The notes under the pieces are model-generated. The model was not told where the DNA came from, made no database searches, and saw nothing but the letters and a program-made list of their open reading frames with translations. The position numbers and the translations under genes are program-made. A stretch of 32,000 bases of DNA from Telmatocola sphagniphila (GTDB lineage: Bacteria > Planctomycetota > Planctomycetia > Gemmatales > Gemmataceae). How positions within the stretch are numbered: the stretch's first letter is position 1; the number at the start of each line of letters is the position of its first letter. Positions 1 through 32,000 of the stretch are shown piece after piece. The DNA lies in NCBI RefSeq assembly GCF_018398935.1, contig NZ_CP074694.1, positions 5,520,001-5,552,000 on the forward strand, read 5' to 3'.

Positions 1-3000
1 CGTCGCATAAATGGCCCAGCGGATCGCAATAACCCCGGCAATAAATACCACTCCTAAAAGCACGCCCAGCCGCAACCAGGGTATCTCCGATAGCCGCGTA
101 GCTGGTAATATCGAGATCAGCGCGGCCAGCACGCCAATCGCCAGACCGACGGCGAACAGCGAAAAATTCTCCCAGTTCAGCAAGCCGCGGATCACCGGCC
201 GGGAGTATCCGAGCGCAGTCAACAGGGCCAATTCCCCGCGCCGTTCGAAAATGTTTCGCAACAGCACCGCCGCCAGGCCCAGCACGCCTAGCAGTAATCC
301 CAGCCCGCCCAGCAATTGGAAGGTCGTCAGATAAGTGTTCTCGACGGCCAGATAATTGGCCACGCGCTGCCGAGTACCGGAAATGCTAGGCCCATAAACT
401 CCCAGACCAGTGAGCAACTGTTTCTGTTGCTCTTCCGGCAGATCGAGCAGGAAGAAGCCGTAACCCTCCTGCTTCGGATAATGCTGCAGGAAGGCTTTGG
501 CACTCATCAGGATCTCGCTTTGAAAAGGCGAATCCTTCAGAGTACCGACCAACTTCACCGAGTAGGGTTTGCCATTTTCATCGGGAATTTCAAACACATC
601 GCCGATGCTTTTCTTCAGCATCCAGGTAGCGGTGTTCTCTTCGACGAAGATGGGAACCGGCTCGCCGGGCGAGACTTCTTCCAATAGAGTCCAGGGATTT
701 TCCGCCGCGTGAATTTGATCGGAAAAGACGAAGCCCCCCCGTTGAAGGAACTCGGCCGAGACGCCCAGCACACGCGGATTGGTGGCCTGATAGAGATTCA
801 AACAGGAGGCATCATCCCCGGCCCGCACGCGGAACGCATAAAGCGACTGCTTGCCCTGCCACTGATCTTCCACGGCTTTGACCTTGCTCGCCACCTCGGT
901 GGCATTCAATTTCTGGTCCTGATAAATGCGTCGCAACCCGGCTAGCAGGTTATCCAGAAATTCCGGTGTGTTAGGAGCCACGAACAGCGGCACATCCAGT
1001 TCCATGATCTCGGGAAAGCCACCCGAACCGCCTTCTTTCTTGGCGAAATCGGCCTCCGGCTCCCGGCGGAAGGATTCCACCGCCACCAGTAGAAATCCGG
1101 CACTGGCTAACAGCCCGGCGGTCAGCAGACTGCGCGTCGGGTTCCGGGCGGTATTGGTCCAGGCCAGATTGCCGAGACTGCGAACAGGTGTTTTGTGCGA
1201 CTTCAAGCGGATCCAGAGCATTCCCAGAAGGAAAATCAAAATGCCACTCCCCCCACTGAAGAACGAACCTGCCCGGGGCTCGCCCGGCGGCATATAAGGT
1301 CCCATGACCAAGCAGGCCAGGCCGCCGACTAACACCACCCACAACACGATTTTCAGTATGCGATGCCGCCGCGGATTCACCTCCTGCGTTTCGATCCGCT
1401 CATCCAGTTGGCTGCTGGTCACTCCCTTCAGTAACAACGCTGGCGGAATCTTACGCAGGATTCGCACGGCCCAGCGGATGGCGAATAAAGACATTCCAAC
1501 CGAGGCGATCAGGCCGATAATCAAACTCGTCGGACCGATGTGCAGACGCAGAAAGCTCCGCACGCTGGCATCGGGCCAGAGCACTTTCAACATGTAGAGC
1601 ATGCCGGCCGCGAAACCGATCGCCCCCAATAGACCTAACAGGCTGCCGATCAAGGACAGCAGCATGCCCTCCTGAGTGAGAAGGCTGCGAATCCAGGTCG
1701 GAGAAAAACCACTGGCCTCGAGCAGGCCGAATTCTTTAGCTCGGCGTTCGACATTCAGCCGGAACATCAGGCCGACTAGCAACAGAGCGGCCACGATCAA
1801 AAAGAAGCTGAACCCAAGAAAGAGCATCCCGAAATCGTTGCTGCCCGAGCTGGATTTCAGCAGCCGTTCGCGAATCGGCTCGAAAACGAAGCCGCCTGCC
1901 TTGGGATCGAGATGTTTCAAAAAGGCTTGAGAAAACTGCGTCAGCCCGGCGTTCAAATCCTGACCGGCCGTCGGCGCAATTCGCACGCTGGTCGTATCGC
2001 CAAAGCGACTGGCAAATAGTTTGCGGGCGGCGTTGAGCGTGATGTAAGCCTTCGGCGTCGTCTTATAGCGCCGCCAGTAGTTATCGTCGTTCGATTTGAC
2101 CCGGCTTTGATCGTAAGGAAACGGGGGATCCCAATTCGAAATCGAAAGCTTGTCGGTAATGCCGGGAAACTCGGGGGTCAAATCGGGATCGGCCGCGACC
2201 CCTTCGAGAGGAATGAACCCCTTCAGCTTGAACTCCGTTTTGGCCGACTTGATTTCTCCTTCGATTTCCGGTTCGAAATATTCGAGTCGAATGGTGTCAC
2301 CGATTTTCACCTTCAAGGGCGATTCTCGCCAGGCCGATAGGACGATCTCATAGTCTTTCAACTCGGTCACCCCTTCGGGCAGGAATTTGCCCAGCGGCTC
2401 GGACTGCGTAGGATCGAGCCCGGCCACAATCGAATAAGGAATGGCTTGTTGGTCGTGGGCGATGCTATTGGCCAGATAAACGAAGGTATCGGCCGCGCGG
2501 AAGTTCAGATCCTTGGCCGCTTGATGCGCGGCCTCCACCGCCGCCGGTTCCAAAACCAGTCGTTTGCTCTCCACGCTGATATAGCTTTTCAGTTTTTTCG
2601 GGATGTGGACTTTCAGTCCCCAGTCTTCGAGGGTCAGCTTTTCCGCAAGTAACCCGCTTGGATCCTTCTTCTCGGATACCAGGGAGAAAATCGCGTTGAT
2701 TTGCCCCGGCTGATTCAACGCTTCCTGAAGCACTTTCAAGGGCACGAACAGATTCAACGGCATACTGGGGGTCGGGCTGAGTTGAAACAGATTGCCCGGA
2801 TGATCGGCCGGAAGAATGCGATCGACTTTTAATGAGACCGATTGCGTGGTGTCGGTGGTGCCGCGCCGGCCCAGCACCGAGGAACGAGGCATGGCCGAGG
2901 CCTTCTGCACATTCAGTTGAACGGAATCTCCGACCTGTACGTGAAGCTGACTGGCTAACTCGGTGGAAAGAGCTACTCCCGACAGTGCTTCCGATTCCGT

Positions 3001-3327
3001 CAGCAGGTGCGGGGTACCCAGGACGGTAACTTTGCCCGAGCGCAGAGTGGGATCTTTCTGGGAGCCGACGCTTCCCTGTAATAATAAGCCCGGCGTACTC
3101 CCCAAACTCGTGGCCAGTTCCTCGCGGAAGAAGCGCGGTGCGATCAGCACCCGTTCGATGCCGTTAAGCTGATCTTCGGCCCGCTGCCGCAGCGAACCCC
3201 GCAGCGAATCGCCGACGAGCAGCGCGCCCACGAGTACAGCGGTTCCCACCGCCGCGGCAAAAAGAACGGACAGATTGCTCCGGCCATGATACACTAAGTT
3301 CCGGAGGATTAAGGAGTTCCGATTCAT
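1..3327 (-). CDS. ABC-transporter permease, FtsX/MacB-type with two FtsX domains (C-terminus runs off the window start)
   Basis: Hand translation of the minus strand from ATG (3327-3325) gives MNRNSLILRNLVYHGRSNLSVLFAAAVGTAVLVGALLVGDSLRGSL... and stays open for all 1109 codons to base 1. A mid-gene segment (...FGMLFLGFSFFLIVAALLLVGLMFRLNVERRAKEFGLLEASGFS...) and the terminal segment (...LLGGLGLLLGVLGLAAVLLRNIFERRGELALLTALGYS...) are classic FtsX signatures. It is missing from the ORF track because no stop lies in the window. The + strand ORFs listed over 11..3172 are antisense shadows. Confidence 0.85.
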   Translation of the reverse strand, partial: MNRNSLILRNLVYHGRSNLSVLFAAAVGTAVLVGALLVGDSLRGSLRQRAEDQLNGIERVLIAPRFFREELATSLGSTPGLLLQGSVGSQKDPTLRSGKVTVLGTPHLLTESEALSGVALSTELASQLHVQVGDSVQLNVQKASAMPRSSVLGRRGTTDTTQSVSLKVDRILPADHPGNLFQLSPTPSMPLNLFVPLKVLQEALNQPGQINAIFSLVSEKKDPSGLLAEKLTLEDWGLKVHIPKKLKSYISVESKRLVLEPAAVEAAHQAAKDLNFRAADTFVYLANSIAHDQQAIPYSIVAGLDPTQSEPLGKFLPEGVTELKDYEIVLSAWRESPLKVKIGDTIRLEYFEPEIEGEIKSAKTEFKLKGFIPLEGVAADPDLTPEFPGITDKLSISNWDPPFPYDQSRVKSNDDNYWRRYKTTPKAYITLNAARKLFASRFGDTTSVRIAPTAGQDLNAGLTQFSQAFLKHLDPKAGGFVFEPIRERLLKSSSGSNDFGMLFLGFSFFLIVAALLLVGLMFRLNVERRAKEFGLLEASGFSPTWIRSLLTQEGMLLSLIGSLLGLLGAIGFAAGMLYMLKVLWPDASVRSFLRLHIGPTSLIIGLIASVGMSLFAIRWAVRILRKIPPALLLKGVTSSQLDERIETQEVNPRRHRILKIVLWVVLVGGLACLVMGPYMPPGEPRAGSFFSGGSGILIFLLGMLWIRLKSHKTPVRSLGNLAWTNTARNPTRSLLTAGLLASAGFLLVAVESFRREPEADFAKKEGGSGGFPEIMELDVPLFVAPNTPEFLDNLLAGLRRIYQDQKLNATEVASKVKAVEDQWQGKQSLYAFRVRAGDDASCLNLYQATNPRVLGVSAEFLQRGGFVFSDQIHAAENPWTLLEEVSPGEPVPIFVEENTATWMLKKSIGDVFEIPDENGKPYSVKLVGTLKDSPFQSEILMSAKAFLQHYPKQEGYGFFLLDLPEEQQKQLLTGLGVYGPSISGTRQRVANYLAVENTYLTTFQLLGGLGLLLGVLGLAAVLLRNIFERRGELALLTALGYSRPVIRGLLNWENFSLFAVGLAIGVLAALISILPATRLSEIPWLRLGVLLGVVFIAGVIAIRWAIYAT

Positions 3328-3401
3328 TGGGAAAGCAGTCCCCGCTTGCGTTTGCCAGCACTCTAAGCCTTTATTGTATCTGTAGACTTTCGGAGATTGT
3401 G

Positions 3402-3998
3402 ATGAAACGTTTGCTCTTAACGACGATCTGCCTCTTAAGCGTCGGCTACTCCCTGCCCGTCCGCGCTCAGGAACCCTCCGGAGTAGATGAGCGAGCCCGC
3501 GGTGAGTTCATCCATCGTGATTCCGGAACCCTGTTCAAAACTCCTCCCGGCTGGAAGGCCATCACTCCACAGCGCTTGCGCCGCGATGCTAAAACCAGTG
3601 TCATGGGGCTCGAACGGCCCAACGATGTGAATGTGATCGTGAACGTGACCTACTCGCCGCTGGAAGGCCGAAAGTTCAGCGATTCGGTGAATTCGGCGCC
3701 GGATTCGAATGGCGAGTACGGCGAAGAACATACCATGCTGACGACCATTTACGGCAAGGATCGCGTGAGCAAGCCGCAACTCATGCAGGTGGGCGGTTTC
3801 GCAGTGTACAAGATCAAGGTGGAGTCCGGGGCGTTTCCGGAAGATCAATCGGTGGGACTGGTCTACCTGTTCGAAAGCGGCCTCAGCGACAAGCGCTGGA
3901 AAATCAAGGTGCGGGCGAATGTGCCGAAGATCGCGGAAGCGGCTGATACCGAAGCACTGAATTCCCTGCTGAATGCGTTCAGTGTGGAAGGGCGATAG
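3402..3998 (+). CDS. secreted hypothetical protein (signal peptide)
   Basis: ATG at 3402 is preceded by GGAG (3392-3395). The N-terminus MKRLLLTTICLLSVGYSLPVRAQEP looks like a cleavable signal peptide. The track start at 3327 (TTG) would sit on the divergent permease start codon, so the internal ATG is preferred. No family recognised. Confidence 0.6.
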   Translation: MKRLLLTTICLLSVGYSLPVRAQEPSGVDERARGEFIHRDSGTLFKTPPGWKAITPQRLRRDAKTSVMGLERPNDVNVIVNVTYSPLEGRKFSDSVNSAPDSNGEYGEEHTMLTTIYGKDRVSKPQLMQVGGFAVYKIKVESGAFPEDQSVGLVYLFESGLSDKRWKIKVRANVPKIAEAADTEALNSLLNAFSVEGR

Positions 3999-4013
3999 GG
4001 CAGTAGCAAATTG

Positions 4014-4080
4014 CTTCGTTCACCCGCCTGTTTTCGTTAGCCCGCCTGTTTTCGTTCACCCGCCTGTTTTCGTTAGCCCG
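4014..4080. repeat. tandem 18-bp repeat, units alternating CACCCGCCTGTTTTCGTT / AGCCCGCCTGTTTTCGTT (about 3.5 units)
   Basis: Read directly: ...cttcgtt cacccgcctgttttcgtt agcccgcctgttttcgtt cacccgcctgttttcgtt agcccg. It generates the artefactual PPVFV / NENRR peptide repeats in ORFs 3973..4530(+) and 3979..4188(-). Confidence 0.9.
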
Positions 4081-4233
4081 ACGCGTCAGCGAGGGCAGAA
4101 CGAAGCGATATTTATCCAAACCCAAAAGCATAGCACCGGATACGTTTTCACCAGACGTTCCGGATCCCCATCGCAAGAAGTTGGACATGGATATATGTTT
4201 TGTATCTTGCCCTCGATGACTCGTCGGGCTAAC
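4072..4233. repeat. 26-nt inverted-repeat pair bracketing 110 nt (MITE-like or structured element)
   Basis: 4072-4097 gttagcccgacgcgtcagcgagggca matches the reverse complement of 4208-4233 tgccctcgatgactcgtcgggctaac at 24 of 26 positions. An internal hairpin ccggaTacgt...acgttccgg lies at about 4136-4163. Confidence 0.8.
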
Positions 4234-4510
4234 AGTCCCTGTCAGATCTATTTTTCTGCAGAATTGATTTGTCTCAAATATCTATCTTGCATTTCAAAAA
4301 GAGGGCAGAACGAAGCGATATTAATCCAAACCCAAAAGCATAGCACCGGACACGTTTTCACCAGACGTTCCGGATCCCCATCGCAAGAAGTTGGACATGG
4401 ATATATGTTTTGTATCTTGCCCTCGATGACTCGTCGGGCTAACAGTCCCTGTCAGATCTATTTTTCTGCAGAATTGATTTGTCTCAGATATCTATCTTGC
4501 ATTTCAAAAA
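4091..4510. repeat. 2 x 210-bp head-to-tail tandem duplication
   Basis: Unit 1 (4091-4300) and unit 2 (4301-4510) both begin gagggcagaacgaagcgata and end cttgcatttcaaaaa. I count 3 differences (tttatcc/ttaatcc, ggatacg/ggacacg, ctcaaat/ctcagat). Confidence 0.95.
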
Positions 4511-5076
4511 GTTCGGCCCGTCTTCATTGACACTTTTTCTATTCCCCAAGCGCATGATCCTGTCGCCCGAGCTAAAAATCAGTCTTTCTATTCTTCGGTA
4601 GATTAATCCTCTTCCCGTGCAGGTGCTACCAGAAGCGAATAGAGCGATGACACATTCCTTTCCAGTTCTTCATAGTTCGATTACAAAAGATTCTCAATAA
4701 AAACTTCTCGGTTAGCCGTTCGAATTCGAGCAACTTCTCGTTCCCAGGCTGTTTCGGCAAAGGGACCGTAGAGAGGTTATTGTCCCGGTAAACCGTGAGA
4801 AAACGATCAAAAATGAGAGATATTGGCTTGTTTGTAATTGTTCGCCCGGGTAGTATTTCCTGATTGTGCCCTCCTCCCAGGGTTTCGCTCTTGATCTTGA
4901 AGATTAAGACATTTTTATTTTGACATCGTCCTTTCTGTGCCGCCGACGTCGGTTGATCGAGGCGTTAGTCACGCAGAGGACTTCGCGGTGCTTCGGCTCC
5001 GAGGTGAAAACTCCTGTGACCCAGTTCTTCAATAACCATATTTTCATTATTTTTTGATTTTGGGAGACAAAATAAA

Positions 5077-6369
5077 ATGCCCAGTGAAATGGACGCCGCT
5101 AACTTCTTGGAGGAGGGGGGCAGCCCGGAGGCGGACCGGCAACTAGCCGAGAATTTCGGCATGACCGTAAAACAGGTGCACGACTTCGACCCACAGGAGT
5201 TGGATGTCCGGCGCGCCTGCAAATTCCTGGGTCTTCCTCCGAAGAGATTCGATCAGCTGAGCACGCAAGCTTCGTCGCGCGCCCGCTGGGTGGAATCGGT
5301 GGCCAAGCAAAAGAAAGAGCTGATTGAGGAGTTCCCGGAAGCCAGCAAAGAGATGAAAGAGATGCTGGAGGCGATTCGCAAGTTTGCTTTGAAAAAATGC
5401 CTGAAGCCGGATGGCCCGGCCCAGTCGGAGGGCAGCGAGCCCGCCCCGGCTCGGAAGGCGGCTACCCCGACGCCGCGCAAATCAAGCAGCCGGAGTCGCA
5501 AGAAGGGCAACAATAATCTCCTCGTCGGGGTCGGGATTCTGGCACTCCTCGTGGTCGGTGGTGCGGCTTATTATTTCATGTCCGGGAAGGATAAATCCTC
5601 CGGAGGTGGCGATGCCATCGCCAATCTGGGGGATGAGAATTCGGATAATCCCGAGCAAATTGCCGCCAGAAATCGAGCGGCGGCTTCCTTTGTCTTGAAA
5701 GCAGGCGGCACTATTCGAATCAACGGTGAGATGAATACGGAACGCAATCAACTTCCGGACCAGATGTTTCGACTCACGGGAGCGATCATGCGGGACGCTT
5801 CCTTCGTAACCGATGACGGACTTAAAGTGTTCCGCGGCTGTCGGGATTTGGAAGTATTGGCTATGTTAAATTCCAAGGCGACCAACACGGGATTAGCCAA
5901 TTTCAAAAATCTCAACAACCTAATAATCGTAGCGCTCTCGGGTTATGGTTTCGATGACACCGGTTTGGTGAATTTTGCTCATTGTTCGAAACTGCAACAA
6001 CTCTTGCTGACAAACACGAAAATCACTGATACTGGCCTGACGGCATTCCATAAGCTTCAGAATTTGCAATTTTTGGAAACTAACAATCCCGCCGTCACGG
6101 ATCGGGGAATCTCCGGCTTTGCGGGTGCGACCAAACTTCGCCTCCTGACACTGAGTGAAACGGGTTTGACGGACAAAGGGTTGGCAGCGCTGAAGGAATG
6201 CAAAGAGCTGGAAGCCCTCTATCTCGCGAAGACCAAGATTACGGATAAGAGTGTCCCGACAATTATCGGCTTCGTGAAGTTGAGAAAGCTGCGCATATCC
6301 GGGACGCAAATCAGCGAGGAAGGCAAGCGGGAACTCGCCCGGTCGCTGCCGTTCTGCGAGATCGATTGA
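5077..6369 (+). CDS. membrane-anchored leucine-rich-repeat (RNI-like LRR) protein
   Basis: 430-aa ORF with a charged N-terminal region and one TM helix (LLVGVGILALLVVGGAAYYF). Seven or more approx. 24-25-residue repeats of the form L..L.L..T.ITD.GL (e.g. LLLTNTKITDTGLTAF, LTLSETGLTDKGLAAL, LYLAKTKITDKSV) follow. Confidence 0.8.
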   Translation: MPSEMDAANFLEEGGSPEADRQLAENFGMTVKQVHDFDPQELDVRRACKFLGLPPKRFDQLSTQASSRARWVESVAKQKKELIEEFPEASKEMKEMLEAIRKFALKKCLKPDGPAQSEGSEPAPARKAATPTPRKSSSRSRKKGNNNLLVGVGILALLVVGGAAYYFMSGKDKSSGGGDAIANLGDENSDNPEQIAARNRAAASFVLKAGGTIRINGEMNTERNQLPDQMFRLTGAIMRDASFVTDDGLKVFRGCRDLEVLAMLNSKATNTGLANFKNLNNLIIVALSGYGFDDTGLVNFAHCSKLQQLLLTNTKITDTGLTAFHKLQNLQFLETNNPAVTDRGISGFAGATKLRLLTLSETGLTDKGLAALKECKELEALYLAKTKITDKSVPTIIGFVKLRKLRISGTQISEEGKRELARSLPFCEID

Positions 6370-6385
6370 TTGATCTACTGCTGAG

Positions 6386-6527
6386 TGGTGGTTATCTGCC
6401 AGAGGGAAGATCGGGCCTCTGAAAAGGCTTCCATCCTTCTCCAGAGGCTATGTTAACTTAGGAATTCGATCGTTATCTGGTTTGAGTGAGGGAGTTATCT
6501 GGAATACGCACTAGCAGATAGACAGTG
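6386..6527 (+). repeat. R1a: structured repeat, short relative of the S1/S2 elements
   Basis: 6386-6493 aligns with 7829-7936 (R1b) along its length. Internal hairpin CCTCTGAAAAGG-cttccat-CCTTCTCCAGAGG. It shares, in the same order, GG(C/T)TATCTGC, AATTCGATC, GGGAGTTAT and CT(A/G)GCA(G)ATAG(A/C)CAGTG with the centre of S1 (11972-12084). Confidence 0.6.
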
Positions 6528-6854
6528 ATTCCCGCCGCCGCGCATCTCGGGGAGCGATATCATCTGATTGGCGAAGGCGATTACGAGATCCGAATCCGGA
6601 TCGAAAGCACAACCCGGAAGCGGGAGAAGATCTATTACTTCCTACGGGTGTAAGGTATCTCCTGACAGGAACATTTTCTCGACGTGCTACATTTTAAGCA
6701 TCCCGCCGTTGATTGAGAATCTGTGGGAGTCGACGCGGAACTCGACGCGGCGGGATCTTTCGTCTCGATCTGATCTTCTGAATATTCGAGCCAATTCCCA
6801 ACATTAAAGAAGAATCCCGAAATCACATCAATTAGGTGCTTAATATTAGTCCCA

Positions 6855-6889
6855 TGCGTAAGGGTTTACCAAGGGTAAACCCTTACGCA
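6855..6889. promoter_or_regulatory. 16-bp perfect-stem palindrome / hairpin (loop AAG) about 45 nt upstream of the 6934 ORF
   Basis: tgcgtaagggtttacc-aag-ggtaaacccttacgca read directly. No T-tract follows, so it is not a canonical intrinsic terminator. Operator or recombination-site function is speculative. Confidence 0.7.
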
Positions 6890-6933
6890 GCGGTCAGGAG
6901 AAAAGGTATTCCACTTCTCGCGATTAGTATTTG

Positions 6934-7257
6934 ATGGCTTGCGGAATTATGGATGGTAGCCTTGAAAAAACGAGAGGAATTACCTTGTCCGCAGAAATTT
7001 CCAAAAGCTCGGCTCAGCAAGTTCAAAACTTCAATTCGCTGGCGCGAGACTTACGATTACGTGGCTTGCATCTGATCGAATGGAGTTATCGTCTGGAATC
7101 TACTCCCAAGGAGTGGGAGGAATCCGCTTTGCTGGATTTCATCGACCAGCTTCAGAAAAAGAGCCAGTTTTGGCAGCAGGAAATCGAAGATGCTTATATC
7201 GAAAAAGACACCCTGTCAAATGGAACTCTGCTAGAGCTAGACGACCGAGACCTGTAG
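6934..7257 (+). CDS. hypothetical protein (predicted helical, acidic C-terminus)
   Basis: ORF 6931..7257 in the track (TTG); ATG at 6934 is preferred. No recognisable motif. It lies between R1a and R1b. Confidence 0.45.
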   Translation: MACGIMDGSLEKTRGITLSAEISKSSAQQVQNFNSLARDLRLRGLHLIEWSYRLESTPKEWEESALLDFIDQLQKKSQFWQQEIEDAYIEKDTLSNGTLLELDDRDL

Positions 7258-7332
7258 ACCCAGAGGTTTTTCAGCTGTTGATGCAACTCAGCTCAGCTTA
7301 ACGTGCATAATCGGTAATAATTGTCTCAAACC

Positions 7333-7746
7333 ATGAATCTTGACCGTACGGGGTTTGATTCAAATGGCTCGATTCGATTTTTGTTGATTTCCTCTCGTTC
7401 CAATTTCAGAGAATCTTCCTCTCAAATGATACTTAATACGAATGTTCCCTTTCAGCTTTTTAGCCGGTCAGGCGAACCAATTTGGGATAATGTGGAACTG
7501 ATTCATTCAGGTTCTATCGTCGGTGCAATTTCTCTCCAAAACGCTTGTGTAGTTGAGAAAGCTCCCTCCGCAACGAAGCTGAATAAGGGGTCAATTTACA
7601 TCCTTGTCGATACCCAAGGGAACGGAGCTAAGATCCAAATTTATGAGACACCTGCGGAACTAGCTCAGATTGAACCCTTATACGTCTTTGTTTATGTGAA
7701 AACAGGTTATGATTTTTCCAGTGAAAATGCTAGCAGAAGCCCGTGA
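7333..7746 (+). CDS. hypothetical protein
   Basis: ORF 7321..7746 in the track starts at TTG; the first ATG is at 7333 (MNLDRTGFDS...). It is beta-rich in appearance with no recognisable motif. Confidence 0.5.
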   Translation: MNLDRTGFDSNGSIRFLLISSRSNFRESSSQMILNTNVPFQLFSRSGEPIWDNVELIHSGSIVGAISLQNACVVEKAPSATKLNKGSIYILVDTQGNGAKIQIYETPAELAQIEPLYVFVYVKTGYDFSSENASRSP

Positions 7747-7828
7747 GTACAAATCTACAGATCTCAATTGCGGCCATGGAGCAACCTAAGACTTCAGAGA
7801 TAGGACGGGTAGTCTTCGCCCTCCGGCT

Positions 7829-7941
7829 GGGTGGCTATCTGCCCGAGCGCGAAAGATCGAGCCTCTGAAAAGGCTTCAATCCTTCTCCAGCGGCTATGTT
7901 AACTTAGGAATTCGATGGTTATCTGGTTCGAGTGAAGTGGC
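7829..7941 (+). repeat. R1b: second copy of the R1 repeat, 3' part cut by an IS end
   Basis: gtggctatctgcccgagcgcgaaagatcgagcctctgaaaaggcttcaatccttctccagcggctatgttaacttaggaattcgatggttatctggttcgagtgaag parallels R1a. Similarity stops where the IS terminus TGTCCCGAACC begins (7942). Confidence 0.65.
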
Positions 7942-8618
7942 TGTCCCGAACCGAATTCTGGTCGCATTTGTAGCCGAATTAAAGCTGTAGGGATTTTGGC
8001 ATTTTGAAGAGTGTTTTGCCAAATTCCAGGGAATTTTGGAGCGGTCTGTGGGCCGAGACCGGGGTGCTGCGATGGGCCGGCGTAGTCGGGCACGAGTCGC
8101 CGCCGTTCGCCGTTTATTGCCGAAGTGGTCCAAGAATTTTTGCGGCGAGAAGGCGTGTTCGGCTTGTACTCTCCGCCGAGGAGGCCACAATATAACGGTG
8201 CGATCGAAGCGGGCATTGGATCTATGAAAAGTCGAATCGAACGTAGAGCTGCCTGGGAAGGCCATCCGGAAGTGTGGAACGCTGAGGATGTGGAGGCGGC
8301 TCGACGGGAAGCCAATGCCTTGGCTCGACCGAGAGGAGGTCTGGGTTCTACTCCAGAGACGCTTTGGAAAAGTCGGGAGAGAGTCACGACAGAATCTCGC
8401 GATCAGTTCTGAGAGCTTGTTGAAATCCATTGGAACCGAGCTATGAAGGAGGATGGAAAATCTCCTTCGGGAGTGTTGCTCGAGCAGGAAGCTCGCCGTA
8501 TGGATCGAATTGCTTTACGCCGTGCTCTCGTTGATCACGGCGATCTTTTGTTCAAGAGGGGGCCAATTCCTCTAGGAATTAAATCGCAAAAAACGGCAAA
8601 TATTACGTGAGGGGTACA
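7942..8618 (+). mobile_element. internally deleted IS element with TGT...ACA termini and an rve/DDE transposase remnant (IS3/IS481-like; family unresolved)
   Basis: Left end TGTCCCGAACCGAATTCTGGTCGCA... recurs at 15708. Right end ...AATATTACGTGAGGGGTACA recurs at 10853. The interior is only about 680 bp and the transposase reading frame starts mid-domain. Confidence 0.65.
8086..8610 (+). pseudogene. transposase fragment, integrase-core (rve) C-terminal part, with in-frame TGA at 8410-8412
   Basis: The frame opens right after a TAG at 8083. The sequence ...SPFIAEVVQEFLRREGVFGLYSPPRRPQYNGAIEAGIGSMKSRIE... matches the S.P..P..N..IE....G..K pattern around the third catalytic acidic residue of DDE/rve transposases. 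The same frame continues past the TGA to a stop at 8608-8610 (...MDRIALRRALVDHGDLLFKRGPIPLGIKSQKTANIT). Confidence 0.65.
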
Positions 8619-8748
8619 ATTGCAAATTCCGATTTTGAGAGAACAAGATGCCTTCCCAGATAGTCTCTCGCATAAATTTTGATACACTAAAATTCAAGAC
8701 ATTTGTTGTAGATTGAGCGTATTCATTCTGCTTATTTGGAGGGCAATT

Positions 8749-9228
8749 ATGATTATCTCAAAAACAAATAATTCTGTAGAAATTAAAAATTCAAAGTATA
8801 TTATCTTTTTCAGATATTTAATTTTATTTTTATTTGCATTGATTGCTTTTTTTATTTCAGGATTGATTATTTTTTTAATGCATCCTGCCAGTCAGACTTT
8901 TGCTATAGTAACTGCTGTAATCATTTTGAAAATTCTCTGTGTTTTCGTTTCTTCAATTCCATTGCTCGTATTTTTAACATTTTTCGTCAATGCTGATGAA
9001 TATCGTTTTACCAAACACAATGTAATTAAGATCTATTTTTATGGTTTAGTAAGAATTGAATATTCTTTCAGCAATCTTATTCTAGATAAAAATAATGGGC
9101 GGATGATATTTGGATCTGCGTACGAATATATTACATTAAGAACGGATAAAGAAAAAGTGGTATTAACAGGTCAAATTGAACAACTATCCTCTGAGCTAAT
9201 AGACGTTTTGAATTCATTTCCTGAATAA
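8749..9228 (+). CDS. hypothetical multi-pass membrane protein with soluble C-terminal domain
   Basis: ATG at 8749 follows GGAGGG (8738-8743). The track start at 8713 is TTG. There are two to three hydrophobic helices (YLILFLFALIAFFISGLIIFLM, FAIVTAVIILKILCVFVSSIPLLVFLTFFV). Coding is very AT-rich. Confidence 0.6.
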   Translation: MIISKTNNSVEIKNSKYIIFFRYLILFLFALIAFFISGLIIFLMHPASQTFAIVTAVIILKILCVFVSSIPLLVFLTFFVNADEYRFTKHNVIKIYFYGLVRIEYSFSNLILDKNNGRMIFGSAYEYITLRTDKEKVVLTGQIEQLSSELIDVLNSFPE

Positions 9229-9712
9229 TTATCTATCGCTTATTAGATGTTTCTTAAAGATTAGTGTTGTGTTCGCAATGAACATACCCTGGAAGGCTTA
9301 TCAGTATACTCCTTTCGGGGAAAACTTGAGCTTAGCTGTGAATGTTTTGAAAGATAGAATTGGAAAGTGCGAATGTATAAATTCCTAGAATTTAGCGGGC
9401 TTGGTAGAAAAGGTAATATTAGTTGCAAAAATACTGCGAATGCAAATGGCATTAATGCGCAAGGCGAAGGTGGCTGTTACCTTGATTCAAACTGCTTTGC
9501 GGGAAAAAGGCATAAGTCAACCACTGAAGAAGTATGGCTAAAACGGAAATATGTCCAGCTACAAAGGACAAAATTCTTTCAAAAGCTGCAATATTCGCAC
9601 CTTACGAAGCTGGCAATCCCGATAGATTCGTAGTCGCTCTCATTACAATCTCCTCCGATTTGGACAACATATAATTACTAATTCCGCAGCGGTTTATCAA
9701 CGAGCTCGAGAT

Positions 9713-9994
9713 TTGGCAGCAGCAGCTTACCTAGAGGCGGAAGCCTCTGAGAACTATTGGACTCGACTTTGGGGAAGAGTTATATTTTGTGGGAAGCGTT
9801 TCTTGGGACCTATAAGTGTTTTGGCAGGTGGAATCACTTCAATTGCCGGAGAAGCACAATCAATTGAAAATGCTAACCGTCCAAATAATGATTTGGATTG
9901 GGAATATGTAAGCCATGATATCACTATTGTTGGAACGTTTTGGATTTATAAAAATATTAAAACCGGGCAGAAGCGTCGAGTAAAAATCAACTGA
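9713..9994 (+). CDS. hypothetical protein, start uncertain (possibly the 3' part of a decayed gene)
   Basis: The TTG start in the track is weak, and the frame is open upstream to 9626 without an ATG. Two short ORFs (9446..9541 and 9534..9674) precede it in frames 2 and 0. Confidence 0.35.
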   Translation: MAAAAYLEAEASENYWTRLWGRVIFCGKRFLGPISVLAGGITSIAGEAQSIENANRPNNDLDWEYVSHDITIVGTFWIYKNIKTGQKRRVKIN

Positions 9995-10134
9995 GTATTT
10001 CCTATGGTAGATATTGTGCACTAACTAGATTCTTCCGTATTCATCGCTGTGAGCTGTTGAAATTTATTTTTTTAATTCGCACTCGATCAGAAGGTCAGGG
10101 ACACTTTTGACAGCGCGAAAAACCTGGGGAATGT

Positions 10135-10659
10135 ATGAAACGAGTGATGTATTTATTATTTTTTGTATTTTTATTTGACTTAATAGGGTGCTCACCGGAA
10201 CCCTTGGTTCAATCAAATCGACGCCAAACTCAACAGGAAAAAAAAGAATCTGAAGCTTCCATTATTGGAAAATGGGAGCTTGTCAAATGTGTATTTAAGG
10301 GAAAAGAGGCTCCCTCTAATTTACTTCGAGATGTCGAAGTCATTATTGACACTGAAAAAATCTCATTTAAACCGGCAATTATTTCATCTACTGGCAGAAA
10401 TAAAGAGAAAACCGAATTCCGATTGGAAGGCAGTTTCAAGGCTAAGCTAAAATTCGATCCGTATCACAGTCCGCACTCCAACCTGGATCTCACTGTTGAA
10501 GAGGACGGTGAGAGTAATTTGCTGAAAGGCATCTATAAATTAGATGTTAACAATTTGAAGATTTGTGTATCACCTACTTCAGAGAGGCCTAAGGATTTTT
10601 CGTCTACTGATAGCTCAGATACCCGTTTACTTGAACTCAAAAGAAAAACTGATCAATAA
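10135..10659 (+). CDS. lipoprotein with TIGR03067-like (Planctomycetes-specific) domain
   Basis: Signal peptide plus lipobox (LFDLIGC). The body fits the TIGR03067 pattern as I remember it: GKWELVKCVFKGKEAP...KFDPYHSP..LDL...LKGIYKLDVNNLKICVSPTSERPKDFSS...LLELKRK. GGGGA precedes the ATG. Confidence 0.65.
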   Translation: MKRVMYLLFFVFLFDLIGCSPEPLVQSNRRQTQQEKKESEASIIGKWELVKCVFKGKEAPSNLLRDVEVIIDTEKISFKPAIISSTGRNKEKTEFRLEGSFKAKLKFDPYHSPHSNLDLTVEEDGESNLLKGIYKLDVNNLKICVSPTSERPKDFSSTDSSDTRLLELKRKTDQ

Positions 10660-10736
10660 TTTGTCAGGCACTTCTTCGAATTTTTAGTTCTTCTCTGAAT
10701 TTAGTGGCTGACTCCCTTGGGCATCATGCTGAGCCT

Positions 10737-10853
10737 ATGGATCGAATTGCTTTACGCCGTGCTCTCTTTGATCACGGCGATCTTTTGTTGAAGAGAGGGC
10801 CAATTCCTCTAGTAATTAAATCGCAAAAACGGTAAATATTACGTGAGGGTACA
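10737..10853 (+). mobile_element. solo right-end fragment of the same IS as 7942..8618
   Basis: atggatcgaattgctttacgccgtgctctc...aaatattacgtgagggtaca parallels 8500-8618 with a few substitutions or indels and ends at the same ...TACA terminus. Confidence 0.75.
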
Positions 10854-11020
10854 CCAAAAATACCTGTAGACAAATATGAAAAATAAAAAATCCCTAGACG
10901 GCTATTCTTCCGTAAATAAATATTAACACACCAGCGATGAATGGCCGCGGCAAAAAATACAATACTAGCGTACAAGAATGGGTAAAGCGATCCAACATCA
11001 AATATTCAAGGTGACACACA

Positions 11021-11692
11021 ATGAAAAAATATATATTATTTACATTATTTATGTCATTGCTACTTGTGTACGTTCTATATGTAAAAATTCAATCAAATTA
11101 CAATGCATCAAACAGGTTGGTAATTTATGGAAAGTTGACAGAAATATACTCATTGATACTTAAATATCAGGAAAAATATGATTCACCTCTCTCATCCTTG
11201 AATAAAGATAAGGTCAATAGTTCGTCATTAAGTTGGCGTGTTTTTCTCACTGAATTTATGGATTTAGATATATTTTCAGAATTTCAAATGAATTCTGGTT
11301 GGGATTCTGAAAAAAATTACAAGCTAATTAACAAAATGCCCGCTGTTTATGCTACCTTTTCAGAAAGAAATGATTTTACCAGCACCAGTTTTATTTTGAT
11401 AAATATACCTAAGTTTGATAGGCAAAACTCTCCACCGGCGACTCGAGTTCAATCATCAATTATAGATCAATCAATAATTGTGGCATACGTGCCTTTCATT
11501 AAAGAAATGTGGACTCAGCCGTCGAAATACGCGGATTCCACCGAATTGCAAAATGTAATATCGCAATCTCTAACTTCTGGCAAACATTTTGATAACATTA
11601 TTGTTCTGCAATTGAATGGCGAAATATATTCTTTAACCGCTGAGCAATTCAACGGTAGATTATTAAATCAAATAGCAAATATGAAATATTAG
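11021..11692 (+). CDS. DUF1559-like protein lacking the usual prepilin-type N-terminus
   Basis: N-terminal hydrophobic anchor MKKYILFTLFMSLLLVYVLYV. The segment LSWRVFLTEFMDLDIFSEFQMNSGWDSEKNYKLINKMPAVYATF mirrors the DUF1559 core (SWRV.LLPY.EQ..LY..F....PWDS..N..L....P.VY.CP). The ATG is preceded by AAGGTG. Confidence 0.55.
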   Translation: MKKYILFTLFMSLLLVYVLYVKIQSNYNASNRLVIYGKLTEIYSLILKYQEKYDSPLSSLNKDKVNSSSLSWRVFLTEFMDLDIFSEFQMNSGWDSEKNYKLINKMPAVYATFSERNDFTSTSFILINIPKFDRQNSPPATRVQSSIIDQSIIVAYVPFIKEMWTQPSKYADSTELQNVISQSLTSGKHFDNIIVLQLNGEIYSLTAEQFNGRLLNQIANMKY

Positions 11693-11907
11693 GAAATATT
11701 CGTCTTATTTTAATATTCGTCATCTGGAATACTTCTCCTTCTTACCCTGATACACCCGTTGTAGCATTTGCAATATCCTGGGAAGGAATTTCAATTCTCG
11801 GGATTGTTTTCAATCTATTTGCTTGGAGCGCAGTCGCGGCTGTCAAGCCCCCGAAAGCGTGTCCAGATTGGATCGGAGTGGGTTGATGTAAAAAATGGTT
11901 TATCCGT

Positions 11908-12150
11908 GGTGGCACTGGTAACCCTTTAGAATCACCGTAAGTCATTGTCAGGTAATGCTTTGGGTGGTACTGGCTATCTGCGGTTGCCTGAGAGAGAGAA
12001 ATCAGATAGACTTTTCGTCAAGTCCGAAACAAATTCGATCCGAAAGCGGGAGTTATATCGAAACGGCTCTGGCAATAGCCAGTGCCACAAAAACCGTTAC
12101 TGGATAATGACATGCGTTGATTTGGTTAGGTTACCAGTGCCACCCCGCCG
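11908..12150 (+). repeat. S1: approx. 237-nt imperfect palindrome / rod-folding element (candidate MITE-like foldback element or structured RNA)
   Basis: Three coaxial helices read directly. P1: 11908-11923 GGTGGCACTGGTAACC pairs with 12129-12144 GGTTACCAGTGCCACC (16/16). P2: 11941-11957 pairs with 12095-12111 (17 positions, 1 mismatch, some G-T). P3: 11964-11977 pairs with 12075-12088 (14 bp including one G-T). These enclose an approx. 80-nt apical region. The ORFs 11742..11945(-) and 11945..12157(+) read through it and both contain LPVPPR, a palindrome artefact. Confidence 0.8.
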
Positions 12151-12281
12151 ACAGTAGAGATTTAGTTAATAAGTGTTTATTTTTAGTTTATTAATATTAC
12201 TATTTAAATAGTTAATCTGGTTTTTAATAATACAACGTTGAAGGAAACCTTCGTAGTCCAGATTTCCCGAACTGAATGTTA

Positions 12282-12319
12282 ATTGCTATATTGACAAAAT
12301 AAATTTGATTAAATAATTT
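12282..12319 (+). promoter_or_regulatory. candidate promoter of the protease-PDZ gene
   Basis: Two readings are possible. Sigma70-like: TTGACA (12291-12296), a 17-nt spacer, then TAATTT (12314-12319). Bacteroidota-like: ATTG (12282-12285), 14 nt, then TAAATTTG (12300-12307), about 30 nt before the ATG, with no Shine-Dalgarno. The AT-rich context makes chance matches likely. Confidence 0.3.
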
Positions 12320-12337
12320 ATCGTTTTGGATAAAACA

Positions 12338-13465
12338 ATGAAATATATTTTCTGTCAAATCCTATTTTTGATTGCAGGCCATTCATGCTTTGGACAAAAA
12401 ACAGACGTTGCTAATTATATAATTGAGGTAATTAAAATACCTAATAATGGAAAAGCCATTCTGGTACCAATATCTATCTCTAATAAAAAATATTTGTTTT
12501 TGTTCGATACTGGAGCAGCACGTTCTGCATTTGATATTCGATTGCCAGTTAAAGATGCCTCTCTTACAACGGAGCTGGCTGTAGGAACTTCCGGATCAAA
12601 AGAGTTGCGAACTGGCAAACCAGGAGATGGATATCTTGGTCGGATGAATATTAAAGATTCAATAAACAATGTTTGGCTAGATAACATGTCGAATCTTCGG
12701 AACTCTTTAGGCAAAGAAGTTTATGGTGTTTTGGGATTAGATTTTATTGTGAACAAAATTATTCAAATAGATTTTGACAATGGCGAGCTTAGATTTCTGG
12801 ATAAAATCAAAGAACCGCCAGGAGATGTTTACGATCTCTCTATAAACAAAATCGGTCAAGTTGAAATAAGTGCAAAGCTGAACGATTCTATACTGGACAA
12901 ATTTGTTGTTGATACAGGCTTCATTTCCACACAGAGTGGTTTTCTAAAAGAGGATACGTCAAGCGCGCTCAAAATCAACACAAAGTTCCACATGGTCGGC
13001 GATGGCATTTTTCAGGGAATAGCTGGGGAAAACACTCAATCGTTTACGCAATTTGACACTATTAAATTTGGCGATAAATTAATCAAAAAGCCGATATTCA
13101 CAATCAATAATACTAGTATTCTTAGCAATTACTTTCTGTCTCGTTTTTTGGTGACAATTGACTATTCTCAAAAAAAAATATATCTAAAACCAGGAAAGAA
13201 TTATACAAAAAAAGACTTGTATAATTTGAGCGGTATGCACCTCCTGGTTGACGATAAAAAAATTATCATCGATGGGCTGGATGAGGGAAGTGTGTCCAAG
13301 AAATCGGGAATTCTTATTGGCGATCAGATTTTCAAATTAGAAACTATCGAATTGGCTAAACTTGACGTAGAAGATTTAAGGATTTTGCTTAGTACTCCTG
13401 GAGATTTAAAATTAACAATTCAGAGAAAATCTAAGATGATTGATTTTGTTTTGCGTTTAAAATAA
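12338..13465 (+). CDS. secreted retropepsin-like aspartyl protease (two DTG lobes) with C-terminal PDZ domain
   Basis: Signal peptide MKYIFCQILFLIAGHSCFGQ. Two catalytic-type motifs are present: LFLFDTGAARSAF and KFVVDTGFISTQSG. The C-terminal approx. 85 aa (GMHLLVDDKKIIIDGLDEGSVSKKSGILIGDQIFKLETIELAKL...LKLTIQR) looks like a PDZ fold. The track start at 12326 is TTG, so ATG 12338 is preferred. Confidence 0.7.
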   Translation: MKYIFCQILFLIAGHSCFGQKTDVANYIIEVIKIPNNGKAILVPISISNKKYLFLFDTGAARSAFDIRLPVKDASLTTELAVGTSGSKELRTGKPGDGYLGRMNIKDSINNVWLDNMSNLRNSLGKEVYGVLGLDFIVNKIIQIDFDNGELRFLDKIKEPPGDVYDLSINKIGQVEISAKLNDSILDKFVVDTGFISTQSGFLKEDTSSALKINTKFHMVGDGIFQGIAGENTQSFTQFDTIKFGDKLIKKPIFTINNTSILSNYFLSRFLVTIDYSQKKIYLKPGKNYTKKDLYNLSGMHLLVDDKKIIIDGLDEGSVSKKSGILIGDQIFKLETIELAKLDVEDLRILLSTPGDLKLTIQRKSKMIDFVLRLK

Positions 13466-13749
13466 TATTTTTTGTGAAGAACACTAGGTTTTTTCTTTAG
13501 TTTACTTAGTTACGAATGATTCGTATGTAATTCGCTTGGAGCCACAATCGCCCGTATTCTGTTCATACAATGAAGTGATCCGTAAATGCCTAAAACGAAT
13601 TTCGGATTATTAGTAATTTCAAGTTAATTTAAGGTTGAAAGGCGAATGAAATTCCTAAAAAATCATTAAATTCGATTCTAGCGAGACTGCTACAGAAATC
13701 GCAAGCGGATCCAGGTAACGAAGCGTTGAAGGGGCGCGTCGGCTCGACG

Positions 13750-13993
13750 GGTGGCACTGGTAACCCTTTAGAATCACCGTAAGTCATTGTCAGGTAATGT
13801 ATTGGCTGACACTGGCTATCTGCCGTTGCCTGAGAAAGCGAAATCAGATAGACTTTTCATCAACTCCGAAACAATTTCGATCCGATAGCGGGAGTTATAT
13901 CGAAACGGCCGGTGGCAATAATCAGTACCACCCAAACTGTTACTCAATAACGACTTGCGTTGATTTAGTTCGGCTACCAGTGCCACCCCGCCG
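13750..13993 (+). repeat. S2: second, partly decayed copy of the S element
   Basis: The first 50 nt (13750-13799) are identical to S1 11908-11957. The rest is colinear with scattered substitutions. The terminal helix is GGTGGCACTGGTAACC / GGCTACCAGTGCCACC (1 mismatch), and the P2/P3 arms carry several mismatches. ORFs 13797..14078(+) and 13816..14004(-) read through it. Confidence 0.8.
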
Positions 13994-14232
13994 TGCAGGC
14001 TCACTTTGCCAAAGAGAAAGCTTCTTCTCTCTTGGCCAAGGCGTGAGTTATTACACGAGACTCTCGCAAAGAGATTAGCTCAGTTGGCTGCTCGTGGGCA
14101 GACCTATAAAGGAGCAAGAGTCAAACTCGTCAAGGAAGTAGATAGCTCGTACTTCCTTGGCGTAAAAATTCCTCACTTTAAATTTACGTACGAAGTGAAA
14201 TAGCTGCGGTCCATTGCTACGAGGATCAACAA

Positions 14233-14445
14233 ATGAACGAAATCGAACGCTTTTTCCATGATCTTTCACGAATCGCTCCCTTCATGGAAGAATTAGTGAT
14301 GGTACCGGAATCACACTTCTTTTATGATGTTTTTAGTGGATCTATTGTGTTGCCTGATGAATTGCCAAAAGCTGCACCTATTAGTTTTGATTGCCTTCGC
14401 TTTGTCTTTAAATATAGAACAGGATTGCAAGTCGGAGAGCCGTAG
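14233..14445 (+). CDS. small hypothetical protein; possibly the 5' part of a 99-codon gene interrupted by an in-frame TAG
   Basis: ATG at 14233 is preceded by GAGGA. After the TAG at 14443-14445 the same frame continues PSLELFWKEANRCFPKWIGFSPKRMNWS to TAA at 14530-14532. Confidence 0.4.
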   Translation: MNEIERFFHDLSRIAPFMEELVMVPESHFFYDVFSGSIVLPDELPKAAPISFDCLRFVFKYRTGLQVGEP

Positions 14446-14555
14446 CCATCTTTAGAACTCTTTTGGAAAGAAGCGAATCGGTGTTTCCCAAAATGGATTG
14501 GCTTTTCACCGAAGCGCATGAACTGGTCTTAAAAAAATTGAAAAGGCAGATCGTT

Positions 14556-14897
14556 ATGCGGCACTACGTATTGTTTAGATGTATTATAGCTCTGAATTAT
14601 TTAGTTGCTGGCTGTTCTTTTTTTATGGCTGCATATGGCCATCACAAGTTTTGGTTGTCTTCTATAGAAAAATGTTCTAGAAATATTCTTTTTATATTCG
14701 AACCAAAGCTAACGAATGATACTATGGAGCAGCAGAAAAAATTAATTGAAATGGAAAGTGAGATTCGAGTATCATCCCATCTTGTAAATGTATCCGGCGA
14801 AATCGGTTGGCATTTGGCCACCCTCATATCTTTAATTACCGCAATTGGCTTGAAATACATCTATAGGAAAATTAAAAATAATCAGTTCAACATGTAA
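14556..14897 (+). CDS. small two-TM membrane protein (hypothetical)
   Basis: The internal ATG at 14556 of ORF 14463..14897 gives MRHYVLFRCIIALNYLVAGCSFFMAAYG... with a second helix WHLATLISLITAIGLKYI. The upstream part of the track ORF overlaps the previous reading frame. Confidence 0.45.
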   Translation: MRHYVLFRCIIALNYLVAGCSFFMAAYGHHKFWLSSIEKCSRNILFIFEPKLTNDTMEQQKKLIEMESEIRVSSHLVNVSGEIGWHLATLISLITAIGLKYIYRKIKNNQFNM

Positions 14898-15016
14898 AAT
14901 TTAATATTTTGCCGTAGTATACTGTTTAGAATTATCCTGGCGAATCTGAATTCGCAGTTACTCCTTCTAAGGTGGAAAGTCTCGTTGCGAATAACTCAAA
15001 TTGTAGTGCCTCTCTT

Positions 15017-15244
15017 TGAACTGAAATTTGACTTTGGTTGTTCAAGTGACGAAACTCTAATTTAGGAGCCTCGTCATGAGCCAATTGAACGCCGAGAACA
15101 ATTCGAGAGAACGTCGTCATTTCAGCCCGGCTGCCAAGGTGGCCATCCTGCGACAGCATTTTCTGGAAGGTAAAGCCATCTCGGAGATCTGCCAGAACGA
15201 AGAGATCGCCGTCACTCAGTTTTTGTAAACGCCGGTCGAAAAGG
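15017..15244 (+). mobile_element. IS3-family left-end fragment with truncated orfA
   Basis: A TGAACTGAAATTTGAC... terminus (IS3-type TGA start) is followed by AGGAG and a 50-codon ORF (15076..15228). That ORF, MSQLNAENNSRERRHFSPAAKVAILRQHFLEGKAISEICQNEEIAVTQFL, fits the IS3 OrfA HTH pattern (RR.FS...K..IL......G....EIC....I....F) and stops where an ISL3-like end begins. Confidence 0.5.
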
Positions 15245-15600
15245 GGCTCTGTCGCCCAGTTGGTGACGAGCGTTGGTTAGAATGTCTTCAGGAATTCATT
15301 CTGACAGGACGCAGCCTCATGACTCTGCAGGACCTCTTTCCTCAAGAGGCCGGTTTGGTCGTTACCGATTTCGCTCTCACTCCGGATCTTTTGGCCCTTG
15401 CTCTAAAAACCACATGCCCGAGTTCGCAGTGCCCCGACTGTGGCCAGCGGACAGATCGGATTCACAGCCATTATTGGCGGGTATTGGCGGACTTACCCTG
15501 GCAAGCTCGACGAGTATTGCTCCGGATCGAACTGCGAAAATTTCGATGCATGAATGCCGCTTGCCCCAGGCAAATCTTCTGTGTACGGCTACTATGAACT
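15245..15600 (+). mobile_element. ISL3-family left-end fragment with truncated transposase
   Basis: The GGCTCTGTCGCCCAGTTGGTGAC terminus resembles ISL3-family GGCTCTT... inverted repeats. ORF 15319..15597 carries the N-terminal zinc-finger region. Confidence 0.5.
15319..15597 (+). pseudogene. ISL3-family transposase, N-terminal zf-ISL3 fragment only
   Basis: ...CPSSQCPDCGQRTDRIHSHYWRVLADLPWQARRVLLRIELRKFRCMNAACPRQIF matches the ISL3 pattern CP.CG....R.HS.Y.R...DLP......L.....RF.C.N..C....F. The frame then terminates, so the catalytic domain is absent. Confidence 0.65.
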
Positions 15601-15707
15601 ATAGCCGTGAGTTCGCTGAGTACTATGAGCAGGAACGTAAGAGAATTGAGTTAATTGACCGATAACGAGGTCAATAAATGGTCGCGGTAGGGACGGGGAT
15701 TACACCC

Positions 15708-15854
15708 TGTCCCGAACCGAATTCTGGTCGCACTTGTAGCCGAATTGAAAGCTGTAGGGATTTTGGCATTTTGAAGGGTGTTTTGCCGAATTCCAGGGAA
15801 TTTTGGAGCGGTCTGATGACCGAGACCGGGGTGTTGCGATGAGCCGGCATAGTC
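15708..15854 (+). mobile_element. solo left-end fragment of the same IS as 7942..8618
   Basis: tgtcccgaaccgaattctggtcgcacttgtagccgaatt...ccgagaccggggtgttgcgatgagccggcatagtc parallels 7942-8087, with about one indel and a handful of substitutions by eye. Confidence 0.75.
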
Positions 15855-15969
15855 CGGTCAGCGATCTCCACCCCCACCTTTGAACTCCGATCTCCCAACC
15901 CGTACGCTAATAAGTACCCAGGTAGAGCGAGCGAATATTCGGATGCCATGAGGGCGGGAGTCAACGAGC

Positions 15970-16686
15970 GTGGGTTTACGCGATCCTTTCAGTTCTATTT
16001 CTCATCTTCTGACTGCGATTTGGGCACTGTACGTCACCGTTCTGATGCTGCGACAATCGCATCGGAATTCGATGAAGCGCTTCTCCACCTTTGTCTACGG
16101 CCTCTCAATGGTCTGCCTCTACTCGGCCAGCGGTCTGTTCCATGCGCTACCGATCAGCCAGGAAGCCCATCCCCTCGCTTTTCGGTTTTTCCAGCGGCTC
16201 GACATGTCGGCCATTTACATTCTGATCGCCGGGACCAATACGCCGATCATCGTCATGCTCCTGCGCGGCTTCCCGCTCAGAGCCAGCATCTGCATCATGT
16301 GGATGCTCGCCTTCAGTGCGGTACTGGTGCTCTGGATCCTGGAAAAGCCGCCGCATTACGTCATCGTGATTATCAGTCTGAGCATGGGCTGGATAGGTAT
16401 TCTGCCGATGGTCTACTACTACCGGGCCGTCGGGTCCTGGGCGATGAACTACGTCTGGGTGGGCGGCATCCTCTATAGTCTGGGGGCGACCTGCGAATTG
16501 ACCGAATGGCCCGAGAATATGTACATTCCGTTCCGGTTCGGCTCGCATGAAGTCTTTCACGTTTTCAGCTCGGCCGGTAGTTTCGCGTTCTATTTTTTCA
16601 TCAGCCGGCACGTTATTCCGTACAGCGGACCGGATCATTTGGAAGTGCCTCCCGAGGCCCGGTCGGACTCCACGAGTCCGGTCTGA
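15970..16686 (+). CDS. hemolysin III / PAQR-family membrane protein
   Basis: 238-aa seven-TM-like protein. The N-terminal SSISHLL, DMSAIYILIAGTNTP and C-terminal SHEVFHVFS histidine motifs are typical of the HlyIII/PAQR family. Confidence 0.8.
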   Translation: MGLRDPFSSISHLLTAIWALYVTVLMLRQSHRNSMKRFSTFVYGLSMVCLYSASGLFHALPISQEAHPLAFRFFQRLDMSAIYILIAGTNTPIIVMLLRGFPLRASICIMWMLAFSAVLVLWILEKPPHYVIVIISLSMGWIGILPMVYYYRAVGSWAMNYVWVGGILYSLGATCELTEWPENMYIPFRFGSHEVFHVFSSAGSFAFYFFISRHVIPYSGPDHLEVPPEARSDSTSPV

Positions 16687-16932
16687 TTTCCGCGTGAGAA
16701 ATCTGATATTCAGGCTACAGGTTTTTCGAATGAACCAGATTCATTCGCTCGTCAAACAATTTTTCACTCAATCATGAAATCTTCTCGCGCAGAACTCGAA
16801 AATCAGACAATCGCAAGAATATTTGCTTTGCAAGTTGCCTGCGCTGCTTTTTTATCGCAAATTTCCAATAGTTAGTATTCCGCAATCTCTCCCACCACGT
16901 GGACGTGTCGGAAACTCGCAAGGAATTCTTGG

Positions 16933-19740
16933 ATGAAGGACGAACCTACGCACCTGTTGCGTGCGGTCAGTAATCCCAAAGATACCGGAAAGGTCAGCCC
17001 GGCTCACCGGGTGCAATCGGCCGCGCAGTTTATCGACATGTCTGAGATCCTGGTAACCTCGATCGCGACCTATCGCATGGAAGGGATATTGGGCCGGGGC
17101 GGCATGGGAACGGTTCACAAAGCCCGCGATTTGCATCTGGACCGGGATGTCGCCCTGAAAGTATTGAATTTCTCCACGGCTCCTGAGAATCCGCTTTATC
17201 CGAAAACAAACGAGTTGTCGACCTACGATCGGTTTTTGCAGGAAACGCGAATCGCGGCCCAATTGCAGCATCCCAATATTCCCCCGGTGTACGATTCGGG
17301 GGAGTTGCCCGACGGCCGACCCTTCTTGGCCATGAAGCTGATCCGAGGCCGGAATCTGGCCGATCTGCTGGCCGAGCGTTCGACCCCCAATGCGTTTTCG
17401 CCGCGCGATCTGGGGATTTTCGAACAGATTTGCCAGGCGATTGCCTATGCGCACAGTCAGAATGTGATTCACCGCGATTTGAAACCTTCCAACATCATGG
17501 TCGGTGCCTTCGGGGAAGTGCAGGTGATGGACTGGGGGGTCAGCCGAATCCTGTCCCCCGGCCAGGCTTCCAATCCCTCCATCGAACTTCCGGAACTCCC
17601 CCACTCCGAAGAAACCGATCCGACGAGATCGCCGTTAGACATTGAAACTTATGCCGGCTCCATGGTCGGCACCGCCTCTTTCATTCCTCCCGAGCAAGCC
17701 CGCGGCGAACGGGATCTGATGGATCGTCAGTCGGACGTGTTCGGGCTGGGAGCAATCCTGGCGGTGATTCTCACGGGACATCCGCCGTATATCGGCCAGG
17801 AGGGGACTCAGGTCCGGTTCCATGCGATGCAGGGTCGGCTGGCCGACTGCTACGAGCGATTACGGCAATCGAAAGCCGATCCGGAATGGATCGAGCTGGC
17901 CATCGCCTGTTTGCAGCCCGAGCGGGCGAAGCGTCCTCTGGATGCCGGTGTAGTCGCGGAGCGAGTGCGGCTGATTCGCGAGAAATCGGAAGAGCGGGCA
18001 CGCCGGGCCGAAATCGAGAGTGCTCAGGCGAGTGTGCGCATCCGGGAGGAGCGCAAGCGCCGCTATATGACGCTGATCCTGACCAGCAGCCTGCTGGTCG
18101 GTCTGCTCTTCGCCGGATTTGTTTACCTGTATTTGTTGCGGTTGGAGGCCGAGCAACGGCAGGTGGATCAGTACCGCCTGGCCATGGAGATCCAGCAGCA
18201 CAACACCTCGCAGGCGGAAGAACTTCGTCGCCAGGAAATCACCCGCAATTCCGTGAAGCTCGGCTTAAAGGAAGTCAACGCACTCGAGGAGCGTGGAGCC
18301 TGGGAACGGGCCAGGGACTTGCTGTTGCATCAGAAAGAGCTCGTCGAAACTTTCTACGAAGCTTCGCTGAAAGAGGAGGTACTCAAGGCTCAAGTCGACC
18401 TGAATTTTCTGCGGGAGATGGATGAGATTCGGTTGACTAAATACGAGGCGACGTTCGATCCCGTGGTGATCACTGAAGCGAATCGGAACTATGCGGAATT
18501 TTTCCGAAAGCAGCAACTCCTCTCCGCTAAGAAAAACAACATTGCCGAATCGGCCAAAAAGTTGCTGGATTCCCCGAGAAAGAAAGAACTTATCGATGCG
18601 CTTCTGGATTGGATGGCGCACGAACGCAATCGAAATGTCACCACTCAGATCAATCAAATCCTGCATCTGGCGACGAGTGCTTTTTATCGCGATCTCAATT
18701 ACCTGAATGAAGTGCAGAACCGGAATTTTATCGCGGTAGCCGATCAGCTTTTGCAAAGTGATGCCGGCCCCTCCGACTTCATTCGCATTGCCTTCCTGTT
18801 TAAAAGTCACAAAGATCAAATCGGCTTTCTGGAACGCGCGCTGATTAAATTTCCCGCGGATTTCTGGCTGCAGTACGCCCTGGCCGATATCTACATCCTG
18901 CAAAAAAATACCACCCGCGGCATTGGGATCATTCGAGCCGTGCTGACCCTGCGCCCGGAAGCCTACCCGGCCTGGAATACTCTCGGAAAATTGTTGATGG
19001 ACGCCCGCGATTTCGATCTGGCGAACATCTGTTTCGAGAAAGCAGAGGAGCTCGGCGGCGCCTCGGCCCGGAACTACTTCTATCGCGGCAACCTGCATCG
19101 GGCACGCGGCGACAAAGAGACCGCGCTGAATTGGTATCAACGGGCGCTGGATCTGGATTGCACCTCACCCGCCATTTGGGCCGGGCTCGGCCGACTCGAA
19201 GGGGAACTGAAGCTGGGAGATCCCGAATCGTGCTTCCGCACGGCTCTGAAATTCAACCCGAAGAGCGAGGAGGCTCTGGAATTTCTGGGGAACTATCTCT
19301 TTGAAGAGGGACGCCTGGAAGAATCGTTAGTCTACCGGAAAAGGCACGCCGAACTCAAACCGTACGACAGTACGCTACTCGCCCAATATGGCGAAGTGCT
19401 CATTACTCTCAAGCGTTTCGACGAAGCCACGCCTGTAGTGGAAAAAGCGATTCAGCAATATCCGAGAAACCCGCTGGCACAGAATCTCCTGGGCCAGTTG
19501 TTGCTGCAGAAAGAGAAGCCACCCAAGCAGGCACTGACCCACTTTTCTCTGGCGGTCGCTTTAGAACCACTGAATGAAAAATTCTCCGCCGATTATGTGA
19601 CGGCCCTGCTTTCAGTTCCGGATCCGGTCGGAGCGGAAAGAGAAAAGCAGCGATTGAAGCAGGAATTGGAAAAGGAAAAGCAGAAGAAGCTCAAGGAAAT
19701 GGAAAATCATCTGACCCAGCCGACTCCGTCGAAAAATTGA
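16933..19740 (+). CDS. Ser/Thr protein kinase with TM helix and C-terminal TPR-repeat domain
   Basis: Hanks-kinase motifs are GRGGMGTVHKA, VALKVL, HRDLKPSNIM, DWG (a DFG variant) and a PPEQ APE-like motif. One TM helix is LILTSSLLVGLLFAGFVYLYLL. TPR-like repeats occupy the last approx. 350 aa (e.g. AWNTLGKLLMDARDFDLANICFEKAEEL, YFYRGNLHRARGDKETALNWYQRALDLD). Confidence 0.9.
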   Translation: MKDEPTHLLRAVSNPKDTGKVSPAHRVQSAAQFIDMSEILVTSIATYRMEGILGRGGMGTVHKARDLHLDRDVALKVLNFSTAPENPLYPKTNELSTYDRFLQETRIAAQLQHPNIPPVYDSGELPDGRPFLAMKLIRGRNLADLLAERSTPNAFSPRDLGIFEQICQAIAYAHSQNVIHRDLKPSNIMVGAFGEVQVMDWGVSRILSPGQASNPSIELPELPHSEETDPTRSPLDIETYAGSMVGTASFIPPEQARGERDLMDRQSDVFGLGAILAVILTGHPPYIGQEGTQVRFHAMQGRLADCYERLRQSKADPEWIELAIACLQPERAKRPLDAGVVAERVRLIREKSEERARRAEIESAQASVRIREERKRRYMTLILTSSLLVGLLFAGFVYLYLLRLEAEQRQVDQYRLAMEIQQHNTSQAEELRRQEITRNSVKLGLKEVNALEERGAWERARDLLLHQKELVETFYEASLKEEVLKAQVDLNFLREMDEIRLTKYEATFDPVVITEANRNYAEFFRKQQLLSAKKNNIAESAKKLLDSPRKKELIDALLDWMAHERNRNVTTQINQILHLATSAFYRDLNYLNEVQNRNFIAVADQLLQSDAGPSDFIRIAFLFKSHKDQIGFLERALIKFPADFWLQYALADIYILQKNTTRGIGIIRAVLTLRPEAYPAWNTLGKLLMDARDFDLANICFEKAEELGGASARNYFYRGNLHRARGDKETALNWYQRALDLDCTSPAIWAGLGRLEGELKLGDPESCFRTALKFNPKSEEALEFLGNYLFEEGRLEESLVYRKRHAELKPYDSTLLAQYGEVLITLKRFDEATPVVEKAIQQYPRNPLAQNLLGQLLLQKEKPPKQALTHFSLAVALEPLNEKFSADYVTALLSVPDPVGAEREKQRLKQELEKEKQKKLKEMENHLTQPTPSKN

Positions 19741-20078
19741 GTTTTCCCGCGAGCCGGGAAGCCACATCGTTCATTGAAACAACCTACCGTTTTCTGGTAA
19801 AATGATTTACGGCACAACCTACTTCCGCGGTTGTGCTCCCAGGGTCGAAAAGGCTGGGCGCTTCAATCGATTTCCATGCCCCGGAGACAGCTGGGATTTT
19901 TTCCGTCAAAGCACTTAAAGGTCATCAAAATCGCGTTCGCCACTATCACAAATTTGATGATCTGATGACCTTTACAGGAAATGCAGTACAAAAATCGGTT
20001 TTTCCAGCGAGGAATCTCCCGCCTACTCTGCTGAAATCTCACTTCCAGATTTTTCAAATCCCATAAATTATCCTCACT

Positions 20079-21293
20079 ATGAAGTACGCGATTATTATTC
20101 CGGATGGCTGTGCGGATGAGCCGCAGCCGGGCTTGGGAAACCAGACTCCGCTTCAGGCGGCGCGATTGCCGAACATGGATGCGATCGTCCGCCAGGGAGT
20201 ATGTGGCCGATCCAACAATGTGCCGCAGCCGTTGACCCCGGCCAGCGATGTGGCGACTCTCAGTCTGTTCGGTTACGATCCGCTGCAAGTCTACACCGGG
20301 CGGGCTCCGCTGGAGACGGTGGCCCTGGGGATCGAGCTCGGTCCACAAGATTGGGCCATCCGCTGCAACTTGGTGAATATCGTCGACGGCAAGATGAAAG
20401 ATTTCACGGCCGGGCACATCAACAATGCCGACGGCGCCCGGTTGATGCCGACGATTCAGGAAAAGCTGGGCGGCGCTACGCCCGGCGGCCGACTGGAATT
20501 CTTCCAGGGAGTGCAGTACCGCAATATCCTGGTGTTCCGGGCTCCGGTTCAGCCGGCCCCGTTCGGTAAAGAAACCAAAACTCAGCCGCCGCACGATATA
20601 CCCGATCAGCCGATTGAGGGTTACCTGCCGCAGGGACCGGGCAGCGAGTTGCTTCGACAATTGATGCAAGCCAGCATTCCCCTCTTGGCCGGTCATCCGG
20701 TGAATCGGGAGCGCATCGCCCGGGGTGAAAAACCGGCCACGCAAATCTGGTTGTGGGGCCAGGGTATTTCGCCGACGGTCGAGAAGTACGCCAAAACCTA
20801 CGGCCCGCAGGGGGCCATTATTTCCGCCGTCGATCTGGTGCGCGGCACCGGCATGCTGATCGGCTGGAAGCGCATCGACTCCCCGGGAGCCACCGGCTAC
20901 TTCGATACCGATTACGCCGCCAAGGGACGGACGGGCATTGAAGCTCTGAAGAGCCACGATGTCGTCTGCGTTCATGTGGAAGCGCCGGATGAAGCTTCGC
21001 ACGAGGGCAAGGCGGATGAGAAAATTCTCGCTCTGGAGCGCATCGACGAGCACATCGTCGGACCGTTGCACGCCGCACTGAAAACCTACGGCGATTATCG
21101 GATTCTGGTCTCTCCCGATCATCGCACGCCCTTGCGAACGCGGTCGCATGCTTATGGTGCTGTACCGTTCGCCATTTGCGGTACGGGGATTTCATCGAAG
21201 GGCCAAAACAGTTACGATGAAGTTGTGGCCGCCGCGAGCGATCTGGAATTCGATCCCGGCTGGAAGTTGATGAAATGGTTCCTCGGCAAGTAA
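20079..21293 (+). CDS. apgM: 2,3-bisphosphoglycerate-independent phosphoglycerate mutase, archaeal-type
   Basis: MKYAIIIPDGCADEP...TPLQAARLPNMDAIV...SDVATLSLFGYDP..YTGRAPLE...AIRCNLV and the C-terminal VHVEAPDEASHEG...SPDH follow the ApgM / metalloenzyme-superfamily pattern. Confidence 0.85.
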   Translation: MKYAIIIPDGCADEPQPGLGNQTPLQAARLPNMDAIVRQGVCGRSNNVPQPLTPASDVATLSLFGYDPLQVYTGRAPLETVALGIELGPQDWAIRCNLVNIVDGKMKDFTAGHINNADGARLMPTIQEKLGGATPGGRLEFFQGVQYRNILVFRAPVQPAPFGKETKTQPPHDIPDQPIEGYLPQGPGSELLRQLMQASIPLLAGHPVNRERIARGEKPATQIWLWGQGISPTVEKYAKTYGPQGAIISAVDLVRGTGMLIGWKRIDSPGATGYFDTDYAAKGRTGIEALKSHDVVCVHVEAPDEASHEGKADEKILALERIDEHIVGPLHAALKTYGDYRILVSPDHRTPLRTRSHAYGAVPFAICGTGISSKGQNSYDEVVAAASDLEFDPGWKLMKWFLGK

Positions 21294-21332
21294 CCGGTAT
21301 AGAATGACATCAGCTCGAAACGAGAATCCTTT

Positions 21333-22088
21333 ATGATACGCTCACTGTTCGGACTAGCTCTGTTCCTCGGCTTCGTCCAATTCGCCGGGGCCCAGGATAC
21401 CGGCAAGAAGATCACCATTCGCTGGTACGGCCAGTCGTTCTTTCAGATCGAAACCAGCGACAAGACGCTGATTGTCACCGACCCGCATGCGATGCCGGAG
21501 TATAACCGCAACGTGGTACGGGCCGATCTGGTGACCTGCAGTCACATGCACAGCGATCACGTTCAGGTGGAAATCCTGGAGAACAGTAAGGAGGCCAAGA
21601 TTTACTACGGCCTCGATCCGAAGTCGAAGCGATCGATCTTCAACCCGATCAGTGCGAAGTTCAAAAATGTGACCTTCTACGACGTCGAATCGGATCACGA
21701 TCCCGATGGAGGTATGACCCGGGGCAAAAACGCGATATTCGTCTTCGAAGTGGACGGGTTGCGGATATGCCACTTGGGGGATCTGGGAACGATTCTGGAC
21801 GAAAAGCAGATCAAGCAGATCGGCAAAGTCGATATTTTACTAATCCCTATCGGCGGCGTTTACACAATCAATGGTGAAAAAGCCAAAGAGGTCGTCCGGC
21901 AATTGAAGCCGCGCCTATACATTATCCCGATGCACTATGGGACCAAGGTGCTCGACAGCCTCCAACCCCCGGACGAGTTTCTGGAAGGCCAGAAAAACGT
22001 CAAAAAATTGGAGGATACCAACGCTTTGACAATTCCCGTGGATCTCAAACAGGATAATCCCGTGATTGTCCTTTTAGGCTGGAAGTGA
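21333..22088 (+). CDS. secreted MBL-fold metal-dependent hydrolase
   Basis: Signal peptide MIRSLFGLALFLGFVQFAGAQD. The motifs WYGQSFFQIET...IVTDPH and SHMHSDH (an HxHxDH variant) and the later CHLGDLG are typical of the UPF0173 / beta-lactamase-fold family. Confidence 0.75.
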   Translation: MIRSLFGLALFLGFVQFAGAQDTGKKITIRWYGQSFFQIETSDKTLIVTDPHAMPEYNRNVVRADLVTCSHMHSDHVQVEILENSKEAKIYYGLDPKSKRSIFNPISAKFKNVTFYDVESDHDPDGGMTRGKNAIFVFEVDGLRICHLGDLGTILDEKQIKQIGKVDILLIPIGGVYTINGEKAKEVVRQLKPRLYIIPMHYGTKVLDSLQPPDEFLEGQKNVKKLEDTNALTIPVDLKQDNPVIVLLGWK

Positions 22089-22097
22089 GCGATATCG

Positions 22098-22517
22098 ATG
22101 GCTGGTGTGAACCCTTATATCAAGGCGGCGAAAACGGAACTCCCGGTGAAAAAATTCACGATTACTTTTAATATCGAAGAGACCAAAGAGGTAAAAGTTT
22201 TCGAGGTGGACCCGGCCAAGCTGCCTTATGGCCGCACGGGTCTCGAAGGCAGCATTCTGGATATTGCCTACGGCGCGAACGTGGAAATCGATCACTCCTG
22301 CGGCGGCGTTTGTGCCTGTGCCACCTGCCACGTGCAAATCACCAAGGGACTGGAAAGCTGCAACAAGGCCACCGAGGACGAAGAAGACATGCTCGATACC
22401 GCCCGCGGCCTGACCACCGAATCCCGCCTGGGCTGCCAGTGCGTGCCCAACGGCACGCAGGATGTGGTAGTGACCATCCCGGCCTGGAACAAAAACATGG
22501 TCAAGGAAGGGCACTAA
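22098..22517 (+). CDS. fdx: [2Fe-2S] ferredoxin, adrenodoxin/ISC-Fdx type with N-terminal extension
   Basis: Cluster ligand motif CGGVCACATCHV plus the downstream SRLGCQ, as in vertebrate-type/ISC ferredoxins. Confidence 0.75.
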   Translation: MAGVNPYIKAAKTELPVKKFTITFNIEETKEVKVFEVDPAKLPYGRTGLEGSILDIAYGANVEIDHSCGGVCACATCHVQITKGLESCNKATEDEEDMLDTARGLTTESRLGCQCVPNGTQDVVVTIPAWNKNMVKEGH

Positions 22518-22529
22518 CGCCCTCGGCCT

Positions 22530-23771
22530 TTATTTCTTGGACAAGCGGTAAATCAGGCCTAGTGAAATCGTGAAGAGGATGCCGTTCGCCAACCAGACCG
22601 CGGGTATTGTCGGCAGTCTGCCGTCCTTGGCGAATTTCGTCCCGCTCATCATGAGCGGATAATAGAGGAAAACGGTCGGCAGGAAGCAGACCATGAACAC
22701 GCTCAGGTAGTCGGCGCGATTGGCCCAGATTCCCACCGGAGCTCCGATCAGCACGAAGCACAGACACCCGAAGGCCAGTGCGGGCCGCAGCTGGAATTCG
22801 GAATTGATGTTCAGAATCATCTTCATATGCTCCCGGGCCGCGACGCTCTGATTCTGGTATTCGACCTGGAAGTTTTTGTAAGTATCGGAGCCTGGCGATA
22901 GTCCTTTCAAATCCTCCGCGACCTTCATCGCCCGGGAGTTGCAGGTTTCGTACTCTTCAAGTTTCTCGGCCTTGCGAGCCTCCAGTTCCAGCCAGGTCAA
23001 AGCGGACGGCCGGTCCCGGGAATCCTTACCGAAAATCTGTTCGGGAATCGGCATGTTCTCCGTTCGATTATCGACTTCCCCCGTAGTTCCCTGATCGCCG
23101 GCGACATGAACGTTCTGCATGTCGACCATCATCAGATTCTGCTCCGGGTCGAGACGCAAGCGAGCTTCGCGAGCCTGTACGATAGCATCATAACCCGCGG
23201 TAGCACGGTTCTGACCTTCCTTCGGTTTGGCCCGCTTCTTGAAGATCACATCGATCAGCCGTTTGCCCTGAACCTCTTTGACGAAAATGGCGTAGTCCAT
23301 ACTCGGATGTCGAAGGCAATTTTCCTGTTGCAGTCGGCTGTAGAGTACGTCTTCGGCTTCGGAAACCAGCAGATTACGCATCAGGCGTTGGGTACGAGGA
23401 ATCAGATCGAGGTAGAGGAAGAAGGTGATGGCGGTGGTCGTCAGTCCGAGCACCAGGGCCGGTTTGAACAGGTGCAGGATATGCACCCCCGCGGAGCGAA
23501 GCACCGTGATTTCGTTGTCGTGAGCCATGCGCCCGTAGACAACGCAGGTGGCGAATAGCGTGGTGGCCGGGATAGTGTAGGGGAGCGTGTTCGGGATGAA
23601 CAGCGGAATGGCCCGGAGAATCTGGGTGGGCGAAAGACCGTTCTTCGCTGCCTCCTGAATCAGCCCCGCCAGCAGGAACATTCCGGTGAGGGCCACCAGG
23701 GAAAGTAAGAAGACCTTCACCAGTTCCTGTAAGATCAACCGACTTAAGATTGTGCCAAACAAGGTATGCAC
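22530..23771 (-). CDS. LptF/LptG-family (YjgP/YjgQ) permease
   Basis: The N-terminus LSRLILQELVKVFLLSLVALTGMFLL, then the LPYTIPATTLFATCVVYGRMAHDNEITVLRSAGV motif, a large periplasmic insert and three C-terminal TM helices match the LptF/G topology. Confidence 0.75.
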   Translation of the reverse strand: MHTLFGTILSRLILQELVKVFLLSLVALTGMFLLAGLIQEAAKNGLSPTQILRAIPLFIPNTLPYTIPATTLFATCVVYGRMAHDNEITVLRSAGVHILHLFKPALVLGLTTTAITFFLYLDLIPRTQRLMRNLLVSEAEDVLYSRLQQENCLRHPSMDYAIFVKEVQGKRLIDVIFKKRAKPKEGQNRATAGYDAIVQAREARLRLDPEQNLMMVDMQNVHVAGDQGTTGEVDNRTENMPIPEQIFGKDSRDRPSALTWLELEARKAEKLEEYETCNSRAMKVAEDLKGLSPGSDTYKNFQVEYQNQSVAAREHMKMILNINSEFQLRPALAFGCLCFVLIGAPVGIWANRADYLSVFMVCFLPTVFLYYPLMMSGTKFAKDGRLPTIPAVWLANGILFTISLGLIYRLSKK

Positions 23772-23826
23772 CTCGATATAAGTCGCAATCGATGCGACGA
23801 ACTAAGTTCACTCTCTACGGGGCGAA

Positions 23827-26800
23827 TTAGCGATCCATCAACCTCTTCAGCGGATCCGTTACGATGGGAACCGGCTGCGATTTATAATCCAGTTTGCCGT
23901 TGAAATCTCCCTGCACGGCAATCTTCAGAAGACTCCGGCTGATACCGGCCGTCAACTTGCTGAGCGGGCTGTTGAGCATGTCGTGAAAGCGGGAAATCGT
24001 ATAGAATTCGAGCTTCACATTGCTGCCGTCCAGATGCATGCCGCCTTCGCCGCCCAAGTTCACCGCATCGCCCAGCAGATCGATCTGTCCAAAGTACAGC
24101 TGGTTGTTCTTGATGCGAAAGCTGGCGTGGGCTTCGTCGAAGAATGTATCGTCCGGCACGTGCAACTTCATCGCCTTCAGCAGATTCAGCAGTTCCGGGA
24201 CGTTCAGGATTTTGCTGCCGTTGGGAATATCGATGCCGCCAATACCTTCGAGCACCGGCTGGCCTTTTTCCTTGTGATCGCAGTTGGTCAGTTTCAAGCG
24301 CCCGTAGGCCAGTCCTTCCAGCCGGGTCTTGGCCTCGAGATTCTGGGAGCGGGCGAATTCGGAAAGCCGCATTCGGGCCGCGGTGAGCTTCAAATTGAAG
24401 TAAGGCTGATCGTCGAGCAGCACCCGGGCTTCGCCCGTCAATTCTCCGCCGTAGACTTTGGCCTGGATGCTGTCGATCAACAGCAGCTTCGGCTGGTCGG
24501 GGGTCATGAACAGGCTGATGATAATATTCTCCACCGGCTGTTTGAGAATCGTGGCCCGTTCCAGAACCAGCTTGCTGGAGATCTTGCCGGGATGGTCGCC
24601 TTCGTAAACGCCGGTGCTGACAAACTGGCCGTAGGCGTTCCTCCAGGGGATGCCGGTGACGAATGAGCCGTTTGTCAGCGTGAGGCGGCCGTCCCAGTAA
24701 ATCGTCGGGTAGTTCAATCGTTGATTGACCAGCGATCGATGCGGCGTCTGCTCCTGTTCGGGCTCCGGCAGGAAATTATTGTAAGCCGCCTGGTACAGAT
24801 CCCTGTGCAGGTTTTTCTTCACCGTCGGCAGATAAGCGGGTTGCGTGGCGGCCTTCTCGGTCACCACGATCCGGTTCGCATTCAAGAGCACCGGGCCCTT
24901 CAGTTCGAGATCTTCTATCGCCTTGCGCAGATCGAGAGGCAGCGCTTTCAGAAACTCCGGTTCGAAAAGAATGTTGGTCGCTTTCAGATCGTTGAGATCG
25001 GCATAGTAACCCCCTTCAGGCGGGATGGTAACGGTAGCCTTCGGCAGTGCGATCACCGTCGACCCGTGCCGTCCTTCGAAGTTTTGAATTTTGATCAAGC
25101 CGTCGAAGAAGGTCAACTGGCCTTTGACGTCCTGAAGCAGATAAGGAAAGAAGGTAGGCCGAATGCTGGCGCCATCGAAGGAAATTCCCAGAGCCAGGTC
25201 CTTGGCCGGGTTGAAAACCGATTCCGTCGCTTTTTCGGTCTTGGCCCGTTCGAAAACGTTGACCAGTATCGTGGAGTTCATCTTGCCCTGCATGTCGAAG
25301 GTCTGCCAGACGCTGTCGATTTTCAATCGGGACAGCGCTTCGCGCAGTTCGAGATCGAAGGGCAGATCTTCCGCTTTAATTTCGAACGAGAGCAGGTTGC
25401 CTCCCGTCGAAGGGACGCGCAGACCATTGATGAACAGCTTGCCGCCGGCGTGCTCGGCGTGGAAGTTGCGGAACTCGATACTTCCAGTGTCATCGTCGTT
25501 GGAGGAGACTTGCGGAATAGGGATTCCCGCCGGGGTCGGCAGCCGGGTGGGGCGTTCGGGTACGGTTCGAATGTAGAGATTGCCGTTCACCTTATGCAGT
25601 GGATAAGGGAAATCGGTGTAGTTGATCGAAGTTTCATAGAGTTGAATGTCGAACGTATTGTCGAAAACGGTCGGCCCGTGATCGCGCCGGGTTTGAGCGT
25701 TGTGGCGGATGGTGGCCACGAAGTTCCCTTTGGCCGAGGGTCGCAGCCGGCGCACTAGCTGCGGGTAGGGTTCCGGCAAAGCTTTGATCAGATCGGCATC
25801 GACTTGCAAACCCTCGCCGCTGATCGTCAGCTTCACATCATTTTCGGGATAATCGCCCCGGATCGTGCCGAGGATTTTCGCGGTCCTGCCCTTGGCGCTG
25901 GCCGTGAGGTCGATGTCCAGTTCGTCCTCTTTACCCGGAATCATAATCAGCTCGATGTGGCCTTTGGCATCCGTCAACGGATAGGGGAATCCTTCATAGC
26001 TTCCGCGGATGCCTCGGGGTAATACGACAACGTGGGTTTCGGCGATATCTTTGAGTCGGTTAAGATGCACTTCGAGATCGGTGGGACCTTCCGGTTTGAA
26101 CATGCGATTGAGAATCTGCAACTTGACCGGCAGCTTCGCAAAGAAAGCATCGTTGAGGACCACATGCTCGACCGACAAATTCAAACGGCGAAAGACATCG
26201 GCGACATTCTTTTCCGGCGGACTTCCCGACTTGGCCACCATGACGAGTGGAACGCTCCGGGAACTCGGCTTCAAGTTGATCTCGCCGTCCATGCCCAGGA
26301 CGCTCTCACCACTGTTCGCCCGCGCCTTCTCGATAAACAGCGTCTCCTCTTTCAAAGTGCCCAGAACGCTCAAGTTCGTCAGGGGGGCCGGCAGATTCGG
26401 GTGCTGGAAGGAGCCCTGCGTCAATTCGAAATGCACGGTCGGATGAAAGGTCAAAGCTGGCCGAGTGGCTCCGGCCAGTTCCAAATCGATGTGGCCCACG
26501 CCGTGCAGCTTCTCCGCGTATTCCTGAATCTCGGGAACATAGGCGCTCAGCCAGTTCAACTGCGCCGGCTCGATCGGCAGTTTTTTCAGACTCGATTTCA
26601 GGTGGAAGCCGTTCTGTTGCTCATCGTAAGTCCCGGCGAATGAGAAATTGCCGAAGAGTTCGCAGCTGCCGAAGCCTTCGATGCGATAGATCGATTTCGG
26701 ATCGTTCACCATCACGACTTTGGGAATGTCGAGATTCAGCGTTCGCGGCGAAGCGGGGCTGTAATCGTCAATTTCCACCTTGGCATTTTTGAGAACGAAG

Positions 26801-27282
26801 ACCGGTATGGGCTCGTCATCTTTGGGAGGCAAAAGAATGTTGGACCAGTTGAGCGTGCCGTCGACATTCCGCTGCAGTCGAATGGTCGGAGAATCCATAT
26901 CGATTTTGCGGATGACCAGCTGCCCCTGCGAGAGCCGTTCCTTGTCCTGCTGCAGCACGGCGTACGGAATGTACAGAATCGGCTTGTGATCGGGATCGTC
27001 CTTGCGGGTCATTTTCAGATCGGAGATCGAAATGCCCCCGAAGAATCGCAGCGAGGCCGAGCCGACTTCGATGTCGACATTCTGGAATTTCTCGAGCAGC
27101 TGTGCGATGCATTGTTCGCGGATGTAGGCGGGTTTCAACCAGGAGGAGACGTACAGCCCCATGCCGACCAGTAGGCCGATGAAAATAGGGATCAGACTGC
27201 GGATGAGCCACTTCCGTGTGGACATACCGATACCGCTGAAGTAACCGTACGCCCGCCTCTCCGAGGCAGGTCGGGAAAACAA
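23827..27282 (-). CDS. AsmA/TamB-like large envelope protein (N-terminal anchor)
   Basis: The track ORF starts at TTG 27282, and ATG at 27225 (MSTRKWLIRSLIPIFIGLLVGMGLYV) is an equally plausible start. The N-terminal anchor is followed by ...VIRKIDMDSPTIRLQRNVDGTLNWSNIL, as in the AsmA N-domain. The body is long and beta-rich, and the C-terminal DGSNVKLEFY...LKIAVQGDFNGKLDYKSQP is AsmA_2-like. Confidence 0.6.
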   Translation of the reverse strand: MFSRPASERRAYGYFSGIGMSTRKWLIRSLIPIFIGLLVGMGLYVSSWLKPAYIREQCIAQLLEKFQNVDIEVGSASLRFFGGISISDLKMTRKDDPDHKPILYIPYAVLQQDKERLSQGQLVIRKIDMDSPTIRLQRNVDGTLNWSNILLPPKDDEPIPVFVLKNAKVEIDDYSPASPRTLNLDIPKVVMVNDPKSIYRIEGFGSCELFGNFSFAGTYDEQQNGFHLKSSLKKLPIEPAQLNWLSAYVPEIQEYAEKLHGVGHIDLELAGATRPALTFHPTVHFELTQGSFQHPNLPAPLTNLSVLGTLKEETLFIEKARANSGESVLGMDGEINLKPSSRSVPLVMVAKSGSPPEKNVADVFRRLNLSVEHVVLNDAFFAKLPVKLQILNRMFKPEGPTDLEVHLNRLKDIAETHVVVLPRGIRGSYEGFPYPLTDAKGHIELIMIPGKEDELDIDLTASAKGRTAKILGTIRGDYPENDVKLTISGEGLQVDADLIKALPEPYPQLVRRLRPSAKGNFVATIRHNAQTRRDHGPTVFDNTFDIQLYETSINYTDFPYPLHKVNGNLYIRTVPERPTRLPTPAGIPIPQVSSNDDDTGSIEFRNFHAEHAGGKLFINGLRVPSTGGNLLSFEIKAEDLPFDLELREALSRLKIDSVWQTFDMQGKMNSTILVNVFERAKTEKATESVFNPAKDLALGISFDGASIRPTFFPYLLQDVKGQLTFFDGLIKIQNFEGRHGSTVIALPKATVTIPPEGGYYADLNDLKATNILFEPEFLKALPLDLRKAIEDLELKGPVLLNANRIVVTEKAATQPAYLPTVKKNLHRDLYQAAYNNFLPEPEQEQTPHRSLVNQRLNYPTIYWDGRLTLTNGSFVTGIPWRNAYGQFVSTGVYEGDHPGKISSKLVLERATILKQPVENIIISLFMTPDQPKLLLIDSIQAKVYGGELTGEARVLLDDQPYFNLKLTAARMRLSEFARSQNLEAKTRLEGLAYGRLKLTNCDHKEKGQPVLEGIGGIDIPNGSKILNVPELLNLLKAMKLHVPDDTFFDEAHASFRIKNNQLYFGQIDLLGDAVNLGGEGGMHLDGSNVKLEFYTISRFHDMLNSPLSKLTAGISRSLLKIAVQGDFNGKLDYKSQPVPIVTDPLKRLMDR

Positions 27283-27360
27283 TCTCGAAGAATAGACGGG
27301 AATCGGGGAATCATCAAGCCGAAGTTAGCAACCCTATCAGGCCCGCGCAGATTGCCGATT

Positions 27361-27606
27361 TTAGCGAGTCGATCCAGCTTGCGAGGAGTTGGGAGGAATG
27401 GCCTGGTCCGGCGAAGGATTTGGACTCACAGAAGAGTAAGGGCAATTTCGGCAGCCGCTGCCGCAGCAGTAACCGCGTTTGCGCAGGTAAGTGGCTGTGA
27501 AAACCCAGCGCCCACTTTCGACGGTGTAGTCGATCCCCTCGGTTAATACCAAACGGGGGGTTTCTTTTTGATCCGAGTTTCCCATCATTGTTATTGCCAT
27601 AAGCAT
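27361..27606 (-). CDS. DUF5522-like small protein (CCxxGCxxCPY motif)
   Basis: ...GRWVFTATYLRKRGYCCGSGCRNCPY matches the DUF5522 signature as I recall it. The exact start among several Met codons is uncertain. Confidence 0.6.
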   Translation of the reverse strand: MLMAITMMGNSDQKETPRLVLTEGIDYTVESGRWVFTATYLRKRGYCCGSGCRNCPYSSVSPNPSPDQAIPPNSSQAGSTR

Positions 27607-27674
27607 AGTCTGGGTTTCACAATAAGTTTAGTCGGCTCCGTTGAAGAGATCCAAAGTTCCCACAGGTTCCTGGC

Positions 27675-29183
27675 GTGTCTCAGAATAAAATCCCTCGTTC
27701 CTCCGGCATCCTGCTCCATCCCACCTCGCTGCCGGGGCCCTTTGGAATCGGCGATCTGGGGCCCGCGGCCTACATCTGGGTGGAAGCATTAGCGAAGGCC
27801 AATCAGAGATTCTGGCAAATCCTTCCTTTAGGACCCACCGGCTATGGCGATTCGCCGTATCAATGCTTTTCCGCCTTCGCCGGGAATGCCAATCTCATCA
27901 GTCCGGAACTGTTGGAACGCGAAGAGTTGTTGCGGGCTGAGGATATTTCGCCGCCACAGTTCCTCACCGAACGCATCGAATACGGCCGCGTGATTCCCTA
28001 CAAGCAAAAGCTGCTACGGCACGCCTACGAAAACTTCCAGCACTTCTCCACAGGCGGGATCAAATCGGCCTACGAGAGTTTCTGCCACGAAAAGCGGGTC
28101 TGGCTGGACGATTACGCTCTCTTCATGGCCTTGAAGGATGCCCGAAAAGGCGAGAGCTGGACGACCTGGCCGCGCGAATTTTTGCTGCGCGACGGCAATC
28201 GGCAGGTACTCGAGTTCACCCGTAAAGAACTCGAACTGGAAATCGGCTTTTATAAGTTCACGCAGTTTTTGTTCTTCCGTCAGTGGCAGAGCCTCCGCGA
28301 GCATGCCCGGCGGAATGGCATCTCCATTGTGGGCGACATCCCGATTTTCGTGGCACCTGACTCGGCGGACGTCTGGGCGAACAGTCGGCTGTTTCTGCTC
28401 GATGGACAGTTGAAGCCGCGAGTGGTGGCCGGGGTGCCGCCCGATTATTTCAGTCCGACCGGACAGCTTTGGGGGAACCCGGTTTATGACTGGGACGCCA
28501 TGGCGGAGAATGGCTACCAGTGGTGGATCGATCGGCTGCGGGCCACCTTCGAGATGGTCGATTATGTCCGGCTCGATCATTTTCGAGGCTTCTGTGCCGC
28601 CTGGCACGTTCCCGTCGATCATTTGACTGCGGAGAAAGGGAAATGGGTTCCGGGGCCGGGCGAAAAGCTCTTCCATATCTTCCGCGATACCTTCCAGGAT
28701 CTGCCGATTATCGCTGAAGACCTCGGGGAGATCACTCCCGATGTTTATCAGTTGCGAGATAACTTCCAACTGCCCGGTATGAAGGTACTGCAGTTCGCTT
28801 TCGATGAGCCGAAGAATGCCTTTTTGCCCTGCAACTACACTTCTCCCAACTGCGTGGTCTACACCGGCACGCACGACAACGACACGAATCTGGGCTGGTA
28901 TAAAACGCTGCCGGAGTCCGGGCGAAAATTCCTGCGGACTTATCTGGGACACGATTCGCAGGATGTCTCCTGGGATCTCATCCGGATGGCCTGGTCGAGC
29001 GTGGCCGATCTGGCCATAGTCCCTTTCCAGGATGTTTTGAATTTGGGGCACGAAGCGCGAATGAACACTCCCGGTAAGCCCGACGACAACTGGCAGTGGC
29101 GCTTCCATGGAATGCATCTGCACAGCCCGGCCTTCGAACGCCTTTCCGAACTGACGGCGTTATATAATCGGGTCCCCAAATGA
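27675..29183 (+). CDS. malQ: 4-alpha-glucanotransferase (amylomaltase, GH77)
   Basis: RSSGILLHPTSLPGPFGIGDLGPAAY..., YGDSPYQCFSAFAGN, RLDHFRGF, IIAEDLG and YTGTHDNDT are the canonical MalQ/GH77 blocks. GTG start. Confidence 0.9.
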   Translation: MSQNKIPRSSGILLHPTSLPGPFGIGDLGPAAYIWVEALAKANQRFWQILPLGPTGYGDSPYQCFSAFAGNANLISPELLEREELLRAEDISPPQFLTERIEYGRVIPYKQKLLRHAYENFQHFSTGGIKSAYESFCHEKRVWLDDYALFMALKDARKGESWTTWPREFLLRDGNRQVLEFTRKELELEIGFYKFTQFLFFRQWQSLREHARRNGISIVGDIPIFVAPDSADVWANSRLFLLDGQLKPRVVAGVPPDYFSPTGQLWGNPVYDWDAMAENGYQWWIDRLRATFEMVDYVRLDHFRGFCAAWHVPVDHLTAEKGKWVPGPGEKLFHIFRDTFQDLPIIAEDLGEITPDVYQLRDNFQLPGMKVLQFAFDEPKNAFLPCNYTSPNCVVYTGTHDNDTNLGWYKTLPESGRKFLRTYLGHDSQDVSWDLIRMAWSSVADLAIVPFQDVLNLGHEARMNTPGKPDDNWQWRFHGMHLHSPAFERLSELTALYNRVPK

Positions 29184-30185
29184 AATTAAAGGGCGGCTCA
29201 GCCGGCGCAGGATTTCTTCGATCTTCGAATGGACCTGCTCCGAGTGGCCCGAAGAGGGATTATCCAGAAGCAACCTCCTCATCCAGTACAGTCCGGCACA
29301 TACCGTCCCGCTGAAGTCGAGCTTTCGGACCCACTCGGGATCGACGAGAGGTGCCCCGGGACCATTCTGGTAGTACGAGAAAAACTCGGACCATTTCGCC
29401 GGGTGATCGGGGAACAGGCTACCCAGTATCCGGGCCAGATCCACACTCGGGTGATCCAGTTTCATCGCATCCAGATCGATGAGGCCAGTCAGTTGGGTAT
29501 CTTCGAAGAGGAAATTCCGATACCAGCAGTCACATAAGCAAGGTTGAATGGGAACCGTGAGGCGTTGCAAGCTTTCCAGTTGACGTACCGCGACCGGAAC
29601 CAGGCTTGGCAGAAAAAGATAGAGTCGAATCAGCCAGGATCGCACGTCCTCGGATACGCTCCGAGTGGAATGAGGTATCATCTGCCCAAACGTACTGAAT
29701 ATTTCCTCCGCAGTACTCAAGATTTTCATCCGGCGTCTGACGCCGGGGAAAGGTCCGCAAGTTTCAAAGCGACTTTTCCAAATGGCGTGCAAGCGGGCGA
29801 GCTGTTCGGCAATTTGTTGGACGCCGGTAGCCATGGTGGCTTTCGAAAGATCGGGTTCACCCGGCATTTCGCTCATCAAAAACCAGACGCGATTCTGGTA
29901 TTCGTATCCTGCCTGAAAATTGGATGTGGGAATCAGTTGTGGCAAAAGGTGGAAGCCCTGAGCCTGAGTGAAATCGACCCAGGTTCGAATGTCGTTCAGT
30001 TGCCCCAATGTTAGTGAAGTGGCCAGACTGGCTTTCAAAACCAATTTGGCGGAAGGGTTTTTCCAAAGACAGGCGTCACTATAGCCACTGGGCAGTGGCA
30101 CCCAATGCTCTGCCCAGCCCAGGGGAAACTGGCGAAGAACTTCCTGGGGTGGTAGATCGTGCTTCCCCATATCTCTTACCGCCAA
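29160..30185 (-). CDS. phosphotransferase-family (APH/choline-kinase-like) protein
   Basis: ...CDCWYRNFLFED..LTGLIDLDAMKLDHPSVDLARIL corresponds to the catalytic-loop D....N and the IDxD...D.A motifs of the APH fold. The 3' end overlaps the malQ 3' end by 24 nt (convergent). Confidence 0.55.
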   Translation of the reverse strand: MAVRDMGKHDLPPQEVLRQFPLGWAEHWVPLPSGYSDACLWKNPSAKLVLKASLATSLTLGQLNDIRTWVDFTQAQGFHLLPQLIPTSNFQAGYEYQNRVWFLMSEMPGEPDLSKATMATGVQQIAEQLARLHAIWKSRFETCGPFPGVRRRMKILSTAEEIFSTFGQMIPHSTRSVSEDVRSWLIRLYLFLPSLVPVAVRQLESLQRLTVPIQPCLCDCWYRNFLFEDTQLTGLIDLDAMKLDHPSVDLARILGSLFPDHPAKWSEFFSYYQNGPGAPLVDPEWVRKLDFSGTVCAGLYWMRRLLLDNPSSGHSEQVHSKIEEILRRLSRPLISFGDPII

Positions 30186-30189
30186 CCCG

Positions 30190-30855
30190 TTAGGCTTTTT
30201 CCAGCAGTCGTATTAAACGCTCCGGCAATTCGACTCGCGTTACCTTGCTGTAAGTCCCTTCGCCATTTCCCAGGTATGCCCACTGGTTTCGGGTCTCAAA
30301 CAGGTTGGCCACCATCCAGTCGGCCTGCGATTGTTGGCGGGAGGCCTCCGCCACCTGAAGCAACTCTTCCTCGAGTAAACCAGTCTCCAACTTGAATTTC
30401 ACCAGATGGCCCGAATATTTCCATTCCGCTCGAAAGCGATCGATCAGTTTAGGAGTGGGCGTCAGTTTCAACCACAACTCAGTGTGATGGCTCTTGATCT
30501 TACTGGCTCGCGCATCCCGATTGTCGGCCGTGAAAATCCCATCCACTTTGTAATCGCTCACGGCCGCGCAGTGTACTATGGCGTCGAATTTTCCGGAGGG
30601 AACGTGCATTTTCAACAACTGATCGAGATCCTCGAAGGTCCGGTAAGTCTGCACGTGCCAGCGGGTATGCTCCATAATCATCGGATAGATTTCCCGAACC
30701 ACTTCGGGATGGGAGGTCAAGAGCGTGACCTGATGGCCCCGTTCGTAGGCTTTCAGAGCAATTCGGGTGCCGGTTCTGCCGGTAAAAATATTTGTTATGC
30801 AGCGCACATCGTCGATAGGCGTTTGGGTATTGCCGGCGGTCACCAGAATATGCAT
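30190..30855 (-). CDS. CoaB-like (DFP / phosphopantothenate-cysteine ligase family) protein
   Basis: MHILVTAGNTQTPIDDVRCITNIFTGRTG...AIVHCAAVSDYKV...KIK mirrors the CoaB pattern (VTAG.T.E.ID.VR.I.N.SSG..G...AAV.D....KIKK). Confidence 0.65.
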   Translation of the reverse strand: MHILVTAGNTQTPIDDVRCITNIFTGRTGTRIALKAYERGHQVTLLTSHPEVVREIYPMIMEHTRWHVQTYRTFEDLDQLLKMHVPSGKFDAIVHCAAVSDYKVDGIFTADNRDARASKIKSHHTELWLKLTPTPKLIDRFRAEWKYSGHLVKFKLETGLLEEELLQVAEASRQQSQADWMVANLFETRNQWAYLGNGEGTYSKVTRVELPERLIRLLEKA

Positions 30856-30922
30856 TAACTCGAACTCCGTGGAAACGAACTAGAATGACATCCTATAGAT
30901 GCATTAAGTTTTTCGAGGGTTT

Positions 30923-31681
30923 ATGACTCCTGGCGTAGCAATAGTTACCGGTAGTGGCAAAAAACGAGTGGGCTGGTATGTGGCCGATGCCCTGGCTCGC
31001 AAAGGCTATTCCGTGGCCGTGCACTACCGCAGTTCGGAACGCGAAGCACGCGAAACAGTGGCCCATCTGCAATCTCTAAATGTCGCCGCCGAAGCTTTTC
31101 GGGCCGATCTGGCGAAGGATCAGGAGGTTTCTTCGCTCGTAGAAAGAGTCTTCCAATCCTTCGGTCGAGTTGACGTTCTGGTTAACTGTGCGGCCATCTG
31201 GGAACGCAAAAAATTGGAAGCAGTCACGGCCGAGGATGTCCGAAGACATTTCGAAATCAATACTCTCGGGACATTCCTCTGCTGTCAGCAGGTGGGACTG
31301 CGAATGGTCGCTCAACCCAGTGGTGGCTGCATCATCAACCTCGGCGACTGGGCCGAGATTCGCCCCTATCCGGATTACTCGGCCTATTTCCCTTCCAAGG
31401 GAGGCATCTCGGTACTCACACGGAACTTCGCCGTCGAACTAGGCCTCCGAAATCCTAATATTCGAGTCAATGCCATACTCCCGGGGCCAGTCCTGCTGCC
31501 CGAGGATCTTCCTCAGGCGGAACGAAACGAAGTCATCGCGTCCACTTTAGTGAAACGGGAAGGCCGGCCGGAAAATGTCGCCCAGGCCGTGCTGGCCCTT
31601 ATCGAAAATGACTTCATCACCGGAGTTTGTCTGCCAGTCGATGGCGGCCGGAGCGTCTATGCCCCGAATCCCCAGGACTAA
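30923..31681 (+). CDS. short-chain dehydrogenase/reductase (SDR) family oxidoreductase
   Basis: Cofactor motif VTGSGKKRVG, NCAA, catalytic YFPSK (YxxxK) and PG near ILPGPV. Confidence 0.8.
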   Translation: MTPGVAIVTGSGKKRVGWYVADALARKGYSVAVHYRSSEREARETVAHLQSLNVAAEAFRADLAKDQEVSSLVERVFQSFGRVDVLVNCAAIWERKKLEAVTAEDVRRHFEINTLGTFLCCQQVGLRMVAQPSGGCIINLGDWAEIRPYPDYSAYFPSKGGISVLTRNFAVELGLRNPNIRVNAILPGPVLLPEDLPQAERNEVIASTLVKREGRPENVAQAVLALIENDFITGVCLPVDGGRSVYAPNPQD

Positions 31682-31866
31682 TCCAGAAGTTAGAAACAAA
31701 GGGACGCCCGTTTCCGCCCCGATCGATAGGCGATGAAAAGAAAATTCTCACAGTATTTGAGAGCATTTTTCGCTCAAATTCGGCCCAGAACAGAATGGCT
31801 GCCGATGCTCGCTTTTGCTTTTGCTTGACCCACCCCCTCGTGCGCCTAAGATGATTGTGACTTGCT

Positions 31867-31894
31867 CTCGACTTTGAAGTCGAGGTTTATTTTT
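31867..31894 (+). terminator. intrinsic-terminator-like hairpin
   Basis: CTCGACT-ttga-AGTCGAG (7-bp stem) is followed by GTTTATTTTT. Confidence 0.5.
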
Positions 31895-31945
31895 GCTGGA
31901 CTTTGTGAAAAAAAGCACAAAGTTGGGCCAGGGAAAGGAATAGCT

Positions 31946-32000
31946 GTGCCTCTTCTCGCGGTAACTGATCTGCCCGTTCAGACTACGGCCGGTTTGGAAC
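31946..32000 (+). CDS. 5' end of an ORF, possibly an ABC-transporter ATP-binding protein (runs off the window)
   Basis: GTG at 31946 follows GGAAAGGAA. The translation VPLLAVTDLPVQTTAGLE resembles the LL.V.DL.V.F N-termini of ABC ATPases. Only 18 codons are visible. Confidence 0.3.
   Translation, partial: MPLLAVTDLPVQTTAGLE

Follow-up and report, generated by a model that had tools for sequence, protein, structure and literature searches.

What is a palindrome of some 240 nucleotides doing between the open reading frames of a planctomycete, and does it belong to any class of elements that already has a name? The locus lies in Telmatocola sphagniphila, in a stretch of 32,000 nucleotides (contig NZ_CP074694.1, positions 5,520,001 to 5,552,000), which we call the window and within which all coordinates below are counted. 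A preliminary description of the same DNA had noticed the palindrome, could assign it to no class and left three options side by side: a foldback MITE, a recombination site or a structured RNA. We take the element, called S here and present as the copies S1 and S2, to be most probably a small, non-autonomous piece of mobile DNA and not a new class of RNA.

Structure of the element and its second copy

S1, the complete foldback element, extends from 11902 to 12150 (no strand assigned) if its ends are taken from the alignment with S2, which gives about 249 nt, or 243 nt in other counts. The element does lie at 11908-12150, where it had been placed, but the conserved unit is slightly longer, beginning at about 11902, and a 3' tail, CCGCCG, is part of it. 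S1 is made up of CG(N), then the palindrome GGTGGCAC...GTGCCACC, and finally this tail; the G+C content of S is 47%. The perfect terminal helix that had been reported is indeed there: GGTGGCACTGGTAACC (11908-11923) pairs with GGTTACCAGTGCCACC (12129-12144) over 16 bp with no mismatch. The imperfect palindrome stands as well, in that two arms of 73 nt each align without a gap and form 53 Watson-Crick pairs and 11 mismatches, with 7 G.T wobbles on the + strand and 2 that occur on the - strand only. What is absent are the symmetric internal loops of 17 nt given in the preliminary description. The largest internal loop of S1 has 5-6 nt per side (11924-11929), and the remaining irregularities are single mismatches or wobbles.

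Folded as RNA, S1 reaches -112.7 kcal/mol on the + strand (z = -9.2) and -95.3 kcal/mol on the - strand (z = -6.4), and on neither strand did one of the 200 shuffled sequences equal it. Under DNA parameters the values are -54.5 and -54.1 for the two strands, at z of about -7 (-7.0), again never matched by the shuffles. These folds, far beyond the shuffles on both strands and with both sets of parameters, confirm that the palindrome of S1 is real and folds well past chance. At the top of the rod sits an apical domain of about 91 nt (11981-12071, no strand assigned), which is non-palindromic in the MFE and centroid folds alike and holds small local hairpins such as CCG-AAAG-CGG, just as had been described. 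This domain is mostly conserved between S1 and S2, and no homologue of it was found among the metagenome loci, plasmids, phages and Rfam.

The motif GTGG(C/T)ACTGG occurs in S1 exactly four times and in the > > < < order first noticed (11909, 11964, 12079 on the - strand and 12134 on the - strand). Every exact match in the window falls inside S1 or S2, and at one mismatch or fewer the 32-kb window contains 12 matches, with 1.4 expected. From their sequence and arrangement, the four motifs are best read as two concentric pairs of REP feet, in each of which the head would abut the base of the stem.

The outer-left foot (11908-11923, + strand) begins with a GGTGG head, continues as the stem arm CACTGGTAACC and pairs with 12129-12144. 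It has the same sequence in S2, and CG-GGTGG-CACTGG also heads the REP-like units of metagenome contigs to which we return below. The outer-right foot (12129-12150, - strand), delimited from the sequence and from the S1/S2 alignment, consists of GGTTACCAGTGCCACC and the CCGCCG tail; S1 and S2 share this tail letter for letter, and it is similar to the CGNC found after CCACC in the metagenomic units. The inner-left foot, GTGGTACTGGCTAT (11964-11977, + strand), pairs with 12075-12088 in a 14-bp helix with one G.T, and is degenerate in S2, where it reads CTGACACTGG. The inner-right foot, CTCTGGCAATAGCCAGTGCCAC (12067-12088, - strand), was placed by the motif match and by reading the sequence. It contains a local hairpin, CTGGC-AATA-GCCAG, followed by TG-CCAC, and it is the sole unit of S1 that still resembles a self-contained REP (compare CACTGGC-TAT-GCCAGTG in the metagenomic units). 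The 13-nt foot of S is CGGGTGGCACTGG, and its 11-nt terminus is GGTGGCACTGG.

The search for copies was rewarded within the window itself. A second copy, S2, which the preliminary description had missed, lies at 13744-13993, 1842 nt downstream of S1 and in the same orientation, with 88.5% identity over 244 nt; this makes two copies of S in the 32-kb window. The first 50 nt of S2 are identical to S1, and its right arm has diverged; its motifs lie at 13751 (+), 13922 (-, with one mismatch) and 13977 (-). When the structure of S1 is mapped on S2, 72 of the 84 pairs are unchanged, 2 are altered on one side and still paired, 10 are broken and none is compensated. The substitutions in the stem are mostly transitions. 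S2 folds more weakly than S1, both as RNA (-90 kcal/mol) and as DNA (-45). The stem of S2 is decaying.

The homology of the two copies has abrupt edges, CG(N)GGTGGCAC ... GTGCCACCCCGCCG. S1 is flanked by ...TTTATCCGT on the left and ACAGTAG on the right, S2 by ...GGCTCGACG and TGCAGGC, and on both sides the similarity of these flanks is no higher than that of shuffled sequences, on which ground we rejected a segmental duplication. Neither of the two copies examined is flanked by a direct repeat or target-site duplication. Given the sharp edges and the unrelated flanks, S must be regarded as a discrete repeat, and its distribution points to transposition or copying and not to duplication of a segment.

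Beyond the window, the extended termini at the spacing of S gave no match in 185,579 species genomes, a set from which the source genome is absent or in which the window is masked, and none in viral contigs. The bare 16-mer returned only chance matches among the at least 120 matches listed from species genomes, and local BLAST showed no S-like sequence. BLASTN of S against annotated plasmid and phage records likewise returned no match. The spurious ORFs within S1 and S2 differ in frame between the copies and, used as protein queries, had neither exact entries nor homologues in the protein collection. A text search of the literature with the motif strings brought up primer sequences only. Finally, a descriptor scan found no canonical short REP in the window.

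Possible relationship to REP sequences

The statement that S is of no nameable class finds no support once the feet are compared with published repeats. REPs of the GT[AG]G-tagged and 'double-foot' kinds are built in just this way, with a GTGG head joined to a CACTGG stem base (PMC2817692, PMC3733652, PMC6006769). A REP is defined by a GTAG or GTGG head located 0-2 nt 5' of a hairpin (PMC6006769), and the tagged head also serves as the criterion in PMC2817692. S carries a head of this type, GTGG, extended to GGTGG, directly 5' of the stem: in each of the four motifs of S1 the GTGG is followed at once by (C/T)ACTGG, the base of the stem, and the outer heads are the same in S2. 'Double-foot' REPs possess a 5' GT[AG]G and a 3' C[TC]AC and can originate by a central deletion in an inverted dimer (PMC6006769). 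S likewise has heads at both ends, GGTGG...CCACC, at the outer as well as at the inner level, and folds as one rod. As with REPs and REPINs, where inverted units form a larger hairpin, both copies of S are extragenic and free of target-site duplications. In Stenotrophomonas, RAYT genes are bordered by REPs with a GGTGG head (PMC2817692). The PVC bacterium Opitutus terrae has GTGG variants (PMC3733652), and in Rhodopirellula baltica several families of REPs exist together with many Y1 transposases (PMC3733652).

Nevertheless, S is not a textbook REP. In REP dimers the spacers measure 20-100 bp (PMC3733652). A REP has 20-40 nt and a typical REPIN about 70-110 nt, whereas S has about 243 nt. The short-hairpin definition asks for a basal stem of 7-20 bp with a loop of 2-5 nt, or for a bulged long hairpin, and S1 falls outside it, the inner-right unit excepted, because its outer feet pair across about 210 nt. 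Further differences are that the outer units of S have no local hairpin, that the feet form two concentric pairs with 55 nt from one pair to the next, that the apex is a non-palindromic 91 nt, that two copies are known, and that a cognate RAYT was found neither in the window nor in the sampled loci.

Elements of the Y1/HUH type (IS200/IS605) insert without target-site duplication. Their subterminal hairpins are comparable with S in that a guide tetranucleotide adjoins the hairpin, as we propose for S, and in that an asymmetric extension lies outside the hairpin, which in S would be the CCGCCG tail, present on one side only. In contrast to them, S has no tnpA or tnpB between its ends, and these ends are reverse complements of each other, whereas the left and right ends of IS200/IS605 are distinct.

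A link between S and REPs also comes from metagenomes. The pattern GGTGGCACTGG N{200,230} CCAGTGCCACC, seeded with the terminal motif of S itself, matched 24 loci, about one third of which look like chance matches inside coding sequence. In at least 13 contigs the 11-mer is embedded in a short unit, CG-GGTGG-CACTGGC(G)-loop(3-5)-(C)GCCAGTG, of which we counted 39. The head and stem base of S are identical to those of this REP-like hairpin family, which resides in planctomycete-type contigs. The GGTGG head of the monomers is one-sided and unpaired; head and CACTGG are fixed, and the distal stem and the loop are variable. Some of the units form inverted dimers of about 76 nt with their heads outward (L021, L027), and one array has the nested arrangement > > > < < < < (L016), which follows the same logic as the > > < < of S1.

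Several of the loci are foldbacks of about 240 nt with the same feet and unrelated interiors (L006/L008/L012/L014/L020, L007/17, L013, L019 and L022), a size whose agreement with S is meaningless because the search pattern forces it. The first five of these form a family with a rod fold, in which 17 pairs are kept through changes on both sides. None of the metagenomic foldbacks with S termini has a target-site duplication. Only the termini align with S, with no interior homology. The link between S and the metagenomes consists of about 13 nt per end and may owe its existence to a pattern seeded with these very letters. The REP-bearing contigs are of 60-70% G+C, against 47% in S, and carry genes for DUF1559 proteins, sulfatases and FGE-sulfatase, which suggests a planctomycete or PVC flavour. 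Neither the window nor the fetched loci, about 1 Mb in all, contain a pair of S-type termini with a transposase gene between them. Ends so conserved around interiors so free imply a trans-acting protein that reads the ends.

Which protein could this be? Eight published RAYT/TIRYT sequences, compared by tblastn with the window and with all REP-bearing metagenome loci, gave no matches. A search with the R. baltica RAYT, taken from the supplement of PMC3733652, returned 863 relatives across Planctomycetes, a Gemmataceae MAG included; no Telmatocola protein is among the best 120 of the 863. All five planctomycete RAYT loci that we sampled are flanked by tagged REP hairpins, and hence the REP-RAYT system is native to Planctomycetes, including Gemmataceae. 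The REP at two of these loci (L148 and L153) reads GTAG-CCGAAGTC-GCCA-GACTTCGG. REPs of the GTGG-CACTGG type are found at none of the five, which have the GTAG-CCGAAGTC type or other REPs instead. Since the sampled loci are without GTGG-CACTGG, no Telmatocola protein is among those listed and the window has no short REP, a cognate enzyme for S that is active in Telmatocola is putative. A kinase gene lies beside the RAYT gene of L148; synteny with that locus was considered and rejected, the kinases being merely 26% identical.

Our tentative proposal, made by analogy with these systems and held with somewhat less than even confidence, is that S1 and S2 are a REPIN-like foldback of nested, double-foot form, which a Y1 transposase of the RAYT type would have moved in the state of single-stranded DNA and which is possibly inert by now. 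Wherever the region is present as a single strand, the template of the lagging strand being one example, S would fold into its rod. A Y1 HUH transposase of the RAYT or IS200/IS605 type would then recognise the head and the stem base, cut just outside the feet and move or copy the element, an outcome that would leave no target-site duplication. The outer feet, which are intact in S1 and S2, would be the working ends, and the inner pair of feet would be what remains as a scar from a nested insertion or from an earlier REP dimer. Both copies are possibly relics, because S2 is decaying and the window is without ordinary short REPs.

If this proposal is true, the REP/REPIN idea gains a long, nested, double-footed form, and does so in a phylum that has been little studied. 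Conservation of the 13-nt feet alone, with the interior left free, would fit a transposase that needs little beyond a head and a stem base. The claim is a modest one, with two copies and no enzyme found.

Alternative explanations

It is possible, if on the unlikely side, that S is simply inert: a palindrome that was copied once to a nearby place, where both copies now decay with no present function or mobility. Certain observations agree with this, namely the two known copies only 1.84 kb apart, the S2 stem eroding mostly by transitions and without any compensation, the lack of a homologue in the collections searched, and a window without canonical REPs. On the contrary, the stem of S1 is still nearly perfect, and the outer feet are intact in both copies. 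Further, a Logan contig ends inside S1, at 12094, and repeats within the window do not account for this break. It could hint at a third copy of S elsewhere, or at a coverage artefact. In practical terms, assemblies from short reads are interrupted by the repeat S, and the end of this contig is a case in point. Copying with sharp ends into unrelated flanks needs a mobilising mechanism, and therefore inertness describes the present state of S and does not replace a REP-like origin.

We also considered the first of the original options in its ordinary form. S would then be what internal deletion has left of an insertion sequence, a DDE transposase acting in trans would bind its terminal inverted repeats of 16 bp, and the two motifs per arm would be outer and inner binding sites, as in ends of the IR/DR type. 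Indeed, the terminal inverted repeat of 16 bp is perfect, each arm has two direct copies of the motif, the size is typical of MITEs, the two copies have unrelated flanks, and the same island contains transposase fragments. Bacterial foldback repeats and MITEs of this length are well known (ERIC/IRU, Correia/NEMIS and the Rickettsia palindromic elements); they are typically multi-copy, and the DDE-derived ones have target-site duplications. Like S, they are intergenic, non-coding, imperfect palindromes of 100-250 nt that form a rod in RNA or single-stranded DNA. Unlike them, S has REP-type tagged feet, and it has no target-site duplication; the same is true of the metagenomic foldbacks with the same termini. 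With no such duplication at either copy, S does not qualify as a MITE of the ordinary TIR/TSD type. In addition, the nearby ISL3 fragment and a possible DDE remnant have unrelated ends, no fetched locus has S-type termini around a transposase gene, and the one-sided, unpaired GGTGG head of the metagenomic monomers is REP-like and not that of a terminal inverted repeat. Of the three original options the evidence favours the foldback MITE in a wide sense only, as a repeated DNA element that is discrete, ends sharply and is present twice amid flanks that are not related; the ordinary TIR/TSD type we regard as decidedly unlikely.

The second option, that S works as RNA, we consider improbable. The rod could stabilise or terminate the mRNA of the upstream + strand gene, or S could itself be a structured non-coding RNA, about 240 nt long and separate from any mRNA. 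In favour of this, S1 folds better on the + strand, where it has 7 G.U against 2 on the - strand; both copies of S lie downstream of + strand ORFs; and REPs are known to influence the stability of mRNA (PMC3733652). Yet the strand preference of S2 is opposite to that of S1 (-90.3 kcal/mol on the + strand, -93.9 kcal/mol on the - strand), so that no consistent strand bias exists, and with DNA parameters both strands fold equally. Rfam 15 has no match to the window at gathering score, nor to S1 or S2 at E <= 1. There is neither a terminator-like U tract nor a promoter signal at S1 or S2. The covariation between the two copies, proposed earlier as a check, also came out against RNA: with two sequences, it comprises no compensatory change and 10 broken pairs. 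We advise against annotating S as an RNA gene.

The remaining option, a site-specific recombination site that bounds gene cassettes in the manner of the integron attC, seems very improbable to us. In its favour, S1, ORF 12338-13465 and S2 follow each other with the two copies in direct orientation, bracketing one foreign gene amid co-oriented small ORFs, and the AT-rich ORFs arrayed on the + strand of the island have N-termini that look like secretion signals. The attC sites of integrons have R''-L''...L'-R' boxes with the cores RYYYAAC and GTTRRRY and a length of 57-141 nt. They resemble S in being imperfect palindromes that fold as single-stranded DNA, have four short boxes, which in S are protein-site-like motifs, and are found between co-oriented foreign ORFs. 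However, the motifs of S are ordered > > < < and not > < ... > < as the R''/L''/L'/R' boxes are, and the box sequences differ. The termini of S, TGGTAAC and GTTACCA, contain AAC and GTT but do not fit RYYYAAC/GTTRRRY, and with 243 nt S is about twice as long as the longest attC. The other ORF junctions of the island have no S, there is no intI nearby, and neither an integrase in the window nor a tyrosine recombinase domain in its scanned ORFs was found.

A bolder speculation, to which we give hardly any credence, is that GGTGG-CACTGG feet would be the recognition ends of a single-stranded DNA cassette system in Planctomycetes so far undescribed, in which about 240-nt rods, their feet conserved and their interiors free, would enclose one foreign gene at a time (S1-protease-S2) and move it by means of a Y1 or another hairpin-reading recombinase, as a REP-based counterpart of attC.

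Genomic surroundings

Both copies of S lie inside an AT-rich island of 6.5 kb (about 8500-15000; 30-44% G+C, in a genome of about 55% G+C), each between ORFs and downstream of one on the + strand. The island is an array of small AT-rich + strand ORFs with signal-peptide-like or lipoprotein-like N-termini, and only 2 of its approximately 6 ORF junctions carry S. Outside the island, the window is ordinary housekeeping DNA, and genes for tRNA or tmRNA are absent from the whole window. Between S1 and S2 lies ORF 12338-13465, which is KIH39_22125 of Telmatocola sphagniphila (Gemmataceae; contig of 6.59 Mb). Its product is an orphan aspartyl-protease/PDZ protein, whose closest relatives, Bacteroidota-labelled ones included, are about 27% identical. 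For another ORF, 11021-11692, the look-up gave no recorded entry.

The preliminary description had stated that no transposase, reverse transcriptase or recombinase is adjacent to the element. This is correct for the immediate neighbours, and no integrase, reverse transcriptase or Y1 transposase is encoded anywhere in the window; but the window does contain transposase fragments. At 15319-15597 lies an N-terminal fragment of an ISL3 transposase (E = 4.7e-15), and at about 8125-8613 a possible 3' remnant of a DDE transposase, with sub-threshold NCBIfam matches only (E of about 0.01). The termini of S were not seen at the ends of either. If our proposal is right, S also marks this small AT-rich island of Telmatocola as a sink of mobile DNA. 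The last 135 nt or so of the possible DDE remnant are themselves repeated at 10716-10849, with 89% identity.

Metagenomic foldbacks and REPs

Five metagenomic foldbacks of ~240 nt with GGTGG-CACTGG feet, the head and stem base also seen in S1, form one family (L006:88-329, L008:193-439, L012:911-1154, L014:570-825 and L020:624-867). Each carries at both ends a complete REP, GGTGG-CACTGGCG-TGT-CGCCAGTG, and the rod-like interior between them is conserved, with 17 pairs retained although both sides have changed. As far as we have checked, this family is undescribed. The feet may also be nested: at another metagenomic locus (L016:6609-6863) three heads in direct order, spaced by 27 nt, stand opposite four inverted heads spaced by 39 nt, which is the > > < < layout of S1 in a larger version. 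At three further loci (L007, L017, L025) a second REP type, GTAGGGTGGGCCAAGTCTTCG...CGAAGACTTGGCCCACCCTAC, lies within or beside the GGTGG-CACTGG units; therefore two tagged REP families coexist on the same contigs.

At four loci (L148:9700-10900; L153:9700-11000; L152 and L150 around 10001-10582), genes of a planctomycete RAYT family are flanked by arrays of REPs with a GTAG head. The RAYT family itself comprises 863 proteins and keeps ~60% identity across Planctomycetes, and its precomputed Pfam records contain no match. One REP unit at these loci, GTAGCCGAAGTCGCCAGACTTCGG, occurs both in a MAG of the Gemmataceae and in a JGI contig unrelated to it.

Contig breaks at S1 and S2

The short-read Logan contig SRR14506984_115 (L003) corresponds to 12094-13777 of the window and includes the protease gene KIH39_22125; both of its ends fall within the elements, S1 on the left and S2 on the right. 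The right break is due to a 50-nt stretch which S1 and S2 have in common. No 31-mer repeat inside the window accounts for the left break, at 12094; a third copy in another part of the genome might lie behind it, or else coverage lost through the hairpin. Immediately downstream of S2 there is also an imperfect hairpin, GCCAAAGAGAA...TTCTCTCTTGGC (14006-14039).

The AT-rich island and its debris

The region 8500-15000 has a G+C content of only 30-44%, against ~55% in the genome around it. Its small ORFs are co-oriented, with N-termini resembling signal peptides or those of lipoproteins, and it holds the orphan aspartyl-protease/PDZ gene KIH39_22125 (12338-13465), whose closest relatives are ~27% identical and include proteins labelled as Bacteroidota. 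A direct repeat of 135 nt (89% identity) occurs at 8479-8613 and 10716-10849, with AT-rich DNA starting right after each copy. A broken ORF (~8125-8613), whose 3' end forms the first copy, weakly resembles, at sub-threshold scores, the C-terminal portion of DDE transposases of the IS3/IS21/IS481 type. At the right edge lies a truncated ISL3-family transposase (15319-15597; NCBIfam E = 4.7e-15), of which only the N-terminal zinc ribbon is left (profile positions 3-63 of 370). In our opinion, the island looks like foreign DNA that also serves as a sink for the debris of mobile elements.

Elsewhere in the window, a tandem duplication of 210 nt (4091-4511; 2.0 copies, 98% identity) is preceded by an 18-nt repeat in 3.3 copies (4015-4074). 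G+C is reduced in this region, and an ORF of 185 aa that looks spurious overlaps it.

Follow-up and report, generated by a model that had tools for sequence, protein, structure and literature searches.

Two direct copies of a foldback repeat, perhaps a MITE-like element, on either side of a protease gene in Telmatocola sphagniphila

In the 32,000 nt stretch of DNA analysed here (the window), a non-coding repeat, S, is present in two co-oriented direct copies with sharp edges, S1 and S2, which lie on either side of 1,599 bp carrying one gene. The repeat has long inverted arms with a recurring motif at and near their ends, its two copies have decayed asymmetrically, and it has no match to known families. 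There is about an even chance that S is a non-autonomous, MITE-like foldback repeat, brought by two insertions into a variable island that is low in GC and rich in IS debris, in which case it would be mobile, would be acted on by an enzyme in trans, and would have further copies in the genome. The features of the region are as follows.

11908-12150, + strand: S1, the intact copy of the foldback repeat, 243 nt (RNA minimum free energy -111 kcal/mol)
11908-11923, + strand: left terminal inverted repeat of S1, GGTGGCACTGGTAACC, the perfect complement of 12129-12144
11963-11973, + strand: inner copy of the tip motif in S1, GGTGGTACTGG, 55 nt inward of the left tip (motif scan)
12079-12089, - strand: inner copy of the tip motif in the 3' arm of S1, TGTGGCACTGG, 55 nt inward of the right tip
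12129-12144, - strand: right terminal inverted repeat of S1, reading GGTTACCAGTGCCACC on the + strand (exact match)
12151-12337, no strand: AT-rich spacer from S1 to the start codon of the protease gene, 23.5% GC
12338-13465, + strand: protease gene, the sole gene between the repeats, 375 aa (Asp_protease_2, E=7.7e-7)
13466-13749, no strand: non-coding stretch from the stop codon of the protease gene to S2
13750-13993, + strand: S2, the decayed copy, 244 nt, with tips intact bar one substitution and inner helices broken (minimum free energy -86.7)
13750-13765, + strand: left terminal inverted repeat of S2, the same as that of S1 (exact match)
about 13805-13815: partner of the inner motif in the 5' arm of S2, GCTGACACTGG, degraded past detection
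13922-13932, - strand: inner motif copy in the 3' arm of S2, GGTGGTACTGA (1 mismatch)
13972-13987, - strand: right terminal inverted repeat of S2, GGTGGCACTGGTAGCC on the - strand (1 mismatch)

When S1 and S2 are aligned globally there are 28 differences in 244 columns, which is an identity of 88.5% (11.5% diverged), and all four bases are involved in the differences. The repeat search reports the pair as two blocks split by a 1-nt indel, 11908-12067 with 13750-13909 at 93% and 12070-12150 with 13913-13993 at 84%. There is no difference in columns 1-50 and there are three in the final 37 columns, at 218, 222, and 225; of the differences in the arms, 5 fall in the 5' arm and 13 in the 3' arm. 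With 28 differences placed at random, the probability of a longest identical run of at least 50 nt is 0.03, and the significance of this run is thus only moderate. The sequences flanking S1 and S2 show no homology above shuffled controls on either side, in any orientation, on which ground a tandem or segmental duplication was rejected. The assembly was checked against Logan contigs, from the isolate's own reads, which are 100% identical across both flanks of each copy. An nhmmer profile of S, run against the window and all fetched loci, matched only S1 and S2.

In S1, imperfect arms of 73 nt enclose a branched centre of about 97 nt, and a 6 nt tail, CCGCCG, lies beyond the inverted repeat. The arms of S are 75% complementary over the 73 nt and end in a terminal inverted repeat, which is a perfect 16 bp in S1 and has one substitution in the 3' tip of S2 (GGTAGCC for GGTAACC). 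As a 16-mer, this tip is found exactly at 11908 on the + strand, 12129 on the - strand, and 13750 on the + strand, with a single mismatch at 13972 on the - strand. An 11-mer, GGTGGYACTGG, is present at each tip of S and again 55 nt inward in both arms; there are 10 matches to it in the window, 0.42 being expected, and 7 of these are within S1 and S2. The GC content of S is 48%. There is no conserved ORF in S, a 70-aa frame of S1 being only 33 aa in S2, and the six-frame translation of S had no match among 5.8 billion proteins.

The RNA fold of S1 has a free energy of -111 kcal/mol, with z about -9 (261 nt), and that of S2 has -86.7. With DNA parameters, the two strands of S1 fold equally well (-53.7 for the + strand and -51.2 for the - strand). 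The decay of S2 is in the inner motif copies and the inner helices: of the 12 base pairs of S1 that are changed in S2, 10 are broken, 2 have become G-U, and none has a compensatory change. Loss of pairing without compensation fits two copies of different age or under different constraint, rather than a conserved RNA.

The first-pass annotation had described co-oriented direct repeats around one gene, which is borne out by the 88.5% identity, the sharp edges, and the single credible gene at 12338-13465. The global alignment confirms the identical first 50 nt and the three differences in the last 37, which it had also noted, and supplies the profile of identity between S1 and S2 that it had called for, with differences falling unevenly on the two arms. 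The broken inner helices of S2 are likewise as it had reported, in 10 of the 12 changed pairs. Its suggestion that the termini are special holds for the 16-bp tips, the recurring motif, the decay of the inner parts of S2, and a hint from contig ends (described below). For the 50 identical nt, with a run probability of about 0.03, gene conversion is an equally good explanation.

In its length of 243-244 nt (the range for MITEs being 50-500 bp), its terminal inverted repeats, and the absence of coding sequence, S has attributes of a MITE. It is like bacterial MITEs in size, in having terminal inverted repeats, in being non-coding and intergenic, in folding as a hairpin across the whole element, and in the unequal decay of its copies. 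It is unlike them in having no target-site duplication and no identified parent IS, in that copies beyond these two are presumed, in the complementarity of its arms over about 73 nt, and in the repetition of the tip motif 55 nt inward. No target-site duplication was seen at any boundary tried, where the flanks are CCGT / S1 / ACAG and GACG / S2 / TGCA, and the CCGCCG tail, outside the inverted repeat, follows both copies. The ERIC/IRU and Correia elements are also transcribable, imperfect, intergenic palindromes with variably intact copies, but S is not known to be similar to them in sequence, is longer, and has the branched centre of about 97 nt.

The four copies of GGTGGYACTGG per S would be sites to which a transposase or recombinase could bind, the enzyme being supplied in trans and encoded elsewhere in the genome. 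S1 is structurally intact, and S2 may be an older or unconstrained copy, having lost the inner sites and helices and kept the tips. Most likely each copy came by an insertion of its own into an intergenic spacer of the island, which is strain-variable, IS-riddled, and low in GC; this would mean that they bracket the protease gene by position and that the gene is not their cargo. The identical first 50 nt may then be due to constraint at the left end, or to gene conversion over a short tract between neighbouring copies. That two insertions lie in the same orientation 1.6 kb apart is a coincidence that separate insertion leaves unexplained. If S is MITE-like, it would add an unclassified family of foldback elements to a phylum in which mobile DNA is poorly catalogued, and it would mark a strain-variable island where orphan genes are gained and lost, which is useful for annotation and unsurprising.

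There is a hint of further copies in the way that the contigs of the isolate end. In a k=31 de Bruijn graph built from the window alone, contig limits are predicted at 11928, 13770, and 13779. One of the isolate's Logan contigs ends at 13777, and in two runs contigs start at 12094 and 13937, which is S column 188 in both copies. These are not the predicted limits, and they imply extra branches in the isolate's graph, at column 188 of S1 and of S2 and at a point 2 nt upstream of S2. Such branches would indirectly suggest that other sequences in the genome share the ends of S, depending on how Logan ends contigs. Elsewhere, two metagenome scans, one using both tips with a gap and one using a 20-mer from the identical 5' region, gave zero matches, as did a scan of viral contigs for S. 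In plasmid and phage collections, neither S nor the entire island had a BLAST match. A scan of a genome collection with the 16-mer tip, a pattern that is too short, gave chance single matches in unrelated genomes, and BLAST found no real S there.

It had been proposed in the first-pass annotation that the protease gene is carried as a cassette between the two repeats. This proposal is unsupported, since there is no target duplication at S1, at S2, or around the whole unit, the GC content of the protease gene is like that of the adjacent genes, and the 32 kb encode no recombinase. The comparison that it recommended, for S-gene-S with this or other cargo or for an empty single site, found none in the collections searched. 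It would be physically possible for homologous recombination within the identical 50 nt to excise or amplify the segment. A related reading, which is decidedly unlikely, is that S-protease-S is a composite mobile unit, or that a circle of S plus the gene recombined into a resident S. The arrangement is that of the TIME-COMPs, in which a segment of 1.2-4.8 kb holding one gene or a few lies between miniature elements of 244-256 bp, direct or inverted (PMC13367494). Both copies of S also keep their outermost tips, recombination could make use of the 50 perfectly identical nt, and the protease gene is an orphan within a strain-variable island. However, the outermost ends (...TATCCGT on the left, (CCGCCG)TGCAGG on the right) have no direct repeats, the cargo has the GC content of the genes directly outside, the copies are 11.5% diverged with the inner sites of S2 lost, and no second instance was found with this or any other cargo. 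The resemblance to TIME-COMPs extends to a near-identical size (TIME244 is 244 bp and MITESen1 256 bp) and to two copies, often direct, around a segment of 1-5 kb with one gene, and loss or gain of segments by recombination between the copies is discussed for them (PMC13367494). The ends of S, by contrast, are not recognisably of Tn3 type and lack 5-6 bp direct repeats, and the setting here is a planctomycete chromosome with a cargo that is not a resistance gene. A reading as a site for site-specific recombination, either an oversized attC-like folded site or a res-like multi-subsite, would make the pair a minimal cassette array without a recombinase, similar to a CALIN, in which attC sites are clustered but the integron integrase is missing. 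This is highly improbable. Like attC sites in a CALIN, S is an imperfect palindrome among small, co-oriented orphan genes, it has no target duplications, and the same short CG or CCG is at both junctions. Its geometry is loosely that of attC: near the base of the stem, one base separates AAC and GTT triplets from a symmetric internal loop (5x5), beyond which there are a helix of 6 bp and bulges of single bases. It is unlike them in lacking the R-box consensus, TGGTAAC and GTTACCA each agreeing with RYYYAAC and GTTRRRY at 4 of 7 positions, in there being only two sites, and in the absence of an integrase, no tyrosine or serine recombinase being encoded in the 32 kb. Known attC sites are 57-141 nt, and S, at 244 nt, is well past this range, at about twice the maximum. 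Moreover, no hairpin of this sort is seen at other gene junctions in the island, and the would-be cassette contains non-coding stretches of about 188 and 284 nt and so is not compact. Least probable of the readings considered is that S, with its four copies of the 11-bp motif, is the 244-nt folded recognition site of an undescribed gene-shuffling system of the Planctomycetes, in which a site-specific recombinase encoded elsewhere would insert, excise, or exchange single-gene modules. The system would resemble integrons in having cassettes but would use a new type of site, with the conserved 50 nt at one end as its functional core. Were copies of S elsewhere found to bracket other single genes, this would point to repeat-mediated gene shuffling distinct from integrons and from Tn3-derived composites.

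The remaining readings do without mobility. S could be a structured RNA on the + strand, whether the product of a small RNA gene or a leader or insulator acting in cis, ahead of the protease and the next genes, although this is unlikely. The stability of the S1 fold is far past that of shuffled controls (z -9), and as RNA its + strand, at -111 kcal/mol, exceeds the - strand, at -90.9, by 20 kcal/mol in stability. Where the arms mismatch by a transition, 8 of the 10 cases are G-U when read on the + strand, 15 of the 28 differences between the copies are in unpaired columns, which make up about a third of the element, and both copies are co-oriented with every neighbouring gene. The 8:2 bias to G-U is not significant, however (binomial p about 0.11), and S2 has none (8:7; -86.7 against -89), while 10 pairs are broken in S2 and none is compensated. 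The near-continuous helix of about 70 bp, with the 11-mer at a fixed spacing, is more typical of inverted repeats at the DNA level. There is no Rfam match in the whole window at gathering thresholds and none overlapping S even at E<=10, no homologue was found for covariation, and promoter and terminator signals are not above background; in the spacer at 12151-12337 there are only consensus-level promoter-like matches, not exceeding the shuffle expectation. It is very unlikely that S1 and S2 are immobile remnants of a duplication or rearrangement that was local only, later homogenised in part by gene conversion. Only two copies are seen, 1.8 kb apart and in the same orientation, and the 50 nt of identity at one end resembles a conversion tract, but the repeat stops abruptly at the tips of the inverted repeat with no homology in the flanks, which would not be expected of a segmental duplication, and the contig ends point to other copies of the S ends.

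Derivation of S from a Tn3-family element, as a TIME, was rejected after three comparisons, in which the ends of this family were taken to be inverted repeats of about 38 bp with a GGGG tip and TAAG at the inner end. The ends of S were not matched by an HMM made from the published inverted repeats of 8 TIMEs, a relaxed two-block pattern, GGGGT...TAAG, was present at 5 sites where 8.8 were expected, and Smith-Waterman scores of S1 against TIME244, IS101, IMU, and MITESen1 were within those of shuffled controls. Nor do the composite ends carry matching 5-6 bp direct repeats, these being TATCC/TCCGT to the left of S1 and CCGCC/TGCAG to the right of S2. The ends of S do read G(T/G)GGT...CACCGTAAG, with the spacing off by 2 nt, which is only a lead. 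The template and variable repeats of a diversity-generating retroelement were also rejected, because the differences are not adenine-specific and there is no reverse transcriptase in the window; for want of that enzyme, a retron or another RNA that works with a partner gene was rejected too.

The product of 12338-13465 is a retropepsin-like aspartyl protease that appears to be secreted, with a PDZ-like region at the C-terminus. The PDZ matches are weak, and there are distant homologues with PF13650 and PF17820. Its relatives are Bacteroidota-type aspartyl protease family proteins, the closest of which outside its own genome has 27% identity, and with none above this there is no other gene context with which to compare. 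The GC content of the gene is 34%, and that of the genes just outside the repeats is 32-37%, with genes of similar composition on the two sides of each S. In run SRR14506983 the protease protein has no exact match, but neither do housekeeping genes, and there is a 2-nt indel. This run is thus probably a second assembly of this isolate that is noisy or fragmentary, rather than a strain without the cassette.

No integrase, recombinase, or intact transposase is encoded within the 32-kb window, and no autonomous element with the ends of S is present there. Kinship of S with the E1 and E2 repeats (6385-6540 and 7826-7941) was rejected, there being a few shared 9-12-mers (P about 0.005-0.03) and no similarity at the level of alignment; the structure of the E1 repeat is not significant. 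An IS with an internal deletion is present at 7942-8618, its right end is found again at 10716-10854 and its left end at 15707-15857, and there are fragments of IS3 and ISL3 at 15078-15665. The ends of these IS remnants, TGTCCC...GGGGTACA, differ from those of S. The gene at 10135-10659 has a 98%-identical metagenome relative, on a 904-nt contig that diverges exactly at an IS end, short of S; no relatives of the island's other genes were found.

In the island, the low-GC stretch at 8600-15100 (32-38% GC at 8.6-15.1 kb vs about 55% in the window), the two copies of the hairpin-forming repeat S and the protease gene between them lie among small, co-oriented and mostly orphan genes, with IS remnants throughout. 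The features are as follows.

7942-8618, internally deleted IS with ends TGTCCC...GGGGTACA, carrying a fragment that resembles the C-terminal end of a DDE transposase
10135-10659, TIGR03067 domain protein
10716-10854, solo copy of the right end of the IS at 7942-8618
11908-12150 (+), S1
12338-13465 (+), protease gene, 375 aa, with an N-terminal hydrophobic leader, an Asp_protease_2 match (E=7.7e-7) and weak PDZ matches
13750-13993 (+), S2
15078-15665, IS3-type OrfA fragment (HTH_Tnp_1, E=3.5e-4) and ISL3 zinc-finger fragment, both truncated
15707-15857, second copy of the left end of the IS at 7942-8618

The fragments at 15078-15665, one of which looks by eye like an ISL3-type zinc-finger N-terminus, form a graveyard of mobile elements where the island ends on the right. 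The gene content of the window, which is part of a 6.59-Mb contig, looks planctomycete-type, to judge by the TIGR03067 domain protein, an LRR protein and a Ser/Thr kinase carrying TPR repeats. A JGI metagenome contig is about 98% identical over 10130-10854 and then, at the right end of the IS (about 10854), ceases to match altogether, which means that the content rightward of this point, including S1, the protease gene and S2, differs between close relatives.

The single credible gene between S1 and S2 is indeed that at 12338-13465, distant relatives of which are annotated as aspartyl protease family, with PF13650 and PF17820. The first-pass annotation had taken this gene to be carried as a cassette bounded by the two repeats, an improbable reading that the window does not support. 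Its GC content is 34%, like that of the genes just outside the repeats (32% at 10855-11700 and 37% at 14233-14897), while that of S is 48%, so that insertion of S into an existing low-GC block fits better than the joint arrival of repeats and gene. There are also no integrase, recombinase or intact transposase genes in the 32 kb. An unclassified MITE-like foldback repeat is the description that best suits S, and S1 and S2 are most likely separate insertions into a variable island.

A repeat search of the window finds the pair as direct repeats in two neighbouring blocks, 11908-12067/13750-13909 (93%) and 12070-12150/13913-13993 (84%), with a 1 nt indel between them. Global alignment of 11908-12150 with 13750-13993 gives 28 differences in 244 columns, a divergence of 11.5%, and bears out the mosaic that had been described, with columns 1-50 identical throughout and three differences in the final 37. 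The edges of the repeat are abrupt: in any pairing of the upstream and downstream flanks of S1 and S2, in either orientation, alignment is no better than for shuffled sequence. Logan contigs, assembled independently from the reads of the isolate (SRR14506984), agree with the window at 100% to either side of S1 and of S2.

S forms a long imperfect hairpin, with arms of 73 nt that are 75% complementary and a centre of about 97 nt able to form several small hairpins. In S1 the outermost 16 bp, GGTGGCACTGGTAACC / GGTTACCAGTGCCACC, pair perfectly, and in S2 they contain a single mismatch; in both copies the right arm is followed by a 6 nt tail, CCGCCG, without a partner on the left. No reading frame is conserved between S1 and S2. 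The 11-mer at the tip, or outer end, of the arm, GGTGGYACTGG, is found again 55 nt inward in each arm, giving four copies in S1 (11908+, 11963+, 12079- and 12134-) and three recognisable copies in S2. The window has 10 matches to this motif, against 0.42 expected, 7 of them within S1 and S2. Such an arrangement suggests that a protein may bind at four sites.

With the S1 structure as reference, 12 base pairs are altered in S2, of which 10 are broken, as had been noted for its internal arms, two have become G-U in place of G-C, and there is no case of compensation; the RNA fold is -111 kcal/mol for S1 and -86.7 for S2. S1 is the intact copy and S2 an unevenly decayed one. With RNA parameters the fold of S1 gains 20 kcal/mol in stability on the + strand relative to the - strand, and 8 of the 10 transition mismatches between its arms are G-U on the + strand, a bias that is not significant (p ~0.11); there is no such strand bias in the arms of S2 (8:7). 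Folded as DNA, both strands of S1 are equally stable (-53.7 and -51.2). No Rfam family matched in the whole window at gathering thresholds, nor did any match overlap S at E<=10, and the two sequences, with zero compensatory changes, give no covariation support for the fold.

The differences between S1 and S2 are unevenly placed, with 5 in the 5' arm and 13 in the 3' arm, so that the identical 50 nt are not accompanied by matching conservation of their pairing partner, and it is therefore not the helix that preserves them. The constraint on the termini that had been proposed is reasonable and partly supported. For the identical 50 nt, sequence constraint on the left end and gene conversion between neighbouring copies would each be an adequate account. 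Were the 28 differences placed randomly, an identical run of at least 50 columns would have P = 0.03, which is suggestive, not strong. In principle, S1 and S2 could plausibly recombine through this identical stretch.

Among published arrangements TIME-COMP comes closest: a pair of miniature elements derived from Tn3, each 209-288 bp long and direct or inverted, bounds 1.2-4.8 kb with one or a few genes, and the hallmark is direct repeats of 5-6 bp beyond the outermost inverted repeats (PMC13367494). The S pair is like it in size and layout, but unlike it in the defining features. There are no direct repeats flanking the S pair, and the ends of S do not match an HMM of eight published TIME inverted repeats. 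A relaxed GGGGT...TAAG two-block pattern is no commoner than in shuffles, and Smith-Waterman scores of S1 against TIME244, IS101, IMU and MITESen1 are within those of shuffled controls. An attC site was rejected, the R-box consensus being unmet, S being too long, and there being neither array nor integrase. The repeat pair of a diversity-generating retroelement was excluded because the S1/S2 differences are not adenine-specific.

The window holds no further copies of S. S had no match in plasmid and phage collections, in a six-frame protein search, in either of two metagenome scans or in a viral scan; a genome-collection scan with a 16-mer of S, too short as a query, returned chance matches only. 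The ends of the Logan contigs give a hint of other copies. A k=31 de Bruijn graph built from the window alone, as a prediction of contig limits, places contig starts at S column 21 (11928 and 13770) and the end of the contig with the protease gene at 13779. The actual starts, in two sequencing runs, are at 12094 and 13937, column 188 of both copies, and that contig ends at 13777, 2 nt before the predicted limit. Column 188 adjoins column 189, which pairs with column 50, the end of the run in which S1 and S2 are identical. These breaks are not predicted by the window's own repeats and would imply either other genomic copies of the S ends or structural variants. The simplest explanation of the contig ends is that the genome has other sequences with the ends of S but a different interior: they would have in common with it the last ~57 nt, in S1-like and S2-like versions, and the first 28 nt with CG in front. 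If these copies are real, S would belong to a multi-copy family whose ends are conserved.

In SRR14506983, the project's second run, a 2 nt GC deletion at 14514-14515 shortens a 134 aa ORF to 113 aa, and several proteins of the window lack an exact match. The run is probably noisier or fragmentary rather than from a different strain.

Another family of direct repeats, E1 and E2 (6385-6540 and 7826-7941), with some 85% identity over 121 nt, encloses two small ORFs (6931-7257 and 7321-7746), and the IS at 7942 cuts E2. A few 9-12-mers are common to E1/E2 and S (TGGCTATCTGCC, AATTCGATC, GGGAGTTAT and CAGATAGAC), as is a CCCGCCG tail to E1 and S; this likeness is marginal (P ~0.005-0.03), and E1 has no significant structure. 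Elsewhere, an 18 nt tandem repeat of 3.3 copies (4015-4074) is followed by a 210 nt tandem duplication (4091-4511, two copies, 98% identical), both within the doubtful ORF 3973-4530. A perfect 16 bp stem with a 3 nt loop (TGCGTAAGGGTTTACC AAG GGTAAACCCTTACGCA) is intergenic at 6855-6889, and an imperfect palindrome, TTGCCAAAGAGAAAGCTTCTTCTCTCTTGGCCAA, lies at 14008-14042, 15 nt downstream of S2.
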